Source: Shigella phage Sfk20. From it: a stretch of DNA of 64,000 nucleotides. Of this stretch, positions 1-64,000 are shown piece by piece; within the stretch, counting starts at the first letter, position 1, and each line of letters starts with the position of its first letter. The stretch lies in sequence record MW341595; one strand, given 5' to 3'. The notes under the pieces were generated by a model. The model saw only the letters and a list, made by a program, of their open reading frames with translations. It was not told the DNA's origin and did not search any database. The position numbers and the translations under genes are program-made.

Positions 1-120
1 AAATTCATTTTCAGCTTTTTCCTTAAAAGAATCAGCAGCAGATTGGACAGCTGTCCAATCTTTTGAATACCAAGCAACTTGATGCTCGTTTAATTGAATA
101 TCATCTTCAAATAAGCTCAT
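1..120 (-). CDS. 62: clamp loader small subunit gp62, N-terminal fragment (gene continues past window start)
   Basis: Reverse-strand translation from ATG at 118-120 reads [40 protein letters not shown], matching recalled T4 gp62 N-terminus; sits directly downstream of gene 44 as in T4. Confidence 0.75.
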
Positions 121-121
121 A

Positions 122-1081
122 TCACTTCCACTGCATTTCGCATGCTAATTGAATGAAAAGATATGCTAAATGTAATTCCGTATTAGCCGCAATTCCATGA
201 TACTGGTTATTTTCACCAACAATTTCATACATACGAATAATACTTTGCGGAGTTACGCGTGTATAGATTTCTTCGGCAAGTTTACCAACGAACCACGAAT
301 AATCAGCTGCATATTTTGGCGCTAAAGCTCTGAGCTGTTTAACATCTTTATTTTTGAGAGATTCAAGAACATCATCAATAGCACCACGATCGTTAGTAAC
401 CAGTGATAAAATACCAGCATCCAAAACACCTTTAGATGAATAACTATCGAGCTCACCAATAGTTTTACGAAAATCAGGAAAATTCTTTTTAACCAAAGCT
501 GCTACAACTTTCATATCAGCTATAGCAATTCCTTCATGCTTGCAGATTTCAGTCAATCGACGAATCATCTGCTTCATCATTTCAATTTTATCTTCATCGG
601 TCGGTTGACCGAATGTAATAACTCGGCAGCGTGACTGAAGCGGTTTAATAATACCATCAATATTGTTAGCAGTAATAATAATACTGCAGTTTGAACTATA
701 AGCTTCCATAAAGGAACGAAGATGTCGCTGAGACTCTGCTAACCCTGAGCGGTCAAATTCATCAATAACGATTACTTTTTGACGACCATCAAATGAAGCT
801 GCACTAGCAAAATTAGTCAAAGGACCACGAACGAAATCAATTTTACAGTCTGATCCATTCACAAACATCATATCAGCATTTACATCATGACACAATGCTT
901 TTGCTACAGTTGTTTTACCTGTTCCTGGAGAAGGAGAATGAAGAATAATATGTGGAATTTTACCTTTACTTGTAATAGATTTAAAGGTTTCTTTATCAAA
1001 GGCGGGAAGAATACATTCATCGATAGTAGATGGACGATATTTCTGTTCAAGAATGTGTTCTTTTTCATTTACAGTAATCAT
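122..1081 (-). CDS. 44: clamp loader large subunit gp44 (AAA+ ATPase)
   Basis: Walker [11 protein letters not shown], Walker [12 protein letters not shown] motif; near-identical to recalled T4 gp44; true ATG at 1079-1081 (MITVNEKEH), the longer track ORF starts at a TTG. Confidence 0.93.
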
Positions 1082-1112
1082 AATTTCCTCATTCAAGTTT
1101 TAGTGTAAATTT

Positions 1113-1128
1113 AAGGGCCGAAGCCCTT
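1113..1128 (-). terminator. C(UUCG)G tetraloop hairpin 3-prime of gene 45
   Basis: Minus-strand RNA AAGGGC-UUCG-GCCCUU just after stop codon. Confidence 0.5.
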
Positions 1129-1130
1129 TA

Positions 1131-1817
1131 TTAAAAGTCGTGGGTAGAATCAGCTTCAAGAGCTACTACATAATTCGCGTGTTCACCTTCAAATTTAGCA
1201 GCACCTTGTTTACCTTTTGCCCAGAGCAGAAGTTTATAATTTCCTGGTTGCATTTTCATATTTGCCATGTTGATAATGAAATTAAATGTATTTTCACCAT
1301 CATAATCACCAAGAGTCAAAGAATATTTAACACGGGTCAAAGCAGAATCTTCTACTTTATTAAAACCGTTAATTACGATTTTACCTTCTTTTACTGTGAT
1401 AGCAATTGTATCAATCTGCAGACCACGAGATACACGCAACAGCTGTTGAAGGTCTTCAGCTTTAATTTCAGTAACAACAGATGCTACCGGGAATGGAATT
1501 GGTTTATTAGGAGCAACTACTGTGCTCGGATCGGCTGCTGGCCAAAAAATTGTTGAACGAGCATCAGCAATTTTAATATTTCCATCTTCTGACTGGGAAA
1601 TTTCTGCATCGTCATTAACTAGGGACAGAATACCGAGAAAACCGTTCAAATCGTAAATTGCTACATCAAAATCAATAGTGTCAGAAATATTTGCTTCCGC
1701 ATAAGTTGTACCATTAACTGCGCGAGTCATAATAAATTGACCAGATTTAAGCATAATACCAGAGTTAATAGTAGCGAAATTTTTAAGCAGAGCAGTAGTA
1801 TCTTTAGACAGTTTCAT
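1131..1817 (-). CDS. 45: sliding clamp gp45
   Basis: 228 aa, sequence matches recalled T4 gp45; position between 44 and rpbA. Confidence 0.93.
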   Translation of the reverse strand: MKLSKDTTALLKNFATINSGIMLKSGQFIMTRAVNGTTYAEANISDTIDFDVAIYDLNGFLGILSLVNDDAEISQSEDGNIKIADARSTIFWPAADPSTVVAPNKPIPFPVASVVTEIKAEDLQQLLRVSRGLQIDTIAITVKEGKIVINGFNKVEDSALTRVKYSLTLGDYDGENTFNFIINMANMKMQPGNYKLLLWAKGKQGAAKFEGEHANYVVALEADSTHDF

Positions 1818-1872
1818 GTAATTTCCTTCAATTCAAATGAGATTTAATTTTATAACTAATTTAATAAAGCAA

Positions 1873-2262
1873 TTAACGATTAAAATCGGCAGCAATTGTT
1901 TCCGCGACAATTTGAGCAGCAACAATTAGACGTTCATCTGCATTACCGCAATAATCATCTTCAAGGCGTTCACCACATGAAGTCATAATAAATTTAGCAC
2001 CAGCATTTAAAGATTCTGTCGTATGTTTGCGCATTAGTTCAATCCATTTATTACTTACTTCACGATCGATAGCTTCATAATACGCATGACGAGCAGGTGC
2101 AGATTTAATTTTGTTCTGAATAACTTCCATCGCGTTATCAGAAAGAGACAAAACCCATGCTCGACGAATTTTATTTTGGTTTTGTGGATTTGAATCAGAA
2201 CGCACGTGTTTTGGCTGAATATCTTTTACATCAACAGTATAATTCACAGTAATTTTAGTCAT
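1873..2262 (-). CDS. rpbA: RNA polymerase binding protein RpbA
   Basis: 129 aa ORF in the T4 rpbA position between genes 45 and 46. Confidence 0.7.
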
Positions 2263-2271
2263 AATACACCT

Positions 2272-2460
2272 TTAGTCATAATAATCAGTAACAGTCCAAG
2301 CTTCATTTCTGTTGGACATTATTTTCGTATATTCTGCTTTAAATGCATTCTTAAGCATAGATTCAGTAACTATATGCTCTTCATTAGAAAAATTATTTCT
2401 CAGAATATATCGTTTTATTTCAGGAATAGTTAATAGATGCTGTCCAGTTGAATATTCCAT
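2272..2460 (-). CDS. hypothetical protein (T4 45.2 position)
   Basis: 62 aa ORF, tight spacing with neighbours. Confidence 0.5.
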   Translation of the reverse strand: MEYSTGQHLLTIPEIKRYILRNNFSNEEHIVTESMLKNAFKAEYTKIMSNRNEAWTVTDYYD

Positions 2461-2515
2461 GTTTTTCCTCCATAGAGATTATACTCTAATAAATTAAAGC
2501 ATAATCTCTTATAAA

Positions 2516-4198
2516 TTAAACCATTACAGTAAATCGACCAACTTTCTTCATTTGAAGATGCTGACCATATGCTTGCGGGTCGTGGTCTCTATGTGAAATA
2601 ACAAAAACATTAGTATTTTTTAAACTATCTAAAATAGTTGAAATAGCTTTTACACCTTCAACATCAGTTGCTGAATCAAAAACTTCATCGAGAATTAGTG
2701 TGTTTATTTTAACACCTGAAACTTTTTCAGCAATATCACGCCAAGTAAATAGAAGAGCAATATCAATTCGTGCTTTTTCGCCTTGACTAAATGAAGCATA
2801 ACTAAAATCTTCGCGACCGCGGGATTTAATTGTCTCATTAAATTCTTCATCTAATGTAAACACATAATCCGCTTCCATTATTTTAAGATAATGGTTAATC
2901 TGCTTATTAAATAATGGAATGTACTTTTTAATAATAGCACCTTTAATACCAGAATCTTTGAGCATATCAGTCAAAATTCCTCTGTGGTATTTTTCCATTA
3001 CTAAATTAGTTTTTGTCTTAACAATTTTATCAAGTTCTTCTTGAAGCAGTGCTATTTCATCAGCATGGTCAATAAACTCAGATGATGCTTTTTCTATAGC
3101 TGCTTTAACTTTTTTAGCTTTATCTACAGTCGTGATTAGAGATTGCTTTTTATTGCGAATATCATTCGCCAACGTCTGTTGGGTTTTAATATTATCTCGG
3201 TATTCATCAACGAGAACTTTTAAATTATCACGATGTGTTGAAAGCTGTTCAAACGAATGCGTGCATTCAGAAACTTTATCTTTAATTTTAGAAACAACTT
3301 TATCGCCGGAACTTAATTGTGACAAACAGGTTGGACATAATCCACCTTCGTGATACATATTAATGACTTTATTATATGAGTCAATTTTTGATTTAATTAA
3401 AAATGCTTCTTGACCAATTTTATTAAATGCATCAGTCGGGTCTTCATCCAAAACAATATTAACTAATCTTTCATTAGCTTCTTCTATTTCCGATTTTAGC
3501 GTTCTAGCTTCTTTTGCCAAATCATCATACATATTCTGTAGACGAGTAAGGTTATCACCAGTTAATTTTTTCTGGCGTTCAACGTTATCATTATATATTT
3601 TAATTTGTTGGATAATACTATCTTTTTTAACATCAAGCACTTGGTTTTGTGAATTCAATTCACGTATTAGTGCTTTATTAAGCTTATCCATTTCAGCTAA
3701 TGTTCCTACCTCGAGCAGGTCTTCGACGAGTTTTCTTCTTGCAGGAGTGGATAGGCCCATAAAAGGGGTATATCCAGCCGTGCCGAGTACGACGATCTGT
3801 TTGAAACTGGCATATGACATTCCGATAAGCTGTTCAAATTCTGCTTGGAAATCTTTACTGCTGGCAGATTCATTAAGACGTGTACCGTTAACGGTGATTT
3901 CGAAAACGTTTGGTTTTTGTCCTCTTTTGATATAGTACTTTTTCTCATCATATTCCATCCACAGTTCAACTAAAAGTTCTTTCTTATTCGTGCTGTTTAT
4001 TAATTGACCTTTCTTTACATCACGAAATGGCTTGCCAAAAAGCCCAAATGTGATGGCTTCTAACATAGTAGACTTACCACCGCCATTTCGCCCAGTAATA
4101 AGAGTTTTTTGAACCTTATCTAGTTGAATGTCAATAGGATTTCCACCTACTGACATTATATTTTGATACCTAACTCGGTTTAGTTTAAAATTCTTCAC
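2516..4198 (-). CDS. 46: recombination endonuclease subunit gp46 (Rad50/SbcC-like ATPase)
   Basis: 560 aa; N-terminal Walker A GRNGGGKST, long central coiled coil with CPTC zinc hook, C-terminal signature/Walker B (LILDEVFD). Confidence 0.93.
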   Translation of the reverse strand: MKNFKLNRVRYQNIMSVGGNPIDIQLDKVQKTLITGRNGGGKSTMLEAITFGLFGKPFRDVKKGQLINSTNKKELLVELWMEYDEKKYYIKRGQKPNVFEITVNGTRLNESASSKDFQAEFEQLIGMSYASFKQIVVLGTAGYTPFMGLSTPARRKLVEDLLEVGTLAEMDKLNKALIRELNSQNQVLDVKKDSIIQQIKIYNDNVERQKKLTGDNLTRLQNMYDDLAKEARTLKSEIEEANERLVNIVLDEDPTDAFNKIGQEAFLIKSKIDSYNKVINMYHEGGLCPTCLSQLSSGDKVVSKIKDKVSECTHSFEQLSTHRDNLKVLVDEYRDNIKTQQTLANDIRNKKQSLITTVDKAKKVKAAIEKASSEFIDHADEIALLQEELDKIVKTKTNLVMEKYHRGILTDMLKDSGIKGAIIKKYIPLFNKQINHYLKIMEADYVFTLDEEFNETIKSRGREDFSYASFSQGEKARIDIALLFTWRDIAEKVSGVKINTLILDEVFDSATDVEGVKAISTILDSLKNTNVFVISHRDHDPQAYGQHLQMKKVGRFTVMV

Positions 4199-4458
4199 AA
4201 AAGATTCCTTTTAATGTATCTTTTAGACCATTCTATCATATCATCATAATCTAAAAAGTATTCATCAAATTCAGCCATGCAAACAACACCTTGTGCTGCT
4301 TTTGATGTGATATAAATTATTCCAACATATCTAGAATCTTCTTCGGTGTAATCAATATTTGCTATGAATTCATCGTTAATGTCAAATGTCGAAAACTTCA
4401 CAGTATGCATCCTTAATACAAGATACAGCCATATCTTGTAATGATTTAGGTGTGTCAT
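4195..4458 (-). CDS. hypothetical protein
   Basis: 87 aa ORF overlapping next ORF; true start probably internal (possible ATG at 4408-4410). Confidence 0.45.
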   Translation of the reverse strand: MTHLNHYKIWLYLVLRMHTVKFSTFDINDEFIANIDYTEEDSRYVGIIYITSKAAQGVVCMAEFDEYFLDYDDMIEWSKRYIKRNLL

Positions 4459-4645
4459 TATCTAAAATGTTGAAGTTAAAAGATACAGCCCAGTCAGTGC
4501 AGACCGTAACCTTTTTAATACAATTATCTTCAACCTCTAGCGGTTCAAACCAATATTCAATAATTTCTTTATGCCCAATATCATCTTTTACTTCGCATTC
4601 AAAATGCTGACTCATCATAACATTTTTAAATTCATCAAAAGTCAT
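4382..4645 (-). CDS. hypothetical protein
   Basis: 87 aa acidic ORF immediately downstream of gene 47. Confidence 0.5.
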   Translation of the reverse strand: MTFDEFKNVMMSQHFECEVKDDIGHKEIIEYWFEPLEVEDNCIKKVTVCTDWAVSFNFNILDNDTPKSLQDMAVSCIKDAYCEVFDI

Positions 4646-5661
4646 TGTGTTGCCTCTACATATAACTGATTTGCATATTGAATAAGTGCTTCGCGATCAG
4701 AATCAGTGATGTCTGGAATTGCATTAATGTATTCTTCCATCAATGTCTGGAGAGATTGAACTTCAACTTCTTCACTATCATCTGACTCGACAGAGTTATC
4801 AATCTTTGACACAACTCGTAATGAATGCACAACTTTTTCTAGTTCAGATTCGAACTTCGTTAGATTTTTGTCTACTTCAGTTACTATAACACGCACTGAT
4901 AGATTTGTAAAATCTTTATAGTCAATTTTTCCCTTAAATGGATATTGAATTCGACGATGCCAGGTAGTGTTGTTTGGAATAAATTCCATTCGTTCTGTTT
5001 CTGTATCAAACATCCAGAACCCACGAGGGTCATTCTCGTCACCCGCAGTTAGTGTCCATGGTGTCCCAATATATCTGACGTTAGCAGCCTCAGAGATAGT
5101 ATGGAAGTGACCAGACCACACCTCTTTATAAGTCTTAAGGAAATCAGGTTCAAGACCGTGAGATTTCATTCCTTTATAAAAATAAAATCCATTCAGTTCC
5201 CAGTGACCAACACAAAAAGAAGCAGATGAAGTTTTGATGTGTTCAAGAATTTCACCAGTATTTTCTTCGCACATCCAAGGAATTAAATCAATCAAACATC
5301 CGTCAAAATCTACTGTAGTAGGCTTATCATATACTTTAACATTAGGATATTTAGCCAAAAGCTCAGTAGAAGCATTTGGAGTTAAAGTATTTTTAAAGTG
5401 CATATCATGGTTTCCTACGACAGTATGTAGGGTAATACCAGCATCATCAAGCATTTGAACTATTTCACGAGCGAACTCCATAGTTTTATGTGTGATTGCT
5501 TTTCGCACATCAAAAATATCGCCGTATTGAATCCATGTAGTAATTCCGTTTTTCTTAGAATATTCTATTGCTTGTTTAATTCCATCCAACTGAATGGATT
5601 GAACCCACTCATCATCGGCTTTAACACCTAAATGCCAATCACCTAAATTTAAAATTTTCAT
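4642..5661 (-). CDS. 47: recombination nuclease gp47 (Mre11-like phosphoesterase)
   Basis: 339 aa; calcineurin-like motifs (LGDWHLG, GDIFD, GNHD, GHWE/GHFH). Confidence 0.93.
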   Translation of the reverse strand: MKILNLGDWHLGVKADDEWVQSIQLDGIKQAIEYSKKNGITTWIQYGDIFDVRKAITHKTMEFAREIVQMLDDAGITLHTVVGNHDMHFKNTLTPNASTELLAKYPNVKVYDKPTTVDFDGCLIDLIPWMCEENTGEILEHIKTSSASFCVGHWELNGFYFYKGMKSHGLEPDFLKTYKEVWSGHFHTISEAANVRYIGTPWTLTAGDENDPRGFWMFDTETERMEFIPNNTTWHRRIQYPFKGKIDYKDFTNLSVRVIVTEVDKNLTKFESELEKVVHSLRVVSKIDNSVESDDSEEVEVQSLQTLMEEYINAIPDITDSDREALIQYANQLYVEATQ

Positions 5662-5821
5662 ATATCAAGAACCGTCATTGAAATGCAAAATAAAATTATT
5701 GAAATAAATCCATCTGGAGTGCTAAAGAACCCAATCCAACATGCTCTAGTGAATAGATAAAACGCGAGAAAAAGTATCACATATCCAAGAAATATCATTA
5801 TATCAAACTCCGTATAAAGCT

Positions 5822-5839
5822 AAAGGGCCGAAGCCCTTT
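5822..5839 (-). terminator. C(UUCG)G tetraloop hairpin 3-prime of a-gt
   Basis: AAAGGGC-UUCG-GCCCUUU directly after stop. Confidence 0.5.
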
Positions 5840-7040
5840 ATTTTGTAATAATGTCAAACTGTTCTTTAAAGCAGAAGCTTGAATCTTGATGCTGATACAA
5901 AAATTCATAAGCTTTTTCGCGTTCACGGTCATAAAGATTTCGGTCAGATGACAGTTCTTTAATACGCTCAAATGTTGATTCCATGTCATTTTCATCAAAC
6001 CAAACGATACCGCTATCATGAGAAATTAACGGAGTATTATCAACACGGAATTTTAAATTTTCGCCAGTAGATTTCCAAAATACTGGAATTGTTCCACATG
6101 CACCAAGCTCGAGATGAGTATATTCTAAAGAACGTTGTAGATATTTTTTATCCAACTTACTCAGCTGATAACCAAATCCGGATTTACTCATGCGTTCAAG
6201 CATTTCGCTATTTACATAACGGTCAAGAATTTGCGTTGGCAAATTAGGAGCAATTTTAATTTGGTCTACTTGATGAAGACGATAATACTCATATGGAATT
6301 CCTTTTTCTTTAATAGGAATGAACGCAGGAGAACGTTCCAGACCTTCCATAATAGTACTTAGCCCAGCAGGTTTAAGATGTTTTTCGTGAAAATCAAACA
6401 TCTGATAAAAACCTTTCCATGTAGTCGTACGACCAATCCAACGGTTGACATTCATGTTAATTTCAGAAACATCTTTCCAGTAGGTTGATCGAACTTTCGC
6501 AATATCCATAGGAGGCTGAAAGTTGTATACGGTCGGTGCTTCTTCAATATCATCAAACAGAGAAACGGTTTCTGGATACCATTCTTTCATCAGAACTTTA
6601 TTAAAATCACCATTATCAGAATGACTAAAAATAACATCTGCTCGACGAACAGTTTCTTCTAATCCCAAATTTCGGCGCAAAGAAAGAGAAGAATGGTCAT
6701 GTTGATAAACTACAACACGAACCGAAGGTTTAATGTTATCAATAATTTTTTTATAGTTATTAATAGTGTCTTCTTCGACTGAAGTAGCAGGAACTGAATT
6801 GATAATTAGAATATCACAATCATTTACCAGCTTAAGTGTTTTATCGTATTCTTTTGCCAATAAAACCGGAATTGAAAATGATTTATAATCATGCGCGCAA
6901 TTACGGGTAAATGATTTATCTTTAGCATAAACCAAAGTTACTTCATGACCATTTTTAATAAACCAATCACGCTGCTCGAGAGAAAATTTAGTTACGCCGC
7001 AACCTTCAAGACCTCGAGCCATAAAAATGCATACTTTCAT
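5838..7040 (-). CDS. a-gt: DNA alpha-glucosyltransferase
   Basis: 400 aa ORF in the a-gt position after gene 47; sequence consistent with recalled T4 alpha-glucosyltransferase. Confidence 0.85.
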   Translation of the reverse strand: MKVCIFMARGLEGCGVTKFSLEQRDWFIKNGHEVTLVYAKDKSFTRNCAHDYKSFSIPVLLAKEYDKTLKLVNDCDILIINSVPATSVEEDTINNYKKIIDNIKPSVRVVVYQHDHSSLSLRRNLGLEETVRRADVIFSHSDNGDFNKVLMKEWYPETVSLFDDIEEAPTVYNFQPPMDIAKVRSTYWKDVSEINMNVNRWIGRTTTWKGFYQMFDFHEKHLKPAGLSTIMEGLERSPAFIPIKEKGIPYEYYRLHQVDQIKIAPNLPTQILDRYVNSEMLERMSKSGFGYQLSKLDKKYLQRSLEYTHLELGACGTIPVFWKSTGENLKFRVDNTPLISHDSGIVWFDENDMESTFERIKELSSDRNLYDREREKAYEFLYQHQDSSFCFKEQFDIITK

Positions 7041-7090
7041 TTAATATCCTCATTGTTTTGGTTTATTTTACCAAAAATTTATAAAGCAAT

Positions 7091-7110
7091 ATAGGAGCCG
7101 AAGCTCCTAT
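7091..7110 (-). terminator. C(UUCG)G tetraloop hairpin
   Basis: AUAGGAGC-UUCG-GCUCCUAU after small ORF stop. Confidence 0.45.
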
Positions 7111-7280
7111 CCGCATAATACACCATACAGAGGCTCATTAGAGCTTCTAAATTTTATACGCTTATATGTTATAGTTCCTTCTGCTTTAGCTTTATCATGA
7201 GACTCTTTAAAGCGTCTCATCATTTCTGCTTTAGAGGAACGAATTTTATTATAATCTATTTCAGAAGTCTGGGTGTTCAT
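7107..7280 (-). CDS. hypothetical small protein (57 aa, below ORF-track cutoff)
   Basis: ATG at 7278-7280, reads MNTQTSEIDYNKIRSSKAEMMRRFKESHDKAKAEGTITYKRIKFRSSNEPLYGVLCG; stop followed at once by a UUCG hairpin. Confidence 0.35.
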   Translation of the reverse strand: MNTQTSEIDYNKIRSSKAEMMRRFKESHDKAKAEGTITYKRIKFRSSNEPLYGVLCG

Positions 7281-7283
7281 CTT

Positions 7284-7490
7284 TCACAGTTGCCACCATT
7301 TTTTGACTTGATAGGAATCAACCCACACTTTCATATTAGGGTCTGCTCTTACAATAGGAGGATTAACTTCTTTAATTGAACTATCATGGTATTCTTTTTC
7401 AGAAATTTTCACACAAAGATGACCGTTCAAAGATTCAGTAAATCCTGCATTAATTTTAAGACGCTTGAATTTTACGTGTGTAAGCATCAA
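7284..7490 (-). CDS. hypothetical protein
   Basis: 68 aa ORF. Confidence 0.4.
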   Translation of the reverse strand: MMLTHVKFKRLKINAGFTESLNGHLCVKISEKEYHDSSIKEVNPPIVRADPNMKVWVDSYQVKKWWQL

Positions 7491-7773
7491 TCATATCCTC
7501 AATCTGCGATCTAGTAGTCTTCCAAAGAATACTAATGAGTTCATCGTTATATGGCTGTTTTAGAATATCCCGACTTTTCTTGATAGCATATTCGTATTGA
7601 GCAAAATTATTGTTTTCAGCTGCAATCTGAGCGTGTTTATAAAGACGGTTCAGTTCGCGTTTGTTTTTAGACAATAACTTATTTGCTTTTCTTTCTGCTT
7701 CAAGACGGTTCTTTTCTTCAATAGAAGAAATAAGCTTTTCCACTTCATCATTAATTTCGGGTTTATCAGTCAT
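7456..7773 (-). CDS. hypothetical protein
   Basis: 105 aa ORF. Confidence 0.5.
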   Translation of the reverse strand: MTDKPEINDEVEKLISSIEEKNRLEAERKANKLLSKNKRELNRLYKHAQIAAENNNFAQYEYAIKKSRDILKQPYNDELISILWKTTRSQIEDMIDAYTRKIQAS

Positions 7774-7774
7774 A

Positions 7775-7993
7775 TTATTTCTCTAATATAAAATAAAAAT
7801 CATCATCTGTTAAATGATACCGATAGTTTAATTCTACACCATTAGATTTAAAAGCGGTATCGTACGGATTTTCTGGATCAATATCAATGTCAAGAGCTAA
7901 AACTTCCCTGAGATACATTTTAAGTAAATAGGGAATAGCTTCAACTTCAGGTATTTCTTCCAAGAATCCGGAGAGGTTAATCGTTAGCCTCAT
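7775..7993 (-). CDS. hypothetical protein
   Basis: 72 aa acidic ORF directly downstream of gene 55. Confidence 0.5.
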
Positions 7994-8534
7994 ATAAAAA
8001 ATCCAAACTAGGAGAATCGTCTACAACACTTTTCTTTTCAGCCCCCGGTGTTCTATAGGTTGATTCTTCGTAATGCGTCATTTTATCGTAGATGTCTTGA
8101 ATAAAAGTTTCATCTACTAACGCAACCATATCGTCGTCACGACTGTCATAGACATTGTGAACGAAGTAACTGTATTTCTTTGCAACTTCCTTACGTTCTT
8201 TTTTAATACGTTGGACGAATGCATTAAAACAAGCTTGAGTTATATATGCATGCGGGTTTTTATATTTCGTTTCATCAAAATTATGAAGCCCCTTAATAGA
8301 AGCTTCTATACCATCTGCAATCATTTCTTGTTTCCAGGATTGGGTGTATCCTGAAAAGTTGAAACGTTTAGATAAGCCTTCTGCAATAAGCATAATGGCT
8401 AATCCGATAGTATCATTCTGACGAACTACTTTATTTGGGTCTTTATTATTTGCTAATTCTGTTTTCCAATCAATAATAGCTTGTAAAAGCTCTTTATTGT
8501 TTACGTAATTATATTTAGGCTTAGTTTCTGACAT
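7977..8534 (-). CDS. 55: late-transcription sigma factor gp55
   Basis: 185 aa from ATG at 8532-8534 ([23 protein letters not shown]); matches recalled T4 gp55. Confidence 0.93.
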
Positions 8535-8612
8535 TTTCACCTCTTAGCTCAATTCATAGATCTATTATATCATAATATTTGAAGATCTATCTTAAAGCAT
8601 AGAGGATATCAG

Positions 8613-8882
8613 TTATCTAAGTAAGCAGTATGCTTGGAACACTTTCTCCATCATCTTTTTAAATTCATGAATATCTATGTAATGACTAGTTAAATCAGCG
8701 TGATATAAAAAGTCTAAAAACTTTTCATGCGTGCTAACATATTCACTTTCATTTAATTCAGAAACATGGCTTTCCCAATATCCAACACCAGTCTTATTTG
8801 GGAAAAATGAAATTTTCATGTATTGATCAACATAGAAAATGCCATAATTTTCAATAGTAATAGAAATATTAATAAATTTCAT
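8613..8882 (-). CDS. hypothetical protein
   Basis: 89 aa ORF. Confidence 0.5.
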   Translation of the reverse strand: MKFINISITIENYGIFYVDQYMKISFFPNKTGVGYWESHVSELNESEYVSTHEKFLDFLYHADLTSHYIDIHEFKKMMEKVFQAYCLLR

Positions 8883-9100
8883 GCATTCATCAACTTAGCC
8901 GCTTCAAGAGCTGCATCTAGTGAATCAAACTGGTCAACGTATTCAATCAATTCGCCATAATTAGCGTATAACCACCATTGGCTAAATTCATACTCAAGGA
9001 TGAATCCATTTCCTTCAATTTGAGTTAAACCAATGCCATTTGTATTTACTTCATATCCGGCAAGACGTAAATCGTTAATAAGAGCTTCGTTCATATTCAT
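8879..9100 (-). CDS. hypothetical protein
   Basis: 73 aa ORF, 4-nt overlap with neighbours. Confidence 0.5.
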   Translation of the reverse strand: MNMNEALINDLRLAGYEVNTNGIGLTQIEGNGFILEYEFSQWWLYANYGELIEYVDQFDSLDAALEAAKLMNA

Positions 9101-9423
9101 ACCTTAGCAATTTTCAGATCAGCAAATTTTTTCTTGCGTTGATTTTTCATACGACGAATAGTTTTATCAGAAATTTCATGCTTTTGATAAGCTTTAGATT
9201 CTACGCCAAAAGCTTTAACATCAAATTCTGACAAGATATATTGAACCAACAATTCACGGACAGTATTGCGACCAATTTTCTGATCATTCTGTTTCATCGT
9301 CTGATGAAGCTCTTTTTCCCATTTATCCAAAATTTGAGGAGTTACAATATTGCCTTTTTCTAGCAAAGAAACTACTTTATCATATGCGTAAGAATTGATG
9401 GCGTTTTTAATTTGAATAGTCAT
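9097..9423 (-). CDS. hypothetical protein
   Basis: 108 aa ORF. Confidence 0.5.
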   Translation of the reverse strand: MTIQIKNAINSYAYDKVVSLLEKGNIVTPQILDKWEKELHQTMKQNDQKIGRNTVRELLVQYILSEFDVKAFGVESKAYQKHEISDKTIRRMKNQRKKKFADLKIAKV

Positions 9424-9462
9424 ACATTATCCTCAATTTCATTAAAATTTTATTATCCAAAA

Positions 9463-9476
9463 AGGGCCGAAGCCCT
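9463..9476 (-). terminator. C(UUCG)G tetraloop hairpin
   Basis: AGGGC-UUCG-GCCCU followed by U-rich tract. Confidence 0.5.
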
Positions 9477-9676
9477 TAGCTAAACTGTTTGGCACCCTTC
9501 CAGCCTTCGTACATCATTGCAGCTGATATTAATATTGCTCCTGCGCATTTTGAATATTTGTGATTCCAAAACCAATTTAGAAAAACTTCGTCATCAATAC
9601 CTTGGGCTATCATATTTTCAAAGAACTGACGACGAGCTTCAGCAATTCGTTGCGATAATTTAGATTCAGGATTCAT
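9476..9676 (-). CDS. hypothetical protein
   Basis: 66 aa ORF, UUCG hairpin directly after stop. Confidence 0.45.
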   Translation of the reverse strand: MNPESKLSQRIAEARRQFFENMIAQGIDDEVFLNWFWNHKYSKCAGAILISAAMMYEGWKGAKQFS

Positions 9677-9892
9677 TTAAATTTTCCAGTTACCATTTTC
9701 ATCAATAAATTTAATCCAATCATTTACTGACCACTTGGTCGTATCGCCTTTTGGAGCAACATTTAAAGTGTATAATCCTTGTTTAAAAAGCATGCGTTTG
9801 ATATTCATATTTTCCTCAGCTGTAACGATAGCACTCGTTTGATTTGCGCTTAGCAACTCGTTGAGAAGTATTATAATCAAAATCATCATCAA
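9677..9892 (-). CDS. hypothetical protein
   Basis: 71 aa ORF. Confidence 0.45.
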   Translation of the reverse strand: MMMILIIILLNELLSANQTSAIVTAEENMNIKRMLFKQGLYTLNVAPKGDTTKWSVNDWIKFIDENGNWKI

Positions 9893-10148
9893 TGTAAACT
9901 GATTTTTTCAACTTTCTTACTTCACCACGTAATTGGCGATTTAGCTCATCTTTAACTTCTGAATCAATGCCTTTCATTCTACGCCATTTATCTGAGCGAA
10001 AAATGTTTTCAACCATATCTTTATGACTTACACCATCAGGAGCTTTACGCTTTCCGAAATAGTCATAATCACGAACTTTCAAGTCTTTACGACGATACGT
10101 TTTACCCATGGAGTTTAATTTCCTTAGCAACTGAACTAAATACAGCAC
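9816..10148 (-). CDS. hypothetical basic protein
   Basis: K/R-rich ORF; likely true start at internal Met (MGKTYRRKD). Confidence 0.45.
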   Translation of the reverse strand: MLYLVQLLRKLNSMGKTYRRKDLKVRDYDYFGKRKAPDGVSHKDMVENIFRSDKWRRMKGIDSEVKDELNRQLRGEVRKLKKSVYIDDDFDYNTSQRVAKRKSNECYRYS

Positions 10149-10304
10149 GATCGCAAATCATCTGTTTATTCCATTTAAGTACAGTATAATGAACATCTAG
10201 ATCATCTACTGCTGTAACAATAACAATATGTCCGTTAACACGATAATACTGATCTCTTTTAATCTCTTTATCAACCATATCAAATCCTCAAAGGCAATTC
10301 ATAT

Positions 10305-10340
10305 GTTAATAATACCACAGTTTGAACTTGTTGTAAACAA
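10305..10340 (-). promoter_or_regulatory. T4-type early (sigma70) promoter
   Basis: Minus-strand GTTTAC -35 with TATTAT-like -10 about 18 nt downstream and A/T-rich UP region; upstream 30 bp near-identical to elements at 42241 and 42571. Confidence 0.5.
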
Positions 10341-10411
10341 CTTTGTGAAAATTATTTTAGGGAATGATAAGAAGGGAACGATAGTTAGAATGGTAATATA
10401 CAGAATGTGAG

Positions 10412-10433
10412 AAAGAAAGGCCCAGAGGGCCCA
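10412..10433 (-). terminator. rho-independent terminator after nrdH
   Basis: GGGCCC-UCU-GGGCC hairpin followed by UUUCUUUCU. Confidence 0.6.
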
Positions 10434-10435
10434 TC

Positions 10436-10744
10436 TTAGTCTTCTATGATATCTCTATCATATCCAAGTGAAATGAGAGTTTCTTTGAAGTGTTTAATGT
10501 TCTTTTGTCTAGAATCATTGATGAAAATGACTGGATAACGAATGTTAAGAGATGTGAATCCAGCGCGTTTAGCAAGAGATACAATCAGTGGACGATCATA
10601 CTCAATCTTACCATTATTTGTAAGAACTTTATAGAAAGTAAAAGGAGCATTGAGCTCCTTTAGAAGTTTTGTAACTGATTGACATCCAGGACAACGACCT
10701 ACTTCATCTGGAATTCCATAGACTTCAATCTTGTTCTGTTTCAC
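10436..10744 (-). CDS. nrdH: glutaredoxin-like protein (NrdH position)
   Basis: 102 aa with CPGC redox motif, upstream of nrdG/nrdD operon end. Confidence 0.7.
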   Translation of the reverse strand: MKQNKIEVYGIPDEVGRCPGCQSVTKLLKELNAPFTFYKVLTNNGKIEYDRPLIVSLAKRAGFTSLNIRYPVIFINDSRQKNIKHFKETLISLGYDRDIIED

Positions 10745-10746
10745 AA

Positions 10747-10959
10747 CTATTCCTTACTAAGAGCAGAATTCAGCTTATTAGTAATTTTATCCAGACGCTC
10801 ATTGAACTCGCTAGAAGACAGTCCTTTTTCTGGAGAAATCAAACTAATCACGAAAAATATAGCAATAAAAGGAATAAGGAAAATAGCTCCAACTGCCATA
10901 AACAGAAAGAATGTTACAGTTGTAAGAAAATCAGCTAAACCTTTGCGAAATTTATACAT
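10747..10959 (-). CDS. hypothetical small membrane protein
   Basis: 70 aa, long hydrophobic segment TVTFFLFMAVGAIFLIPFIAIFFVISLI. Confidence 0.5.
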   Translation of the reverse strand: MYKFRKGLADFLTTVTFFLFMAVGAIFLIPFIAIFFVISLISPEKGLSSSEFNERLDKITNKLNSALSKE

Positions 10960-11074
10960 ATTTTACCCTTAATTGATTAACCAAGCATTGATAAGCACTA
11001 AACTATATTGCGAATAAAATTCTGGACCAAAATGAAAAATCATATCATTTATAGTGTCCATAATATAATTCAAT

Positions 11075-11545
11075 TTAATCATGTTTCCACACCCCATCGG
11101 TATTTGACCAAAGTCGCTGATTATCTGATCCTCGCCACAGCTTTTTAGTCGGAAGATTTTTCTCATACTTCCCATCAATAATAACATCAACATATTTAAG
11201 CATTTCTAGTTGTTTAATATCTTCAAATTTATATCCTGTCCACAACCAAATGCTTTTATTGGGATAAAGATTTTTTACTGTTTGAACCACAGAGTGAACA
11301 ACATCTCGGTTATCAGGATAGAGAGGGTCTCCTCCAGTTATAGTTAATCCTTCTATATAATCGTTATTCAAACATTCAATTAATTGTTCCAGTGTTTCAC
11401 CAGTGAATGGAACGCCATTTCTAGCATTCCATGTTGATTTATTATAACACCCTTCGCATTTATGCAAACAGCCTGTGACGAAAAGAACGACCCTGCATCC
11501 AGGGCCATTCACAAAATCGCATGGATAAAATCTATCATAATTCAT
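11075..11545 (-). CDS. nrdG: anaerobic ribonucleotide reductase activating protein NrdG (radical SAM)
   Basis: 156 aa; CLHKCEGC (Cx3Cx2C) radical-SAM cluster motif. Confidence 0.9.
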   Translation of the reverse strand: MNYDRFYPCDFVNGPGCRVVLFVTGCLHKCEGCYNKSTWNARNGVPFTGETLEQLIECLNNDYIEGLTITGGDPLYPDNRDVVHSVVQTVKNLYPNKSIWLWTGYKFEDIKQLEMLKYVDVIIDGKYEKNLPTKKLWRGSDNQRLWSNTDGVWKHD

Positions 11546-13359
11546 TGGTGTTTAACCCTATGCATGATTTCTTTATTTTTGCCGAGATTAAATCCGCGTT
11601 CGTTCGGATTTCCTAAATAACCGCAAGTTCTTCTTATTGTGTTCATCTTTTTAGGATCAGTTTCTCCACAAATAGAACAAACAAACCCGTTTTCAGTAGG
11701 AGTCATTTCATGTGTACTTCCGCATGTAAAACACTTATCTACTGGCATATTAACGCCAAAATAATCTAAATGCTGTGCAGCATAATCCCATACAGCCTCA
11801 AGACCTTTTAGGTTATTTTTCATATCAGGAAGTTCAACATAAGAAATGTGACCACCTGTCGCAATGAAATGATATGGAGCTTCGCGGGAAATCTTTTCAA
11901 ATGGAGTAATATTTTCTTCTACTGAAACATGGAAACTATTAGTGTACCAGCCTTTATCAGTAACATCCTTTACACTTCCATATTTTTCAGTATCAAGTTT
12001 ACAGAAGCGATAGCACAGGTTTTCAGCAGGTGTAGAATACAAACTAAAAGCAAAACCGGTTCTTTCAGTCCACTGCTTAAGACGAGCATTCATTTTAGTT
12101 AAAATTTCCTGTCCAATATCACGACCGACAAGAATATTCAATTCGTGAATACCAATGTATCCCAAAGACACTGAACTTCTACCGTTTTTAAATAACTCAA
12201 TTATGTCGTCATCAGGTTTAAGACGAACCCCGAATGCACCTTCTTGGTAAAGAATAGGAGCAACAGTCGCTTTAACTCCTTTTAAAGAATTAATTCTACA
12301 CATCAAAGCTTCAAAGCATAAATCCATTCGCTCATTGAACAATTCGGCAAATTTTTGTTCATTGAACTGTGTTCCAATATAAGAATCTAACGCAATGCGA
12401 GGAAGATTCAGTGTTACAACACCAAGATTATTACGTCCATCAAGAATTTCATTACCAGTCGAATCTTTCCATACGCTTAAGAAACTACGGCAACCCATTG
12501 GAGAAACAGGAATAGATGAACCAGTGATAGCTTTATTGTTCTTAGCTGAAATAATATCAGGATACATTCTTTTGCTTGCACACTCTAGAGCAAGCTGCTT
12601 AATATCATAGTTCGGATCATCTTTATAAAGATTAACACCTTCTTCAACGAACATAACAAGCTTAGGGAAAATAGGAGTTATCCCATCGCGACCAAGACCT
12701 TTAATACGATTTTTCAGAATTGCTTTCTGAATCATTCGTTCAGTCCAGTCAGTTCCCGTACCAAATGTAATTGTTACAAAAGGCGTTTGTCCGTTTGAAC
12801 TAAAAAGAGTATTTACTTCATATTCATAAGCTTGGAATGCATCGTATACGTCTTTTTCTGTTTTAGATTGAGCATAATTCAACGCATCAGCGATTTGCCA
12901 TTTTTCTGCGTCCTCAATATGTTTTGCATAGGTGCGTTTAACATAAGGAGAAAGTACTTTATCTACATTCGCAAAAGTCGTTCCACCATATTGGTGAGAA
13001 GCAACCTGTGCAGTAATTTGTGCCATAATTGCAGTAGCAACGCCGATTGATTTAGGAGTTTCAATCTGTGCATTACCGAGCTTAAATCCGTTTTCAAGCA
13101 TTCCTTTTAAATCTACTAAACAGCAATTAGTAAATGGAAGAGCAGGGGAATAATCAATATCATGGAAATGGATAATTCCGCTTTCATGCGCTTTCATAAT
13201 AAAAGACGGGACCATATTTTTGGCAATGTGTTTAGACACAATACCAGCCATAAGGTCCCGTTGAGTTGGAAAAACACGAGAATCTTTATTAGCATTCTCG
13301 TTCAAAAGGTCTTTATTAGTTTTATGAATCAATCCTTCAATTTCTTTTTCAATTGTCAT
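11542..13359 (-). CDS. nrdD: anaerobic ribonucleoside-triphosphate reductase NrdD (class III, glycyl radical)
   Basis: 605 aa uninterrupted ORF; C-terminal CxxC...CxxC zinc site and glycyl-radical motif RRTCGYLG. Confidence 0.93.
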   Translation of the reverse strand: MTIEKEIEGLIHKTNKDLLNENANKDSRVFPTQRDLMAGIVSKHIAKNMVPSFIMKAHESGIIHFHDIDYSPALPFTNCCLVDLKGMLENGFKLGNAQIETPKSIGVATAIMAQITAQVASHQYGGTTFANVDKVLSPYVKRTYAKHIEDAEKWQIADALNYAQSKTEKDVYDAFQAYEYEVNTLFSSNGQTPFVTITFGTGTDWTERMIQKAILKNRIKGLGRDGITPIFPKLVMFVEEGVNLYKDDPNYDIKQLALECASKRMYPDIISAKNNKAITGSSIPVSPMGCRSFLSVWKDSTGNEILDGRNNLGVVTLNLPRIALDSYIGTQFNEQKFAELFNERMDLCFEALMCRINSLKGVKATVAPILYQEGAFGVRLKPDDDIIELFKNGRSSVSLGYIGIHELNILVGRDIGQEILTKMNARLKQWTERTGFAFSLYSTPAENLCYRFCKLDTEKYGSVKDVTDKGWYTNSFHVSVEENITPFEKISREAPYHFIATGGHISYVELPDMKNNLKGLEAVWDYAAQHLDYFGVNMPVDKCFTCGSTHEMTPTENGFVCSICGETDPKKMNTIRRTCGYLGNPNERGFNLGKNKEIMHRVKHQ

Positions 13360-13829
13360 TTTAAACTCTTTCTAAGCTGCTTCTTAAATGAAGCTATTAA
13401 TTGTGTTTTAGTGTCAGATTCATTATATTCAAATCCTCTTTGAAGCATCTCAGCCATCATTTCCTCTTTTCCTAAACGAGAAAATTCCTTTGATTTATCT
13501 CCAACGAAGTTAGGGTGAATATTATTTTGGGTGTAATCGGATTTTAAATAAGTAAGTAAATTTTCTAACCATTCAAGATAATCAACGCCTTGTCCCTTTA
13601 AGCCAGAACGATTAAATTTGTGCTTCATTTGACCTTCCGCTGCATTGCAAAGATTACAGAGCAATCCACGCACCTTTCCTGCTTTTGGTCCATTTAATTC
13701 ATGGTCATGGTCAAGGTGATTAGCTTGAACATCAGGATTTAGTTCTCGTTGGCAAATTAAGCATTTACCATTTTGTGCATTATAAAATTTTTGTTTTTCT
13801 TCTTTGTATAATTTGCCAGTCAATAACAT
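13356..13829 (-). CDS. 49: endonuclease VII (Holliday junction resolvase) gp49
   Basis: 157 aa; matches recalled T4 endo VII including zinc-binding CLICQ...CNLCN and HLDHDH motif. Confidence 0.93.
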   Translation of the reverse strand: MLLTGKLYKEEKQKFYNAQNGKCLICQRELNPDVQANHLDHDHELNGPKAGKVRGLLCNLCNAAEGQMKHKFNRSGLKGQGVDYLEWLENLLTYLKSDYTQNNIHPNFVGDKSKEFSRLGKEEMMAEMLQRGFEYNESDTKTQLIASFKKQLRKSLK

Positions 13830-13870
13830 AATAAAACCCTTACCTTGAATAGATAAGGGTATTTATTATT
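13830..13870 (-). promoter_or_regulatory. hairpin covering the gene 49 translation initiation region
   Basis: ACCCUUA...UAAGGGU inverted repeat (13837-13862) immediately upstream of the gene 49 ATG; AATAAATA late-promoter-like octamer overlaps it. Confidence 0.4.
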
Positions 13871-13871
13871 T

Positions 13872-14048
13872 TCAAGTATTGTAAAACATTCGATGCAATC
13901 GCTTATATTGCCGAATCATCTTTTTAGTAGGACGAGAATAAGTTCCTACACAAGTGGTCATATTAGAGTCGGTATGACTTCCTTTAATAAAAAGTTTCCA
14001 AACCTTACCACCATTTAACTTTTCAGTATAAATTAATTCGGTTTTCAT
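13872..14048 (-). CDS. hypothetical small protein (58 aa, below ORF-track cutoff)
   Basis: ATG overlaps upstream stop (TAATG); translated by eye as MKTELIYTEKLNGGKVWKLFIKGSHTDSNMTTCVGTYSRPTKKMIRQYKRLHRMFYNT. Confidence 0.3.
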   Translation of the reverse strand: MKTELIYTEKLNGGKVWKLFIKGSHTDSNMTTCVGTYSRPTKKMIRQYKRLHRMFYNT

Positions 14049-14512
14049 TAAAACGCTCGGTCAGAAAAAGAATTTTGAGTTTCAAGCCATTCAATATATT
14101 CTGCCGCAGCTTGCATCAAATTTCCTTCATAACCATCGTTATTTTCTTGTGCAGCTAATTTAGCTAATGCGTATGAAATACGTTCACCTTGAAAAGCGGC
14201 TTCAGGTTTATGAATAACTTGATCAACTCGTTCTACGACCTCTTCAATTTCGCCATTTTCTACTGATTCAGTATTCCATAAGCACCAATAGGCAGTTGGC
14301 TTATCGTAGATGTTAATAATCTTTCCACCAGAAAGTTCAATTTCAATAATTCCAGTATCAGGTTCTATATCATCTTCACATTCTTTTACAAGTTCACGAA
14401 CTTTAAAGACAGTACCTGCACCAAGTTCCGGCCAGTAATTACACAGCTCTTTATCAGCACGATTAATTTTAAACCACTTATCTACTGCAATCATATCCCA
14501 TCTCCATATCAA
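14048..14512 (-). CDS. hypothetical protein (in the position of T4 pin, protease inhibitor)
   Basis: 154 aa acidic ORF between nrdC side and gene 49; identity by position only. Confidence 0.45.
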   Translation of the reverse strand: MIWRWDMIAVDKWFKINRADKELCNYWPELGAGTVFKVRELVKECEDDIEPDTGIIEIELSGGKIINIYDKPTAYWCLWNTESVENGEIEEVVERVDQVIHKPEAAFQGERISYALAKLAAQENNDGYEGNLMQAAAEYIEWLETQNSFSDRAF

Positions 14513-14617
14513 TTAAGTCGTTTATCGTTGGTTCATTATATACTGTTTCTTCATCAGTGTAAACCGGTTCTTCCGGCTCTGGCTCTACAGTTTCCCATCT
14601 AGCCGCCCACCAAGGTT

Positions 14618-14938
14618 TTATAGCGTAATCCATTCTCGTACTGTCTGAGTTACTACACGTTCACGGGGCTCGACTAGTTCAACAGTCGGAACTGCATAAT
14701 ACCAGTCAGAATGGTAAGAACCTGAGCGAGTTTCATTTACTGAAACATGTACATTGTGTTTTGGACTAAAATAAACACACTGGCGATATTGGCATTTACC
14801 ATCTTGTACCCAATCTTCTATTTCGATAGGTTTAAGATAATCCGAAAAATCGAAATCATAATTTTCTGAAAATGCATCATGGTCTTCGATGATTTCACTC
14901 AGAACTGCATCAACATCTAATTTATTTTCAATATTCAT
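14618..14938 (-). CDS. hypothetical protein
   Basis: 106 aa ORF. Confidence 0.5.
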   Translation of the reverse strand: MNIENKLDVDAVLSEIIEDHDAFSENYDFDFSDYLKPIEIEDWVQDGKCQYRQCVYFSPKHNVHVSVNETRSGSYHSDWYYAVPTVELVEPRERVVTQTVREWITL

Positions 14939-14948
14939 TTTTCACCAA

Positions 14949-15158
14949 TTAATTTCGCAATTTATTAAGTTCTTCATAATCAATCCAGGATTCTAGTCCT
15001 GATGGCAAATCAGATTCAATTTCCCAAAGAAGTTCTTCAATTTTCTGAAGACGATCCAGTTCTTCAGCTGGAATAGTAACCATTGATGGAGCTCTTGATA
15101 CACTAATATCGTAAATCATATTTACCCCAGTTTGACCATACAATCGCCATATTTCCAT
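14949..15158 (-). CDS. hypothetical protein
   Basis: 69 aa ORF. Confidence 0.45.
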   Translation of the reverse strand: MEIWRLYGQTGVNMIYDISVSRAPSMVTIPAEELDRLQKIEELLWEIESDLPSGLESWIDYEELNKLRN

Positions 15159-15337
15159 TTAGAAATAGACTTTTCACCATTAGAATAATAAACTTCGAGT
15201 TTAGCGCGGCCATTTTTAATTTGAATAACCTTTGCTGTCATCAAAGTTCCATATCCATAATAAACTGCAACCTCATCACCTACATATACCGCGCTTCCGC
15301 GGTAGTCATGGATATAATCAGTTCTTTCGAGCATCAT
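15122..15337 (-). CDS. hypothetical protein
   Basis: 71 aa ORF. Confidence 0.45.
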   Translation of the reverse strand: MMLERTDYIHDYRGSAVYVGDEVAVYYGYGTLMTAKVIQIKNGRAKLEVYYSNGEKSISKWKYGDCMVKLG

Positions 15338-15597
15338 TTAAAGTATTCCCGCAATTGATCAAATCCACCAATATGACTTCCATCAGGAGCAAATACTTGT
15401 GGCATTGTCAAACCAATTTGAGTATCACGACCTAGTTTCGTCAGAAGCTCAGCGATTTTCTCATCATCAAAAACACCTTTTTCCGGCATAATATTGATAA
15501 ATTCAAACGGTTGTTTCTTAACAGTCAAAAGACGTTTTGCATTATCGCAATACACACATTTGTGGATGTTGCTATCATAACCATATACTTTAAACAT
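15334..15597 (-). CDS. nrdC: thioredoxin/glutaredoxin NrdC
   Basis: 87 aa; CVYC active site; matches recalled T4 thioredoxin. Confidence 0.85.
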   Translation of the reverse strand: MFKVYGYDSNIHKCVYCDNAKRLLTVKKQPFEFINIMPEKGVFDDEKIAELLTKLGRDTQIGLTMPQVFAPDGSHIGGFDQLREYFK

Positions 15598-15598
15598 A

Positions 15599-15856
15599 TT
15601 ATTCCTTAATTCCTAGTACTTGTTTAAAAGTCTCGTCGTAATCAAGACTTTGGCCCGTTTGTTCTTTATGTTTGTATATAATATCACTTACTTCTGATAG
15701 CATATTTTTATATGAACGAGTTAAAGCAGATTTAAGCACGCTGTATCTATCAGGAAATTTACCGTGTTCATTATAATACGCTATTGCTAATTCACGGACT
15801 GCCTTTTCAGCAATCTCCATATATTCTTTACGCTTGGTCATTTTCTTCTCGGTCAA
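15599..15856 (-). CDS. hypothetical protein
   Basis: 85 aa ORF. Confidence 0.5.
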
Positions 15857-16145
15857 ATCGGTGTTTGCAATGACGGCATTTATAACGAAGATTACTAGTC
15901 TGCCAATGGACTAATTGAACCTGTTCAGTACCGCATTCAGGACAATTAGGAACGTTTTTAGAAGCCCTTTCGCGACGTTCAACCATAGTCATAATAGCAT
16001 CCCAGGCTGGAGGTTTAAAATCTAAATCATCACAACCATGAATCTTTCCACGCATTTCCAGATCGTCTTCTTCACCATCCATAATAATTTTAATTAGACT
16101 GGAATTACTTGAAGCTGCAATGTCTTCTAATAGACGCTTTTTCAT
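15828..16145 (-). CDS. hypothetical zinc-ribbon protein
   Basis: 105 aa; CPECG...CRHCKH four-Cys motif. Confidence 0.5.
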
Positions 16146-17071
16146 TTCAATACCTCAATGGCATTACGTAAACCATTTGCTTTTGCATTAAGAGCTTTTA
16201 ACAATTTGGTGTGTTCTGCAATTTGGGCTTCAACTTCAATCAAACGAGCATTGAGATATTCGCGTTCTTCGCTCAGGTTATCAACCTTTTCTACTTTAGG
16301 TTCTTTTACAACTGGCTTATACGTATTAGGGTTCTTCAGTTTAATTAGAATGCGTGAGCTGTATAACATTGAACCATTATCTTCGGTTTCATCATACATT
16401 TCCACTACGTCCATGATTTTTAACATCATGCGGAGTTTATAAGACAACGAACGAATAGTTTTGTTGTGCTTATTAATTTCTCTAGAGTTCATGGTGCCGA
16501 GATTACGTGAGTAATAATAAGGAACCTGGATATTAATTAACACTGATGAACCACCTGACTTGTGTGTTACTTCATCAGCAATAACCCAATCCTTAACATG
16601 AACTGTATTTGTACGGTCATCGCCTGCGGTAAATAGTTTGCGAGCATGCTTAAAAAGCATATTCACTTGGGTATTGAATTGACAAGCAAATTTATCAGCA
16701 AATTTAGTTTCAGGAATGGTAGATAACCAATCAGCTAAATGGGTCTTTTTAACATCGTTAACAATAGTAAATTCAACCAAATCGGTTATAGATGTCGCAG
16801 ATTTAATGAAGCTCGGCTTCATAAAGTTTTTAATGTTATCGCGAGCTACAGTAGAAGATAACATACGAGAACGTTTAAACCATTCAAGCAAATTGCCTAA
16901 CGAATGAGAATAAGCGTTTTGAGTATCTTTACAGATATGATTTTCCTGGCCAACATATTGAAGGAAATCACGAAGAATATTATTGATTACTGCTCTGTGT
17001 CCGATCTGATAATTACGGTGTTTAGTAATAAGACTGTCAAAATAATCAATATAATGTTTACGAGTTTTCAT
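16142..17071 (-). CDS. hypothetical protein with C-terminal coiled coil
   Basis: 309 aa; last ~45 residues heptad-like ([42 protein letters not shown]). Confidence 0.55.
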   Translation of the reverse strand: MKTRKHYIDYFDSLITKHRNYQIGHRAVINNILRDFLQYVGQENHICKDTQNAYSHSLGNLLEWFKRSRMLSSTVARDNIKNFMKPSFIKSATSITDLVEFTIVNDVKKTHLADWLSTIPETKFADKFACQFNTQVNMLFKHARKLFTAGDDRTNTVHVKDWVIADEVTHKSGGSSVLINIQVPYYYSRNLGTMNSREINKHNKTIRSLSYKLRMMLKIMDVVEMYDETEDNGSMLYSSRILIKLKNPNTYKPVVKEPKVEKVDNLSEEREYLNARLIEVEAQIAEHTKLLKALNAKANGLRNAIEVLK

Positions 17072-17123
17072 GTTCTTCTCACTTGGTTAATGATTTATAC
17101 TCCGAGCCATCCTTGGCTTTAAA

Positions 17124-18125
17124 TTACTTAATTAATTGTAAAGCTTGTTCAAGACGATCCAGGCGATTAACAGATTCTTCCCAAATCCTTTTAGCCTGCT
17201 CATATTCTTTCTGCGCTTTATTAGAAATTTCTAGAACTTCCTTATAAGCTTTTTCTAATGCAATAACTTCTGGACGAATTTCTACCGGTTCAGGTGAATC
17301 ATCAAGATTATCCATTAGTTCCTCAAGGGTAGTTTCTTCTTTAGGAGTATTCACAATTTCTTCACATTTTTGTTGGTAAATTTCTTTATCAGTCGGTGAG
17401 TACGCACATTTCACTTCACGAAGGCTAATTATAATTTTATATCCTTCCCAACCACACATATTTTTGAAAGGATATGTATGAATACTTTTTACAGTTTCCA
17501 TACAGCCCAAAGCCGCCTCTAATTGATAAGTTATAGTGCTAGCAATTGAGAAAAATTTATTAATATTCTTTTGGTTAGCGTTTGGTGTAAAAAATCCATA
17601 ATTCACAAAAATAGCTACTTTATTTTTATCAAGCTCATTTTCTTTTACGATAATCATATCAGAAGCCAAAGGATGAATTTGACGATAATCGCCATAACAT
17701 AATTTAGAAGCTGATTTTAGAATTTGTCCTTTGAAAAGTCTGAAATTACTAATCCACCGACGAGTAAAAATATTCTCAGGGTCTTCTTTATTATTAAGAT
17801 GATAAGAATTAACATCACCGAACCAATTATATCCTACTACATCTTTAGTTCGTTTAATTTCTTTCCCAAATTTACTAAGAATATCTCTGTTGACTAAGTA
17901 TGAAAGAAGACGAGAACCTTTAAAGGTTTCCTTAATGTCATCTTTATATGTACGACTAGAAATTTCACAAACTTCATAAATAAATTTGTCGGAAGAAACA
18001 ATACTTGCACTAGTATTATTGATCCATTGATTGATAATAGAAATCACACTATTCTGACTAGACATAGGTTTAACTTTATCATCAATAACGCTATTGAACG
18101 ATTTGATATATTCGTTACGAGTCAT
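17124..18125 (-). CDS. hypothetical protein with C-terminal coiled coil
   Basis: ATG at 18123-18125 behind GAGGAG RBS (MTRNEY...); track ORF extends into the promoter; C-terminal heptad segment. Confidence 0.55.
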   Translation of the reverse strand: MTRNEYIKSFNSVIDDKVKPMSSQNSVISIINQWINNTSASIVSSDKFIYEVCEISSRTYKDDIKETFKGSRLLSYLVNRDILSKFGKEIKRTKDVVGYNWFGDVNSYHLNNKEDPENIFTRRWISNFRLFKGQILKSASKLCYGDYRQIHPLASDMIIVKENELDKNKVAIFVNYGFFTPNANQKNINKFFSIASTITYQLEAALGCMETVKSIHTYPFKNMCGWEGYKIIISLREVKCAYSPTDKEIYQQKCEEIVNTPKEETTLEELMDNLDDSPEPVEIRPEVIALEKAYKEVLEISNKAQKEYEQAKRIWEESVNRLDRLEQALQLIK

Positions 18126-18151
18126 ATTAATCTCCTCAGTAGAAAGTAAGA

Positions 18152-18185
18152 ACATTATACCACATCCTTGTGGCAAAGTAAACTA
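18152..18185 (-). promoter_or_regulatory. T4-type early (sigma70) promoter
   Basis: GTTTAC - 18 nt - TATAAT then GAGGAG RBS and ATG at 18125. Confidence 0.65.
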
Positions 18186-19205
18186 GTTCAGTGCATTTAG
18201 TGCATTGTTCAGTTTAGAACGTTGCTTTGTCAGATTTTGAACCCTTGACTGAGCTTGTTCTAACACCTTTTCAGCTTCTAGCACTTCATTGGTCGCTTTA
18301 ACGAGTTCATCATCTACTGCCTTAAGAGACTTCTCAATCGCGTCAGCGTGCCATTTTTCTACAGGTTTAAAATTTGAATTTTCAGTAGGAAGAAAACTCA
18401 CTTTATTAAGTTTACATGCATCTATATTGCTTGAGCTATACATCCAAAATTTAGGATCGTTTGATGAGTAATTGGATAAATTTAAGTTATCTTGCACTTC
18501 CTGCTTTTTCTCTTGCGGGACTTCGTCCTTTCTCAAAAAATCGTATTTAAATGAAACGATCATATCAAGTTCATATGTTGTTGTGTCTAATTTAAATCGC
18601 TCAAAACGAGGTAAAATCTTAGACTGAACAGCGGCAACAACATTCATATACTTAAATGCTTCTGTCAACTGCGATTTAAGGCATTCGCAAATTGAAAGAG
18701 AATTTTTTGTATTAGGTTTAAAGCTAATTCGCGCAGTTCTGTTATTTTCTTTTAATGGTCTTACTTCCATCTGAAGAGTATAACCATCAAATTTCAGGTT
18801 CTTTAAGTTAATGTCAGAACCTTTTAATCGACTAGCAGTCGACAAAATTTGCTTTAATTGTCTACGGAACAGAGCAATAAATCTCCATTCAATACGATAA
18901 TGATTTGGATTAAAAAATCCAGATGATAAATCGACCTTACTTTGACCAACACCTTGAACAAATAGAGGATTTTTATAATCAATAGTTTTACAGAAATTGG
19001 TGAGTTGCTCACGAGCCGTCATTTGTGTAATATACCCCGCTTTACTAAAATTACTCACCCATTCACTGCTATTTAGATATTTAAAGTGATGAATAGCACG
19101 ATTAACTTTATCAGGGTCTAAATTATTTTCGCACAAAAATGTCATAACATTACGAGTATCGCTGGCAGTACGAACCATATCTTCAATTTGAGAACGAGTT
19201 TTCAT
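18183..19205 (-). CDS. hypothetical protein with C-terminal coiled coil
   Basis: 340 aa; C-terminal heptad segment (VLEAEKVLEQAQSRVQNLTKQRSKLNNALNALN). Confidence 0.55.
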   Translation of the reverse strand: MKTRSQIEDMVRTASDTRNVMTFLCENNLDPDKVNRAIHHFKYLNSSEWVSNFSKAGYITQMTAREQLTNFCKTIDYKNPLFVQGVGQSKVDLSSGFFNPNHYRIEWRFIALFRRQLKQILSTASRLKGSDINLKNLKFDGYTLQMEVRPLKENNRTARISFKPNTKNSLSICECLKSQLTEAFKYMNVVAAVQSKILPRFERFKLDTTTYELDMIVSFKYDFLRKDEVPQEKKQEVQDNLNLSNYSSNDPKFWMYSSSNIDACKLNKVSFLPTENSNFKPVEKWHADAIEKSLKAVDDELVKATNEVLEAEKVLEQAQSRVQNLTKQRSKLNNALNALN

Positions 19206-19213
19206 GGTATTCC

Positions 19214-20119
19214 TTAAGATTTAAGTAAATCGACAATTTTAATTAACTTTTCACGCTCAGATTTAGCTTTACTACTCAGTCCAGATAGTCTGAAAATTTC
19301 ATCATCATATTGTTGAATAGAAATATTCAGCTCTTCAATCTGTTTATTAAAATAATCAATTTGTTCAGAATGTTTTTCGTTACTACGAACTGGTACAGGT
19401 GTCGTAGGCAATGTAGTTGAACTGGATTCATCCGGGCGATAAATTAAAATACAACTTGAACCAATAGGGCATTTTGCACCAGATGAATATTCTAATGTTC
19501 CAGCTTCTTTTAAAACTTCAAAAGCTAAACAGAGATGATGACCCATATTGACATAATCTGTAGAGTGAGCTCTGATATAATAATCATCGCCACGAGTAAT
19601 AAATTTAAAGCATTTAAGGTCTTCTGTATTATTAGTCTTAAAAATCATTTGTTTATCTAGACCTTTAGCTAATCGAGCGCCTAATGCTAATAATCGTCTT
19701 TGATTTTCCCACAAATCCACAATCATTTGATCGAATGATAATTTTGGCATTAGTCGACCATAAAGGTCATATCCTTTATTATAATTACGAAGGATTTCAC
19801 TCGCGTTAATACGAGACAATGCTCCAATTTTATTAAGGGCTTTCATAATGCGATTAGATAAACTCATTCCAGACCCATTTGTTCGCTGCAAATGTTTTTC
19901 TAATCCAAATCCAATATCAACTTTAAACTTATCTAAAATTTCTGCATGAACATCTCTGTCAATAACATTCAAATCCAAAGTTGGGTTAAATCTATGAAAA
20001 AATTTATCCGGCTCTCCACGGCGAAATACAGTCCATTCATTCATCATTTTTTTATTAACTAAAGATTTAATTACTACATTGACATTATTAATTACTACTG
20101 ACATATTTTCCTCACTCAA
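19214..20119 (-). CDS. hypothetical protein with C-terminal coiled coil
   Basis: 301 aa; C-terminal heptad segment (IEELNISIQQYDDEIFRLSGLSSKAKSEREKLIKIVDLLKS). Confidence 0.55.
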   Translation of the reverse strand: MSEENMSVVINNVNVVIKSLVNKKMMNEWTVFRRGEPDKFFHRFNPTLDLNVIDRDVHAEILDKFKVDIGFGLEKHLQRTNGSGMSLSNRIMKALNKIGALSRINASEILRNYNKGYDLYGRLMPKLSFDQMIVDLWENQRRLLALGARLAKGLDKQMIFKTNNTEDLKCFKFITRGDDYYIRAHSTDYVNMGHHLCLAFEVLKEAGTLEYSSGAKCPIGSSCILIYRPDESSSTTLPTTPVPVRSNEKHSEQIDYFNKQIEELNISIQQYDDEIFRLSGLSSKAKSEREKLIKIVDLLKS

Positions 20120-20513
20120 TTTTACTAATTACGCGAAATAAGATTGAACAGACTATATAAGTACCGCATATAGACTGAACTAATGCCATTCCAAAGAACC
20201 AAATAATATTATCAAACCATGTCTGTTTTACGTCGAAAGGACGTAAACTTACAGTAATATTATCACCTTTTTCTATTGAAGAATACATCTCTGGGGAAAT
20301 ATATTCACTAAATCTATAACCGTCTTTGAGTTCATATACGGCAATAAACGATAAACTAGACCCTTTTCCTTGTGTTCCTGTAATGGTATTAACTACAGTA
20401 GCATCATAATCTTTATAATGCATATAATCATTAATTGCGTAATAACCATATGCAATTACTACACATAAACAACATATCAATAAATTCAATCTTTTAATTA
20501 TCAACTGTTTCAT
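20112..20513 (-). CDS. hypothetical membrane protein
   Basis: 133 aa; N- and C-terminal hydrophobic helices. Confidence 0.5.
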   Translation of the reverse strand: MKQLIIKRLNLLICCLCVVIAYGYYAINDYMHYKDYDATVVNTITGTQGKGSSLSFIAVYELKDGYRFSEYISPEMYSSIEKGDNITVSLRPFDVKQTWFDNIIWFFGMALVQSICGTYIVCSILFRVISKIE

Positions 20514-20568
20514 AATAATCTCAATTAAAAGGGCTTAGAACCATTATACCATCCTTGGTATAAAGCGG

Positions 20569-21096
20569 TTATGCGAGTACCGTCTTTAACCGTTCTTCAA
20601 ACTTCCGAAGAGTATTTTGGCGTTCAGCTCTTTGCTTTTTGTAAGTTTCAATACGCTCTGAAATGAGAGTGTATCGTTCATTTACCGATTCTTTCATAAA
20701 ATCAGGAATTTCACGAGAAGCTTTAATCTCGTCAAATTTATCAATAACAGCTTGCTCTTCAGCAATTAAGTTATCATACATCAAAATATCTTTCTTGATG
20801 AACTCAATATCTTCTTGAGTTACACGAGATAATTTAGATGCTTTATCCTTTTTGTACTGTTCATTAGTATCACGAGACCAGTGTAATGTACGATTTTTAT
20901 TCGTATTCTTGTAAATTTCTACAATACCGATCTCATCGATAATAACGATCCAATTCCAACGGGATTTGTAAATTTGTCCTCCATCAACAGTGATTTCACC
21001 TCCGATTGAGATGTCATTAAAGAACTTGCTTTGTGCCTCAGATTTAAATTTACCATCGTTGTAATTTACCAAGTTGAAAATATCTTTAGCGTTCAT
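20569..21096 (-). CDS. hypothetical protein
   Basis: 175 aa ORF with GGAGG RBS and early promoter upstream. Confidence 0.5.
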   Translation of the reverse strand: MNAKDIFNLVNYNDGKFKSEAQSKFFNDISIGGEITVDGGQIYKSRWNWIVIIDEIGIVEIYKNTNKNRTLHWSRDTNEQYKKDKASKLSRVTQEDIEFIKKDILMYDNLIAEEQAVIDKFDEIKASREIPDFMKESVNERYTLISERIETYKKQRAERQNTLRKFEERLKTVLA

Positions 21097-21122
21097 TTTC
21101 TGTTCCTCCGTAGTTGATAGTT

Positions 21123-21156
21123 GTATAGTACCACAGAGGAACAGTCTTGTAAACCA
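21123..21156 (-). promoter_or_regulatory. T4-type early promoter with conserved leader
   Basis: GTTTAC - 18 nt - TACTAT followed by conserved leader ACAACTATCAACTAC and GGAGG RBS. Confidence 0.55.
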
Positions 21157-21471
21157 CTAAAAGAAACTTCTTTCACAATTTTTTCCACTGAACCATGCAC
21201 TTACCGCTTTCTTAGTCTCAGGAGCAGTGTTATCCATAAACCATTCAAAGGCAGCCTTTTTGTGATTCTGGAGGGCTTCTCGGGCTTTAATCTGCTCACG
21301 GTCTATTAACACTAACATATGAGCCTTTCTTGTCACCATGGGCTTCTTATGATTTTTTGAATACTCCCAGTCATTTGTCCATCGCATTGTCGTTGCGAAC
21401 TGAAATACTGCTTCTTTAATTTTAGTTTCGTAAATTTCACGAGCCTTTGAGTATAACATCACTACCTCCAT
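21157..21471 (-). CDS. hypothetical protein
   Basis: 104 aa ORF. Confidence 0.5.
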   Translation of the reverse strand: MEVVMLYSKAREIYETKIKEAVFQFATTMRWTNDWEYSKNHKKPMVTRKAHMLVLIDREQIKAREALQNHKKAAFEWFMDNTAPETKKAVSAWFSGKNCERSFF

Positions 21472-21560
21472 TCACCAGTTTAATTCTAGTCATCTTTTTA
21501 ATGGCAGTCCATATAATCTATTTCTGAACTGCCTTTTTGTCATAGAAGTCCTCTTATGAA

Positions 21561-22529
21561 TTATTTCAGAAGAGTAACCTCAGCGATTTCTTCCCAACCA
21601 TTTTTGTCGGTCATAATAAAGTCAGCAAGATAAAGAGCAGTACGCAGTGAAACATTGCGTAAACGATTAACATTAACTTTCATCCATGATAATGCTTTAT
21701 AAGTTTCTTCATCAGAAAGACCACGCTTTTGCATCATGTCAGTTGAAAGAATAACATCTTCAACCCTGACCATAATTTCTTCATTAGTGTGAACACCCAA
21801 ATCTAAATAAACTGAGCGGGACACTAATGCTTGTAAATGTGGAGCAAGTTTAGTACCACGGTCTAATTCGCGGTCAATGTCAACGTTTGTGATAAAAACA
21901 ATCGTTCCTTTAAATTCAAACTCACGCTCAATGCCTTTTTCTTCTAAGTAAGAAGATGCAGTGCTCCAGCAGACTTTACGGGTCTCTCCAGTGTCCAGAG
22001 CGGCTTTTAGAAGATTAAGAATGTCCATATCAGAGAAAACATCCACATCATCAATCAAAAGGACAGAATTCTCTTCACGATTATTCCAAAGCTGCTCATA
22101 AAGACCAATACCAGAGATTTTACCATTAATGCTTTTATATTCAATGTATCCAATATCATTTGCTTTATTTAAAGCTTTATCTAAAGAATACGTTTTACCA
22201 ATACCTGCTGCGCCAGAGATAATTAATGAACGAATATTTCCGTTAATAATACCATTCGTCATCATTCCCATAACATTAAATCTTTTATTAATGCGGGTTT
22301 TCATATCTTCATATGATTCTTTAACTTCTTCAACTTTTACACCATCATATGAAATATCTGATTTGTAAACCCAAACACCGCGACGTTTACCGTCAATTTC
22401 AACAAAAACTTTACCATCTCCTTGCGCATCTACTGGAGCATTATCTGGGAACCATTCGCCTAAGAGCTCAAAAGTTCCAGAGATTTCTTTACCGAAGTAG
22501 ATACCCTTATTGATAGTTACAGTTTTCAT
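21561..22529 (-). CDS. P-loop/AAA-type ATPase
   Basis: Walker A ISGAAGIGKT and Walker B VLLIDDVD; likely start ATG 22527-22529 (MKTVTINKG) behind GGAG RBS. Confidence 0.6.
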   Translation of the reverse strand: MKTVTINKGIYFGKEISGTFELLGEWFPDNAPVDAQGDGKVFVEIDGKRRGVWVYKSDISYDGVKVEEVKESYEDMKTRINKRFNVMGMMTNGIINGNIRSLIISGAAGIGKTYSLDKALNKANDIGYIEYKSINGKISGIGLYEQLWNNREENSVLLIDDVDVFSDMDILNLLKAALDTGETRKVCWSTASSYLEEKGIEREFEFKGTIVFITNVDIDRELDRGTKLAPHLQALVSRSVYLDLGVHTNEEIMVRVEDVILSTDMMQKRGLSDEETYKALSWMKVNVNRLRNVSLRTALYLADFIMTDKNGWEEIAEVTLLK

Positions 22530-22573
22530 TTTATTCTCCAAATCCGTATCAGTTGATAGTTGTATAGTACCAT

Positions 22574-22595
22574 AGGGAGCCCGAAGGCTCCCTAT
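22574..22595 (-). terminator. C(UUCG)G tetraloop hairpin between NTase and ATPase genes
   Basis: UAGGGAGCC-UUCG-GGCUCCCUA directly after NTase stop. Confidence 0.45.
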
Positions 22596-23608
22596 CATTT
22601 ATAATAACTTCGGTGGTTTTCAAGATAAACCCTCTCAAGGAAGTCATCCCAGAAACCCATGTCTACTTTTTGCTGCATACCGTTCTTAGAAGCTTCAATG
22701 GATGCTGCTTCTACTTGATCGACCACATCTTCCAAAAACTCTTGAACAGTTTTAAATGGATGTTTACCCAACTTCACGTCGAGAATAAATGGAGCGTCTT
22801 GAAGTGGATAGACTAAGTCACCAGTTTTGTAAATTTCCAATAGTTGGAGCCCACCACGACAAGCATGACTCAGAGCTTTCCAGTCAATGCCCTCATTCGC
22901 TTCAGCCTTACGAGCACGTTCGCCGTATTCAGCATCAAGTTTATTCAAAGATTGCTTAAGCTCGATAAGAGAAAGTGTTGTTTGATATTTACGACCCAAC
23001 ACAGTGTAGAACGTTTGTGGACCTGTTTTCTCATGATTATGGAATACCCATTCACAGAATTCGTTCTCTGGAAGACGATGCTTAATATCTTCAACTTTAG
23101 TTCGACGCTGCTTAATGGAACCGTCTTCTTGGTAATCAACCCATTGCTCAGGGATTTGATTAACTACTTTCAATACATCACGTAATGCGGCCAAACGAGA
23201 ACCCTTAACACCGTATTTAGAAGCTTGCTTGCGAACATATCCTAAGTAGGATTTCATGTTAGTCGTATAAAAACGAGAACGATTGTCTTGAATAAACTTC
23301 CATACATCAGGCAAATCAGATTTAATTACTAGTTCCGGTGGAGTGTGGAGCATATCCAATGCTACAGTTTCACCATCTGCTGCTAATTTAAAGAAATACT
23401 TAAGACTGTATAGTTCATGGTCAATATCATCTTTAGTGTTTTTAGATGATGTGTTGTTAGTGTTTTTACTCATATGCTCTTTAACATTTCCGATAAGAAT
23501 ATCACGAGCAGGAGGAACAAAGATTTCTTTAAAATCTACATCAGATTCTGGAGTAGAAGTTCCATAAAGATGACTACCAAAATAGCTTTTCATTACTGTT
23601 TTCATCAT
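22595..23608 (-). CDS. nucleotidyltransferase-fold protein (pol-beta superfamily)
   Basis: N-terminal FGSHLYGTSTPESDVDF = hG[GS]...DxD minimal NTase signature; 337 aa; stop overlaps the ATPase ORF region. Confidence 0.55.
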   Translation of the reverse strand: MMKTVMKSYFGSHLYGTSTPESDVDFKEIFVPPARDILIGNVKEHMSKNTNNTSSKNTKDDIDHELYSLKYFFKLAADGETVALDMLHTPPELVIKSDLPDVWKFIQDNRSRFYTTNMKSYLGYVRKQASKYGVKGSRLAALRDVLKVVNQIPEQWVDYQEDGSIKQRRTKVEDIKHRLPENEFCEWVFHNHEKTGPQTFYTVLGRKYQTTLSLIELKQSLNKLDAEYGERARKAEANEGIDWKALSHACRGGLQLLEIYKTGDLVYPLQDAPFILDVKLGKHPFKTVQEFLEDVVDQVEAASIEASKNGMQQKVDMGFWDDFLERVYLENHRSYYK

Positions 23609-24066
23609 TCAGCCTTATATTCAATAACAGGACATACTTTAGCTTTACGCACTTTTAAAAATTCGACGATAATAGATTTCTTGGGTTGAATAGGAGGTAA
23701 ACCTTTATACGCCCTATCAATATTTTCTACATGTAAAGCATAATCCTTTTTCCATTTATAATCTTTATATTTTTCATGCAGTTGTGCAGGAATAACAAAT
23801 GAACCAATAATAAGTAAAACAAGCAAAATGGCAAGTATAAATGCTGATGGAATAAGAGTCCATAAACTACCAAAAATAAACCATTTCTGCATGATTTCTG
23901 CACAGATAATAGTTAGACCTGTGAGTATAGTACATCCGAAAAAAGAAACGAAAAATGTAGGGATAACAATAGACCAAAAGTATGCGCACAGTGTCTTAGG
24001 TCGTTTCCATTCATCATTAAACAGTTTGAATAATTTATAGTGCCAAGAGTTTTCATTAATAATCAT
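23605..24066 (-). CDS. hypothetical multi-pass membrane protein
   Basis: 153 aa; three or four hydrophobic helices. Confidence 0.5.
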   Translation of the reverse strand: MIINENSWHYKLFKLFNDEWKRPKTLCAYFWSIVIPTFFVSFFGCTILTGLTIICAEIMQKWFIFGSLWTLIPSAFILAILLVLLIIGSFVIPAQLHEKYKDYKWKKDYALHVENIDRAYKGLPPIQPKKSIIVEFLKVRKAKVCPVIEYKAE

Positions 24067-24068
24067 AA

Positions 24069-24590
24069 TTATCCTTTCATTGAAGGTGTAACAGTTGTTA
24101 AATACTTAATCATAGCTTCAGCTTCTGATTTTGATAATGAAATTTCTCCATTGTTTTGACGAATAGAAATAAAATCCGGATGACGGTCACCACCAGCTTT
24201 TAAAACACACATATAAGTATCAGTTTCATCTTCAATATCTGAAATAATTGAAGCAGTTCCGCATGAATGTGGTTTTTGATAAATCAATGCAGCTTTTCTT
24301 CCACCGTTTGACTGTTCATAAACTTTTAACACATCAAACAAATCGCTTCTTTTATCAATAGCTAAGATGTTGTTTTCATCTTCAATGTTAAATCCTTCGG
24401 ATACTTCATAAAGTGTCACCCATAAATCACCTATATCGATAGTAGCATTTCCTTTTCCACGACTTTCAAGAATGTGACAAATTTTCTTAATTTCATCATA
24501 ACTCATTTTAATAATATCATCTCCTTGACTAAGGAAGATGTCATTTTTAAATTCAACGCGAATTAAACCACTTCCACTTGAAATAAACAT
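24069..24590 (-). CDS. hypothetical protein (paralogue of next ORF)
   Basis: 173 aa; C-terminus SEAEAMIKYLTTVTPSMKG resembles the neighbouring ORF. Confidence 0.5.
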   Translation of the reverse strand: MFISSGSGLIRVEFKNDIFLSQGDDIIKMSYDEIKKICHILESRGKGNATIDIGDLWVTLYEVSEGFNIEDENNILAIDKRSDLFDVLKVYEQSNGGRKAALIYQKPHSCGTASIISDIEDETDTYMCVLKAGGDRHPDFISIRQNNGEISLSKSEAEAMIKYLTTVTPSMKG

Positions 24591-24596
24591 ATTTCC

Positions 24597-25154
24597 TCAC
24601 TTTGAAATCATAGTTGGAATGACAGAATCAAGATAAGTCTTTAGCGCAATAGCTTCGTCTTTGGTAAATGTGACAATATGCGATCGAAAATCATCAATTT
24701 GACGAATAGTTAAGACATCACCATCTTCATAGCATTTTGATACGTTTAAAACAGTTTCATCATTCTGATTGCAAGCGTTAGTAATAATAGCATTGCAATT
24801 TTTGAGCCATTTTAAACTATGTTTTCTTTCATTAGAATAATAAAAATATTTAATCTTATCTATAAAACTATCCCAATGAATAACTGATAAACATATTGAC
24901 TCGCTTTCAATATTAAATCCTGGGCATGAAGAATAAAAATGAATTTTATGCTCATCATTAATGCTTACAATTTTATCAGTATAAGGATTTTCAATTTGGG
25001 TTAAATGAATGATTTCACTAGGCGTAAAATACATCATATCATCTTCTTGCGTCAAACGATACATATTATTTACTTTTTCTATAGCTAATTCACCAAAAAG
25101 TGAACTAACTTCTAATACTAATCGTTTCATATTGATTCTCTTCGACTCACTCAC
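24597..25154 (-). CDS. hypothetical protein (paralogue of previous ORF)
   Basis: 185 aa; C-terminus DEAIALKTYLDSVIPTMISK. Confidence 0.5.
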   Translation of the reverse strand: MSESKRINMKRLVLEVSSLFGELAIEKVNNMYRLTQEDDMMYFTPSEIIHLTQIENPYTDKIVSINDEHKIHFYSSCPGFNIESESICLSVIHWDSFIDKIKYFYYSNERKHSLKWLKNCNAIITNACNQNDETVLNVSKCYEDGDVLTIRQIDDFRSHIVTFTKDEAIALKTYLDSVIPTMISK

Positions 25155-25287
25155 AATTACATACTCCTTTGAATAATATCAATAATGTTGTTCACCAGAT
25201 TATAAGTAAACATTGGGTAATTATATTGAATCATCACATACACAACAAACAAAACTTTCATTCTCTTCTCCTTGACAGTTGACAAGA

Positions 25288-25321
25288 TTACTATACCATA
25301 ACCTTGCCAACTTGTAAACCA
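25288..25321 (-). promoter_or_regulatory. T4-type early promoter
   Basis: GTTTAC - 18 nt - TATAGT on minus strand. Confidence 0.45.
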
Positions 25322-25484
25322 TTAAATGACGTTTTCAATAAAATTCTGAAGCTTTGTGTGAGCATCAACCATGATTTTCATTTCTTCCTTTGCGAAAGCT
25401 GTACCTCTTTCTCGAGCAGAATACTCATAGTCAGAAACTGCATTAGCATATTCTTCAATTAGCTTCATTAAAAACATCTGCTTT

Positions 25485-25679
25485 TCAGTTTTCATTATTC
25501 CACCTAATCATTTCAAGATATTGAACTAACTTAGCTTTGGATTTATCCAAATCCTTTTTAGCTGCTTCTATACCATCGTATGAGTATCCTTCACAATGCT
25601 CAACTGCTAATTGGTATGAATCTATTTCAATATCACGTGCTAATTTAATGATTTTTTCAAACTGTTCACGTGTTAGCAT
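25485..25679 (-). CDS. hypothetical protein
   Basis: 64 aa ORF. Confidence 0.4.
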   Translation of the reverse strand: MLTREQFEKIIKLARDIEIDSYQLAVEHCEGYSYDGIEAAKKDLDKSKAKLVQYLEMIRWNNEN

Positions 25680-25681
25680 AC

Positions 25682-25921
25682 TTAAACTCTCGTATTATGA
25701 TCGATAATTTCATCAAGAAACATATCTAAAGCTTCTACAGCATTATCAACTTTAGCTTCAAGTTCTTCAGCACCTTTATTTGCAATGCCCGACGAAAACC
25801 AAGCAAAGTCACTAAGTTCCTCATCTGCTTTGCGAATTAAAGCTACCAATTCTTTAATTTTATCTGCTTGTTCAATGCTAATCATTATTCCACCACATAT
25901 GAAAGAGAGAATATTGCACAC
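25682..25921 (-). CDS. hypothetical protein
   Basis: 79 aa ORF. Confidence 0.4.
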
Positions 25922-26073
25922 GCCATGTGAGTTGCAGCTTCATCACACATATCATAACGTTTCTTAAGAAGTTCTACAAGTTCTTCACTAGTAACGTCAT
26001 CCATGTTGACGAAAAAATCACCATTAATGATGACGTAGATGTTTCCTTCTTGATTGAGTGCTTCAATTTTCAT
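25885..26073 (-). CDS. hypothetical protein
   Basis: Start at ATG 26071-26073 behind GAGGAG RBS (MKIEALNQ...); longer track ORF runs into promoter. Confidence 0.4.
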
Positions 26074-26099
26074 GATGTTCTCCTCTTTATCCGATAGTT

Positions 26100-26133
26100 G
26101 TATAGTATCACAGCTCAAATGGAAAGTAAACCG
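26100..26133 (-). promoter_or_regulatory. T4-type early promoter with conserved leader
   Basis: GTTTAC - 18 nt - TACTAT then ACAACTATC leader and GAGGAG RBS; immediately downstream of terminator 26141-26163. Confidence 0.55.
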
Positions 26134-26140
26134 GTAAAAT

Positions 26141-26163
26141 GAAAAAAGTCTCCCGAAGGAGAC
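26141..26163 (-). terminator. rho-independent terminator
   Basis: GUCUCC-UUCG-GGAGAC followed by UUUUUU. Confidence 0.65.
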
Positions 26164-26168
26164 TAATG

Positions 26169-26555
26169 TTATTCGAGGGAAAGAAGATATTTGCTCTGGT
26201 AAAACATCCCAGTAATATCATCTATCGTGCTTTGAATGGCTGGAGGCATTTCTTTATAAATGCTGTTAGATTGGTCTAGTATGCGATCAATCATTTTAAT
26301 TGTGTCGGTAGGAAGTTTACTGGCATCTGGAATAGAAGGCGTGTATTTTCTACCAGAATACCCCAAATATTGCTCACCAAATTTATCAATCAAATCTGGC
26401 AACTCAGAGAAAATAAAATCGTATGCTTTGTGTCTAGCATAACTTTTAGTTTCAAAATGCGCAGAATGAAAATAAGCTTGTGCAGCCATTAATAAACCTA
26501 AGTATTCATCTGCCTTTGAAGGTTTTCCACTTTGTGAAAAGTCGCTGAATTTCAT
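26169..26555 (-). CDS. hypothetical protein
   Basis: 128 aa ORF upstream-adjacent to rI; terminator hairpin after stop. Confidence 0.5.
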
Positions 26556-26845
26556 TCAGTCTCCAATTTAATGTTCATAATTCTAGCGTATGATTGTGCC
26601 ATCTCCGCGCCTCGCTCTATACATTCAAAATCGGAAGAGCACGGGTCATTTTTATAAGTCGTTCGCATAAAACTATAGAACTGTTCAGATGATTCTACGC
26701 TTTTATTTTCAAAAAGCGTGTAAACATGTCTAATACCAGATTCCATAAATTTATCAAAATGAGGATCGACATTCGCTTCAATTGGTGGAGATAAAGCAAA
26801 CGCTAATCCTAGCATGGCAAATAGTGCCGTTGCTTTTAAGGCCAT
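26552..26845 (-). CDS. rI: lysis inhibition regulator RI
   Basis: 97 aa; N-terminal signal-anchor (ALKATALFAMLGLAFALSP); matches recalled T4 RI. Confidence 0.75.
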   Translation of the reverse strand: MALKATALFAMLGLAFALSPPIEANVDPHFDKFMESGIRHVYTLFENKSVESSEQFYSFMRTTYKNDPCSSDFECIERGAEMAQSYARIMNIKLETE

Positions 26846-26857
26846 AAAGGCCTCCTA

Positions 26858-27070
26858 TCATTTTTGTCCTGTATTTACTTTATGCCGATGCACGGCCTTA
26901 ACTTTATCAAGGTATTTTTCAAAATTTCGCAATCTAGTATAGTCTGCCGGAGATTGGTTGAGTGATACTTCTCGACGCAAAGCTGAAATGATATTTCCAA
27001 CTTCCCTACGAATTTCATCTAATTGAAGAACAGTAAGATTGCGAAGTTGCTTTTCAGTTAATTGTAGCAT
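26858..27070 (-). CDS. hypothetical protein
   Basis: 70 aa ORF. Confidence 0.45.
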
Positions 27071-27112
27071 ATATACCCCTTTAGTTAGATAAACCTATTT
27101 ATAACTTTTGCA

Positions 27113-27694
27113 CTAACCGAGCTTTTTAGTTAATTCATTCCAATGTTTTCTACACAAAGAAACATAAATTTCATCACCAATACAGATTTGATTACCTTCT
27201 TTAACTGGTGTTCCATCTTCCATTAATCGAGCTGTCATAATCGCTTTTTTACCACAATGACAAACTGCCTTTAGTTCAATAAGTTTATCTGCAATCGCCA
27301 AAAGTTCTTTAGAACCTTCAAATAATTTTCCAGCGAAATCAGTCCTTAGCCCATAAGCCATAACAGGAACATTATATGTATCAACAATTCGGCTTAATTG
27401 ATGCACCTGTTCAGTTTTTAAAAACTGGGCTTCATCTACAAATACGCAATGAATATCTTTTTGTGCTTCAGCCCATTTATAGAACTCAAAAATATCCATA
27501 TCATCCGTAATAATATTCGCTTCCTGTTTAATTCCAATGCGAGAAACGACTTCACAGACAGAATCGCGAGTATCAATAGCAGGCTTAAGAACTAATACAC
27601 CCATTCCACGTTCTTTATAATTATGTGCAGCAGTCAAAAGAGAAGCAGATTTTCCAGCATTCATTGCTGCATAAGTAAAAATTAAACTCGCCAT
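27113..27694 (-). CDS. tk: thymidine kinase
   Basis: 193 aa; P-loop MNAGKS and C-terminal zinc ribbon CHCG...C motifs. Confidence 0.92.
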   Translation of the reverse strand: MASLIFTYAAMNAGKSASLLTAAHNYKERGMGVLVLKPAIDTRDSVCEVVSRIGIKQEANIITDDMDIFEFYKWAEAQKDIHCVFVDEAQFLKTEQVHQLSRIVDTYNVPVMAYGLRTDFAGKLFEGSKELLAIADKLIELKAVCHCGKKAIMTARLMEDGTPVKEGNQICIGDEIYVSLCRKHWNELTKKLG

Positions 27695-27695
27695 C

Positions 27696-27884
27696 TTAGT
27701 CCTTAGTTAAATTTTCTAAATATGTTTCTAAATCATTTTCAGCTTTATCGATAGATTTTACTAATTCGTAATATGTTTCGGCATCTCCATAATCTGAAGC
27801 CGCTTCAAAAGATAAATCTCGTTCTAAACTAATAATTTCACCAACTAAAAATAATATTTCGTTCTTTTGTTCGCGGGTAATCAT
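27696..27884 (-). CDS. hypothetical protein
   Basis: 62 aa acidic ORF. Confidence 0.45.
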   Translation of the reverse strand: MITREQKNEILFLVGEIISLERDLSFEAASDYGDAETYYELVKSIDKAENDLETYLENLTKD

Positions 27885-28066
27885 AAGGAATTTATATAAT
27901 CAATAAGTTCTTGTTCTTTATCGTCGAAATCTTTACACAGTTCTTCGTATTCGTCAGTATTAAAAGGACCGCATTCATCACAAACTTTTTCCAATTCACT
28001 GTTTTTATCCATAACTTCGTGAATAAGAGAAAACAGCTTGTCTTTTTGTTCTTTACTTAGGCTCAT
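27881..28066 (-). CDS. hypothetical protein
   Basis: 61 aa acidic ORF. Confidence 0.45.
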   Translation of the reverse strand: MSLSKEQKDKLFSLIHEVMDKNSELEKVCDECGPFNTDEYEELCKDFDDKEQELIDYINSL

Positions 28067-28232
28067 ATATTAATTTCCAAAAGTTTTAAAATAATTCGCT
28101 TTTGCTTAAATATTTCCATAGTTAAATGATCAGTATCTTTTTGGCCAATTCCAATTGCAAAACCTTTATTAACAGCTAGTTCAATTAAATTATCAAGTTC
28201 ACGTAACACTTCATATTGTAGCTCAGAACTAT

Positions 28233-28460
28233 TCATTTCGGTTTACCTTCTTTAACGAAATCAGGATAAGGATAAAATCCTGAATAAAATCCTTCACCTT
28301 TATGATTGATGCATCCTTTATTAGAACAATAGCACCAATAATCGAAATCACAAGCCATTTCATCATTACATAAAGCAAAAACAACCGGCCATTCACACTT
28401 TTCGCAGTGGGCATTTTTAAGAATACTAGTTTGACTCATAACCATGTAACCTTTAAGCAA
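28233..28460 (-). CDS. hypothetical Cys-rich protein
   Basis: 75 aa with 8 Cys (CEKCEW...CYCSNKGC). Confidence 0.45.
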   Translation of the reverse strand: MLKGYMVMSQTSILKNAHCEKCEWPVVFALCNDEMACDFDYWCYCSNKGCINHKGEGFYSGFYPYPDFVKEGKPK

Positions 28461-28648
28461 TATTCTTCTACATGTTGTTTACGACCTTTTTTATCAATAA
28501 AGGTATATTCAACGAATGTTCCAATATAATCTTTATCTACATCATGTGGACTATTAATTGGGCATTTAGTACGGCAAATGCGTTCCCATTGACGAATAAT
28601 TTCCACTTTGTTTTTAGGATCAAACGGATGCGGGTAATGTACTTTCAT
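28436..28648 (-). CDS. hypothetical protein
   Basis: 70 aa ORF. Confidence 0.45.
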   Translation of the reverse strand: MKVHYPHPFDPKNKVEIIRQWERICRTKCPINSPHDVDKDYIGTFVEYTFIDKKGRKQHVEEYCLKVTWL

Positions 28649-29099
28649 AATCCACCACTATTAAATCAATATCAGGAGTAAACATGTCGATTAATTTAGA
28701 AACCTTATCCCAATCGCCGCCAGCAATACCACAACCGATGCGTGGAATGTAAATTACTGGTTTAAACAAAAGGGTTTCTGCCTGTAGATTTAATTCTATC
28801 ATACAGTTTACTAAAGCACCATAATCAAGATTAGGACCCGGTTCGTATTGCGTATACAAATTATAGCACATACTAAATCCTGTAGGATTATGTTTAAAAA
28901 CAATAGACATATCGCCTAATTTATCACGAGAACCGTACTCGGTAGTGGTTTTATCTATTTCTAAAATTTTGGGATAGGCTCTTGCTAATTGACCTGCTAC
29001 GCCAGAGCCCATTGTGTGGAAGCAATTACACCCGTGCGCAATAATATTACCTTGAAGAAATAGGGCGACAATATCGCCCTTGATATATTTTACAATCAT
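28620..29099 (-). CDS. hypothetical protein, possibly macro-domain-like
   Basis: 159 aa; N-terminal KGDIV...HGCNCFHTMGSGVAGQLA loosely resembles macro-domain GDI...NAAN...GGGV pattern. Confidence 0.4.
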   Translation of the reverse strand: MIVKYIKGDIVALFLQGNIIAHGCNCFHTMGSGVAGQLARAYPKILEIDKTTTEYGSRDKLGDMSIVFKHNPTGFSMCYNLYTQYEPGPNLDYGALVNCMIELNLQAETLLFKPVIYIPRIGCGIAGGDWDKVSKLIDMFTPDIDLIVVDYESTLPASV

Positions 29100-29443
29100 C
29101 TAGTACTCAATCCTCGATTATAAGAATCTACTAAACGGTCAACCATTGAATGACAAGCGGCTTTATCTTTCTCCTCCGCAACTGAACATTCTAAGGTATT
29201 CCACTTTTTAGCATATCGTTTTAACAATGTATCATTTTTGTATCTGCTTGATTTATCTCTTTCTCCGTCTTTATATGCATATATTAATTTCTGTGCAAAT
29301 TCAGCTTGGCATGCTTTATTTTTCCCGCAATAATCTGCGGCAGTACGGTTTACATACTCTCTAATTTCAGTATATGATGTATCTGCTGATGCAGAAGCAG
29401 AAAATGAAATTAATCCTATACATAAAACCAAAATTTTAGTCAT
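29096..29443 (-). CDS. hypothetical secreted protein
   Basis: 115 aa; N-terminal signal peptide MTKILVLCIGLISFSASASA. Confidence 0.5.
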   Translation of the reverse strand: MTKILVLCIGLISFSASASADTSYTEIREYVNRTAADYCGKNKACQAEFAQKLIYAYKDGERDKSSRYKNDTLLKRYAKKWNTLECSVAEEKDKAACHSMVDRLVDSYNRGLSTR

Positions 29444-29981
29444 TTACTATTTCCAAAAGTTTATTATTTTTAAGGTAATTAGCCTTTTCTAGGACTTCAG
29501 AAGCATATTTAGAACCTGCTTTAACGTTCCATCCCGAATTATAAGAGGATATCGCCTTTCTTATATCGCCCTTATGTATATTTAACCAATAAGAAAGTTC
29601 AATGTACGCCCAGGAAGCTGAATTGGATCGTTTATTCAACATTCTTTTTATTTCAGCATCGGTCATATTATAACCAAGTTCCTTAACTCTCGCTCGCATA
29701 GTCGGCAAATAATTTTGGAACATTCCATAGGCATGATGCTTTGGTTTAGATTTTAAATTAACTCCGGCAGAGCTTTCTTGCCATAAAATAGCAGCCATTA
29801 TATGACCCAATCCGCTCTTGTGGATATTTTTGTGTGTTTTATATTTTCCATCCTTAGAAAATTGTTCCCCGAATTGATATGCGTAGCGCATGTTATCGAG
29901 TTGGACATTACTGAAAGTATGCTCGGAGCTATGTGCCATCATTGAAATGGCCAATAGACCAGCGAGTAGTGCTTTTCTCAT
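29436..29981 (-). CDS. lytic transglycosylase-like secreted protein
   Basis: 181 aa; signal peptide plus SLT-type catalytic motif AAILWQESSAG. Confidence 0.6.
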   Translation of the reverse strand: MRKALLAGLLAISMMAHSSEHTFSNVQLDNMRYAYQFGEQFSKDGKYKTHKNIHKSGLGHIMAAILWQESSAGVNLKSKPKHHAYGMFQNYLPTMRARVKELGYNMTDAEIKRMLNKRSNSASWAYIELSYWLNIHKGDIRKAISSYNSGWNVKAGSKYASEVLEKANYLKNNKLLEIVND

Positions 29982-29988
29982 GCTTACC

Positions 29989-30450
29989 TCATTGAGTTTT
30001 AATTACTGCTTTAGAAGCCTTTCCTGGTAAACGACGACTGTTGATAATTGCCATCCTACATTGAAGCGACGGGTCTTTGAACTTCGCATTAGGTTTACAA
30101 ACTGTAAATCCAAGCCAAAGATTTCCATCTGTGATTTCTAAACGTCCAGGGCGATATTCAACCCCATCAATAAAATCCTCGTCAATGTCAGGACGCGGAG
30201 GCATACTCAGGAATTCATTAACTTCTAAAACATGGTCTTTTATTTTGTGGAATAATTCAAAAACATATGTCTCATCAATCTCTCGTTGAATTGCACGATC
30301 AAGAAGATGCTGAGAATATTTTAGATGAAACGATGAGACCCCTGCTGCTTTTGATGCCTCACGAATCTCATTGTTAATTTGACGAAACTCCGACTCAAAG
30401 TGACGACGAAGCTTATTTCGACGGATAAAAACTTCTGTGTTGATAGTCAT
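29989..30450 (-). CDS. regB: endoribonuclease RegB
   Basis: 153 aa; matches recalled T4 RegB; early promoter immediately upstream. Confidence 0.88.
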   Translation of the reverse strand: MTINTEVFIRRNKLRRHFESEFRQINNEIREASKAAGVSSFHLKYSQHLLDRAIQREIDETYVFELFHKIKDHVLEVNEFLSMPPRPDIDEDFIDGVEYRPGRLEITDGNLWLGFTVCKPNAKFKDPSLQCRMAIINSRRLPGKASKAVIKTQ

Positions 30451-30475
30451 GTTATTCTCCTCTTAACTGATAGAA

Positions 30476-30509
30476 AAATTATACCACAGTCAAGAGGAAA
30501 AGTAAACAG
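30476..30509 (-). promoter_or_regulatory. T4-type early promoter upstream of regB
   Basis: GTTTAC - 18 nt - TATAAT on minus strand, about 25 nt upstream of regB ATG. Confidence 0.6.
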
Positions 30510-30788
30510 TTATTCTTTAAATCTAATCAATTTATTCATAGACTTTGAAACTTCTGCACGGACCTCATGTAGGTTTTTAAGCTGTTCAAGACGTTGCTCA
30601 TAATAAGCAATTTCATCTTCTTCAAGACAGTCCTGTGAATCTTCTTTAAGATAACGCGCATAGTCCTGGAAAGCTTTACGGACTACTTCCTGGAAGTCAT
30701 CAAGACTTTGAATTTTCTTAGGAGCAACAGATACACGACGAGGGGCAGTATAATACTCATAACCAAACCCTGCGCTTAATTGAGCCAT
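30510..30788 (-). CDS. hypothetical protein
   Basis: Start ATG 30786-30788 overlapping upstream stop (TAATG). Confidence 0.45.
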
Positions 30789-31090
30789 TAATATTTTTCC
30801 TCTGGTTGGAACACAGCACGACAAGCCCACATACTGGCTTCTTTGAGTTTCGTTTTAGCAATAGTTAACTGATCGAGGCTTTCAGCATAATTCTTCGCGA
30901 ATTCACAGTCTTCACAATTATCCAGTGCTTCCCAGAATTCATCGTATAAAGCGTCAAAGATAAGTCCTAAACGAACTTCAGCATCTTTGATAGCATTCAC
31001 TTTACCGATTTTCTCTTCAGTATGTGGCTTATAACCTTTAATATCTTCAATCATATTTGACTTCCTCACCAGTACATAAATCATATTCAA
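30788..31090 (-). CDS. hypothetical protein (T4 vs.4 position)
   Basis: 100 aa acidic ORF. Confidence 0.45.
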
Positions 31091-31268
31091 CTAAACGAAT
31101 AGGTTCATGAATGCCATATCCTTGAACAGAAATTTCTGTCGTAGGATAAATTCCATCAATATCACCCATGGTCCACGCTTCATTAAATTGCTGTTCGCCT
31201 GAATTACTAAACCACTCGGCGAAAGCATTTAACACATCTTTAGAACCTTCAATAATTATCTTTGCCAT
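31047..31268 (-). CDS. hypothetical protein
   Basis: 73 aa ORF. Confidence 0.4.
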   Translation of the reverse strand: MAKIIIEGSKDVLNAFAEWFSNSGEQQFNEAWTMGDIDGIYPTTEISVQGYGIHEPIRLVEYDLCTGEEVKYD

Positions 31269-31630
31269 TACAAGCTCTCAGTAAAGGTACGAGCGATAAC
31301 GTCGCGCTGCTGTTCCGGAGTCAGAGAGTTAAAGCGAACTGCATAACCGGATACACGGATGGTCAGCTGCGGATATTTTTCCGGATGCTTAACTGCATCT
31401 TCCAGAGTTTCACGACGCAGAACGTTAACGTTCAGGTGCTGACCACCTTCAATTTTAACTGTAGGCTGTGGTTCAATTTCAATTTCACGGGTGTGCAAAC
31501 CGTAGAAAATTTCTGGGTCTACAAAAGAGTCCTCTTTAAAGGTTTTAGAAACAATAATTCGTGCTTGAATACCATCTTCAAAATAAATAGTACCTTTATG
31601 TGTGCCTTCAAGAATTTGATATGCTTTCAT
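31268..31630 (-). CDS. autonomous glycyl radical cofactor (GrcA/YfiD-like)
   Basis: 120 aa; C-terminus [33 protein letters not shown] matches pyruvate formate-lyase glycyl-radical domain. Confidence 0.8.
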
Positions 31631-31636
31631 ATAACC

Positions 31637-32017
31637 TCAATTAGAAAATAAATTTATCCAAGACTGTTCTTTAATTAAAAATGGCTCAGAATCATATGCC
31701 ATTAAACTTTGGGTGATTAGTCCTTTAAAAGGTCCATCAATAAATTCCATGGTAAAATATGGAATTTTATTCATTAATCTTGCATTAGGAGCAGTACACA
31801 AAACTCTGCATCCTTTGAATACACCTTTTTGTAATTTGTATTGCTTAGGATAAAATTCGCTCAAGACGTTGTTATTTGCCAAAATTTCAAAATGATTCAC
31901 CAATTTATTTTTAATAGTTTTTGGCGAAAAATAAAGATATTCGAAAAGCTGTGTGTCTGTCATCATTGCATTCCGATTACGAAAAACTGCGGACGAGTAA
32001 TACCACCAGTGCAACAT
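31637..32017 (-). CDS. hypothetical protein
   Basis: 126 aa ORF. Confidence 0.45.
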   Translation of the reverse strand: MLHWWYYSSAVFRNRNAMMTDTQLFEYLYFSPKTIKNKLVNHFEILANNNVLSEFYPKQYKLQKGVFKGCRVLCTAPNARLMNKIPYFTMEFIDGPFKGLITQSLMAYDSEPFLIKEQSWINLFSN

Positions 32018-32550
32018 TTACTATTGCAACAGTATTGTACAGTTTCAATATGAATATCGTAAATTTTATCCATATCGGGAGATTTAACCGGCTCATCGAT
32101 TATATACAAAATCCGCGAAAGCGATAAACCTCTGAACTTGCTGCCTCTATTACCAACAAAACTACGGACAGAATCAGTAAATAAGCGGAATCGAATATCG
32201 TCACTAGAATAACGAGAAAATTCTTTTTTAATGTGGCCTGCAGAAATTTTAGCGTAAGCTGAAGTATTAGAAAGAACAATAACTGTTCCACCATCATACA
32301 GCCAATTAGCAGCAAAGTTAGTCACAGCAGTTGATTTACCGGATTGACGTCCACCATCTAGTCGAAGTGTGCAATACTGTTTGAGTAAGTCTTCAAATGG
32401 TAGGATATAATCGTTTTTACAAATTTCTTCTACTCTAGCATCAGAATGGTATGTAAAAGCATTCATCAGGGATAGATAAGGACCAGTTAAAAATGTTCTC
32501 ATTTTATTCTCTCTAAATTTGGGCCATTCCATGGCGCATGAATTGTCCAT
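31963..32550 (-). CDS. hypothetical P-loop NTPase
   Basis: Walker A GGRQSGKST and Walker B-like ILYIIDEP; start ambiguous among three Met. Confidence 0.5.
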   Translation of the reverse strand: MDNSCAMEWPKFRENKMRTFLTGPYLSLMNAFTYHSDARVEEICKNDYILPFEDLLKQYCTLRLDGGRQSGKSTAVTNFAANWLYDGGTVIVLSNTSAYAKISAGHIKKEFSRYSSDDIRFRLFTDSVRSFVGNRGSKFRGLSLSRILYIIDEPVKSPDMDKIYDIHIETVQYCCNSKCCTGGITRPQFFVIGMQ

Positions 32551-32655
32551 TTCTGTATTTACCCATTACCGCACTTGGGCTCGACCTTATTACAGGTTGG
32601 CGGGAATCCCTCATAGAATCATGAGGTCCAGCTTGTTCCCATATTTCTTATTTGC

Positions 32656-33129
32656 TTATTTGAATGATTTGACGTACTGAATAGAGCCTTTGCTATTCAC
32701 GAAAGCGATTTTACCATTTTTGTTATACATGGTAGCAGTACGCTGATAACCATAAGTTTGTTTACCAGATTGATAACCAACTAATGCAAAATTATCTTCA
32801 CCCATTTTATTCTGCTTCGCGCGGATACGTTCATGACCATGTGCCATAAGAACCTTAGCGTCGCCAGTTGCAATGGATCTACGAGTTTTTTCATCTTCAA
32901 CTGTATTAACAAAGTCGTCAAATGAATCAAATTTAGCGTGAGATTTATTATACAGTTTTCCATCTACTGCATAATTATATCCCTGTACATCCATCTCAAC
33001 TTCTGTACCATCATCCAATACAGCAGTGATTTTTTGACCTTTTTTAAATTTCAAAAGATCAGTAAAAGATTCAGCGATAATTTGAGAATTAATAGCTGCT
33101 TCAGTGATAAATTCTTGATATGTTTTCAT
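32656..33129 (-). CDS. candidate internal (capsid-packaged) protein with capsid targeting sequence
   Basis: N-terminus MKTYQEFITEA matches T4 internal-protein CTS consensus MKTYQEFIAE-A with (L/I)xE cleavage site. Confidence 0.6.
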   Translation of the reverse strand: MKTYQEFITEAAINSQIIAESFTDLLKFKKGQKITAVLDDGTEVEMDVQGYNYAVDGKLYNKSHAKFDSFDDFVNTVEDEKTRRSIATGDAKVLMAHGHERIRAKQNKMGEDNFALVGYQSGKQTYGYQRTATMYNKNGKIAFVNSKGSIQYVKSFK

Positions 33130-33138
33130 GTGTTTCCT

Positions 33139-33555
33139 TTAAATGTAAATAGTTTTACCGTAGTATTTATACCAGTGTGGCTTCATTAAAATTTTTTCAT
33201 CGAGTCGTTGTTGACTCAACTTAATAGCTGATTTGCATGGATTATAATCATTTTTCCATTCTGCTGGAATATCGCTGATGTCAGGAACTTCAGTATCTTT
33301 TATATTAAACCCACGTTTTAAGCATTCTGTTATAATGTCTGATTGACGCTTTCGCAAAAATTCTAACTTATCATAAAAGAACGTAACATGACCAGAGCCT
33401 AAAATAAACTCGGAAGATATTTTAAAATCTTTAACTCGCTTACCATTTGCAACATGTTTACGAACTATACCAAAAACACGCGGCAGTTCACGGTATTCTG
33501 CGATTAAATGTTGATCAGCAAGTTCAGATACTAAAGTCAAATTAATACGAGTCAT
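33139..33555 (-). CDS. denV: endonuclease V (pyrimidine dimer DNA glycosylase)
   Basis: 138 aa; N-terminus [29 protein letters not shown] matches recalled T4 DenV. Confidence 0.93.
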
Positions 33556-33578
33556 TTTATCCCTCCAAGTAACTGTGA

Positions 33579-33612
33579 ATATACTATCACAGTTCTAGAA
33601 GAAAGTAAACAA
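33579..33612 (-). promoter_or_regulatory. T4-type early promoter upstream of denV
   Basis: GTTTAC - 18 nt - TAGTAT on minus strand. Confidence 0.5.
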
Positions 33613-33614
33613 CT

Positions 33615-34145
<531 letters not shown>

Positions 34146-34601
34146 TTAAAAGAGGCTGTTCATTATTCGGTAAAGTGAAGGACCCATCACATATTGCCAC
34201 TGAGTACGAGGAATAAGAGCAAAAGCATCCATCTCTGGAATCATAACGCCATCTTTATTTTCAAAATAAGACTCGCAATGGCAATTTCTAAACATCTCAT
34301 GCTCTACTGGAATCGTATAATAAAATAACTGTAAGTCTTTATTACTGGAATATTTAAATACACCTAGGTCTTCTAGAAGGTCTGAATTATAATCGATAAA
34401 ACCAGTCTCTTCTGAGCATTCTCTTTTTGCAGCTTCCAGTGCATTCAAATCAGAACTTTCTACACGGCCCTTTGGAATATCCCAGCGATGTGCCATCATT
34501 CCAGGTTTACGAGAACCAGTAACTCGTCCCATAAATAAATCTTTATCTTCTGTCATAAAGATAATACCAGCTGATAATGTTTTCATTTTAATTTCCTGCA
34601 T
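34146..34601 (-). CDS. nudE: Nudix hydrolase
   Basis: 151 aa; Nudix box GRVESSDLNALEAAKRECSEETG. Confidence 0.75.
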   Translation of the reverse strand: MQEIKMKTLSAGIIFMTEDKDLFMGRVTGSRKPGMMAHRWDIPKGRVESSDLNALEAAKRECSEETGFIDYNSDLLEDLGVFKYSSNKDLQLFYYTIPVEHEMFRNCHCESYFENKDGVMIPEMDAFALIPRTQWQYVMGPSLYRIMNSLF

Positions 34602-35071
34602 TCAGTGATAAAGTTATTTAAATTTTGAGTATATTTCTTTTCATCAAAAATCTTTTGTTGTCTGCGTAGCCGCCATGGCATTTCAATGAACGTGTACCAT
34701 ATCCCAGATAATATTGCTGCTGTAAAAATATTAACAAGTATGGTTAAAAGAATCCAATCTCCTATTCTGTCCATTGGATTTTTTATAAAAAAGTAAAATA
34801 CGAATGATGTCACAGGAAGACTAATAATATACCACAGAATCATAATTTTATCTGTGAACCAATCAGCGTTCGTTAACTTAGCGCGACCATTATGAATACA
34901 CACGAATTTATCGTCTGTTATAGTAGATGGCTTAACTGGTTGATATCCCATTCTAAACTCCCTAATCAACAAATTTTTCATATCTTCGGAACAGCCATTC
35001 CAGTCAACTCTATCAACTGGAATGCCATCATCCCCATCATCTAAATCATACCAGCGAGTTTTTAAAATCAT
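34583..35071 (-). CDS. hypothetical membrane protein (family of three)
   Basis: 162 aa; two TM helices; C-terminal motif NNFITECRKLK. Confidence 0.5.
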   Translation of the reverse strand: MILKTRWYDLDDGDDGIPVDRVDWNGCSEDMKNLLIREFRMGYQPVKPSTITDDKFVCIHNGRAKLTNADWFTDKIMILWYIISLPVTSFVFYFFIKNPMDRIGDWILLTILVNIFTAAILSGIWYTFIEMPWRLRRQQKIFDEKKYTQNLNNFITECRKLK

Positions 35072-35430
35072 TTGATTTTCCTACAATCATTCACGAATTC
35101 TTTCATTGATTCATTTTCAATATAAGACATGTAGCTATTGTATTCTTTTAATTGTATTTTGTAATCCTTTTTTCTTTGCCAATTTATTTTAAAATTATCA
35201 TAATGAAAATATAGTATAGTACCAAAGAATGAAAATAATGAAATCGCTATAGTATAACGAAGTTCGCTCCAAACCTCTGTTATAATTGCTGAACTATCGA
35301 CGTTTAAAATAAAACAGTCAATCATTAGTCCAATAAGACTACCCGCAAGAGCTGCAAATACTGATACGGCAAGAATTAATAGTGCCTCAAGAAACGAATA
35401 TTTGACTTTATTTAGTTTTGGCTTTTGCAT
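35068..35430 (-). CDS. hypothetical membrane protein (family of three)
   Basis: 120 aa; two TM helices; C-terminal motif KEFVNDCRKIK. Confidence 0.5.
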   Translation of the reverse strand: MQKPKLNKVKYSFLEALLILAVSVFAALAGSLIGLMIDCFILNVDSSAIITEVWSELRYTIAISLFSFFGTILYFHYDNFKINWQRKKDYKIQLKEYNSYMSYIENESMKEFVNDCRKIK

Positions 35431-35825
35431 CGTGATTCCTTAACAAATTTCATAATTTCGTTAAATTCATACATATCTAGTTTAAGCTGGTGTTCCTTTT
35501 TAATCTTTTTACACTGAGCTTTCCATTCACGTACGCGTTTACGATAATGTCTTCCTTGATACCAGTATCCTACCCAATTTACAGGTACTAATAAAAATGG
35601 AACTACCAATGGAAGAATTAGTGTTGCTCCAAATATTACACCAGATTCAATATCAGTCATAACGTCTATAACCATTCCAGCAATCAGCAGAATCACAAAT
35701 GATACAGCTACCACAGGACCTATTAACACATCAGTAGAAATTAGCTGACGCTTTGGTTCATACTTCACAGGTTTACTTGGAAGGTATAGTGATGGCTTTG
35801 ACATATTCTCTACATTCCTTAACAA
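35412..35825 (-). CDS. hypothetical membrane protein (family of three)
   Basis: 137 aa; two TM helices; C-terminal motif MKFVKESRCK. Confidence 0.5.
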   Translation of the reverse strand: MLRNVENMSKPSLYLPSKPVKYEPKRQLISTDVLIGPVVAVSFVILLIAGMVIDVMTDIESGVIFGATLILPLVVPFLLVPVNWVGYWYQGRHYRKRVREWKAQCKKIKKEHQLKLDMYEFNEIMKFVKESRCKSQN

Positions 35826-36393
35826 ATTTTTCTAATAATAAATCGCTTTCAAAATTGGGATTTTCTACGAATTTATCAAAAAGATCATCAACAATAGTTA
35901 AGATATTCTTTTTACTAAGAATACGTTTATTTTCATGCTTTGTTTCAGAATCAACTATAAGAGTAAAGAAATATTTCTTTCCCTGAAATTTTACCGTAGT
36001 ATCAATATAGAACAAATTTGACTTTTGTAAATTACGTTTAAACCATGCATCACTTAAACTATAAACGCCAAGATAATCATAATCGTCGTTTAAATAACAA
36101 ACCGTCCATTCAGGAGAAATGAAATCAGTAAATTCAACATCAAAATCACACGTCAATGAATGAATTGATTCAATACTGTTAATGAGTATTCCAGGACGTA
36201 TTAAAGACTTTTTACCTCTAGAAAATCTTCCGGAAAGGCTTTCATCAGTTTCATATGAAGACCCCCAATAGTAATTACGTCCTTCTGCCATGCGTTTAAG
36301 AGCATTTAGTAATTGGTCTGGAACATCAACCTGTCTTTGGAACTCTTCAAACATTGAATTGAAATCACTTTGCATTTTCATTTTCATTTTCAT
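35773..36393 (-). CDS. hypothetical protein
   Basis: 206 aa ORF. Confidence 0.5.
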   Translation of the reverse strand: MKMKMKMQSDFNSMFEEFQRQVDVPDQLLNALKRMAEGRNYYWGSSYETDESLSGRFSRGKKSLIRPGILINSIESIHSLTCDFDVEFTDFISPEWTVCYLNDDYDYLGVYSLSDAWFKRNLQKSNLFYIDTTVKFQGKKYFFTLIVDSETKHENKRILSKKNILTIVDDLFDKFVENPNFESDLLLEKFVKECREYVKAITIPSK

Positions 36394-36410
36394 TCCTATT
36401 TACTCCAAGT

Positions 36411-36432
36411 ATAAGGGGCCGAAGCCCCTTAT
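36411..36432 (-). terminator. C(UUCG)G tetraloop hairpin
   Basis: AUAAGGGGC-UUCG-GCCCCUUAU directly after stop. Confidence 0.5.
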
Positions 36433-36434
36433 CA

Positions 36435-37028
36435 TTATTTCAGAGAATTAATGTATTCCTGAACATCGGCAGAGGTAGTTTCAACCCCAGAAATATTACC
36501 GTTAAAGGTTTCAACTCGAGCAAGGGTATCTTCAATATCAACCTTAGTCAGTGCTGCAATTTCAACTACATCATCGGCAGTACTAATTCCAAGGGCATTT
36601 GCTGCACGAGTTTCACGGATATATTCCAATTTAACCGCAAGTTCTTGACGAGCATCATCTAACTCAACTACTTTCTTGGCGATTTCAATTCGCATTTCAG
36701 CATAACCGTCAGCCTTAGTAGTCAACTGCTCAGCTGTTCGACGATATAGTAAACCGAGTTTAGCATGCATTGTTACATCTTGACCTTCGGAAAGAAGTTT
36801 ACGAATTTCACGCTCTTTTGATTCGGCCTGTCGATTCTTTTCGATAACAAGTTCACGAATACGTTTTTCTTCATTAATAGATTTAACAGAAGCAGTTTTT
36901 AGATCTTTAATTTTATCAAGTAGTTTTGCTGCTGCAGCAGTATACTGTTCTTCAACAGATAGATTTTTAGCCATAGCAGAACCAAGTTTAGTGCGAATAA
37001 ACTCAACAATTTTCTTCAGTGTGTTCAT
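36435..37028 (-). CDS. hypothetical coiled-coil protein
   Basis: 197 aa, largely heptad-like charged sequence; UUCG hairpin after stop. Confidence 0.5.
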
Positions 37029-37085
37029 AGTATTTCCTTAGGTTGATACAATTAGATAATATCACGTTTTTAATAGATTGTAAAC

Positions 37086-37421
37086 TTATTCTTCGTCTAT
37101 CTCATCGATAAAGACGTCAATGGCCTCGATAACGGCATCATTGATAGCCAATAAAGTAAAATCATCGTCAGTGCCTTTAGAAGATTCTAAAGCATTGATA
37201 TATGCTTGGTTAGCAAGTTTCCAAGCCTTTTTAAAATAAGGAGCTTCATCATCAGGGCCAACGAAACGTACACCTTCAAAGATACGGTTAGCATAATCCA
37301 ATACCCACTGTACAGGCATGTTTTGAGAACGTTCGTTAAACTCTTTAAATTCCTTAGATTCAAAAAGCTCTTCGGGATAATAATTTCGATTACAAAAAGC
37401 TTTACTAAAGTTACGTTTCAT
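37086..37421 (-). CDS. hypothetical protein
   Basis: 111 aa acidic ORF. Confidence 0.5.
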   Translation of the reverse strand: MKRNFSKAFCNRNYYPEELFESKEFKEFNERSQNMPVQWVLDYANRIFEGVRFVGPDDEAPYFKKAWKLANQAYINALESSKGTDDDFTLLAINDAVIEAIDVFIDEIDEE

Positions 37422-37476
37422 AATGTTCTCCTCAAGTTACAGGCTCATAATATCTCAATCATGAGCCTGTGTAAAC

Positions 37477-37740
37477 TTATTTCATATTATTGAAATATTC
37501 TTCTGCGATTTCGTCGTTATCGTGGTAAACTTTAGAAGACAGTTTAACATAACCTTCAGCAGTGAACATGTTAATCACAACCTTTACAGTATACCACTGA
37601 CCGTCTTCATTACCCATTACTGCATAGGTTTCAAACATCGGATGGTCAGGACCGATAACTTTAATATCATTCACTGTACGACCGAAATCTTCTGAAACAC
37701 ATTTCATAAAGAAGTTGAACAGTTCGCCGTAATTATCCAT
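37477..37740 (-). CDS. hypothetical protein
   Basis: Start ATG 37738-37740 behind GGAG RBS (MDNYGELFN...); longer track ORF overlaps promoter/leader element. Confidence 0.45.
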   Translation of the reverse strand: MDNYGELFNFFMKCVSEDFGRTVNDIKVIGPDHPMFETYAVMGNEDGQWYTVKVVINMFTAEGYVKLSSKVYHDNDEIAEEYFNNMK

Positions 37741-37782
37741 TTCATTCTCCAAGTTGTTTTTCTGTATCAGTAGTTGATAGTT

Positions 37783-37816
37783 GTATAGTACCATGGAAGA
37801 ACAGGGATGTAAATAG
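37783..37816 (-). promoter_or_regulatory. T4-type early promoter with conserved leader
   Basis: ATTTAC - 18 nt - TACTAT followed by ACAACTATCAACTAC leader. Confidence 0.5.
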
Positions 37817-37946
37817 TTTTGTGAAAAAATTTTTAAAAATTTTTAGGGAATTCTAGGGCAGGGAGGGGCAATTAAAAGATAGGATAATATATTATAAAGG
37901 GTATAAACTAAATGATGCCTAGAGAGGTCCAGAAAGGCCTAGATAC

Positions 37947-37972
37947 CAAAAAGCCCTATCATTTAGATAGGG
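37947..37972 (-). terminator. rho-independent terminator after CTS gene 37981-38544
   Basis: CCCUAUC-UAAAU-GAUAGGG followed by CUUUUU. Confidence 0.65.
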
Positions 37973-37980
37973 ATTTAAAA

Positions 37981-38544
37981 TTATTTGCCTAGTTTAGTTA
38001 TTATAGCTTCGGCAGCAGCTTTTAGCTTAGATGCGGTGTTAATACGATTTTTAATTTCAGTATACGCATCGCCAAGAACATCAAGGCTATCAGAATAAAC
38101 ACTTACACTATTGCGTTCGCTATTTGAAATAGAACCTTTAGTTTTACGATCAAAATCGGTGTACACGTCTTGAAGATCGCGGGCTGCCTTCTTTGCATCA
38201 TCCAATGCATCAAGAGCTTTATTCAAAGCATTAACGTATTTTTTAGTGTCGAACATATTCTTAGAAATTTTAACAGGTGCACGTTCAGGAGTAGCTAATA
38301 CAGATTTAGGAACCTGAGCGCCAGATGCCAATTTCTTAGAAATTTTGAAAAATGCTTTATTGAATTTATTTTCTTGACTCATTGTAAAAGAACTATTATC
38401 GATGTTGTACATTTCAATAGCTTTAGCTTTCCACTTAAGAAAATCGCCGCGGTCTTTTGGGTCCAATTGGAAGAATACTTTAGTAAGATCTGCTTCAGAT
38501 GGTAATTTTGCTGCTTCGGTTAAAAATTCGGCATAGGTTTTCAT
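37981..38544 (-). CDS. candidate internal (capsid-packaged) protein with capsid targeting sequence
   Basis: N-terminus MKTYAEFLTEA (CTS consensus with LTE-A cleavage site); own terminator hairpin downstream. Confidence 0.6.
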   Translation of the reverse strand: MKTYAEFLTEAAKLPSEADLTKVFFQLDPKDRGDFLKWKAKAIEMYNIDNSSFTMSQENKFNKAFFKISKKLASGAQVPKSVLATPERAPVKISKNMFDTKKYVNALNKALDALDDAKKAARDLQDVYTDFDRKTKGSISNSERNSVSVYSDSLDVLGDAYTEIKNRINTASKLKAAAEAIITKLGK

Positions 38545-38634
38545 TTAAAATCCTTGAAATAATTTATCGGTTGGTTATTAATTATTTATTACTTTGTTAC
38601 TATCCGTAGCAGCATTCTCTATGTGATTCAAACT

Positions 38635-38662
38635 AAAAAAGCCCCAACCTTTCAGTCGGGGC
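38635..38662 (-). terminator. rho-independent terminator after CTS gene 38671-39144
   Basis: GCCCCGAC-UGAAAGG-UUGGGGC followed by UUUUUU. Confidence 0.7.
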
Positions 38663-38670
38663 TAAGAATG

Positions 38671-39144
38671 TTATTTGATTTGTTTAGCAGACCAAATGCG
38701 GTCTTTAATAATTTTTTGAATGTCTTCAACATACTCAAGAGAGTGAACATGTGGATTATCTTTGAAACTATAAGCACGGGCTAACTTTTGGCCTTCGGTT
38801 TTGATTACTAAAAGCTCTTTAAGGATAGCTTCATATTTAGAGATAATTCCTTTAACAATATTTTTTTCTTGTGCAACTTTAGGATCTGCTTTAGGAGCAG
38901 GTTTACCCGAAGCCTTTGCAAAAGCAGCGCCAGTAGCAACTAGACTTTTCCAGGCCATACTAACTGCATTTCCCGTAAATCCTTCTGCTTTCATGTCGCG
39001 AGCAAATTGGAATCGTGATTCGTCAGAAGCATCTTTATAGGAATATTTACCCGCTGCAATGGCTGCTTTTGCGACAGCTTGAATTTCGGTGCTAGATGCT
39101 TCATTTAACACCGCTTCATTTAAAAATTGAGCATATGATTTCAT
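38671..39144 (-). CDS. candidate internal (capsid-packaged) protein with capsid targeting sequence
   Basis: N-terminus MKSYAQFLNEA (CTS-like with LNE-A cleavage site); TATAAATA late promoter upstream and terminator hairpin downstream. Confidence 0.6.
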   Translation of the reverse strand: MKSYAQFLNEAVLNEASSTEIQAVAKAAIAAGKYSYKDASDESRFQFARDMKAEGFTGNAVSMAWKSLVATGAAFAKASGKPAPKADPKVAQEKNIVKGIISKYEAILKELLVIKTEGQKLARAYSFKDNPHVHSLEYVEDIQKIIKDRIWSAKQIK

Positions 39145-39184
39145 CTTATTTCCTGTTTTAATTCGTGGATTTAATATACTACTA

Positions 39185-39192
39185 TATTTATA
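39185..39192 (-). promoter_or_regulatory. late promoter (TATAAATA) for CTS gene 38671-39144
   Basis: Plus strand reads TATTTATA = minus-strand TATAAATA, about 40 nt upstream of ATG. Confidence 0.6.
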
Positions 39193-39194
39193 CT

Positions 39195-39221
39195 AAAAAG
39201 CCCCAACCTTTCGGTCGGGGC
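39195..39221 (-). terminator. rho-independent terminator ending the tRNA/small-RNA transcription unit
   Basis: GCCCCGACC-GAAAGG-UUGGGGC followed by UUUUU; near-duplicate of the 38635-38662 hairpin. Confidence 0.7.
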
Positions 39222-39239
39222 TAAGCCTTGCGGCAACCT

Positions 39240-39520
39240 TGTCGGGATTCCACCTGCTAAGGCAAGTGTTTGTACGAAACGCCGGGATTCGAACCCGGTT
39301 ATTAAGCAGTTGACGCTACTCAATATTTTTAAAAGGCCATATCTCGACCATATCCGAACGTTCCGTCAAAAACGCTACTCGGCTTACGGCAAAGATATTT
39401 CCTCGAATCGATAATTCGGTGCGCCGTTTCAGCTGTGATAGTAAAGAACCAGAACACAGTAAAACTGTGGGAGGAACTATACTCCAGGGAACATCAGTCC
39501 GACGACTTACCGGTAGCGAC
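39240..39520 (-). ncRNA. candidate small stable RNA region (position of T4 species 1/2 RNAs) including a tRNA-like element
   Basis: No ORF; sits downstream of tRNA array and upstream of a strong terminator; T-arm-like CCGGG-ATTCGAA-CCCGG at 39282-39298 with pairable acceptor-like ends (about 39275-39365). Confidence 0.35.
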
Positions 39521-39528
39521 CCGGTTTC

Positions 39529-39879
39529 TTAATATTCTTTTAAAGCATCAATCTGTTCACGGCGTTTACGCCATAAATCAATTGCTTCATACGCAGATTC
39601 AGCATTTCGAATTAGTCGGCATTTGTGTAAAGACTTGTGATTTTGATATTGTGTAGATAACGAAATTTTATCTAAAAGGTCTTTACGTTCAAAGTATTCG
39701 TAACCATCTAAGCCAAATGAACGATTTTTGAGAAATTGCCAATGACCATATTCGTTTTCGACATAAACATAATCCGCGTGTTGATAAAGCAAATTAATTA
39801 CACGTTCAGAAATAACAGTGTCATTGTGATTAAAATAGAATGTTAAATCATGAACTACTAAATAAACATTACCTTTCAT
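39529..39879 (-). CDS. hypothetical protein
   Basis: 116 aa ORF directly downstream of tRNA-Arg. Confidence 0.45.
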   Translation of the reverse strand: MKGNVYLVVHDLTFYFNHNDTVISERVINLLYQHADYVYVENEYGHWQFLKNRSFGLDGYEYFERKDLLDKISLSTQYQNHKSLHKCRLIRNAESAYEAIDLWRKRREQIDALKEY

Positions 39880-39895
39880 ATTTTCCTCACTTAAT

Positions 39896-39971
39896 TGGTC
39901 GAGGCAGTAGGGATCGAACCTACGACCTAGGACTTAGAAGGTCCTTGCTCTTCCTTCTGAGCTATGCCTCG
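39896..39971 (-). tRNA. tRNA-Arg (anticodon UCU)
   Basis: 76 nt cloverleaf; acceptor CGAGGCA/UGCCUCG, anticodon stem AGGAC/GUCCU, loop CUUCUAA, T-arm GUAGG-UUCGAUC-CCUAC, CCA encoded. Confidence 0.9.
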
Positions 39972-39975
39972 GATT

Positions 39976-40050
39976 TGGCGGACGTGATAGGATTCGAACC
40001 TATAACCAATCGCTTAACAGGCGATCGCTCTGCCATTGAGCTACACATCC
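39976..40050 (-). tRNA. tRNA-Asn (anticodon GUU)
   Basis: 75 nt; acceptor GGAUGUG/CACGUCC, D-arm GCUC-AAUGGCA-GAGC, anticodon stem AUCGC/GCGAU, loop CUGUUAA, T-arm AUAGG-UUCGAAU-CCUAU, CCA encoded. Confidence 0.88.
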
Positions 40051-40054
40051 AAAT

Positions 40055-40141
40055 TGGTGGGGAGTGATGGAGTCGAACCACCCGAGTCGCAATGACAATG
40101 GATTTACAGTCCACACCGCTACCTCTACGGGATAACTCCCC
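40055..40141 (-). tRNA. tRNA-Tyr (anticodon GUA), long variable arm
   Basis: 87 nt; acceptor GGGGAGU/ACUCCCC, anticodon stem-loop GUGGA-CUGUAAA-UCCAU, ~15 nt variable arm, T-arm GGUGG-UUCGACU-CCAUC, CCA encoded. Confidence 0.85.
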
Positions 40142-40150
40142 AAATTAATT

Positions 40151-40225
40151 TGGTGGCCCTGGGTGGAATTGAACCACCATCTGGCGATTATGAGTCGCTT
40201 GCTTGAACCTTCCAGCTACAGGGCC
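40151..40225 (-). tRNA. tRNA with anticodon CAU (Ile2/Met type; T4 tRNA-Ile equivalent)
   Basis: 75 nt; acceptor GGCCCUG/CAGGGCC, anticodon loop CUCAUAA, T-arm GGUGG-UUCAAUU-CCACC, CCA encoded. Confidence 0.85.
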
Positions 40226-40226
40226 T

Positions 40227-40302
40227 TGGTGCTGATTGACGGAATCGAACCGCCGACCTTCTCATTACAAGTGAGTTGCTCTACCTACTGAGCTAAATCA
40301 GC
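40227..40302 (-). tRNA. tRNA-Thr (anticodon UGU)
   Basis: 76 nt; acceptor GCUGAUU/AAUCAGC, D-arm GCUC-AGUAGGUA-GAGC, anticodon loop CUUGUAA, CCA encoded. Confidence 0.88.
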
Positions 40303-40307
40303 AAAAC

Positions 40308-40397
40308 TGGCGGAGGCGATAGGATTTGAACCTATGAGTCGCCGGAGCGACTGCCGGTTTTCAAGACCGGTGCATTAAACCACTCTGCCACGCCTCC
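40308..40397 (-). tRNA. tRNA-Ser (anticodon UGA), long variable arm
   Basis: 90 nt; acceptor GGAGGCG/CGCCUCC, anticodon stem-loop CCGGU-CUUGAAA-ACCGG, long variable arm, T-arm AUAGG-UUCAAAU-CCUAU, CCA encoded. Confidence 0.88.
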
Positions 40398-40399
40398 AG

Positions 40400-40473
40400 T
40401 CTCCATACAAGGATTTGAACCTTGGACCTCCTGATCCCAAATCAGGCGCTCTACCAAACTGAGCTACACGGAG
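40400..40473 (-). tRNA. tRNA-Pro (anticodon UGG)
   Basis: 74 nt; acceptor CUCCGUG/UAUGGAG (two G-U pairs), anticodon stem-loop CCUGA-UUUGGGA-UCAGG, T-arm CAAGG-UUCAAAU-CCUUG, CCA not encoded. Confidence 0.85.
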
Positions 40474-40483
40474 TAAATTAAAT

Positions 40484-40557
<74 letters not shown>

Positions 40558-40562
40558 AAATT

Positions 40563-40649
40563 TGGTGCGAGAAGTGGGACTCGAACCCACAAGGAAATCA
40601 TTCCGCAGCATTTTAAGTGCTGTGCCTTTACCAATTTGACCATTCTCGC
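40563..40649 (-). tRNA. tRNA-Leu (anticodon UAA), long variable arm
   Basis: 87 nt; acceptor GCGAGAA/UUCUCGC, anticodon stem-loop CAGCA-CUUAAAA-UGCUG, T-arm GUGGG-UUCGAGU-CCCAC, CCA encoded. Confidence 0.88.
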
Positions 40650-40650
40650 G

Positions 40651-40723
40651 CTGGGAATAAAGGACTCGAACCTTTGCATCCTGGAATCAAAATCCAGTGC
40701 CTTACCAACTTGGCTAATTCCCA
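40651..40723 (-). tRNA. tRNA-Gln (anticodon UUG)
   Basis: 73 nt; acceptor UGGGAAU/AUUCCCA, anticodon stem-loop CUGGA-UUUUGAU-UCCAG, T-arm AAAGG-UUCGAGU-CCUUU, CCA not encoded. Confidence 0.85.
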
Positions 40724-40809
40724 ATTATTAACAAAGGCTCTTAAGCAAGAACCCTTGATGATAGAGGGTATTAATCAGTGCGATATGAGTTAATAATAAC
40801 AAATAATTC

Positions 40810-41334
40810 TTAAAGCAAATTAAACATTTTAACGGTCGGCAAAACAATTTCTTCTTCTATATAAGAGTATTTAACACTCTCAACTACACGCAAAAAATCA
40901 TAATCATAATACTCAGAAGCATTACCTAAAATATTAATAAGTCCTTCAAGCACTTTATTACCATTCACAAAGAATAAGTCAAATACACGTTCTTCATCTT
41001 CTTCAGATTTATTACCAAGATCAACTTCTATGCGAAAGACCTTTTTAATGAATTCTGGATAAAGCTGGTCTGAGAACAGTCCTTCAACCAAGTATTCATA
41101 AATAAAAAGAGATTGCTCGCTGAACAAACCATTACCACAATAGCGCTCAATTTTAGTACTAGAATATCTGCTTTTAAACTTCTTTAAAAGATACTGAAAT
41201 TGTAAGATTTCATGCTCTTCTACGCCAAACAGTGTTTTAGTTTTATAGTTGTCACCATCATTTTCCCAGGTAGTGACATCAATTACGTAGCCCTGCGGAA
41301 TTGTAGTACCTAAACAAATATTCATTTTCACCAC
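40810..41334 (-). CDS. hypothetical protein
   Basis: 174 aa acidic ORF just upstream of tRNA array. Confidence 0.5.
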   Translation of the reverse strand: MVKMNICLGTTIPQGYVIDVTTWENDGDNYKTKTLFGVEEHEILQFQYLLKKFKSRYSSTKIERYCGNGLFSEQSLFIYEYLVEGLFSDQLYPEFIKKVFRIEVDLGNKSEEDEERVFDLFFVNGNKVLEGLINILGNASEYYDYDFLRVVESVKYSYIEEEIVLPTVKMFNLL

Positions 41335-41624
41335 GCTGCATTAATGTAAGTATATTTAATACATTCAAGACCCAAAGGATTCTTGAAAATATCATATTCA
41401 AGAGGACCTTTTTCTGTTTCAATAAAGAAATCAAAATTTACTGTATTAAATGTACGGTCTTCCTTTACTAATTTAACTTGAGAAGATGAACGGCCAATGT
41501 AAACCTTTTCAACTTCAAAATATGTTAAAACGCCATAATCATCAATCAAGGCTTTAGCCGCGTCTTGATCATATTTATATCCATTTTCAATGGATGATAC
41601 TTTCGCATAAAGAATCATTATCAA
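41328..41624 (-). CDS. hypothetical protein
   Basis: 98 aa ORF. Confidence 0.45.
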   Translation of the reverse strand: MIMILYAKVSSIENGYKYDQDAAKALIDDYGVLTYFEVEKVYIGRSSSQVKLVKEDRTFNTVNFDFFIETEKGPLEYDIFKNPLGLECIKYTYINAAW

Positions 41625-42040
41625 CCTTCATCAACAATAGTGTGCGTATTGGCATTTACAATTTGCCACCAATCAAAGCGATTAGAACCATAATCTGGTT
41701 TGTTTTCATTTTCTTTGATAATGTCACGGAGTTCATCTTCGGTAGCGGCTTTCGCTATTAAATCAGCATATCCACCACGAGGATAATAATTATCACCTGC
41801 AAAAAGTAAAAAGTTTGGTTTAATGTTATTGAACTCTTCAAGAGTAATAACTTTTCCTGACGGTTGAACAATCTCTACATATTTATATCCCAATTTTTGA
41901 GCAGCATCTACTGCTTCAAGCAAAGTATCATGAGCCCATCCAATTTGACAACCTGGCTTTTCAGATGGATTAGCCTGATAATCCGCATACACTTTGTACA
42001 TTCTATTCACCTTTAGAAATTTTATCCATAACGATAGCAA
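41621..42040 (-). CDS. hypothetical protein
   Basis: 139 aa ORF; real start may be internal Met (MYKVYADYQ). Confidence 0.45.
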   Translation of the reverse strand: MLSLWIKFLKVNRMYKVYADYQANPSEKPGCQIGWAHDTLLEAVDAAQKLGYKYVEIVQPSGKVITLEEFNNIKPNFLLFAGDNYYPRGGYADLIAKAATEDELRDIIKENENKPDYGSNRFDWWQIVNANTHTIVDEG

Positions 42041-42188
42041 TTAAACCAATTAAAAATGCTACTACAAGTGAAAACACATTTTCTGCTATAGTCAATAATC
42101 CACATATAAATCCAACAAACATTGAAAAACTAAAAGCGGAAGCAGAAATTGCAATAGCAACATTTCGAATTAATTCACAACGTTTCAT
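42003..42188 (-). CDS. hypothetical small membrane protein
   Basis: 61 aa with two hydrophobic segments; GAGGAG RBS and early promoter upstream. Confidence 0.4.
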   Translation of the reverse strand: MKRCELIRNVAIAISASAFSFSMFVGFICGLLTIAENVFSLVVAFLIGLIAIVMDKISKGE

Positions 42189-42214
42189 TTTATTCTCCTC
42201 GGTAGTTGATAGGG

Positions 42215-42248
42215 TAATAGTATCACAACTAAAACCCTATGTAAACAA
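42215..42248 (-). promoter_or_regulatory. T4-type early promoter
   Basis: GTTTAC - 18 nt - TACTAT; GAGGAG RBS; upstream 30 bp identical to 42571 element. Confidence 0.6.
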
Positions 42249-42258
42249 CTTTGTGAAA

Positions 42259-42516
42259 TTATTTTAAATCTTCTAATCGTTTCTTCATCTTAGAACCATT
42301 TTTAGCAATTTCTCCTGCATCGGAGCATAATGCTAAAAGTGCTTTAACTTTAGTTTGGTCTCCTTTAAAAGATGAAGGATCGACTGCAGCAGCAAGTTCT
42401 TTAATACGAGAGAAAAGACGCTCAGCTTCAGCTAAAGCCATTCCAAGCTTTACTTCCATACCGTGAGAAGATTCAGTGATAGTGGTTTTTGTAGCAAACT
42501 CTTTGAAAGTTTTCAT
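42259..42516 (-). CDS. hypothetical protein with variant CTS-like N-terminus (occupies the T4 ipI locus)
   Basis: 85 aa; MKTFKEFATKTTITE-S resembles CTS with an I-x-E cleavage site at residue 15; early promoter upstream. Confidence 0.5.
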   Translation of the reverse strand: MKTFKEFATKTTITESSHGMEVKLGMALAEAERLFSRIKELAAAVDPSSFKGDQTKVKALLALCSDAGEIAKNGSKMKKRLEDLK

Positions 42517-42544
42517 TTTATTTTCCTAATTAATTTTGATGAGA

Positions 42545-42578
42545 TAATAGTATCACTACCTCATCAGCATGTAAACAA
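42545..42578 (-). promoter_or_regulatory. T4-type early promoter
   Basis: GTTTAC - 18 nt - TACTAT upstream of ORF 42259-42516. Confidence 0.6.
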
Positions 42579-42588
42579 CTTTGTGAAA

Positions 42589-43285
<697 letters not shown>

Positions 43286-43286
<1 letters not shown>

Positions 43287-44011
43287 TATAGTACCTTTAG
43301 TGTATTTTTAATTTTAGAAAAAAGTTCTTCAAGAGAACCATCGTTTGTAATTACTAAATCGCCATCACGAATTGGCAATCCAGCTTCTGTAATATGCGTA
43401 TCATTGGATTTTTGACCAGGACGAACTACATGAATTACTGTAGCACCCATCGCCCTAGCCGCATCCATTTCATGATCTTGACGAGTATCAGGAACGATAT
43501 AATAATCATAACCTGAGTTAAATTTATCAAGATAATCTAAAGCAAATAATTTTACCCAATACATGCGGTCGAAGTTATTAACAATCAAATCCGTACCTAG
43601 GGCTTGCATCAGACGACGGACTGACCATTGATCTTCAATATTATTTATAACGTCAGCAATCTTGTTAAATGCTACGAAAGTAACCGATTCTTTTCCTTCG
43701 TCATCAAAAACAAACACACCTTTAATTGGGCTTTTACTATTAAGATAGCAAAATGCTTGTTCCATAATCGTAATTACTTCTAATTTAGTCAGATTTAAAT
43801 TAGTCTCACGATCATAATCAATTCCTTCAAACTCTTTACGAGTTAAGCAAGGATAATCATTGTTTGCTGCAAATACACCCCATGCATAAGCCAATGCATC
43901 TTTAATAGGACCAGCAAGTTGATATTTAACCGCAGAATAATTATTCATGATAAAATCTGCAGTAGTATCTTTTCCACTGCGCTTTACACCACTTAAAAAG
44001 ATTAGTTTCAT
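43286..44011 (-). CDS. 1: deoxynucleoside monophosphate kinase gp1
   Basis: 241 aa; P-loop GVKRSGKDT; matches recalled T4 gp1. Confidence 0.93.
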
Positions 44012-44060
44012 ATGTTTCTCCTCAAATTTAGTTAAGATTATAACACATGAAACTGAAGCA

Positions 44061-44591
44061 TTAAACTTCTGCTATAATTTTGCCATCTTTTTCTACTTGA
44101 AAATACGTATAAGGAATCGTTGCTGTGCATACTAAAGCTGGGTCTGAATCTTCCGTGTAGCTAAATTCTACTTCAGACAGGTCAGAAACCCAAGGCTTAT
44201 AAAAATTTATTGACATCACGATTTCAGTTTTACTATTATCTAAAATGTAAAGCGTAATGTATTCAGGACCTGTTTTTTGGGCAGTATTTTCGCCTGTAAG
44301 ATAGTTACTAGTTCCTAGCATCCATTCATACATTCCTATCCACGACTTAAGCTCTTCATCAACTATAAATCTCACGATGAGTGGATCGTACTCAAATGTA
44401 ACTCCTGGACGTTGTGCTCTGCCTAGTCCAAACGGCCCAGTCACGGTATCAGTAACAGGTATTCTAATTCCCGGAATAGGAACTGACTGAGCATTTAAAG
44501 TAAAAGCAGATGTAGTATTACTATGTGGTATTGATACTACAAAGTTAGTTGTATTTGCTTGGTTAAAAATTTGTTGCAATGCTTGCGACAT
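44061..44591 (-). CDS. 3: tail completion / tail tube terminator protein gp3
   Basis: 176 aa from ATG 44589-44591 (MSQALQQIFNQ); position between genes 1 and 2. Confidence 0.88.
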   Translation of the reverse strand: MSQALQQIFNQANTTNFVVSIPHSNTTSAFTLNAQSVPIPGIRIPVTDTVTGPFGLGRAQRPGVTFEYDPLIVRFIVDEELKSWIGMYEWMLGTSNYLTGENTAQKTGPEYITLYILDNSKTEIVMSINFYKPWVSDLSEVEFSYTEDSDPALVCTATIPYTYFQVEKDGKIIAEV

Positions 44592-44697
44592 ATATTCCTC
44601 ATAATGCTTTATAAATGTTGGTGGTATAATGGGTCTAAGTCCCTTCCATTCAATTCCAATTAGAACAAACAATAGAAAAGAATGGAAGATAATAGAA

Positions 44698-45522
44698 TTA
44701 GATATTTGACCAGACTTTGTTTGCAGAGAAACGTTTTCCTTTTGAAACGAACTGCTGAAGTGGCATTAACACAACGTTCGCCCAGTCTTTCGGGGCGATT
44801 TCAACAAGGCTACCCATAATATTACCGGGTATATATGCCTTAATCATTTGGTCTGCACCCCTAAATCCTTTCACTTGACTCCAATCAATTTTTAATTTCG
44901 TTTTATTAGTAATAGTAGGTGTATTTGAATATTGCTTTAAAAGCTCTTCTAAAAATTGCTGACGAGCTTTAGGTGGAATATAGTGCAAGTTCAACCCGTA
45001 CATTAAATTATGTTTACCTAAACCAAGGTAAATTATCAAAGGAAATTTATCCCAGTAAGGAAGAGTTTCCTTGTGTTTAGCATCATAAGCAAAAGCATAT
45101 ATTCGTCCCGGCTGCGGGCGAACAACCTTATGTCCTTTTACTTGCTTAATAGTTTCAGCAAACCACTTTCTGGTTTTATTATTAATTGCTGCACCTTCAT
45201 TACGAATTTTATCACGCAATGTTTGCCTGAATGAATTTATCATAAGCAGTTGTCTTTCTTGCTTATTGAGTTTATTCATTGGTTTTGATTCAAGCTTTTG
45301 AATCTTTTCAGCTGTTTTAATTCCTGAAGCATATTTTGACATTGCTGAAGTAAACGTAGAGTATTTGATTCCTCTTTCTTCGGCAAATTGCTTTCCTGTC
45401 ATTCCTTTTGCTTTGGCCTTTCTGTATTCAAGACCTATCTGAATCCATTTCTTTTCGTTTAATGATTGCTTAACCTTTGGAACTTGGGGAGTGCTTTCAT
45501 TAATTATTTGAAAAATAGCCAT
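44698..45522 (-). CDS. 2: DNA end protector protein gp2
   Basis: 274 aa basic protein between genes 3 and 4. Confidence 0.85.
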
Positions 45523-45974
45523 TATGCCCCCTTAAAGCCAAGAGCTCTTAATCCATCTTCTGTTAGAATTCTAAATTTTATTCCACGCTTTTCAGCTAAA
45601 GCTTGAGCTGCTTTCCATTTGTCAGTATTAACGGAATATGTATAAATTTCATTCATAAATCTTTTCTTCGCTGCAGTTGTTAGATGTGCTGGTTTAACTG
45701 GTGGTTGTGTTTCTTTTTTAGGCTTTATTTCAATAAAAAATTCTTGTCCAGAAGAATCTTTCATCCAAATATCCATGAAGTATCTACGTTTTTTCCCTTC
45801 TGCATTACAAAAATAAGGAATTACTGCTGTTTCACTACCCCATGCAATAATTTCTGGATTTTTATCTAACCATTCAAAAAAGAATTTTTCCCAATTTGAT
45901 CTATACGTAATTTTTTTAGGGTCACCTCTATATTTTGATATATTTTTAGGAACCCATTTTCCAGAATATGCCAT
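45522..45974 (-). CDS. 4: head completion protein gp4
   Basis: 150 aa; divergent late promoters in the 4/53 spacer. Confidence 0.88.
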
Positions 45975-45985
45975 TGGATTCTCCT

Positions 45986-45993
45986 TATAAATA
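45986..45993 (+). promoter_or_regulatory. late promoter (TATAAATA) for gene 53
   Basis: Exact TATAAATA 28 nt upstream of gene 53 ATG. Confidence 0.7.
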
Positions 45994-46000
45994 GATAATA

Positions 46001-46008
46001 TATTTATA
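46001..46008 (-). promoter_or_regulatory. late promoter (TATAAATA) for gene 4
   Basis: Plus strand TATTTATA = minus TATAAATA, 27 nt upstream of gene 4 ATG; divergent with gene 53 promoter. Confidence 0.65.
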
Positions 46009-46021
46009 AACAGGAGGGCCC

Positions 46022-46612
46022 ATGCTCTTTACATTTTTTGATCCGATTGAATATGCGGCCAAAACGGTGAATAAAAACGCGCCGACTATTCCTATGACAG
46101 ATATTTTTAGAAACTATAAAGACTATTTCAAACGTGCTCTTGCGGGATACCGCTTACGTACTTATTATATTAAAGGTTCACCACGCCCGGAAGAATTAGC
46201 AAATGCTATATATGGAAATCCGCAGTTGTATTGGGTTTTATTGATGTGTAATGATAATTATGATCCGTATTATGGATGGATTACTTCGCAAGAAGCTGCT
46301 TATCAAGCATCTATACAAAAATACAAAAACGTAGGTGGAGACCAAATAGTATATCATGTGAATGAGAATGGTGAAAAATTTTATAATTTAGTATCATATG
46401 ATGATAATCCATATGTTTGGTATGACAAAGGCGATAAAGCTAGAAAATATCCTCAATATGAAGGAGCACTTGCTGCGGTCGATACGTATGAAGCTGCTGT
46501 TCTTGAAAATGAAAAACTTCGTCAAATAAAAATAATAGCAAAATCAGACATCAATTCATTTATGAACGACCTTATACGTATAATGGAGAAATCTTATGGA
46601 AATGATAAGTAA
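46022..46612 (+). CDS. 53: baseplate wedge protein gp53
   Basis: 196 aa; first gene of plus-strand late baseplate block. Confidence 0.93.
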   Translation: MLFTFFDPIEYAAKTVNKNAPTIPMTDIFRNYKDYFKRALAGYRLRTYYIKGSPRPEELANAIYGNPQLYWVLLMCNDNYDPYYGWITSQEAAYQASIQKYKNVGGDQIVYHVNENGEKFYNLVSYDDNPYVWYDKGDKARKYPQYEGALAAVDTYEAAVLENEKLRQIKIIAKSDINSFMNDLIRIMEKSYGNDK

Positions 46613-48323
46613 TAACCTTAATTGGTTTGTTGGTGTTGTTGAAGATAGAATGGACCCATTAAAATTAGGTCGTGTTCGTGTTCGTGTAGTTGGTCTGCAT
46701 CCACCTCAAAGAGCGCAAGGCGATGTAATGGGTATTCCAACTGATAAATTACCATGGATGTCAGTTATTCAACCTATAACTTCTGCAGCAATGTCTGGAA
46801 TTGGAGGCTCCGTTACTGGTCCGGTAGAAGGAACTAGAGTTTATGGTCATTTTTTAGACAAATGGAAAACTAACGGAATTGTCCTTGGCACGTATGGTGG
46901 AATAGTTCGCGAAAAACCGAATAGACTTGAAGGATTTTCTGACCCGACTGGACAGTATCCTAGACGTCTAGGAAATGATACTAACGTATTAAACCAAGGT
47001 GGAGAAGTAGGATATGATTCGTCTTCTAATATTATCCAAGATAGTAATCTAGACACTGCGATAAATCCCGATGATAGACCGCTATCAGAGATTCCAACTG
47101 ATGATAATCCAAATATGTCAATGGCTGAAATGCTTCGCCGTGATGAAGGATTAAGACTAAAAGTTTATTGGGATACTGAAGGATATCCGACAATTGGTAT
47201 TGGTCATCTTATCATGAAGCAGCCAGTTCGTGATATGACTCAAATTAATAAAGTTTTATCAAAACAAGTTGGTCGTGAAATTACCGGAAATCCAGGTTCT
47301 ATTACAATGGAAGAAGCGGTAACTTTATTTGAACGTGATTTAGCTGATATGCAACGTGACATTAAATCACATTCTAAAGTTGGTCCAGTTTGGCAAGCGG
47401 TTAATCGTTCTCGTCAAATGGCGTTAGAAAATATGGCATTTCAGATGGGTGTTGGCGGTGTAGCTAAATTTAACACAATGTTAACTGCTATGTTAGCCGG
47501 AGATTGGGAAAAAGCATATAAAGCTGGTCGTGATTCATTGTGGTATCAACAAACAAAAGGCCGTGCATCCCGTGTTACCATGATTATTCTTACAGGGAAT
47601 TTGGAATCATACGGTATTGAAGTGAAAACACCGGCTAGGTCTTTGTCAGCAATGGCTGCTACTGTAGCAAAGTCTTCTGATCCAGCTGACCCTCCTATTC
47701 CGAATGATTCGAGAATTTTATTTAAAGAACCTGTTTCTTCATATAAAGGTGAATATCCGTATGTTCACACAATGGAAACTGAAAGCGGTCATATTCAGGA
47801 ATTTGATGATACCCCTGGGCAAGAACGATACAGATTAGTTCATCCGACTGGAACATATGAGGAAGTATCACCGTCAGGAAGAAGAACAAGAAAAACTGTT
47901 GATAATTTGTATGATATAACAAATGCTGATGGTAATTTTTTGGTAGCCGGTGATAAAAAGACTAACGTCGGTGGATCAGAAATTTATTACAACATGGATA
48001 ATCGTCTCCACCAAATAGATGGAAGCAATACAATATTTGTGCGTGGCGATGAAACTAAGACGGTTGAAGGTAATGGAACTATCCTAGTCAAAGGTAATGT
48101 TACTATTGTAGTTGAAGGTAATGCTGACATTACAGTTAAAGGAGATGCTACCACTTTAGTTGAAGGAAATCAGACTAATACAGTAAATGGAAATCTTTCT
48201 TGGAAAGTTGCTGGGACAGTTGATTGGGACGTTGGCGGTGATTGGACAGAAAAAATGGCATCTATGAGTTCTATTTCATCTGGTCAATACACAATTGATG
48301 GATCGAGGATTGACATTGGCTAA
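46596..48323 (+). CDS. 5: baseplate hub / tail-associated lysozyme gp5
   Basis: 575 aa; internal lysozyme domain MAEMLRRDEGLRLKVYWDTEGYPTIGIGHL; C-terminal beta-helix VEGN repeats. Confidence 0.96.
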   Translation: MEMISNNLNWFVGVVEDRMDPLKLGRVRVRVVGLHPPQRAQGDVMGIPTDKLPWMSVIQPITSAAMSGIGGSVTGPVEGTRVYGHFLDKWKTNGIVLGTYGGIVREKPNRLEGFSDPTGQYPRRLGNDTNVLNQGGEVGYDSSSNIIQDSNLDTAINPDDRPLSEIPTDDNPNMSMAEMLRRDEGLRLKVYWDTEGYPTIGIGHLIMKQPVRDMTQINKVLSKQVGREITGNPGSITMEEAVTLFERDLADMQRDIKSHSKVGPVWQAVNRSRQMALENMAFQMGVGGVAKFNTMLTAMLAGDWEKAYKAGRDSLWYQQTKGRASRVTMIILTGNLESYGIEVKTPARSLSAMAATVAKSSDPADPPIPNDSRILFKEPVSSYKGEYPYVHTMETESGHIQEFDDTPGQERYRLVHPTGTYEEVSPSGRRTRKTVDNLYDITNADGNFLVAGDKKTNVGGSEIYYNMDNRLHQIDGSNTIFVRGDETKTVEGNGTILVKGNVTIVVEGNADITVKGDATTLVEGNQTNTVNGNLSWKVAGTVDWDVGGDWTEKMASMSSISSGQYTIDGSRIDIG

Positions 48324-48357
48324 TATACTTCCAATGAGCGCTGATTTAGGAGAATCC

Positions 48358-48852
48358 ATGGAAGGTTCTTCTATCGACGTCACCTTTACCGCTCAATTAG
48401 AAACAGGTGAAACGTTAGTATCTATAAATATAACTAGTTACGAAGAAACTCCTGGGGTTTTAGTAGAAGAAAATCGTTTATATGGAACGTATGAATCTGT
48501 ATTTGGATTTGGAAATGATGCGTTGAAATATCGTTTAGATAATGAATTTAAAACTGCTGCTTCATGGGAAGACCTTCCAACTGATTCTAATACTCAGTTA
48601 TATTTATGGAAAGCTCCTCAAAACCTCCAGAAGACATTCACTTACGAAGTAACATTAATATATGACTATCAAGAACAAGGTGAATCTGGAGGTTCTGGCA
48701 GTAATTCTAGGTCATCTTCTGATACTACTGAACCAACGAATCCTCCAGCTCCAATAAGAAAAACTCTTGTTAAAAATTACACAAAAACTATAGTTGGAAA
48801 TTGGAGTCGTTGGGCTAATAAATTGAGAAGCTACGTGTATGAGAGGCCATAA
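48358..48852 (+). CDS. 5.1: hypothetical protein (T4 5.1 position)
   Basis: Chosen start ATG 48358 preceded by GGAG; track ORF begins at 48295 overlapping gene 5. Confidence 0.6.
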
Positions 48853-49146
48853 ATGTCAGGATTAAGTTATGATAAGTGTGTTACTGCCGGCCATGAAGCA
48901 TGGCCTCCAACAGTTGTGAATGCTACACAAAGTAAAGTATTCACTGGAGGAATTGCTGTTCTCGTAGCAGGTGATCCAATTACAGAACACACAGAAATTA
49001 AAAAGCCATATGAAACACATGGCGGAGTGACACAACCTAGAACTTCTAAGGTATATGTCACTGGAAAGAAAGCTGTTCAAATGGCTGATCCAATATCATG
49101 CGGTGATACAGTGGCTCAGGCATCATCTAAAGTATTCATTAAATAG
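48853..49146 (+). CDS. 5.4: PAAR-repeat spike tip protein gp5.4
   Basis: 97 aa with PAAR-type motifs ([26 protein letters not shown]). Confidence 0.85.
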
Positions 49147-49154
49147 GATTTAAA

Positions 49155-51137
49155 ATGGCAAATACCCCTGTAAATTATCAATTAACAAGAACAGCAAATG
49201 CTATTCCCGAGATATTCGTCGGGGGTACATTTGCTGAAATAAAACAAAACCTCATTGAATGGCTTAATGGTCAAAATGAATTTTTGGATTATGATTTTGA
49301 AGGCTCAAGATTAAACGTTCTGTGCGACCTTTTGGCTTATAATACATTATACATTCAGCAGTTTGGTAATGCTGCCTTGTATGAAAGCTTTATGCGTACT
49401 GCTAATTTGCGTAGTTCAGTAGTTCAAGCTGCACAAGATAATGGATATTTACCTACTTCAAAATCAGCTGCTCAAACTGAAATTATGCTAACTTGCACAG
49501 ACGCATTGAATAGAAATTACATTACTATTCCTCGTGGTACTCGCTTTTTAGCATATGCAAAAGATACTTCCGTTAATCCTTACAACTTTGTATCTACCGA
49601 AGATGTTATTGCTATTCGCGATAAAAATAACCAATATTTTCCACGTTTAAAATTAGCCCAGGGGCGTATAGTAAGAACTGAAATCATTTATGATAAATTA
49701 ACACCTATTATCATTTATGACAAAAATATAGATAGAAACCAAGTTAAACTATACGTTGATGGAGCAGAATGGATTAACTGGACAAGAAAGTCAATGGTTC
49801 ATGCTGGTTCTACATCAACAATTTACTACATGCGTGAAACTATTGATGGAAATACTGAGTTTTATTTTGGTGAAGGTGAGATTTCTGTTAATGCGGCAGA
49901 AGGAGCATTGACTGCTAATTATATTGGAGGTCTTAAACCTACCCAGAACTCTACGATTGTTATTGAGTACATCAGTACTAACGGTGCAGATGCGAATGGC
50001 GCAGTCGGATTTTCATATGCAGATACATTAACAAATATAACTGTCATCAATATTAATGAAAATCCAAACGATGACCCAGATTTTGTTGGGGCAGATGGCG
50101 GCGGCGATCCAGAAGATATTGAACGTATTCGCGAATTGGGTACTATTAAACGCGAAACCCAGCAACGCTGCGTAACTGCGACTGACTATGATACATTCGT
50201 TTCAGAGAGATTTGGTTCTATTATTCAAGCAGTTCAGACTTTCACTGATTCTACTAAACCTGGTTATGCATTTATTGCTGCTAAACCTAAATCAGGATTG
50301 TATTTAACTACCGTACAGCGTGAAGATATTAAAAATTATCTCAAAGACTATAATTTAGCTCCTATTACACCATCAATTATTTCTCCTAATTATCTTTTTA
50401 TTAAGACTAATTTAAAGGCCACATATGCTTTAAATAAGCTACAAGAATCTGAGCAGTGGCTCGAAGGTCAAATAATTGATAAAATTGATCGTTATTATAC
50501 CGAAGATGTAGAAATTTTTAACTCATCTTTCGCTAAATCTAAGATGTTGACATATGTAGATGATGCAGATCATTCTATCATTGGCTCATCAGCGACAATT
50601 CAAATTGTTCGTGAAGTACAAAACTTCTATAAAACGCCTGAAGCAGGTATTAAATACAATAATCAAATAAAAGATCGTTCTATGGAATCTAATACGTTTT
50701 CATTTAATTCTGGACGAAAGGTTGTAAATCCTGATACTGGTTTAGAAGAAGATGTATTATATGACGTTCGCATAGTATCAACAGACCGAGATTCTAAAGG
50801 AATTGGTAAAGTTATTATTGGTCCATTTGCTTCTGGCGATGTTACAGAAAATGAAAACATTCAGCCATATTCAGGCAACGATTTTAACAAATTAGCAAAT
50901 TCTGATGGACGCGACAAATACTATGTTATCGGTGAAATAAATTATCCAGCTGATGTGATTTATTGGAATATCGCTAAAATTAATTTAACATCTGAAAAAT
51001 TTGAAGTTCAGACTATTGAATTATATTCTGACCCAACCGATGATGTTATCTTTACTCGCGATGGTTCGCTGATTGTATTTGAAAATGACTTACGTCCACA
51101 ATACTTAACTATCGATTTGGAGCCTATATCACAATGA
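49155..51137 (+). CDS. 6: baseplate wedge protein gp6
   Basis: 660 aa; position and length as T4 gp6. Confidence 0.93.
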   Translation: MANTPVNYQLTRTANAIPEIFVGGTFAEIKQNLIEWLNGQNEFLDYDFEGSRLNVLCDLLAYNTLYIQQFGNAALYESFMRTANLRSSVVQAAQDNGYLPTSKSAAQTEIMLTCTDALNRNYITIPRGTRFLAYAKDTSVNPYNFVSTEDVIAIRDKNNQYFPRLKLAQGRIVRTEIIYDKLTPIIIYDKNIDRNQVKLYVDGAEWINWTRKSMVHAGSTSTIYYMRETIDGNTEFYFGEGEISVNAAEGALTANYIGGLKPTQNSTIVIEYISTNGADANGAVGFSYADTLTNITVININENPNDDPDFVGADGGGDPEDIERIRELGTIKRETQQRCVTATDYDTFVSERFGSIIQAVQTFTDSTKPGYAFIAAKPKSGLYLTTVQREDIKNYLKDYNLAPITPSIISPNYLFIKTNLKATYALNKLQESEQWLEGQIIDKIDRYYTEDVEIFNSSFAKSKMLTYVDDADHSIIGSSATIQIVREVQNFYKTPEAGIKYNNQIKDRSMESNTFSFNSGRKVVNPDTGLEEDVLYDVRIVSTDRDSKGIGKVIIGPFASGDVTENENIQPYSGNDFNKLANSDGRDKYYVIGEINYPADVIYWNIAKINLTSEKFEVQTIELYSDPTDDVIFTRDGSLIVFENDLRPQYLTIDLEPISQ

Positions 51138-54100
51138 CAGTAAAAGCACCTTCAGTCACTAGTCTCAGAATTTCCAAGTTATCCGCAAATCAGGTGCAAG
51201 TACGCTGGGATGACGTTGGTGCTAATTTCTACTATTTTGTAGAAATCGCTGAGACAAAAACAAACTCGGGGGAAAATCTCCCGAGTAATCAATACAGATG
51301 GATTAACTTAGGATATACTGCAAATAACAGCTTCTTTTTTGATGATGCTGACCCATTGACATCATACATTATTAGAGTGGCTACAGCTGCACAAGATTTT
51401 GAGCAGTCTGATTGGATTTATACCGAAGAGTTTGAAACTTTTGCTACAAATGCTTATACATTTCAAAACATGATTGAAATGCAATTAGCTAATAAATTCA
51501 TTCAGGAAAAATTTACTCTTAATAATTCTAACTATGTTAATTTTAATAATGACACTATAGTGGCTGCATTGATGAATGAATCATTCCAATTTAGCCCATC
51601 ATATGTTGACGTTTCATCAATAAGTAATTTTATTATTGGTGAAAATGAGTATCATGAAATACAGGGTTCTATTCAGCAAGTATGTAAGGATATTAACCGA
51701 GTTTATTTGATGGAATCAGAAGGGGTTCTATATCTTTTTGAGCGCTATCAGCCTGTAGTTAAAGTATCCAATGATAAAGGACAAACCTGGAAAGCTGTAA
51801 AGCTCTTCAATGACCGTGTAGGATATCCTTTATCTAAGACAGTATATTACCAATCTGCAAACACAACATACGTTCTAGGATACGACAAGATTTTCTATGG
51901 CCGCAAATCTACTGATGTCAGATGGTCAGCTGACGATGTCAGATTTAGTTCGCAGGATATAACATTCGCTAAACTTGGCGATCAATTACATTTAGGATTT
52001 GATGTAGAAATTTTTGCCACTTACGCGACTTTACCAGCGAATGTATATCGCATTGCAGAAGCTATTACTTGCACCGATGATTACATTTACGTTGTCGCCA
52101 GAGACAAAGTTAGATACATAAAAACGAGTAATGCACCTATAGATTCTGATCCATTATCTCCAACATATTCGGAAAGGCTTTTTGAACCTGATACTATGAC
52201 TATAACTGGAAATCCTAAAGCAGTATGCTATAAAATGGATTCTATCGGTGATAAAGTTTTTGCTCTTATTATTGGCGAAGTTGAAACATTAAATGCTAAT
52301 CCTAGAACATCAAAAATAATTGATTCTGCTGATAAAGGAATATATGTTTTAAATCATGACACAAAAACATGGAAAAGAGTTTTTGGCAACACTGAAGAAG
52401 AAAGAAGACGTATTCAACCAGGGTATGCGAATATGTCAACTGACGGTAAATTAGTTTCGCTATCTTCGAGTAATTTTAAATTTTTAAGTGATAATATTGT
52501 TAATGACCCTGAAACTGCATCAAAATACCAGTTAATCGGTGCCGTTAAATATGAATTTCCTCGTGAATGGTTAGCTGATAAGCATTATCATATGATGGCA
52601 TTTATAGCAGATGAAAAATCTGATTGGGAAACTTTTACGCCTCAGCCAATGAAATACTATGCAGAACCATTCTTTAATTGGTCTAAAAAATCTAACACAC
52701 GATGTTGGATAAACAACTCTGATAGAGTTGTAGTAGTTTATGCTGATTTAAAATACACTAAAGTTATTGAAAATTTTCCAGAAACATCTCCAGATAGATT
52801 AGTTCATGAATACTGGGATGACGGCGATTGCACTATAGTAATGCCAAATGTTAAATTCACTGGATTTAAAAAATATGCATCTGGGATGCTTTTTTATAAA
52901 TCCTCCGGTGAAATAATTTCTTACTATGATTTTAATTATCGTGTTAGAGATACAGTAGAAATTATTTGGAAGCCAACTGGAGTATTTTTAAAGGCATTTT
53001 TACAAAACCAAGAACATGAAACTCCTTGGTCGCCTGAAGAAGAGCGTGGATTAGCTGACCCTGATTTAAGACCATTAATTGGCACAATGATGCCTGATTC
53101 TTATTTGTTGCAGGATTCGAATTTTGAAGCATTTTGCGAAGCATATATTCAATATCTTTCTGATGGATATGGAACTCAGTATAACAATTTACGAAATTTA
53201 ATTCGTAACAAATATCCACGAGAAGAGCATGCATGGGAATATTTGTGGTCAGAGATATATAAAAGAAACATTTATTTAAATGCTGACAAACGTGATGCTG
53301 TCGCAAGATTTTTCGAATCACGCAGCTATGATTTTTATTCTACTAAAGGAATTGAAGCATCATACAAATTTCTTTTTAAAGTTCTTTATAATGAAGAAGT
53401 TGAAATTGAAATCGAATCTGGGGCTGGTACTGAATATGATATAATCGTTCAATCTGATTCTTTGACCGAAGACTTAGTAGGACAAACGATTTATACAGCT
53501 ACAGGAAGATGTAATGTTACTTATATAGAAAGAAGCTATTCTAATGGTAAATTGCAATGGACCGTAACTATTCATAATCTTTTGGGAAGATTAATTGCTG
53601 GTCAAGAAGTTAAAGCAGAAAGACTTCCTAGTTTTGAAGGCGAAATTATTCGTGGAGTTAAAGGAAAAGATTTGCTTCAAAATAATATAGACTATATTAA
53701 TAGAAGTAGATCATATTATGTAATGAAAATTAAATCCAATTTACCTTCTTCCCGCTGGAAATCTGACGTTATTCGTTTTGTTCATCCAGTAGGATTTGGA
53801 TTTATAGCAATTACCCTTTTAACAATGTTTATTAATGTTGGTTTAACTCTTAAACATACAGAGACTATAATTAATAAATACAAAAACTATAAATGGGATT
53901 CTGGATTGCCTACTGAATATGCTGATAGAGTAGCCAAATTGACTCCAACCGGTGAAATTGAGCATGATTCAGTAACAGGCGAAGCAATTTATGAACCTGG
54001 CCCAATGGCTGGTGTAGAATATCCTCTTCCTGATGACTATAATGCTGAAAATAACAATTCAATATTTCAAGGTCAATTGCCGTCTGAACGACGCAAATTA

Positions 54101-54232
54101 ATGAGTCCTCTATTTGACGCATCTGGAACAACGTTTGCGCAATTTAGAGATTTAGTTAATAAACGTCTAAAAGATAATATAGGAAATCCAAGAGACCCTG
54201 AAAATCCAACACAGGTTAAAATAGATGAATGA
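51134..54232 (+). CDS. 7: baseplate wedge protein gp7
   Basis: 1032 aa; 4-nt overlap with gene 6. Confidence 0.93.
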   Translation: MTVKAPSVTSLRISKLSANQVQVRWDDVGANFYYFVEIAETKTNSGENLPSNQYRWINLGYTANNSFFFDDADPLTSYIIRVATAAQDFEQSDWIYTEEFETFATNAYTFQNMIEMQLANKFIQEKFTLNNSNYVNFNNDTIVAALMNESFQFSPSYVDVSSISNFIIGENEYHEIQGSIQQVCKDINRVYLMESEGVLYLFERYQPVVKVSNDKGQTWKAVKLFNDRVGYPLSKTVYYQSANTTYVLGYDKIFYGRKSTDVRWSADDVRFSSQDITFAKLGDQLHLGFDVEIFATYATLPANVYRIAEAITCTDDYIYVVARDKVRYIKTSNAPIDSDPLSPTYSERLFEPDTMTITGNPKAVCYKMDSIGDKVFALIIGEVETLNANPRTSKIIDSADKGIYVLNHDTKTWKRVFGNTEEERRRIQPGYANMSTDGKLVSLSSSNFKFLSDNIVNDPETASKYQLIGAVKYEFPREWLADKHYHMMAFIADEKSDWETFTPQPMKYYAEPFFNWSKKSNTRCWINNSDRVVVVYADLKYTKVIENFPETSPDRLVHEYWDDGDCTIVMPNVKFTGFKKYASGMLFYKSSGEIISYYDFNYRVRDTVEIIWKPTGVFLKAFLQNQEHETPWSPEEERGLADPDLRPLIGTMMPDSYLLQDSNFEAFCEAYIQYLSDGYGTQYNNLRNLIRNKYPREEHAWEYLWSEIYKRNIYLNADKRDAVARFFESRSYDFYSTKGIEASYKFLFKVLYNEEVEIEIESGAGTEYDIIVQSDSLTEDLVGQTIYTATGRCNVTYIERSYSNGKLQWTVTIHNLLGRLIAGQEVKAERLPSFEGEIIRGVKGKDLLQNNIDYINRSRSYYVMKIKSNLPSSRWKSDVIRFVHPVGFGFIAITLLTMFINVGLTLKHTETIINKYKNYKWDSGLPTEYADRVAKLTPTGEIEHDSVTGEAIYEPGPMAGVEYPLPDDYNAENNNSIFQGQLPSERRKLMSPLFDASGTTFAQFRDLVNKRLKDNIGNPRDPENPTQVKIDE

Positions 54233-55229
54233 TTCAAGTGTTATCTATCGTGCGATAGTTACTTCAAAATTTAGAACAGAAAAAATGTTGAATTTTTATA
54301 ATTCAATTGGAAGTGGTCCGGATAAAAACACTATCTTTATCACATTTGGAAGATCAGAACCGTGGTCATCAAATGAAAATGAGGTGGGCTTTGCTCCACC
54401 TTATCCAACTGATTCTGTATTAGGTGTAACTGACATGTGGACTCATATGATGGGAACTGTAAAGGTTCTTCCGTCTATGCTTGATGCAGTTATTCCTCGT
54501 AGAGATTGGGGAGATACTAGATATCCGGATCCATACACATTTAGAATTAACGATATTGTAGTGTGTAACTCAGCTCCTTACAATGCTACTGAATCAGGCG
54601 CAGGCTGGTTAGTATATCGTTGTTTAGATGTTCCTGATACCGGAACGTGTTCAATAGCATCTTTAACTAATAAGGATGAATGTCTTAAGTTAGGTGGAAA
54701 ATGGACTCCTTCTGTTAGGTCAATGACTCCTCCTGAAGGTCGAGGAGACGCTGAAGGAACAATCGAACCCGGCGACGGTTATGTTTGGGAATATCTTTTT
54801 GAGATTCCGCCTGATGTATCTATAAATAGATGCACGAATGAATATATCGTAGTTCCTTGGCCTGAGGAATTAAAAGAAGACCCTGCTAGATGGGGGTATG
54901 AAGATAATCTCACTTGGCAACAAGATGATTTTGGATTAATTTATCGCGTTAAGGCAAATACTATCCGTTTTAAAGCATATTTAGATTCAGTTTACTTTCC
55001 TGATGCTGCATTACCGGGAAATAAAGGATTTAGACAAATATCAATAATCACGAATCCTCTTGAAGCTAAAGTTCATCCAAATGACCCAAACGTTAAAGCT
55101 GAAAAGGATTATTATGATCCGGAAGATTTAATGAGGCATTCGGGCGAAATGATTTATATGGAAAATAGGCCACCTATTATCATGGCAATGGATCAAACAG
55201 AAGAAATCAATATTCTGTTTACATTTTAA
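54225..55229 (+). CDS. 8: baseplate wedge protein gp8
   Basis: 334 aa; followed by plus-strand terminator hairpin. Confidence 0.93.
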   Translation: MNDSSVIYRAIVTSKFRTEKMLNFYNSIGSGPDKNTIFITFGRSEPWSSNENEVGFAPPYPTDSVLGVTDMWTHMMGTVKVLPSMLDAVIPRRDWGDTRYPDPYTFRINDIVVCNSAPYNATESGAGWLVYRCLDVPDTGTCSIASLTNKDECLKLGGKWTPSVRSMTPPEGRGDAEGTIEPGDGYVWEYLFEIPPDVSINRCTNEYIVVPWPEELKEDPARWGYEDNLTWQQDDFGLIYRVKANTIRFKAYLDSVYFPDAALPGNKGFRQISIITNPLEAKVHPNDPNVKAEKDYYDPEDLMRHSGEMIYMENRPPIIMAMDQTEEINILFTF

Positions 55230-55234
55230 CTTAA

Positions 55235-55259
55235 GGGAGCCCATGGGCTCCCTTTTTCT
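55235..55259 (+). terminator. rho-independent terminator after gene 8
   Basis: GGGAGCCC-AU-GGGCUCCC followed by UUUUUCUUU. Confidence 0.7.
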
Positions 55260-55260
55260 T

Positions 55261-55268
55261 TATAAATA
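55261..55268 (+). promoter_or_regulatory. late promoter (TATAAATA) for gene 9
   Basis: Exact TATAAATA 24 nt upstream of gene 9 ATG, immediately after gene 8 terminator. Confidence 0.7.
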
Positions 55269-55292
55269 CTATAAACTCATAAGGAAACCGCT

Positions 55293-56159
55293 ATGTTCAT
55301 TCAAGAACCAAAGAAATTGATTGATACCGGCGAAATTGGTAACGCTTCTACTGGTGATATCTTATTCGACGGTGGTAATAAAATTAATAGTGATTTTAAC
55401 GCAATTTATAATGCGTTTGGCGATCAACGTAAAATGGCAGTAGCAAATGGCACTGGAGCAGATGGCCAAATTATTCATGCTACTGGATATTATCAAAAAC
55501 ACTCTATTGCAGAGTACGCAACTCCAGTAAAAGTTGGCACTAGACATGATATTGATACCTCTACTGTAGGTGTTAAAGTTATCATTGAAAGAGGCGAACT
55601 TGGTGACTGCGTTGAATTTATTAACTCAAATGGATCTATATCAGTTACTAATCCTTTAACGATTCAAGCAATTGATTCAATTAAAGGTGTTTCAGGCAAT
55701 TTAGTAGTAACTAGCCCATATAGTAAAGTAACTTTACGCTGTATTTCATCTGATAATTCTACATCGGTTTGGAATTATTCTATTGAAAGTATGTTTGGAC
55801 AAAAGGAATCACCAGCTGAAGGTACATGGAATATTTCTACATCCGGATCAGTTGATATTCCATTATTTCATCGTACTGAATACAATATGGCTAAATTGCT
55901 AGTTACATGCCAGTCAGTAGATGGAAGAAAAATTAAAACAGCAGAAATAAATATTCTTGTGGATACTGTTAATTCAGAGGTAATTTCTTCTGAATATGCT
56001 GTCATGCGGGTTGGAAATGAAACCGAAGAAGACGAAATCGCTAATATTGCATTTAGTATTAAAGAAAATTATGTAATGGCGACTATAAGTTCTTCTATTG
56101 TTGGCATGAGAGCAGCAGTTAAAGTTATCGCTACGCAGAAAATCGGGGTGGCTCAATAA
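55293..56159 (+). CDS. 9: baseplate wedge / long tail fibre socket protein gp9
   Basis: 288 aa; TATAAATA late promoter 24 nt upstream. Confidence 0.93.
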   Translation: MFIQEPKKLIDTGEIGNASTGDILFDGGNKINSDFNAIYNAFGDQRKMAVANGTGADGQIIHATGYYQKHSIAEYATPVKVGTRHDIDTSTVGVKVIIERGELGDCVEFINSNGSISVTNPLTIQAIDSIKGVSGNLVVTSPYSKVTLRCISSDNSTSVWNYSIESMFGQKESPAEGTWNISTSGSVDIPLFHRTEYNMAKLLVTCQSVDGRKIKTAEINILVDTVNSEVISSEYAVMRVGNETEEDEIANIAFSIKENYVMATISSSIVGMRAAVKVIATQKIGVAQ

Positions 56160-57964
56160 TGAAACAAAATATTAATATCGGTAATGTTGTAGATGATGGT
56201 ACCGGTGACTACCTGCGTAAAGGTGGTATAAAAATAAATGAAAACTTTGATGAGCTTTATTATGAACTTGGTGATGGGAATGTTCCATATTCAGCCGGTG
56301 CCTGGAAAACTTATAATGCTTCATCTGGGCAAACACTAACGGCAGAATGGGGAAAATCATACGCTATTAATACTTCGTCTGGGAGAGTAACACTACAACT
56401 TCCTAAAGGAACTGTTAATGATTACAACAAGGTAATTAGAGCTAGAGACGTATTCGCTACATGGAACATCAATCCAGTTACTTTAGTAGCTGCTTCTGGT
56501 GATACGATTAAAGGATCGTCATCATCTGTTGAAATTAATATTCAATTTAGTGATTTGGAGCTAGTTTATTGTGCTCCAGGACGTTGGGAATATGTCAAAA
56601 ATAAGCAAATTGACAAAATTATCAGTTCAGACATTAGTAATGTAGCTCGTAAAGAATTTTTAGTTGAAGTTCAAGGACAAACTGACTTTTTAGATATTTT
56701 CCGTGGAACTAGTTATAATGTCAATAACATCAGAGTAAAACATCGTGGTAACGAATTGTATTACGGCGATGTATTTAGCGAAAACAGTGACTTTGGTTCT
56801 CCAGGGGAAAATGAAGGAGAATTAATTCCTCTAGATGGATTTAATATTAGGCTAAGACAGCCTTGTAATATTGGTGATACTGTTCAAATTGAAACATTTA
56901 TGGATGGTGTATCACAATGGAGAAGTTCATATACAAGACGCCAAATAAAAGTATTAGATTCAAAACTAACATCAAAGACTTCTTTAGAAGGAAGCATTTA
57001 TGTTACTGATTTATCGGCGATGAAATCAATTCCATTCTCCGCATTTGGATTAATTCCTGGCGAACCCATTAATCCTAATTCTCTTGAGGTTCGTTTTAAT
57101 GGAATTTTACAGCAGCAGGCTGGAACAGCTGGATATCCTCTGTTTTTGTGCGAAGGCGCTAATTCAGATACGCAAGAAGGATGTATATCTCTTGGCGGCG
57201 AATGGAAAGAATCAAACACCGATTATTCTATAGAATATGAAGACGGAAAACCTATCAGTCTTTTATTTGATAGAAAATTTGAATCCGGTGACATTATCGT
57301 TATAACATGGTTCAATAATGATTTAGGAACTCTTTTAGAAAAAGATGACATCATTGAATTGACTGATGACCGTTATGTTAGTAAAGGATCATCTACTGAA
57401 GTTACTGGTGATGTGGCCTTAACAGATTTTGATAAAATCGGTTGGCCAAATGTTGAAAAAGTTGATTCTTATACTAGAACGTATAATTCAATGTCATCTA
57501 TTTTCGACAGCATTTATCCTGTTGGTTCAATTTATGAAAATGCTATAAACCCAAATAATCCGGTGACTTATATGGGATTTGGTTCATGGAAATTATTTGG
57601 TAAAGGACAAGTTTTAGTAGGATGGAATGATGATGTTACGGATCCAAACTTTGCTTTAAACAATAATGATTTAGATTCTAGCGGAAATCCTTCACATACG
57701 GCAGGTGGAACGGTTGGAACAACATCAGTAACGCTTGAAAACGCAAATCTTCCTGCAACTAAAACCGACGAAAGAGTTTTAATTGAAGACGAAAATGGAT
57801 CGGTTATTATTGGAGGTTGTCAATATGACCCAGATGAAACTGGTCCTATATATACAAAATATCGTGAAGACTATGCAACAACAAACTCTTCACATACTCC
57901 TCCTGCTAATATTAGTAATATTCAACCGTCTATTACTGTATACCGTTGGATAAGGATTGCATAA
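56159..57964 (+). CDS. 10: baseplate wedge protein gp10
   Basis: 601 aa. Confidence 0.93.
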
Positions 57965-58623
57965 TGAGTTTACTTAATAATAAAGCGGGAGTCATTTCCC
58001 GCTTAGCAGATTTTCTCGGTTTTAGAACTAAGAAAAATGATATTTCGGTTATGAATAATCAACCGGTAGGCGCTGTAACAATATCACAAATAGCAAAAGG
58101 TTTTTATGACCCAAATGTCGAATCAGCTATTAATGATGTTAGAAATATGGCAGAGCAACAGGTTGGAGCTGTATTAGTTAATATAAGCGGCGTATCTCCT
58201 ACTGGCGTGCAGCAAACAGACTATTGGTCATTTGAAGGAACTGTTACTGATACTTCAGCCAAACCAGGTGACCCAGTTATTGTTAACATGTTTGGCATTC
58301 CTGTTAAAGCTACTAATGGAATGACTTCAATCGAATTCACGAGTGCCGTTAGAACAGCTCTACAGGAAATGGTTGCAAAATTTATTGCAATTGATTCATT
58401 TGAAGACCATCCTACTATAGGAAATAAAATACAAGTTAAGTATTTAGATAACCAAGAACATATCTTAGAACAATACTCTGATAAAGGAATTACTTTCAAA
58501 CAAGAAATAATTTCTCCTTCTAAACCTGGGTATGGAACTTGGCAATTATTAGGTGCGCAAACTGTTACGCTAGATAGTCACACACAACCTACAGTATTTT
58601 ATTATTTTGAGAGAATAGCATGA
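57964..58623 (+). CDS. 11: baseplate wedge protein gp11 (short tail fibre connector)
   Basis: 219 aa from ATG 57964 overlapping gene 10 stop (TAATG); [20 protein letters not shown]. Confidence 0.93.
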
Positions 58624-60170
58624 GTAACAATACATATCAGCACGTATCAAATGAATCAAAATATGTTAAATTCGATCCTACTGGATCGAATTTTCCTGAC
58701 ACTGTCACGACAGTGCAGTCTGCATTATCAAAAATAAGTAATATCGGCGTAAATGGTATTCCTGATGCAACTATGGAAGTTAAAGGAATAGCAATGATTG
58801 CGTCAGAGCAAGAGGTTTTAGATGGAACTAATAATTCTAAAATCGTTACACCCGCTACATTAGCAACAAGATTATTGTATCCAAATGCTACTGAAACTAA
58901 ATATGGTTTAACGCGCTATTCAACAAATGAAGAAACATTAGAAGGCTCAGATAATAATTCATCAATAACGCCGCAAAAACTGAAATACCATACTGACGAT
59001 GTGTTCCAAAATAGATATTCGTCTGAGTCATCAAATGGAGTTATTAAAATATCATCTACACCTGCAGCTTTAGCTGGAGTTGATGATACTACGGCAATGA
59101 CTCCATTAAAAACGCAAAAACTTGCAATAAAATTAATTTCACAAATAGCTCCTTCCGAAGATACTGCATCAGAATCTGTGAGAGGTGTAGTTCAATTATC
59201 TACTGTTGCGCAAACTCGTCAAGGAACTCTCCGCGAAGGATATGCAATTTCTCCGTATACCTTTATGAATTCTGTTGCAACACAAGAATATAAGGGTGTT
59301 ATACGTTTAGGAACACAATCGGAAATTAACAGTAATTTAGGAGATGTTGCAGTAACAGGCGAAACATTAAATGGTCGAGGAGCTACTGGTTCTATGCGCG
59401 GTGTAGTAAAATTAACGACGCAAGCCGGTATTGCCCCCGAGGGTGATGGCTCTGGAGCATTAGCATGGAACGCAGATGTAATTAATACACGCGGTGGACA
59501 AACTATTAATGGTTCTTTAAATTTAGACCATCTTACAGCAAATGGAATTTGGTCGCGCGGCGGTATGTGGAAAAATGGTGATCAACCTGTTGCCACTGAA
59601 AGATATGCGTCTGAAAGGGTTCCAGTTGGAACTATTATGATGTTTGCGGGTGATTCTGCACCTCCAGGTTGGATTATGTGCCATGGTGGAACCGTGTCAG
59701 GAGATCAATATCCTGATTATAGAAACACAGTTGGAACAAGATTTGGTGGTGATTGGAATAACCCTGGCATTCCTGATATGCGAGGTCTTTTCGTCAGAGG
59801 AGCTGGCACAGGAGGTCATATTTTAAATCAACGAGGACAAGATGGTTATGGAAAGGATAGACTTGGCGTAGGATGTGACGGAATGCATGTTGGCGGTGTT
59901 CAAGCACAACAAATGTCATACCATAAACATGCTGGTGGCTGGGGAGAATACCAAAGACATGAAGCTCCATTTGGCGCGTCCGTTTATCAAGGATATCTTG
60001 GAACTAGAAAATATGCCGACTGGGATAACGCTTCATACTTCACTAATGATGGATTTGAATTAGGTGGACCGAGAGATGCCCTTGGTACACTTAATCGTGA
60101 AGGATTAATTGGTTATGAAACTAGACCATGGAATATATCATTAAACTATATTATTAAAATTCATTACTAA
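58620..60170 (+). CDS. 12: short tail fibre protein gp12
   Basis: 516 aa; [23 protein letters not shown]-terminus and C-terminal receptor-binding region resembling recalled T4 gp12. Confidence 0.93.
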
Positions 60171-60179
60171 GGATTACAA

Positions 60180-61637
60180 ATGATTGAATTAAAAGAGTTA
60201 CCTTTTGTTGATAGCGTTCCTGGCGAAGGTCAGGAACGTATTTCATGGATTAAAAATGGTGAAGAAATATTAGGAGCTAGTACTAAGTATGGAAACGATG
60301 GGTCAATGAATAGACCAACTGTTTCCGTGTTTAAAAACGTCGAGGTTCTCGACGAAAATGTAGGAATTCTTAAAACTGCCATTGAAACATCTCAGGAAGA
60401 TATTAAAACTATTCAAGGCATTTTAGATGTATCAGGAGATATAGAAGCGCTATCACAGATCAGCGTTAATAAAAATGATATATCAAGTTTAAAGACGCTC
60501 ACAAGTGAACATACTGATATATTAAATGGTACAAATACTACGGTTGATAATATTCTTTCTGATATTGGTCCATTTAATTCGCAAGCAAATTCAGTTTATA
60601 GAACGATTAGAAATGATTTGCTGTGGATTAAAAGGGAACTAGGACAATATGCTGGACAAGATATTAATGGTCTTCCTGTTGTAGGAAATAGCAGCACGGG
60701 GATGAAGCACCGTATCATTAATAATACAGATGCTATAACTTCCCAAGGAATACGTCTAAGTGATTTGGAAGAAAAATTTATTGAATCTGATGTAGGTTCG
60801 CTTACAATCGAAGTAGGAAATCTTAGACAGGAATTAGGACAAAGACCGCCTTCATTTAGTGAAAGTATATATTCACGTGTGCATAATTTAGATCAATCAC
60901 AAATTAATCTTAATTCCGAAATTAAATCTATCAAAACTTCTATTGGATATCCAGGAAATACTTCAATAATCACAGATGTTAACACTAATACACGAGAAAT
61001 TTCAGCTTTAACTGATGAGCTAAATAAAAGCGGAGGTGTTAAACAGCGATTAACTGTCATTGAAACATCAATTGGCTCAGATGATATTCCTTCTAGTATT
61101 AAAGGTAAAATTAAAGATAATACAACATCTATTGAGTTTTTAAATGGAATTGTTGGTGAAAACACTTCATCTGGACTACGAGCAAACGTTTCATGGCTAA
61201 ATCAAATCGTTGGAACTGATTCTAGTGGAGGTCAGCCTTCTCCTCCTGGGTCTCTTTTAAATAGGGTTTCAACTATTGAAACTTCTGTTAATAGACTTAA
61301 CAATGATGTTCAAAACTTGCAAGTTGAAATTGGTAATAACACTACTGGAATTAAAGGACAGGTTGTAACATTAAATAAATTAGTAAATGGAACAAATCCA
61401 AATGGTTCAACGGTAGAAGAGCGTGGATTAACTAATTCAATAAAAGCTAATGAAACTAACATTTCTTCTATTAATCAAGAAATGCGTAGTATTAAAAGTA
61501 ATGTATCTTCATTACAGGCGGATGTTCAGACTTTACAGGAAGCAGGTTATATTCCTGAAGCTCCAAAAGATGGTCAAGCTTACGTTCGTAAAGACGGCGA
61601 ATGGGTATTACTTTCTACCTTTTTATCACCAGCATAA
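60180..61637 (+). CDS. wac: fibritin (whisker) protein Wac
   Basis: 485 aa coiled-coil protein ending in foldon [27 protein letters not shown]. Confidence 0.95.
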
Positions 61638-61639
61638 CA

Positions 61640-61667
61640 GGGGCCGCAAGGCCCCAAAGGATTTTTT
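61640..61667 (+). terminator. stable hairpin / possible terminator after wac
   Basis: GGGGCC-GCAA-GGCCCC then U-run a few nt downstream. Confidence 0.45.
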
Positions 61668-61669
61668 AA

Positions 61670-63371
<1,702 letters not shown>

Positions 63372-63412
63372 TAAATATTATAAACTAATTAAAGCCCAGA
63401 TTAGGAGAAATC

Positions 63413-64000
63413 ATGTTTGGTTATTTTTATAATTCGTCTTTTAGACGATATGCTACCTTGATGGGCGATTTGTTTTCAAATATCCAAATCAAACGTCAGT
63501 TAGAATCTGGTGATAAGTTTATACGTGTTCCTATTACGTATGCATCAAAGGAACACTTCATGATGAAATTAAATAAATGGACATCGATAAATTCGCAAGA
63601 AGATGTAGCTAAAGTTGAAACTATTCTACCTCGTATAAATTTACATTTAGTTGATTTTAGCTATAATGCTCCATTTAAAACAAACATTTTAAATCAGAAT
63701 TTACTGCAAAAAGGCGCAACTTCTGTAGTATCACAGTATAATCCATCTCCTATTAAAATGATTTATGAATTGAGTATCTTTACTCGTTACGAAGACGATA
63801 TGTTTCAAATAGTTGAACAGATTCTTCCATATTTTCAACCTCATTTTAATACAACTATGTACGAACAGTTTGGAAATGATATTCCATTTAAAAGGGATAT
63901 TAAAATTGTACTGATGTCTGCTGCTATAGATGAAGCTATAGATGGAGATAATTTATCTCGTCGTAGAATCGAATGGTCACTAACATTTGAAGTAAACGGA
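63413..64000 (+). CDS. 15: tail sheath stabiliser / tail terminator gp15 (5-prime fragment, continues past window end)
   Basis: ATG 63413 behind AGGAG RBS; open frame to window end (MFGYFYNSSFRRYATLMGDLF...). Confidence 0.85.
   Translation, partial: MFGYFYNSSFRRYATLMGDLFSNIQIKRQLESGDKFIRVPITYASKEHFMMKLNKWTSINSQEDVAKVETILPRINLHLVDFSYNAPFKTNILNQNLLQKGATSVVSQYNPSPIKMIYELSIFTRYEDDMFQIVEQILPYFQPHFNTTMYEQFGNDIPFKRDIKIVLMSAAIDEAIDGDNLSRRRIEWSLTFEVNG

Follow-up and report, generated by a model that had tools for sequence, protein, structure and literature searches.

The Shigella phage Sfk20 DNA analysed here (a window of 64,000 nucleotides; sequence record MW341595) contains, between the e and vs.8 genes, an ordinary T2-type version of the variable internal-protein locus of T-even phages. 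Considered as a whole, the region is probably best explained as a T2-type ip locus carrying ip4, in which the apparent spacer between ip4 and vs.8 is a conserved structured RNA similar to the SroH RNA of Escherichia coli. The protein and the synteny were already known, and the SroH-like phage RNA is apparently undescribed.

Gene order between e and vs.8

The e gene, encoding T4 lysozyme (33615-34109, - strand), is a 164-aa ORF near-identical to T4 e, and the DNA comparison gave 95% identity with T4 DNA for window positions 34200-33566. Upstream of it, TATAAATA motifs were found by exact-match scan at 34123-34130 and 34136-34143. After a gap of 59 bp it is followed by denV (33139-33555, - strand), a 138-aa ORF for endonuclease V whose 5' part (window 33559-33266) showed 78.6% DNA identity with T4 denV and which carries that annotation in KNP5, a near-identical phage. 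The ip4 gene starts 9 bp after denV. The first-pass annotation had placed e and denV about 60 bp apart with a CTS-bearing gene after denV, which was borne out, and the T4 gene order that it gave, with ipII and ipIII between denV and e, is also right, as the T4 reference order is e-ipIII-ipII-denV-vs.8. Its further claim, that the internal-protein repertoire differs from that of T4, agrees with the absence of IPII and IPIII and the position of Ip4 downstream of denV; by tblastn, no IPII or IPIII homologue extending beyond the CTS was found anywhere in the 64-kb window. A novel rearrangement was ruled out, since Ip4 is a named T2-type protein and the 1.8-kb vs.8-ip4-denV stretch is matched, over 80% or more of its length, by at least 164 GenBank phage records. 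In genera of the Tevenvirinae the interval from e to vs.8 is known as a variable locus for internal proteins, and ip genes occupy it in T4, Melville, Q7622 and K65_evo9.

The vs.8 homologue, a P-loop protein (31963-32502, - strand), has 179 aa when read from MRTFL..., and its region was 92% identical to that of T4. A longer ORF extends to 32550 (195 aa), but this is probably not the real start: the alignment of the PHROG 1488 profile, which has 177 positions, begins only at residue 19 of this ORF, and KNP5 annotates the 179-aa form.

The Ip4 internal head protein

The ip4 gene (32656-33129, - strand) encodes the internal head protein IpIV/Ip4, which has 157 aa and begins with MKTYQEFITEAA. Its N-terminus, MKTYQEFITE|A, agrees in 9 of 10 residues with the T4 CTS MKTYQEFIAE, so that the near-perfect CTS previously read at the start of this ORF stands; it occupies residues 1-10 (33100-33129, - strand). 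The protein had also been counted as the third bearing a CTS. CTS-bearing it is, but the number was left unconfirmed, the motif scan of the window giving two CTS-like ORFs only (32656-33129 and 37981-38544). Cleavage by gp21 is predicted after Glu10 (ITE|A), and a second conserved I/M-x-E site ends at Glu20; both glutamates are invariant in 13 Ip4 family members.

Over all its 157 aa, CTS included, Ip4 is identical to the T2 'IpIV internal head protein' and to proteins of RB14 and RB32, whose genes are likewise positioned by the e/denV genes. In T2, ip4 comes directly after e because this phage lacks denV in that interval, whereas here it comes after denV; at the protein level there is no difference. 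A profile search matched Ip4 with PHROG 3155 (E 6e-102), and Pfam DUF7412 covered residues 1-157 with 319.4 bits (cutoff, 27). The family is confined to T4-like phages, with identities of 61-99%, and the computed pI of the mature protein is about 9.1-9.3. The AlphaFold2 model obtained from a 13-sequence alignment was too poor to use (pLDDT 50.4).

The T4-type late-promoter consensus TATAAATA was found by exact-match scan at 33164-33171 (- strand), within the last denV codons and at a distance of 35 nt from the ip4 start, on its upstream side. Ip4 shares with T4 IPII and IPIII the CTS, the late signals, the e-to-vs.8 locus and about 60 nt of DNA comprising upstream sequence and CTS codons, window 33157-33098 showing 92% identity with the 5' ends of T4 ipII/ipIII. 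In contrast, there is little or no relationship between the mature parts, and the position relative to denV differs. The alignment to IPII and IPIII, which the first-pass annotation had named as the comparison able to refute it, gave no full-length match: IPIII matched over 13 CTS residues only, and IPII showed 31% identity (31 bits) over about 70 residues (1-70) that include the CTS. The features of the Ip family present in ip4, namely a CTS ending in a gp21 site, a late signal and a location in the ip locus, support the identification of its product as the CTS-bearing internal protein Ip4.

From the CTS and the name of the T2 record, we infer that Ip4 enters the capsid, undergoes processing by gp21 and is injected. 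The gene would be transcribed late from the TATAAATA promoter that lies inside the end of denV, and the N-terminal CTS would bring the protein into the prohead core, by analogy with T4 IPI, IPII and IPIII. The prohead protease gp21 would cut the CTS off after Glu10, possibly cutting again after Glu20, and the basic product of 15-16 kDa would be injected together with the DNA; the same route of packaging, cleavage and injection is presumed for IPII and IPIII. Ip1-3 are inhibitors of distinct GmrSD enzymes, and T2 and T6 lack ip2 and ip3 (PMC12373910; PMC9391042). By analogy with this action of Ip1-3 on GmrSD, the most likely role of injected Ip4 would be to block a nuclease of host restriction or defence.

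Predicted structure of the RNA element

The spacer between ip4 and vs.8 (32551-32655) has a G+C content of 44.8%, compared with 35.0% for the window, and only 4.5% of 105-nt windows are equally G+C-rich. The enrichment, previously described as unusual, is real but only moderate. This DNA is about 92-96% identical to the T4 DNA located directly after denV and, since it is also present there, the GC-rich spacer is, as judged by this comparison, independent of the Ip4 arrangement. Homology with T4 resumes 12 nt past the ip4 stop codon and continues into vs.8; in T4, the equivalent DNA is annotated as codons 1-40 of vs.8. Rather than a mere spacer, this stretch is probably a structured RNA, about 120 nt long, which is better conserved than its flanks and is composed of the P1/P2 hairpin, a three-way junction of 49 nt and a 3' block specific to T4-like phages.

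The 5' domain (32602-32640, - strand; from the sequence and the MFE fold) contains the nested stem-loop that had been proposed for the transcript, GGGAA...CCUCAU-GAUUCU-AUGAGG-GA-UUCCC, at 32640-32602. In P1, GGGAA (32640-32636) pairs with UUCCC (32606-32602), and inside it lies the P2 hairpin, CCUCAU-GAUUCU-AUGAGG (32626-32609). Relatives carry compensatory variants of P1 (GGGAG:CUCCC, AAAGG:CCUUU, AAAGC:GCUUU and AAAGA:UCUUU), and a P1-type stem, in many different sequences, directly abuts the junction in 45 of the 47 distinct upstream sequences. The folding energy of the spacer was unexceptional with respect to shuffles and uninformative (z = 0.22).

The three-way-junction core of 49 nt (32557-32605, - strand) scored 65.4 bits (E 2.5e-18) with covariance model R1, as the sole match of this model in the window. 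In P3, positions 32601-32598 pair with 32565 and 32563-32561, leaving a bulged G at 32564; P4 is ACCU-GUAAUA-AGGU (32597-32584) and P5 spans 32580-32571. CGA (32583-32581) joins P4 to P5, and GGUAA (32570-32566) joins P5 to P3. The structure was compared in 41 distinct copies, base pairs being counted on 39-41 distinct sequences. Three P3 pairs were 100% paired while changing in composition: 8:41 (AU 19, UG 8, CG 6, UA 6), 7:43 (CG 28, GC 5, UA 4, AU 2) and 6:44 (CG 32, GC 7). The covariation score was 0.278, compared with at most 0.075 for slid controls, and was reached by none of 500 shuffles, a second analysis giving a consistent result, although the copies are phylogenetically related and the shuffle controls thus overstate the significance. 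The junction core is compact and has 19 invariant positions, part of this invariance being imposed by the degenerate search pattern. Because it includes G-U pairs, the fold is specific to the gene strand. P3 and P5 are short helices, and MFE folds often miss them. Two other pairings were tried and rejected: a P3 register lacking the bulge did worse than the bulged version, and an alternative helix GCCC:GGGU (columns 26-29 with 42-45) had no covariation and was often broken.

Downstream of the core, the block AUGCGCCAUGGAAUGGCCC (32521-32539, - strand) is conserved across Tevenvirinae genera and specific to T4-like phages, and its 29-, 30- and 31-nt spacing variants break any reading frame. Its complementarity to the 3' half of the junction core would allow an alternative pairing; this pairing potential is kept, and covariation is absent because both strands are nearly invariant. 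The scan of the - strand within 32500-32660 found neither a terminator nor a sigma-70 promoter, and ARAGORN found no tRNA outside 39896-40723. The Rfam scan of 30000-36000 gave no match at E <= 1 and chance-level ones only at E <= 10. Resemblances to tRNA, SRP Alu, RNase P, hammerhead and hatchet RNAs were also considered and rejected, having no Rfam support and differing in the lengths of the junction strands. The comparison of the copies shows the features of a non-coding structured RNA, predicted to form a nested hairpin followed by the 49-nt three-way junction.

Distribution of the element and relationship with SroH

The element was found in more than 1000 GenBank phage records, from T4-like and other lineages. 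Its conservation in Tequatro-, Gelderland-, Jiaoda- and Kanagawavirus does not depend on which gene precedes it, and the same core lies beside same-strand tRNA genes in Vequintavirinae, in Pseudomonas phage PsgM04F and in uncultured phages. In Klebsiella phage K65_evo9 two copies flank an ipII-like gene. Tandem copies of the motif occur at locus L047, and at L053 and L056 a terminator-like stem-loop with a U-run, judged by eye, is located downstream of it. The CCUGUAAnAAGG-hairpin variant is restricted to phages, with 0 real matches in 185,579 bacterial species genomes; a match in a Ferruginibacter MAG (L061) was discarded as chance, being missed by the model and lying in a low-complexity, Ser-rich-looking stretch. 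Rfam scans of the Vequintavirus loci, the Pseudomonas-phage loci and L053 gave nothing at E <= 1, and nothing relevant was found in the literature on the core sequence, vs.8 or RNA motifs of phage tRNA clusters.

SroH (RF00372) is a small RNA of 161 nt from E. coli whose deletion was reported to be sensitive to envelope stress; the SroH literature gives no mechanism. The covariance model R1, built from phages only, found E. coli sroH with 38.3 bits (E 7.5e-11), and its alignment presents a compensatory G6:C44 pair and GG:CC in P5, together with the same CNA and GGUAA junctions. On architecture and junction sequence, the element is homologous to SroH. Both have P1 enclosing P2, followed by P3 with its bulged G, P4, the CNA linker, a short P5 and the GGUAA linker, and the 5' flank UCCCGC(C)AACCUG of SroH is common to the T4-type element. 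However, SroH has a longer P4 with another loop (no GUAAnA), and it is chromosomal with its own Rho-independent terminator, whereas the element of the window lies between genes and has no terminator. The Rfam sroH model, which carries no structure, gave only 10.0 bits (E 1.9) on the window element, the gathering score being 80. Blastn of E. coli sroH against phages gave chance matches only; the relationship is visible to the covariance model alone.

Possible functions of the element

We consider it plausible, if still short of probable, that the element represents an unrecognised and widespread class of phage RNA, formed by an SroH-like junction and a hairpin, which is functional and engages a conserved host factor or ligand. 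As for its mode of action, our tentative preference is for a role as RNA in which a conserved partner is bound by the invariant nucleotides of the junction. The partner could be a small ligand or a protein, of either host or phage origin. The element would act neither as DNA nor as a peptide, and the ip4/denV-vs.8 transcript would release or retain it as a stable module resembling SroH. The exchange of ip cassettes between phages would be explained by two conserved flanks, the promoter-RBS-CTS segment on the 5' side (which shares 92% identity with the 5' ends of T4 ipII/ipIII) and the structured RNA element on the 3' side.

Several observations would also fit a cis-acting leader for vs.8 or an ip gene, riboswitch-like or a translational switch, in which the junction would alternate with the pairing to 32521-32539. 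In T4-like phages the element is always directly 5' of a gene and ends 10-35 nt from its start codon, every T4-like copy retains the potential to pair GGUCG...GUGCG with UGCGC...UGGCC, the tandem copies of L047 recall some riboswitches, and the stem-loops seen by eye after the motif in L053 and L056 are terminator-like. However, the alternative pairing does not covary, the Shine-Dalgarno sequence is outside the element and no Rfam riboswitch matched it. In addition, the next feature in other phages is a tRNA or nothing, and SroH is a free-standing sRNA. A leader is an unlikely reading, although one with some claim to attention.

It is quite improbable that the element serves in RNA processing, as a self-cleaving ribozyme or as a structure recognised by an RNase, parting the ip/denV or tRNA transcripts from the downstream RNA. 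The phage restriction of the CCUGUAAnAAGG-hairpin variant, the strong association with tRNA clusters and the compact junction with its 19 invariant positions would fit such a role, but the element resembles no known Rfam ribozyme class and the homologous SroH accumulates at its full length of 161 nt with the junction in its middle.

We give still less credit to the element being only a recombination joint at the DNA level, that is, the 3' boundary of ip cassettes, comparable to PeSL motifs or attC sites. The homology with T4 breaks exactly at the element, two copies surround the ipII-like gene of K65_evo9 and the element is more conserved than its flanks. Like the element, the PeSLs of T4-like phages are conserved intergenic motifs bordering variable gene cassettes (PMC2839356; PMC4122927). 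However, the published title presents PeSL as a composite promoter-terminator motif (PMC2839356; PMC4122927), and the element has neither a sigma-70 promoter nor a terminator, and thus no composite of the PeSL type; it is also a larger three-way-junction RNA that occurs outside T4-like phages. Moreover, the compensatory changes and the strand-specific G-U pairs point to folding of RNA or of a single strand, the element is present beside tRNAs in unrelated phages that have no ip genes, and a role as recombination flank can be a by-product of conservation.

Finally, that the spacer is protein-coding, as an N-terminal extension of Vs.8 or a short upstream ORF, is very improbable and already largely refuted: T4 vs.8 is annotated from MRDSRQPVIRSS..., covering the element, and in the window vs.8 can be extended in frame as far as 32550 and the core falls within an ORF of 33 codons, but the T4 fusion hinges on an 8-bp duplication absent elsewhere, the vs.8 family profile begins at MRTFL, the helix substitutions are compensatory, the same core lies in non-coding gaps of the tRNA clusters of unrelated phages, and the reading frames differ among phages, the core indels of 1-2 nt and the spacers of lengths that are not multiples of three excluding a coding function. 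These data suggest that the start of T4 vs.8 is mis-annotated.

With respect to the proteins, the identification of Ip4 and its synteny only confirms a known polymorphism of T-even phages, and, all of Ip1-3 having by now been linked to GmrSD enzymes, the practical interest of Ip4 is as a candidate anti-restriction protein. The structured RNA we take as a putative SroH-like module would be a further candidate among the few non-coding RNAs that T-even phages carry. The phage comparison defines a conserved fold for SroH, and the same junction appears to be strongly selected in lytic phages that differ widely from one another, where it often lies next to tRNA genes. If the element does belong to a widespread RNA class, the orphan SroH would gain a defined structure and a connection with phages, and both the phage element and SroH are now directly testable.

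Gene order and the Ip4 protein

The window is a segment of a Tequatrovirus (T4-like) genome, in which region 31900-33700 showed 99.2% identity to phages KNP1 and KNP5 and matched 831 GenBank phage records. All genes of the locus are on the minus strand and are arranged, in transcription order, as e (33615-34109), denV (33139-33555), an ORF beginning with a capsid-targeting sequence (CTS; 32656-33129) and, after a gap of 153 nt, vs.8 (31963-32502), vs.7 and vs.6/grcA. This confirmed the first-pass annotation, which had described a CTS gene following denV and no internal-protein gene between denV and e. The T4 order that it gave was also correct, since the reference order in that phage is e-ipIII-ipII-denV-vs.8. 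The rearrangement that it proposed is real and its interpretation is supported, but protein and synteny were already known (Ip4, T2-type arrangement) as part of a documented T-even polymorphism. The content of the e to vs.8 interval differs among Tevenvirinae genera, being e-ip-ip in Melville, e-ip-denV-ORF in Q7622, e-ip-ipII-like in K65_evo9 and, in T2, e directly followed by ip4, with denV absent from the interval. At least 164 GenBank records match over 80% or more of the vs.8-ip4-denV stretch (1.8 kb). In the T2 record AP018813, the ip4 ORF (62429-62902) is labelled 'valyl tRNA synthetase modifier', and many labels near it look mis-transferred.

The 157-aa product has the same sequence as the T2 'IpIV internal head protein' (UniRef A0A2Z5WKT6_BPT2; 62 members); RB14 and RB32 encode identical proteins too, and near cluster members are named 'Ip4' or 'internal head protein 4'. 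It matched PHROG 3155 'internal virion protein' over its full length (E 6e-102) and Pfam DUF7412 with 319 bits (cutoff 27), and all homologues (61-99% identity) came from T4-like phages, with Escherichia, Salmonella, Klebsiella and Serratia as hosts. Its N-terminus, MKTYQEFITE|AA (the bar marks the predicted gp21 cleavage), reads MKTYQEFIAE in T4 IPII and IPIII. Alignment with IPIII was confined to the CTS and that with IPII reached 31% identity over about 70 residues, CTS included, and the rest of the 64-kb window contained no homologue of IPII or IPIII; the protein therefore lacks the full-length alignment to either of them that would have refuted the first-pass annotation. Glu10 and Glu20 are invariant, each preceded by I/M-x, and the predicted mature protein is basic (15-16 kDa, pI ~9.2); the AlphaFold2 model (pLDDT 50) was too weak for use. 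In T4, Ip1, Ip2 and Ip3 are inhibitors of GmrSD type IV restriction enzymes, each acting on a different one, ip2 and ip3 being absent from T2 and T6 (PMC12373910), and IPIII is required on ECOR17 (PMC9391042). By analogy with Ip1-3, Ip4 would probably block a restriction or defence nuclease of the host. Another ORF with a CTS-like start (MKTYAEFLTEA), at 37981-38544 on the minus strand (187 aa), is 'hypothetical' in all annotations (RB14ORF136 type; PHROG 2280, function label unknown) and is probably an unnamed internal protein.

A conserved non-coding element upstream of vs.8

By blastn, homology to T4 is regained 12 nt beyond the stop codon of ip4 (window 32644-31610 versus T4 64942-63899, 92% identity) and, thus, the spacer is the sequence that directly follows denV in T4. 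The element (~125 nt) differs from T4 at just five aligned positions. In the T4 annotation, vs.8 opens with this stretch (40 codons, MRDSRQPVIRSS...), whose in-frame fusion to the rest of the gene requires an 8-bp duplication, CTTATAGAG, that neither the window nor KNP5 has. The vs.8 family profile starts at MRTFL, and the T4 annotation of vs.8 is probably too long. Its annotated start codon falls inside hairpin P2 of the element (T4 NC_000866, 64855-64912).

IMG/VR and GenBank loci representing Tequatro-, Gelderland-, Jiaoda- and Kanagawavirus have the element on the 5' side of vs.8, independently of the preceding gene, and three loci (L040, L043 and L045) have it 5' of an inserted ip gene instead. 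Distances between conserved blocks are not multiples of three (29, 30 or 31 nt at one site; 14, 18, 20 or 52 nt at another), the core contains indels of 1-2 nt and the reading frame over the conserved nucleotides varies among phages. The element is, consequently, conserved but non-coding.

RNA structure

The nested stem-loop noticed in the first pass is present (P1/P2, 32640-32602), and P1 is kept by compensatory changes (GGGAA:UUCCC, GGGAG:CUCCC, AAAGG:CCUUU, AAAGC:GCUUU, AAAGA:UCUUU, GGGG:CCCC, GAGUG:CACUC and UGAGG:CCUCA). This type of stem adjoins, in 45 of 47 distinct copies, a 49-nt three-way junction (32605-32557) located directly 3' of P1/P2 and consisting of P3 with a bulged G, P4 (A/G)CCU-GUAAnA-AGG(U/C), a CNA linker, a short P5 and a GGUAA linker. 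Core alignment columns 8:41, 7:43 and 6:44 were paired in all 39 distinct sequences, the first two using four pair types each and the third two, and P4 pair 9:22 changed twice from A-U to G-C. The covariation score of these 39 sequences was 0.278, decreasing to at most 0.075 when partners were slid by 1-3 columns and reached by none of 500 shuffles; the outcome was the same with 41 distinct model-aligned rows. The fold contains U-G and G-U pairs, which tie it to the gene strand. The RNA fold is therefore conserved and strand-specific. Single-sequence folding preferred a competing helix, which was rejected as it lacked covariation, and the thermodynamic stability of the element by itself was unremarkable.

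Distribution and relationship to SroH

A covariance model built from phage copies only (R1) identified exactly one copy in the window (65.4 bits, E 2.5e-18). Unexpected blastn matches (88-95%, ~40 nt) appeared in Vequintavirus phages Murica and HdK5 and Pseudomonas phage PsgM04F, within unannotated gaps of tRNA clusters, and a search with a degenerate pattern yielded 45 IMG/VR loci, demonstrating a wide distribution among phages. Nearly all non-T4-like loci are on the same strand as tRNA genes and within a few hundred nt of them; read by eye, the motif precedes a terminator-like stem-loop in L053, after tRNA-Ser, and in L056. The pattern gave no real match in bacteria or archaea (one genome per species, 185,579 species), and its sole hit, L061, was rejected because the model does not recognise it. 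In PsgM04F-like contigs (L048 1750-2140; also L039, L042, L050, L052 and L010) the motif lies within ~190-nt units closed by a long stem, GUGCUCUUAUCGUUGUGAC ... GUCACAAC..GGUAAGAGCAU, while an adjoining unit 191 nt off has the same ends and no motif; these look like an array of stem-enclosed RNAs next to tRNAs. Two Vequintavirinae-like loci (L055 and L057) carry a repeated UAGAGGGCUUGA(U/A)AGUGC segment ~100 nt upstream and downstream of the motif.

An Rfam scan of the small region matched sroH (RF00372) with 10 bits (E 1.9), the words in common with its alignment being UCCCGC, AAGGUC-AG and CGGUAAUGG. R1 recognised E. coli K-12 sroH with 38.3 bits (E 7.5e-11), a relationship undetected by blastn. 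SroH retains P3 through a compensatory G:C, both linkers and an upstream hairpin-in-stem (GGAUG...CUGAA-GAAA-UUCAG...CAUCC), but P5 changes from GC:GC to GG:CC and P4 is longer with a different loop. The element is structurally homologous to SroH, a 161-nt sRNA whose deletion reportedly gives sensitivity to envelope stress and for which one study reported cross-linking to Hfq. The sroH gene was found in 3743 of 5426 complete E. coli genomes and is missing from ~31%, a patchy distribution unusual for a core sRNA; it is single-copy (K-12 locus L062, 1828-1988) and at least 99% identical wherever present. Separately, the locally G+C-rich 3' half (nt 179-363) of vs.6/grcA (31268-31630, minus strand), two genes from the element, shows 98.9% DNA identity to grcA in each of the 5426 complete E. 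coli genomes and is DNA recently derived from the host.

Possible roles of the element

We infer that the element works as RNA, its invariant junction probably binding a conserved partner. The role that we tentatively favour is that of a stable SroH-like RNA module. Somewhat less likely is a leader or switch that would act in cis through the conserved block 32521-32539; the potential to pair with this block is kept in all T4-like copies, and the pairing shows no covariation. A processing element or ribozyme is improbable, and a recombination joint acting at the DNA level only is even more so.

A late-promoter consensus, TATAAATA (33164-33171, minus strand), lies 35 nt upstream of ip4, embedded in the last denV codons (those for WYKYYG); the corresponding T4 site reads GTACAAATA. 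The 60 nt across the upstream region and CTS codons match the beginnings of ipII and ipIII of T4 at 92% identity, a conserved flank through which homologous recombination can exchange cassettes. The RNA element, being conserved, would be a natural 3' homology arm. Klebsiella phage K65_evo9 carries two copies (653-811 and 1175-1338 of its locus) on either side of an ipII-like gene, the second a hybrid of T4-type and Melville-type with P3 broken, and IMG/VR locus L047 has two in tandem (~5092-5251).

The core sequence was not mentioned in the literature found by our search. What is new at this locus is the spacer itself, an apparently undescribed SroH-like structured RNA that T4 and many other phages also carry.

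Follow-up and report, generated by a model that had tools for sequence, protein, structure and literature searches.

Four adjacent genes of Shigella phage Sfk20, three encoding small membrane proteins and one a soluble protein, end in the same short peptide motif, F-[IV]-x-[DE]-[CS]-R, and codon comparisons argue that its amino acids are under selection. The genes, e.2, e.3, e.4 and e.5, overlap one another, and their junctions carry both the motif and the translation start signals of the next gene. We give an even chance to the explanation that the genes form a translationally coupled array whose products share this tail as an interaction tag in the cytoplasm, and that the array changes its membership by the gain and loss of gene cassettes.

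The Locus and Its Genes

The window, by which we mean the whole 64,000-nucleotide stretch of record MW341595 analyzed here, comes from a T4-type phage (Tequatrovirus) and shares 92-98% nucleotide identity with Tequatrovirus records. Its gene order through the region, e.6-e.5-e.4-e.3-e.2-nudE-e, matches that annotated in T4, PP01 and RB14. An initial annotation of the window had listed three open reading frames (ORFs) here without stating their strand; these are e.2, e.3 and e.4, all on the minus strand, and by the direction of transcription they lie upstream of nudE and the lysozyme gene e, not downstream of them as it had placed them. The first two stand as listed, namely e.2 (34583..35071; 162 aa; PHROG 2203, E=4e-79; annotated as "e.2" in T4 and RB14) and e.3 (35068..35430; 120 aa; PHROG 2330, E=1e-55; labeled "e.3 predicted membrane protein" in T4 and PP01). 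The third had been given as 35412-35825, and while the frame is indeed that of e.4, its likeliest start is the ATG at 35804 and not the TTG at 35825. This gives a gene of 130 aa (35412..35804), as in the annotation of T4, PP01 and RB14, which begins MSKPSLYLPSKP and is matched over residues 1-130 by PHROG 2604 (E=3.5e-70); its orthologues begin MSKPSLY or MSKPTLY. Upstream of these on the same strand are e.5 (35773..36393; 206 aa; PHROG 2607, E=2.6e-110), which is soluble and has no transmembrane (TM) segment, and e.6 (36435..37028; 197 aa), which is all-helical and highly conserved. The array ends in nudE, encoding a Nudix hydrolase (34146..34586, minus strand; start MKTLS). Each of e.2-e.5 is matched end to end by a PHROG family of its own.

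The same genes stand in the same order in the T4 reference (AF158101), where e.2-e.5 are labeled "conserved hypothetical, predicted membrane protein" or "conserved hypothetical protein". The two genomes differ in e.2, which is intact in the window (162 aa) but frameshifted in T4 (102 aa), so that at least this member is dispensable in the laboratory. None of e.2-e.6 gave a match above threshold in Pfam, NCBIfam or PADLOC (for PADLOC, none at E<=0.1), and those databases lend no support to the labels that GenBank records put on these genes, such as "sulfurtransferase", "host specificity protein" and "DNA primase". Literature searches on e.2-e.6 and on phage PspA-like proteins likewise returned nothing relevant within the searchable literature. 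Ever since the T4 genome was sequenced, these genes, like many others in it, have gone without an assigned function.

Kyte-Doolittle hydropathy bears out the earlier description of e.2, e.3 and e.4 as two-helix proteins, finding two hydrophobic segments in each, and hydropathy and charge give the three a common layout of two TM segments and a basic tail. To this e.2 adds a soluble N-terminal domain of ~75 aa, followed by TM segments at ~76-96 and 105-127, and its basic tail of 35 aa closes with NNFITECRKLK. The two TM segments of e.3 lie between a basic N-terminus (MQKPKLNKVK) and a 44-aa tail with the end KEFVNDCRKIK; the tail of e.4 is 51 aa long and very basic, with an internal EWKAQCKKIK and the end KFVKESRCKSQN. 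The soluble e.5 ends in EKFVKECREYVKAITIPSK and has an (ATGAAA)n repeat at the 5' end of its gene. Its AlphaFold2 model, built from a 12-sequence alignment, is poor (pLDDT 44) and has the motif stretch as a helix. At each C-terminus this stretch is short and amphipathic. The N-termini and tails of e.2-e.4 are rich in K/R and the inter-TM loops acidic or short, and by the positive-inside rule both ends of the two-TM proteins, including the tail, probably lie in the cytoplasm. With both ends placed there, the motif of these proteins would face the cytoplasm, just where the soluble e.5 carries its own.

A Common C-Terminal Motif

The common C-terminal motif claimed for the three membrane proteins is present in all of them, and the set proved incomplete since e.5 makes a fourth member. 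On the minus strand the motif is encoded at 34595..34612 in e.2 (F154-I-T-E-C-R159; TTT ATC ACT GAA TGC AGG), 35080..35097 in e.3 (F112-V-N-D-C-R117; TTC GTG AAT GAT TGT AGG), 35430..35447 in e.4 (F120-V-K-E-S-R125; TTT GTT AAG GAA TCA CGA) and 35809..35826 in e.5 (F190-V-K-E-C-R195; TTT GTT AAG GAA TGT AGA). The longer ending R(K/C)(L/I)K that had been proposed describes e.2 (CRKLK) and e.3 (CRKIK) but not e.4 (SRCKSQN). In the e.4 lineage the Cys of the motif is replaced throughout by S, V, I or M.

Chance is excluded as the source of this recurrence. When the residues of all 220 ORFs are shuffled, 0.0145 ORFs are expected to hold the strict motif in their last 22 aa vs the four observed, and in the 64-kb window the strict motif, with [CS] allowed, marks only these four C-termini. 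In a family-weighted position-specific scoring matrix (PSSM), e.2-e.5 score 20-31 bits, and none of the 412 other ORFs of T4 and the window exceeds 7.3 bits; e.6, with its similarly spaced end ..VQEYINSLK, was considered as a further carrier and rejected, as it falls outside the top 14 ORFs. The T4 reference, over 126 kb, has F[IV]..CR in e.2, e.3 and e.5 alone, the genes that keep the Cys, and the motif is specific to the e.2-e.5 neighborhood in T4. Of the annotations of e.2-e.5 that were consulted, none mentions it.

Beyond the window, the motif ends at least 16 ORF families that have no BLAST link to one another and lie between e.6 and e, including those of distant T4-like phages, in loci that are phylogenetically related, such that occurrence counts are not counts of independent events. 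It occurs 5.85 times per 1000 aa of C-terminal zone vs 0.47 times elsewhere. The families bearing it include soluble proteins of 95-150 aa besides two-TM proteins, and a contig whose e.6 has 48% identity (L047) holds five consecutive motif-ending ORFs between e.6 and NUDIX-lysozyme-denV. A Dhakavirus homologue of e.2 with 30% identity has the C-terminus ..SFIEECRK. The relatives of e.3 returned by a homologue search were all >70% identical, and an exhaustive search with e.5 against representative proteins found only six; with relatives so few or so close, these two families appear narrow and phage-restricted. When IMG/VR was scanned with degenerate DNA encoding E-F-I-K-E-C-R-K, the three matches were unrelated and internal or N-terminal, such as helix 1 of an XRE-type HTH.

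Junctions, Coupling, and Cassette Turnover

Each gene of the array overlaps the next. The ATGA-type junctions that had been described for all of them occur at two, where the stop of e.3 meets the start of e.2 (35068..35071) and the stop of e.2 that of nudE (34583..34586); the 3' end of e.4 instead overlaps the 5' end of e.3 by 19 nt in two frames (35412..35430), and that of e.5 overlaps e.4 by 32 nt, also in two frames (35773..35804; all minus strand). The next gene's Shine-Dalgarno sequence (SD) and start codon usually lie within or directly 3' of the motif codons, and most copies of the motif share nucleotides with the ribosome-binding site. Thus the AGGAAA that follows the motif of e.2 is the SD of nudE, AGGAAA in e.3 that of e.2, and AAGGAA within the motif of e.4 that of e.3, whose ATG overlaps the R-C codons of the e.4 tail. 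This arrangement agrees with the suggestion that the junction doubles as a translational coupling site and indicates that e.5-e.4-e.3-e.2 is a translationally coupled chain leading into nudE. It is nudE that is coupled to the array and not e, which comes after a gap. The junction RNAs are unstructured (z -0.04 to +0.6), with no hairpin found that could unmask the coupled starts, and a coupling mechanism of that kind was rejected on these values. We also weighed an operator for RegA and a site for RegB (GGAG); GGAG is absent from all four T4-type junctions.

The junctions are also repeats, and they are where the array changes. A 16-nt exact direct repeat joins the tails of e.4 and e.5 (35435-35450 and 35814-35829), and the junction DNA falls into two similar pairs (z 5.0 and 3.3). 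Two genes behave as single-gene cassettes, e.2 being present or absent in Tequatrovirus (~447 Tequatrovirus-type records hold e.2 vs ~498 that hold e.3) and e.4 in Dhakavirus-like phages, and the breakpoints of both indels fall inside the repeated junction sequences, that is, in coding SD-ATG repeats. The overlaps at 34583..34586 and 35068..35071 are the right-hand and left-hand boundaries of the e.2 cassette. In two phages without e.2 (PP01 and L007) the tail of e.3 is that of e.2, and phages without e.4 have a hybrid junction within AARGRGGTTCRWAATG. The junctions also serve as substrates for recombination. As tail and start signals share the same DNA, a recombinant formed at a junction would keep both the motif and the start. 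Gene bodies would then be exchangeable, with new ones plugged into the array at its junctions.

These same observations bear on a rival explanation, in which the repeated C-terminus is a by-product of dual coding. The tails would be alike as a result of encoding the next ribosome-binding site and start and of homogenization between junctions, and the peptide would have no function. The SD does lie in the K-E (AAGGAA/AAGGAG) or R-K (AGGAAA) codons of most copies, the exact repeat, the paired junctions and the position of the breakpoints are all in its favor, and the loss of the Cys in e.4 coincides with an e.3 start codon directly after the motif. Part of the conservation of the motif, that of K-E (AAGGAA) and R-K (AGGAAA), could indeed be a nucleotide constraint.

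Selection on the Peptide

The residues that do not change are not those that encode the SD. Apart from the Cys of the e.4 lineage, the F, C and R of the motif (F0, C4 and R5) are invariant and positions 2 and 3 vary freely, yet the codons of the three fixed residues vary synonymously between genera: TGT and TGC are used ~1:1 for Cys, TTT and TTC for Phe, and CGT, CGC, AGA, AGG, CGA and CGG for Arg. In an alignment of 13 e.5 sequences with 13-47% identity, the sole invariant columns are M1, N102, F190, C194 and R195, making F/C/R the only invariant block of the protein. Additionally, the motif persists in e.5 of KP179 and of the Dhakavirus-like phages, where the next SD lies outside it; among e.5 orthologues of this kind the SD follows 10-20 nt downstream and the motif holds no SD-like sequence, as in FIAECR written TTT ATT GCT GAA TGT CGT. 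Tight packing alone also fails to produce the motif, as a family of other tightly packed neighbors, with W-V-S-S-S-x-x-C, is without F-[IV]-x-x-C-R. With F, C and R constant under changing codons, the peptide itself is selected and not only the overlapping ribosome-binding site; selection on the amino acids maintains the motif across many T4-like phages. The by-product explanation is thus left improbable in our estimation.

We consider it similarly improbable that e.2, e.3 and e.4 are plain tandem paralogues, formed by serial duplication of whole genes as was first suggested, with the tail as their slowest-diverging remnant. The three share their layout of two TM segments, basic tail and motif, and for e.3 and e.4 there is something to be said for descent from one gene: they are collinear with 23% identity (BLASTP E=0.02), their N-termini are alike (MQKPKL and MSKPSL), as are their flanking junctions, and hhalign gives P=2.4e-5 for the profiles with their motif, and still 3.4e-4 over 21 juxtamembrane columns when it is left out. 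Paralogy is accordingly marginal for this pair and goes no further. By hhalign, e.2 matches e.3 or e.4 in the last 8-17 columns only, with P=0.06-0.25 once the motif is removed, and the BLASTP match of e.2 to e.3 is a 14-aa tail. The four genes belong to separate PHROG families, and the motif also ends the soluble e.5 and other soluble, unrelated families. Nor would one expect a neutral remnant to stand as the sole invariant block of e.5 sequences with 13-20% identity.

A third explanation retains selection on the amino acids but has the peptide act in cis, pausing or arresting the ribosome at the end of the ORF and so setting the translation of the overlapping downstream gene. SecM, MifM and VemP, which are secreted or membrane proteins, are established cases of such arrest by a C-terminal nascent peptide. 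Conservation at the amino-acid level, the position of the motif at 3' ends that cover the next SD and ATG, its occurrence on unrelated bodies and its absence from e.6 and nudE, the two genes followed by gaps of 36-40 nt, would all suit such a role. However, the constrained spacing of SecM/MifM/VemP-type arrest peptides is not found in the tails of e.2-e.5. The motif lies 1-14 residues from its own stop and -2 to +22 nt from the next ATG, the distance from the second TM segment to the motif ranges from 17 to 68 aa across families with no fixed force-sensing spacing found, and the junctions have no RNA structure (z ~0) for a stalled ribosome to unmask. We therefore think cis action very unlikely.

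The initial suggestion of a role for these proteins in superinfection exclusion, the timing of lysis or immunity at the membrane, to which their size, inner-membrane location and place in a non-essential region near lysozyme e lend some color, seems equally far from likely, as e.2-e.5, compared by BLASTP with a set of 17 small proteins of the T4 membrane and lysis systems (including Imm, Imm.1, Sp, rI, rI.1, rIII and T holin), reached a best E of 0.34, the Pfam, NCBIfam and PADLOC searches offered no match, the genes are coupled to nudE and not to e, and nothing in the searchable literature points to such roles.

A Proposed Shared Tag and Its Possible Partner

The reading of the tail as a shared cytoplasmic tag would make it a protein-protein interaction element, by which co-expressed neighbors either assemble with one another or all dock on a common partner. 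Against this reading stand the Cys, which is dispensable throughout the e.4 lineage, the frameshifted e.2 of T4 and the overlap of most motif copies with a ribosome-binding site. The obvious phage candidate for such a partner would be the helical e.6, encoded directly upstream, although its own C-terminus does not fit the motif, and a host protein would be equally possible. At every locus examined e.6 is directly upstream of the array. In its model a helix at the N-terminus leads into a long helical hairpin, and the best nine Foldseek matches in the PDB are all Vipp1. At the level of sequence, e.6 has no Pfam PspA_IM30 match at E<=1, and a PDB profile search gave DARPin noise only. As a working analogy only, the Foldseek matches of the e.6 model and the small inner-membrane proteins that adjoin e.6 bring to mind the PspA/Vipp1(IM30)/ESCRT-III scaffolds with PspB/PspC as small membrane partners. 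A stable hairpin, AUAAGGGGC-UUCG-GCCCCUUAU (36411..36432, minus strand; MFE -15.6, z -3.1), lies between e.6 and e.5 and is without a U tract.

A more specific version, which we offer tentatively and regard as doubtful, would have the tail serve as a modular C-terminal address tag, matching at the other terminus the capsid-targeting sequence of T4 internal proteins, that delivers a changing set of accessory proteins, membrane and soluble, to a single cytoplasmic or inner-membrane machine, possibly a scaffold of e.6, while recombination swaps the gene bodies and keeps both targeting and coupling. If the tag does recruit diverse proteins to one site, fast-diversifying accessory proteins of the phage would be tied to fixed machinery. 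Invariance between genera at 13-30% overall identity also makes the motif, within its 15-aa tail, an experimental handle on e.2-e.5.

Comparison With Known Shuffling and Tag Systems

The junctions resemble PeSLs, in which a sigma-70 promoter and a terminator hairpin make up a non-coding unit (PMC2839356, 2010; Comeau et al., 2014, PMC4122927). The likeness is that both are short boundary repeats in hyperplastic regions which act as breakpoints for the insertion, deletion or replacement of single genes (PMC2839356; PMC4122927). The repeats of the array differ in that they are coding (tail, SD and ATG), require neither hairpin nor promoter, and specify a conserved peptide. The boundaries of the e.2 and e.4 indels showed no PeSL promoter plus stem-loop, and the sole hairpin is the one between e.6 and e.5. 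The locus shows that hyperplastic regions of T4-type phages have a second way to turn over single genes as cassettes, through repeated coding junctions in place of PeSL promoter-terminator units and with coupling left intact. Should the address-tag version be true, it would be the coding-sequence equivalent of PeSL-mediated shuffling.

A second comparison is with the capsid targeting sequence of T4 internal proteins, an N-terminal tag of the MKTYQEFIAE type on otherwise unrelated, cassette-like Ip genes. Here too a short conserved terminal peptide is carried by diverse and rapidly exchanged accessory proteins of the same region, whereas the tag of e.2-e.5 is C-terminal, has another sequence, and sits on membrane or cytoplasmic proteins not expected in the head. 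Two ORFs that flank the locus, 32656-33129 and 37981-38544, carry this N-terminus of the T4 capsid-targeting type.

Gene Order and Membrane Topology

The segment at 33600-36500 is 92–98% identical to its counterparts in hundreds of Tequatrovirus records, including T4, and the window comes from a T4-type myovirus. Gene names were transferred from the annotated records of PP01, RB14, and the T4 reference (AF158101), giving, on the minus strand, e.6 (36435-37028), e.5 (35773-36393), e.4 (35412-35804), e.3 (35068-35430), e.2 (34583-35071), nudE (34146-34586), the lysozyme gene e (33615-34109), and denV (33139-33555). As all of these lie on one strand, e.2–e.4 are upstream of nudE and e in the sense of transcription, not downstream as the initial annotation had it. 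Its third ORF, opened at a TTG at 35825, should begin at the ATG at 35804 (MSKPSLY...), the e.4 start in all annotated orthologs. The ATGA junctions proposed throughout are found at e.3/e.2 and e.2/nudE, whereas e.4/e.3 and e.5/e.4 overlap by 19 and 32 nt. The genes e.2–e.6 themselves are long known, being labeled in the T4 reference as “conserved hypothetical, predicted membrane protein” (e.2–e.4) or “conserved hypothetical protein” (e.5, e.6).

The two hydrophobic helices expected in each of e.2, e.3, and e.4 are borne out by two Kyte-Doolittle segments per protein. Their N-termini and tails are K/R-rich and the inter-helix loops acidic or short, and by the positive-inside rule both ends are predicted to be cytoplasmic. 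The e.5 product (206 aa) is without transmembrane segments.

A C-Terminal Motif Shared by Unrelated Families

The motif F-[IV]-x-[DE]-[CS]-R occurs five times when every six-frame segment of the window is scanned, and four of these are the C-termini of consecutive genes, the fourth being e.5, which had previously been missed. Four ORFs carry it within their last 28 residues, against 0.0145 expected from residue shuffling of all 220 ORFs. It ends all three ORFs first described, although the “(K/C)(L/I)K” extension once included in it fits e.2 and e.3 only. A family-weighted PSSM gives 31.4 bits for e.2, 24.5 for e.5, 20.2 for e.3, and 19.9 for e.4, whereas none of 412 other ORFs from the window and the T4 reference scores above 7.3 bits. 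Within 126 kb of T4 sequence, F[IV]..CR is confined to e.2, e.3, and e.5, those of the set that retain the Cys.

The comparison was extended to 34 IMG/VR loci anchored on e.6 and two more found by exact-protein matching. The first gene downstream of e.6 is a motif-bearing e.5 relative in all loci but one, where the gene in that position is broken, and the three e.5 subfamilies are linked by hhalign (P down to 6e-11). From one to six ORFs in a row after e.6 end in the motif, although such counts are not independent events because the loci share descent. Carriers, both two-helix and soluble, fall into at least 16 families without mutual BLAST links, and the motif occurs 5.85 times per 1000 residues in C-terminal zones vs. 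0.47 elsewhere. A locus with an e.6 of 48% identity (L047) has five motif ORFs between e.6 and NUDIX-lysozyme-denV, ending FVKECRK.., FIKECRYGD, FVKECRK, FVKEIRQ, and FIIEARGKQ. Aeromonas phage 31 has the e.5-like member only (..FVDYCRRTASKK).

Peptide Selection, Translation, and Descent

The motif is kept in orthologs from RB69 (Mosigvirus), KP179 (Jiaodavirus), a Yersinia phage, and Dhakavirus, and one Dhakavirus e.2 homolog, at about 30% identity, ends ..SFIEECRK. When 13 e.5 sequences (13–47% identity) are aligned, no columns but M1, N102, F190, C194, and R195 are invariant. Among unique sequences Phe is written TTT or TTC, Cys TGT or TGC at about 1:1, and Arg with six codons, while positions 2 and 3 accept many different residues. 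The pattern can be generalized as phi-x-x-F-[IV]-x-x-C-[RK] followed by basic residues, with S, V, I, or M at the Cys position in the e.4 lineage. The motif is thus under selection as a peptide.

It is improbable that the tail is purely a by-product of dual coding, even though the Shine-Dalgarno (SD) sequence of the next gene is in many copies formed by K-E (AAGGAA/AAGGAG) or R-K (AGGAAA) motif codons, with the next ATG at -2 to +8 nt. The SD-coding residues are not the invariant ones, and in e.5 of Dhakavirus-like phages (TTT ATT GCT GAA TGT CGT) and of KP179 the motif is intact with the SD further downstream. Both constraints therefore coexist, and neither would alone account for the sequence; in e.4, where the start codon of the next gene abuts the motif, Cys is the position surrendered. 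RNA folding at the junctions gave no significant structure (z about 0), therefore any coupling would act through stop/start overlap rather than hairpin unmasking. That the tail acts in cis, as a nascent peptide, to regulate translation of the next gene is still less probable.

Plain paralogy, the serial duplication originally proposed, is also unlikely to explain the motif. Each of e.2–e.5 matches a separate PHROG family, and none matches a family in Pfam or NCBIfam. By BLASTP, e.2 and e.3 align over their last 14 residues only (E = 0.009), e.3 and e.4 are collinear at 23% identity (E = 0.02), and e.4 and e.5 give no alignment. Profile-profile comparison of family alignments from 40 loci gave signals confined to the tail (e.2–e.3, P = 5e-5, 17 columns; e.3–e.4, P = 2.4e-5, 36 columns); with the motif cut off, a marginal signal persisted for e.3–e.4 only (P = 3.4e-4, 21 juxtamembrane columns). 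The only exact repeat in the DNA, the 16-nt AAATTTGTTAAGGAAT, is shared by the e.4 and e.5 tails. Descent from one ancestor is thus plausible for e.3/e.4 but unproven for e.2, and it cannot account for the motif on e.5.

Junctions as Breakpoints of Gene Gain and Loss

Among Tequatrovirus-type records, e.2 is present in about 447, and e.3 or e.4 in about 498. In PP01 and contig L007, which are without e.2, e.3 bears the e.2 tail (..TGCAGGAAATTAAAATGAAAAC) and leads directly into nudE. The presence of e.4 varies among Dhakavirus-like phages, and the junction lacking it is a hybrid inside repeated AARGRGGTTCRWAATG. The 68-nt junction segments also pair up, e.3→e.2 with e.2→nudE (z 5.0) and e.5→e.4 with e.4→e.3 (z 3.3), thus the repeated junctions serve as recombination breakpoints for single-gene gain and loss. 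Compared with the intact 162-aa e.2 of the window and most relatives, the T4 reference has a frameshift in an A-run of this gene. What is left is a 102-aa N-terminal ORF (18652-18960 of locus L043) and a 36-aa remnant (67472-67582 of AF158101) in which both the motif and the ATGA overlap with the nudE start are retained. Shuffling mediated by PeSLs, non-coding promoter-terminator units, acts in T4-type hyperplastic regions (PMC2839356, PMC4122927). The exchange of single genes at junction repeats resembles it; however, the e.2–e.5 repeats are coding and without promoter or hairpin.

A Putative Interaction Tag

The most likely reading, to which we give about even chances, is that the tail is a cytoplasmic protein-protein interaction tag, through which co-translated neighbors would assemble mutually or dock on one common partner. 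With the tag and the next gene start in shared DNA, recombinants would retain both: the shuffled accessory genes would carry a terminal tag, with junction-mediated modular exchange. By linkage only, e.6 is a candidate partner. Conservation within the cluster is highest for e.6 (43–99% identity in Escherichia, Klebsiella, Serratia, Yersinia, and Aeromonas phages), and its AlphaFold2 model (pLDDT 76) begins with a helix, continues as a long helical hairpin, and closes with short helices. In a Foldseek search of the PDB, Vipp1 takes the first nine places, with CdvB2 and PspA next, but the E-values reach only 2.6e-3 to 5.5e-2, and neither a Pfam scan nor a PDB profile search found sequence likeness to Vipp1/PspA. 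We therefore describe e.6 as a protein with a long helical hairpin, of general membrane-scaffold type, and not as an established member of the PspA family.

The superinfection exclusion or lysis role first suggested is unsupported and improbable, as none of e.2–e.5 resembles Imm, Sp, rI, rIII, or the T holin, and PADLOC gives no matches; because it concerns biological function and not the tail, the likelihoods expressed here are not mutually exclusive and need not sum to one. The searchable literature gave no description of the protein-level motif, its multi-family spread, or its coincidence with cassette breakpoints, although such absence is not proof. The motif makes five orphan T4 genes a directly testable set.

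Additional Features of the Locus

The T4 reference starts nudE at an upstream ATG (MQEIKMKTLS; window 34601, minus strand) that lies inside the e.2 motif E-C codons and is without an SD, while PP01 uses a downstream ATG (MKTLS; 34586, minus strand) preceded by AGGAAA and forming the ATGA overlap; the shorter protein looks more likely. The 5′ end of e.5 (36373-36393, minus strand) is a hexamer repeat, (ATGAAA)n then ATGCAA, that is, start codons in variable copy number, giving MKMKMKMQ in the window, MKMKMQ in loci L009/L010, and MKMQ in T4/PP01. In e.4, residues about 98-107 (35484-35513, minus strand) hold a second tail element conserved in the e.4 family, E-W-K-x-Q-C, here EWKAQCKKIK, whose resemblance to the CRKIK ends of e.2 and e.3 may reflect internal duplication or tail extension.

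GenBank labels on e.3/e.4 are discordant (“sulfurtransferase,” “DNA primase,” “terminase small subunit,” “head outer capsid protein,” “major capsid protein”), and some records call e.6 a “host specificity protein”; Pfam and NCBIfam models back none of these, and we consider them unsupported.

An early-type promoter-like site (TTTACA-17-TATTAT, 37084-37056) lies upstream of e.6. The sole stable hairpin of the locus separates e.6 from e.5 at 36411-36432. It is very stable, has a UUCG tetraloop (AUAAGGGGC-UUCG-GCCCCUUAU; MFE -15.6, z -3.1), and lacks a U tract on the coding strand; it may serve in RNA stability or processing, or be left over from a PeSL-like unit. The minus-strand ORFs at 32656-33129 and 37981-38544 begin MKTYQEFITEA and MKTYAEFLTEA, which we take to be the N-terminal signature of the capsid-targeting sequence of T4 internal proteins; ipII and ipIII, both present between denV and e in T4, are absent there in the window.

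Outside Tequatrovirus, the motif genes are followed by a second array of small soluble ORFs (65–105 aa; 3231-4026 in L003, 3191-3978 in L005, and about 6000-7400 in L013–L040). Their conserved C-termini (..G-[AG]-W-[VI]-S-S-S-x-x-C* or ..IW-x-[PS]-S-S-C*) define another family with a common C-terminal motif, in this case with a terminal Cys.

Follow-up and report, generated by a model that had tools for sequence, protein, structure and literature searches.

The analyzed window, a stretch of 64,000 nucleotides of Shigella phage Sfk20 (MW341595), is from a Tequatrovirus that shares 99.5% identity with Shigella phage pSs-1. On the minus strand, two genes for pre-proteins of 157 and 187 amino acids were found between the terminator of rnaC, which closes the tRNA unit, and gene e.8 (Table 1). 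The two cassettes are stacked at that terminator, and each gene has a predicted late-promoter motif and a terminator of its own. Both open reading frames, with their strand, coordinates, and N-termini (MKSYAQFLNE-A and MKTYAEFLTE-A), had been given exactly in a preliminary description made from the sequence alone; its exact late promoter before the first gene and its separate terminator for each gene were also recovered. The wider proposal of that description, two genes with a capsid targeting signal (CTS) forming late promoter-to-terminator cassettes beside the tRNA array, is supported by the available computational tests.

Table 1. Features of the two cassettes and of their flanks in the window (a slash marks the predicted cleavage point)
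Feature	Position	Strand	Basis or remark
Rho-independent terminator, end of the tRNA/rnaD/rnaC unit	39199..39222	-	10 pairs, then T-run (terminator scan); first copy of the 31-nt repeat (repeat search); the cassette array attaches here
Late-promoter motif, exact TATAAATA	39185..39192	-	40 nt upstream of the ATG of the 157-aa gene
Shine-Dalgarno AGGAAA, 157-aa gene	39149..39154	-	Direct reading of the minus strand
Gene for the 157-aa pre-protein	38671..39144	-	ORF call; matches phrog_2280
Codons 1-15, 157-aa gene	39100..39144	-	CTS (MKSYAQFLNE) and tandem gp21-type cleavage motifs FLNE/A and VLNE/A; residues 13-15 form a second LNE site
A7 homopolymer in the linker, 157-aa gene	38861..38867	-	
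Terminator, 157-aa gene; repeat copy 2	38640..38663	-	31-nt match, 97% identical, with the copy at 39195-39225
AATAAATA, 7/8 match to the late-promoter consensus	38583..38590	-	38 nt upstream of the ATG of the 187-aa gene
Shine-Dalgarno AAGGA, 187-aa gene	38551..38555	-	Direct reading of the minus strand
Gene for the 187-aa pre-protein	37981..38544	-	ORF call; CTS MKTYAEFLTE/A
Terminator, 187-aa gene (CCCTATCTAAATGATAGGG)	37954..37972	-	Terminator scan
Right-hand flank, GGTATCTAGGCC...	37917..37953	-	Common to T4, RB32, and FriedrichMiescher (junction alignment, T4 sequence)

Promoters, terminators, and position of the cassettes

The late promoters were called as consensus matches with conserved spacing. 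One or the other of the two motifs was found approximately 25-40 nt ahead of the ATG in every cassette examined, in four genera, and this late motif also lies 34 nt ahead of the bona fide Ip4 gene. The motif before the 157-aa gene is labelled as a late promoter in the GenBank records SA21RB and fPS-65, and its position is unchanged in RB32, Jiaodavirus phiKp_22, and Karamvirus KMB17. The motif before the 187-aa gene is identical and identically placed in PhAPEC2 and RB69. These matches suggest that both genes may be transcribed late.

Three terminator-like hairpins were found by the scan of the minus strand (39222-39199, 38663-38640, and 37972-37954). The description of these hairpins as near-identical repeats had to be amended. 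Only two copies of GCCCCAACCTTTCRGTCGGGGC are present in the window (38641-38662 and 39200-39221); the terminator of the 187-aa gene has a stem unlike the other two and has in common with them only the GGGCTTTTT end, where the array joins its downstream flank. The 157-aa cassette is bracketed by a 31-nt repeat whose two copies are 97% identical. The corresponding gene of RB32 is noted in GenBank as 'flanked by 34 bp imperfect direct repeat' and 'hypothetical protein'.

Phages carry zero, one, or two of the cassettes, and all configurations break at the junction between GGGGCTTTTT and GGTATCTAGGCC, which the junction alignment identified as a breakpoint common to T4, RB32, FriedrichMiescher, and the window. 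Both genes are present in pSs-1, G50, and fPS-65, and a single one in RB32 and Bas42. T4 lacks both CTS genes and has no gene between rnaC and e.8, in agreement with the preliminary placement of the T4 internal-protein (IP) genes elsewhere; its copy of the unit-ending terminator directly abuts GGTATCTAAGCC. No Rfam family was found for the rnaC/rnaD region. The 187-aa gene is 95.9% identical at the nucleotide level between the window and Mosigvirus PhAPEC2, and the flanking genes are 74-87% identical. We infer that the cassettes are gained, lost, and exchanged through recombination at terminator sequences.

This anatomy is similar to that of the PeSL (promoter-early stem-loop) mobile regulatory cassettes and the analogous IP-associated elements (Arbiol et al. 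2010). In both cases, a single accessory gene has its own promoter and terminator, the repeated stem-loops bounding the unit are also the places where related phages differ by insertion or deletion, and transcriptionally insulated units are exchanged between genomes. At the locus analyzed here, the presence/absence breakpoints lie inside the flanking stem-loops. In contrast, the promoter of PeSL cassettes is of the strong early type (sigma-70-like or T4 early), whereas the motif found here is of the late type, and the repeated element here is a GC-rich intrinsic terminator. The genes of the ipI locus share an early-promoter-type upstream element that the cassettes lack; the GTTTAC...TAnnnT element of these genes was not found upstream of the cassettes.

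IP genes have been described as confined to two polymorphic loci, the ipI site and the ipII/ipIII site beside gene e, and as absent elsewhere (Arbiol et al. 2010; PMC2839356). Neither of these loci contains the two genes analyzed here. The site between the last tRNA and e.8 is likewise occupied in Mosigvirus, Jiaodavirus, and Karamvirus, and the order of tRNA array, terminator, late motif, CTS gene, terminator, and e.8 is kept in four genera. Thus, the rnaC-to-e.8 site, conserved in Tevenvirinae, is probably a third IP locus, and the two-loci view would be corrected accordingly, with the reference genome T4 as the exception that lacks the locus. Siting at the two previously described loci is a description of the known members and not something that the mechanism requires.

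Capsid targeting signal and mature proteins

Both N-termini are canonical T4-type CTSs, as the preliminary description had recognized, with all functional residues (4, 7, 8, and 10) present. The targeting positions, Tyr/Phe at 4 and Phe at 7, are Y4 and F7 in both proteins, and the gp21 motif L/I-x-E at residues 8-10, followed by Ala, is L8-N-E10/A in the 157-aa protein and L8-T-E10/A in the 187-aa protein. Mutagenesis of IPIII assigned residues 4 and 7 to targeting and residues 8 and 10 to processing, and in T4 the 10-residue CTS by itself is enough to package foreign proteins (PMC9026906). When all ATG-initiated frames of at least 40 aa in the window (n = 601) were scanned for the pattern MK[ST][YF]x[EQ]F[IL]xE, 3 matched, with 2.8e-5 expected and 0 found in 20 shuffles. 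The third match is Ip4, adjoining gene e.

Relatives of the 187-aa protein at approximately 20-30% identity were found in Enterobacter phages and metagenomes. They keep the pattern M-x-x-F-x-(E/Q)-F-(I/L)-x-E, with E10 invariant, and have a second (I/L/V)-x-E site right before the conserved mature N-terminus. Relatives in the 157-aa family also keep the leader signal and the second cleavage site, and across four genera both the CTS and the promoter motif are retained in relatives with as little as approximately 25-30% identity. Since the CTS persists where the protein bodies are this divergent and the DNA is not alignable, selection appears to act on the CTS peptide itself. Because both genes carry this head-loading signal, their products are probably new members of the class of CTS-bearing injected proteins.

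The second gp21-type site of the 157-aa protein is L13-N-E15/A. In the alignment of its relatives, the position that never varies ahead of the conserved ASS(S/T) start is E15 and not E10. Because the second L-N-E ends at this invariant residue, A16 is more likely than A11 to be the mature N-terminus. The preliminary proposal of mature proteins starting at residue 11 stands as regards the motif L8-x-E10/Ala, which is present in both proteins, but for the 157-aa protein the start is more likely at A16.

The mature forms, of 16.0 kDa (157-aa protein) and 19.7 kDa (187-aa protein), are both small and basic, with a pI of 9.5; the pI of full-length T4 IPI-III and of Ip4 and Ip5 of the window is 8.9-9.5. 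Both proteins are predicted to be all-helical and two-domain (AF2 models, pLDDT 76 for the 157-aa protein and 59 for the 187-aa protein). In the 157-aa protein, the predicted N-terminal helical domain (residues ~16-75) is followed by a Pro/Ala/Lys linker (~76-92) and a C-terminal helical hairpin (88-154); in the 187-aa protein, the corresponding parts are predicted at ~17-73, 74-99 (a flexible linker), and 100-186. Both proteins belong to a modular family, in which the CTS is followed by one of two small N-domains, a linker rich in Pro, Ala, and Lys, and C-terminal helical domains that can be exchanged; domains are shuffled among relatives.

The comparisons did not establish direct homology between the two proteins. 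Only the leader is aligned by BLASTP, hhalign reaches no more than approximately 40% probability on the C-terminal hairpin, and the DNA of the two genes is similar only across the CTS/start region (42 nt at 76%). A link between them is suggested by the chimeric relative P0090 and by PHROGs, where both are assigned to phrog_2280, a group with no assigned function. A relationship between the Klebsiella-type C-domain and the C-domain of the 187-aa protein was rejected (hhalign probability 1%).

Relatives of the 157-aa protein were found in 511 phage records, 467 of them covering at least 80% of the protein; several are frameshifted or truncated at the A7 tract. For the 187-aa protein, 164 phage records were found, all but one (163/164) at 95% identity or more, and in a HMMER search against 1.8 billion representatives the sole diverged full-length relative was P0027. 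Nothing above threshold was found for either protein in Pfam, NCBIfam, or PADLOC, and the PDB sequence search gave no match. By fold comparison, the predicted folds are generic helical hairpins without likeness to IPI* or any inhibitor, so that the mature proteins indicate no particular target. The earlier remark that these proteins have no recognizable motifs thus agrees with the sequence and structure searches, which matched no known family or fold.

The proteins were also compared with the named internal proteins. Like T4 IPI (Ip1), IPII (Ip2), and IPIII (Ip3), they have an N-terminal CTS (MKTYQEFIAE in IPII and IPIII), a gp21 cleavage motif, and a basic mature part. In both groups, the genes are accessory, non-essential, and polymorphic within the T-even phages, and the products would be expected to meet the same fate (prohead core, cleavage, and co-injection with DNA). 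Outside the signal, there is no sequence similarity to IPI-III, and the mature proteins resemble IPI*, Ip2, and Ip3 in neither sequence nor fold. The IPI* fold is compact and contains two beta sheets, whereas all-helical structures are predicted here. The genes of T4 IPI-III occupy the ipI or ipII/ipIII sites, whereas the two genes described here lie between rnaC and e.8.

The window also encodes Ip4 and Ip5, but none of Ip1-3. The Ip4, Ip5, Ip7, and Ip9 proteins of RB32 likewise combine a CTS-type leader with a small basic body, and their genes form cassettes bounded by repeated regulatory sequences, several of which coexist in one genome. Past the leader, the comparison, which covered these four members of the Ip4-10 series, found no similarity to Ip4, Ip5, Ip7, or Ip9. 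The preliminary description had allowed that homology searches might reveal known T4 internal proteins; neither protein proved to be any of Ip1-5, Ip7, or Ip9. In the RB32 annotation, Ip4, Ip5, Ip7, and Ip9 are named, whereas the 157-aa-type gene is left as 'hypothetical protein'. The Ip4-10 series was reportedly named by Repoila et al. in 1994, and more than 30 IP variants are reportedly listed by Comeau et al. (2007). A further comparison is with Alt, the T4 ADP-ribosyltransferase, which is also head-packaged, processed by gp21, injected with DNA, and non-essential. In contrast to the proteins analyzed here, which have no recognizable catalytic domain, Alt is a large enzyme with another short propeptide and a low copy number.

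Probable role of the two proteins

In our view, the two genes encode unnamed internal proteins that are packaged into the head and injected, most likely with an anti-defense role and with a subtype of GmrSD-like type IV restriction enzyme as the probable target (probability of about 0.6). Late in infection, gp55-dependent promoters would drive synthesis of the pre-proteins, which the 10-residue CTS, with Y4 and F7 serving for targeting, would dock into the prohead at its gp22 scaffolding core. There, both would be cut behind L8-x-E10 by the prohead protease gp21, and the 157-aa protein would probably be cut a second time, behind L13-x-E15. The resulting basic mature proteins of approximately 16 and 20 kDa would stay in the head beside the DNA and be ejected together with the genome into the next host, where they would most likely neutralize a defense against incoming modified DNA.

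The anti-defense role and its probable target are suggested by analogy with Ip1, Ip2, and Ip3. The preliminary description gave a known function for IPI only, but inhibition of further GmrSD enzymes by Ip2 and Ip3 was demonstrated in 2025, so that all three T4 examples are subtype-specific inhibitors of type IV restriction enzymes, each blocking a distinct, defined GmrSD enzyme (Silas et al. 2025; PMC12373910). For five GmrSD systems active on T-even phages, no inhibitor is known among ip1-10 (PMC12373910). A CTS is nevertheless no guarantee of GmrSD inhibition, because ip4-10, when tested, gave none reproducibly (PMC12373910).

Among the molecules of a phage, injected internal proteins are the first that the host encounters. 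The relatives found here (164 and 511 records) include many candidates for phage therapy directed at E. coli, Shigella, Yersinia, and Klebsiella, and nearly all records annotate both genes as hypothetical. One relative, from Klebsiella phage KPKp, has the UniRef name 'Internal head protein', an independent annotation in favor of the preferred reading. Recognition of their products as likely internal proteins provides two concrete, cheaply testable candidates for host-range determinants. This result extends a known class, and no new principle is claimed.

Several observations count against the preferred reading. Literature searches, which also covered mentions of locus tags, returned no virion mass spectrometry, N-terminal sequencing, or injection results for either protein or their relatives. 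The locus is not a classical IP locus and has no early-promoter-type 5' element, and the second promoter is a 7/8 match only. The generic helical-hairpin folds and the lack of reproducible GmrSD inhibition by ip4-10 also count here. The near-invariance of the 187-aa protein is unexpected in a fast arms race; recent horizontal spread could be its cause.

A rather unlikely alternative is that the proteins are packaged and injected but act on another target, namely a different nuclease, an abortive-infection system, or, as for Alt, host take-over. The mature regions have nothing in common with those of Ip1-3, the predicted all-helical folds differ from the beta-rich IPI* (PMC3012670), ip4-10 showed no reproducible GmrSD inhibition (PMC12373910), and Alt provides a precedent for packaged proteins with other roles (PMC9026906). 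In contrast, all T-even internal proteins with a known target (3/3) inhibit GmrSD-family enzymes, and five such systems still lack a known inhibitor (PMC12373910).

We consider it unlikely that the proteins are packaged for an architectural purpose, such as DNA charge neutralization or core/head assembly, standing in for the IPII and IPIII that the phage lacks. Both proteins are basic with Lys-rich Pro/Ala/Lys linkers, lysines of internal proteins touch the packaged DNA (PMC3012670), and an IPIII mutant has a halved assembly rate, a burst of approximately 40% of normal, and more polyheads (PMC9026906). The phage has only Ip4, Ip5, and these two proteins, with no Ip1-3, and the mature 187-aa protein, which is highly conserved, matches IPIII* in size (19.7 kDa). 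However, one or both genes are missing from T4, T2, and many relatives, with no replacement needed at the site; accessory counter-defense genes typically show the presence/absence polymorphism, horizontal transfer, and C-domain swapping seen here, and IPIII itself is now known as a GmrSD inhibitor (PMC12373910).

A broader version of the preferred reading is at present doubtful. In it, the post-tRNA site would be a genus-spanning 'integration platform' for one modular injected superfamily, and both proteins would be the missing inhibitors of some GmrSD-type systems that resist Ip1-10. Each member would consist of the CTS, a carrier N-domain of type A or B, a DNA-contacting Pro/Ala/Lys linker, and an exchangeable C-terminal effector hairpin, and domain shuffling together with exchange of terminator cassettes would generate new injected inhibitors.

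Finally, it is very improbable that the proteins are ordinary late cytoplasmic proteins whose CTS-like N-termini are left over from recombination with the 5' ends of IP genes: the DNA similarity of the two genes is restricted to the start region, the 5' regions of IP genes are known recombination substrates (PMC2839356), and the literature search returned no virion proteomics, but the targeting and cleavage residues survive in relatives with unalignable DNA, the second cleavage motif stands immediately before the conserved mature N-terminus, and the T4 CTS suffices for packaging of foreign proteins (PMC9026906).

Genomic setting and cassette anatomy

Both ORFs of the preliminary description, herein referred to as the 157-aa and 187-aa genes, were recovered by ORF calling. 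The region containing them (37800-39300) shares 99.5% identity with Shigella phage pSs-1. It has matches in 671 phage records, of which almost all belong to Tequatrovirus or to related phages of the T-even type. On the minus strand, gene 1, 57A, 57B, Ip5, trna.4/.3/.2, and an extra ORF precede ten tRNA genes, which are followed by a 116-aa ORF and a stretch with homology to T4 rnaD and rnaC. After a terminator come the 157-aa and 187-aa genes and then e.8, e.7, and e.6. T4 lacks both the 157-aa and the 187-aa gene, as its rnaC terminator runs directly into the e.8 upstream region.

T4 rnaC and rnaD are stable RNAs of unknown function, and no Rfam family matched their homologous stretch in the window. 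The 116-aa ORF (phrog_3355, RB69ORF150c-like) lies between this stretch and tRNA-Arg, where T4 is geneless. The tRNA set, including Asn, Tyr, and a CAT-anticodon tRNA, differs from the T4 set of eight genes. Rfam matches to 'Plastid-ycf2', sX4, and YrlA were rejected as artefacts of tRNA-like structures, being below threshold and located on tRNA genes; the Plastid-ycf2 matches lie on the plus strand, antisense to these genes, and the sX4 and YrlA matches on the same strand as the genes.

Each of the two genes is equipped with a promoter motif, a Shine-Dalgarno sequence, and a terminator of its own. Three hairpins passed the minus-strand terminator scan, as had been described. Their supposed near-identity was wrong in one respect, since the repeat GCCCCAACCTTTCRGTCGGGGC was found only twice, at the ends of the tRNA/rnaC unit and of the 157-aa gene. 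The terminator of the 187-aa gene is built on another stem and has only the terminal GGGCTTTTT in common with the other two. All other sequence observations of the preliminary description were confirmed.

Coordinates of features in the window and in the compared stretches
Feature	Stretch	Coordinates	Strand	Remark
Ip4 gene	Window	32656-33129	-	Beside denV and e
e.8, mechanical ORF	Window	37477-37794	-	105 aa; PHROG match and T4 e.8 (87 aa) point to real start at 37740
Early-promoter-like site	Window	37813-37785		TTTACA, 17 nt, TACTAT
187-aa gene	Window	37981-38544	-	Leader MKTYAEFLTE
187-aa gene	L009 (Mosigvirus)	2501-3064		Downstream spacer likewise ~96% identical to window
Late-promoter motif, 187-aa gene	Window	38583-38590	-	AATAAATA, 38 nt before ATG
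157-aa gene	Window	38671-39144	-	Leader MKSYAQFLNE
A7 run, 157-aa gene	Window	38861-38867	-	Exactly in linker between N- and C-domains
Late-promoter motif, 157-aa gene	Window	39185-39192	-	Exact TATAAATA, 40 nt before ATG
rnaC/rnaD-homologous stretch	Window	39222-39528	-	
116-aa ORF	Window	39529-39879	-	
Rejected Rfam matches	Window	40153-40649	+	
Ip5 gene	Window	42259-42516	-	ipI site
GTTTAC...GTGATACTAT element	Window	42517-42587	-	
GTTTAC...GTGATACTAT element	L002	7880-7950		
GTTTAC...GTGATACTAT element	L003	2990-3057, 3322-3391		
ORF148c/ORF149c (overlapping)	L008 (RB69)	2338-2900		

Capsid targeting leaders and protein architecture

The leader pattern MK[ST][YF]x[EQ]F[IL]xE was found in 3 of the 601 ATG-initiated frames of at least 40 aa in the window (expected 2.8e-5; none in 20 shuffles), and its presence in the two genes is not due to chance. 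The remaining match is to Ip4, which lies beside gene e and is identical to its RB32 counterpart. According to mutagenesis of T4 IPIII, the first ten residues are sufficient as the sole requirement for head incorporation, with residues 4 and 7 counting for targeting and 8 and 10 for processing; the prohead protease gp21 cleaves after L/I-x-E (reviewed in PMC9026906). Y4, F7, L8, and E10, followed by Ala, are present in both proteins. In the 157-aa protein, L-N-E recurs at residues 13-15; E15 is the invariant column of the family alignment directly before the conserved mature start ASS(S/T)(D/E), which makes A16 the probable mature N-terminus.

Relatives of the 187-aa protein at ~20-30% identity were found in Enterobacter phage vB-EclM_KMB17 and metagenomes. 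All of them begin with M-x-x-F-x-(E/Q)-F-(I/L)-x-E and carry a second (I/L/V)-x-E just ahead of a conserved AGERMTKxKWQSAMD. A mere recombination relic would not be so preserved where the rest of these proteins has diverged. Both mature proteins have a pI of 9.5 and are basic like T4 IPI-III, Ip4, and Ip5.

Packaging and processing of the two proteins are probable (about 0.8). The genes would be transcribed late, the leaders would dock the pre-proteins in the scaffolding core, and gp21 would trim them; the mature proteins would then stay with the DNA, the Lys-rich linker plausibly touching phosphates (compare PMC3012670), and be ejected into the next host.

Neither protein matched Pfam, NCBIfam, PADLOC, or PDB sequences. 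AF2 models (pLDDT 76 for the 157-aa and 59 for the 187-aa protein) have a common architecture, with a predicted order of leader helix, small helical N-domain, disordered Pro/Ala/Lys-rich linker, and long helical hairpin; fold searches with these models retrieved generic hairpins only. The family is modular. The 157-aa N-domain is fused to a different C-domain in Klebsiella and Yersinia phages, and the 187-aa-family N-domain has been joined to two or more other C-domain types. The Enterobacter-phage relative P0090 is a chimera of a 187-type N-domain (E = 1e-6) and a 157-type C-domain (E = 2e-7). Because this chimera joins the two types, both proteins belong to phrog_2280, although their direct alignment covers the leader only.

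Relation to named internal proteins and possible function

The RB32 proteins Ip4, Ip5, Ip7, and Ip9 are named, and the counterpart of the 157-aa gene was left hypothetical. No similarity was found between the leaderless proteins and T4 IPI-III, Ip4, or Ip5, or, beyond the leader, between the full-length proteins and Ip7 or Ip9. Reportedly, Comeau et al. 2007 counted 'more than 30 variants' of internal proteins (IPs); the two proteins may already have been recognized among these or as Ip6, Ip8, or Ip10. All the cluster members read were named 'hypothetical', apart from a Klebsiella phage KPKp relative (UniRef 'Internal head protein') and an entry with an evidently wrong JGI label.

The window phage lacks Ip1, Ip2, and Ip3. 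An exact TATAAATA precedes its Ip4 gene by 34 nt and falls within the 3' end of denV. Its Ip5, also identical to that of RB32, has a longer IPI-type leader, MKTFKEFATKTTITE followed by S. An early-promoter-like upstream element, GTTTAC...GTGATACTAT, is common to the ipI-locus genes (T4 ipI, Ip5, Ip7, and Ip9) and absent before the 157-aa, 187-aa, and Ip4 genes; therefore, at least two regulatory front ends exist among IP genes.

Each of Ip1, Ip2, and Ip3 inhibits a single GmrSD subtype, and among ip1-10 there is no inhibitor of five other subtypes that restrict T-even phages (PMC12373910). By analogy, a post-injection anti-defence role of the two proteins is somewhat favored, and type IV restriction would be a tentative choice of specific target, at less than even odds. 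The main rival is an architectural, IPIII-like role (PMC9026906). A confident functional call is opposed by the near-invariance of the 187-aa protein, the uninformative folds of both proteins, and the negative results for ip4-10 (PMC12373910). The earlier proposal of packaged, candidate anti-defence proteins appears well supported to the extent that sequence evidence allows.

Probable third internal protein locus and cassette mobility

One layout recurs across genera: last tRNA (with or without rnaC), terminator, TATAAATA, leader-bearing gene, terminator, early promoter, and e.8. It was found in Mosigvirus (PhAPEC2 and RB69; in RB69, the 187-aa gene is apparently split by a frameshift into ORF149c and ORF148c), Jiaodavirus (Klebsiella phage phiKp_22), and Karamvirus (Enterobacter phage KMB17). 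The 157-aa protein has relatives in 511 phage records, and 164 records contain the 187-aa protein; both genes are present in ~127. T4 is thus the exception. Shuffling was described as confined to two IP loci, with IP genes absent elsewhere in T-even genomes (Arbiol et al., PMC2839356), and T4 Ips were likewise placed in two loci (Silas et al., 2025, PMC12373910). No description of this third site was found in a literature search. A known class of phage proteins would gain a third locus and two members that are widespread but unnamed, a useful and directly testable, yet incremental, advance.

Alignment across the junctions of T4, which has neither gene, RB32 and FriedrichMiescher, which have the 157-aa gene alone, and the window, which has both, revealed a single common breakpoint between GGGGCTTTTT and GGTATCTAGGCC. 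The 3' edge of the rnaC terminator is the stacking point for zero, one, or two cassettes. A 31-nt direct repeat, 97% identical, lies on both sides of the 157-aa cassette, and the RB32 GenBank record already annotates the counterpart gene as 'flanked by 34 bp imperfect direct repeat'. Between the window and PhAPEC2, the 187-aa gene is 95.9% identical at the nucleotide level, compared with 74-87% for the flanking e.6, e.8, and 116-aa ORF and 76.6% for the 157-aa gene. This difference indicates a recent transfer of the single 187-aa cassette between Tequatrovirus and Mosigvirus. The modular shuffling resembles that of PeSL cassettes and IP loci (PMC2839356); in contrast, the window cassettes have a late-type promoter, and their repeated element is a GC-rich terminator.

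Many database relatives of the 157-aa protein are frameshifted or truncated at the A7 run in the linker, giving N-domain-only products (fPS-65 g136c, 112 aa; others 93, 97, and 108 aa). These defects could stem from sequencing error in the homopolymer or from a true hot spot of slippage. The two RB69 ORFs look like a copy of the 187-aa gene that has suffered a frameshift, in which the first 122 residues are near-identical before the frame is lost, and AATAAATA and the leader are intact.
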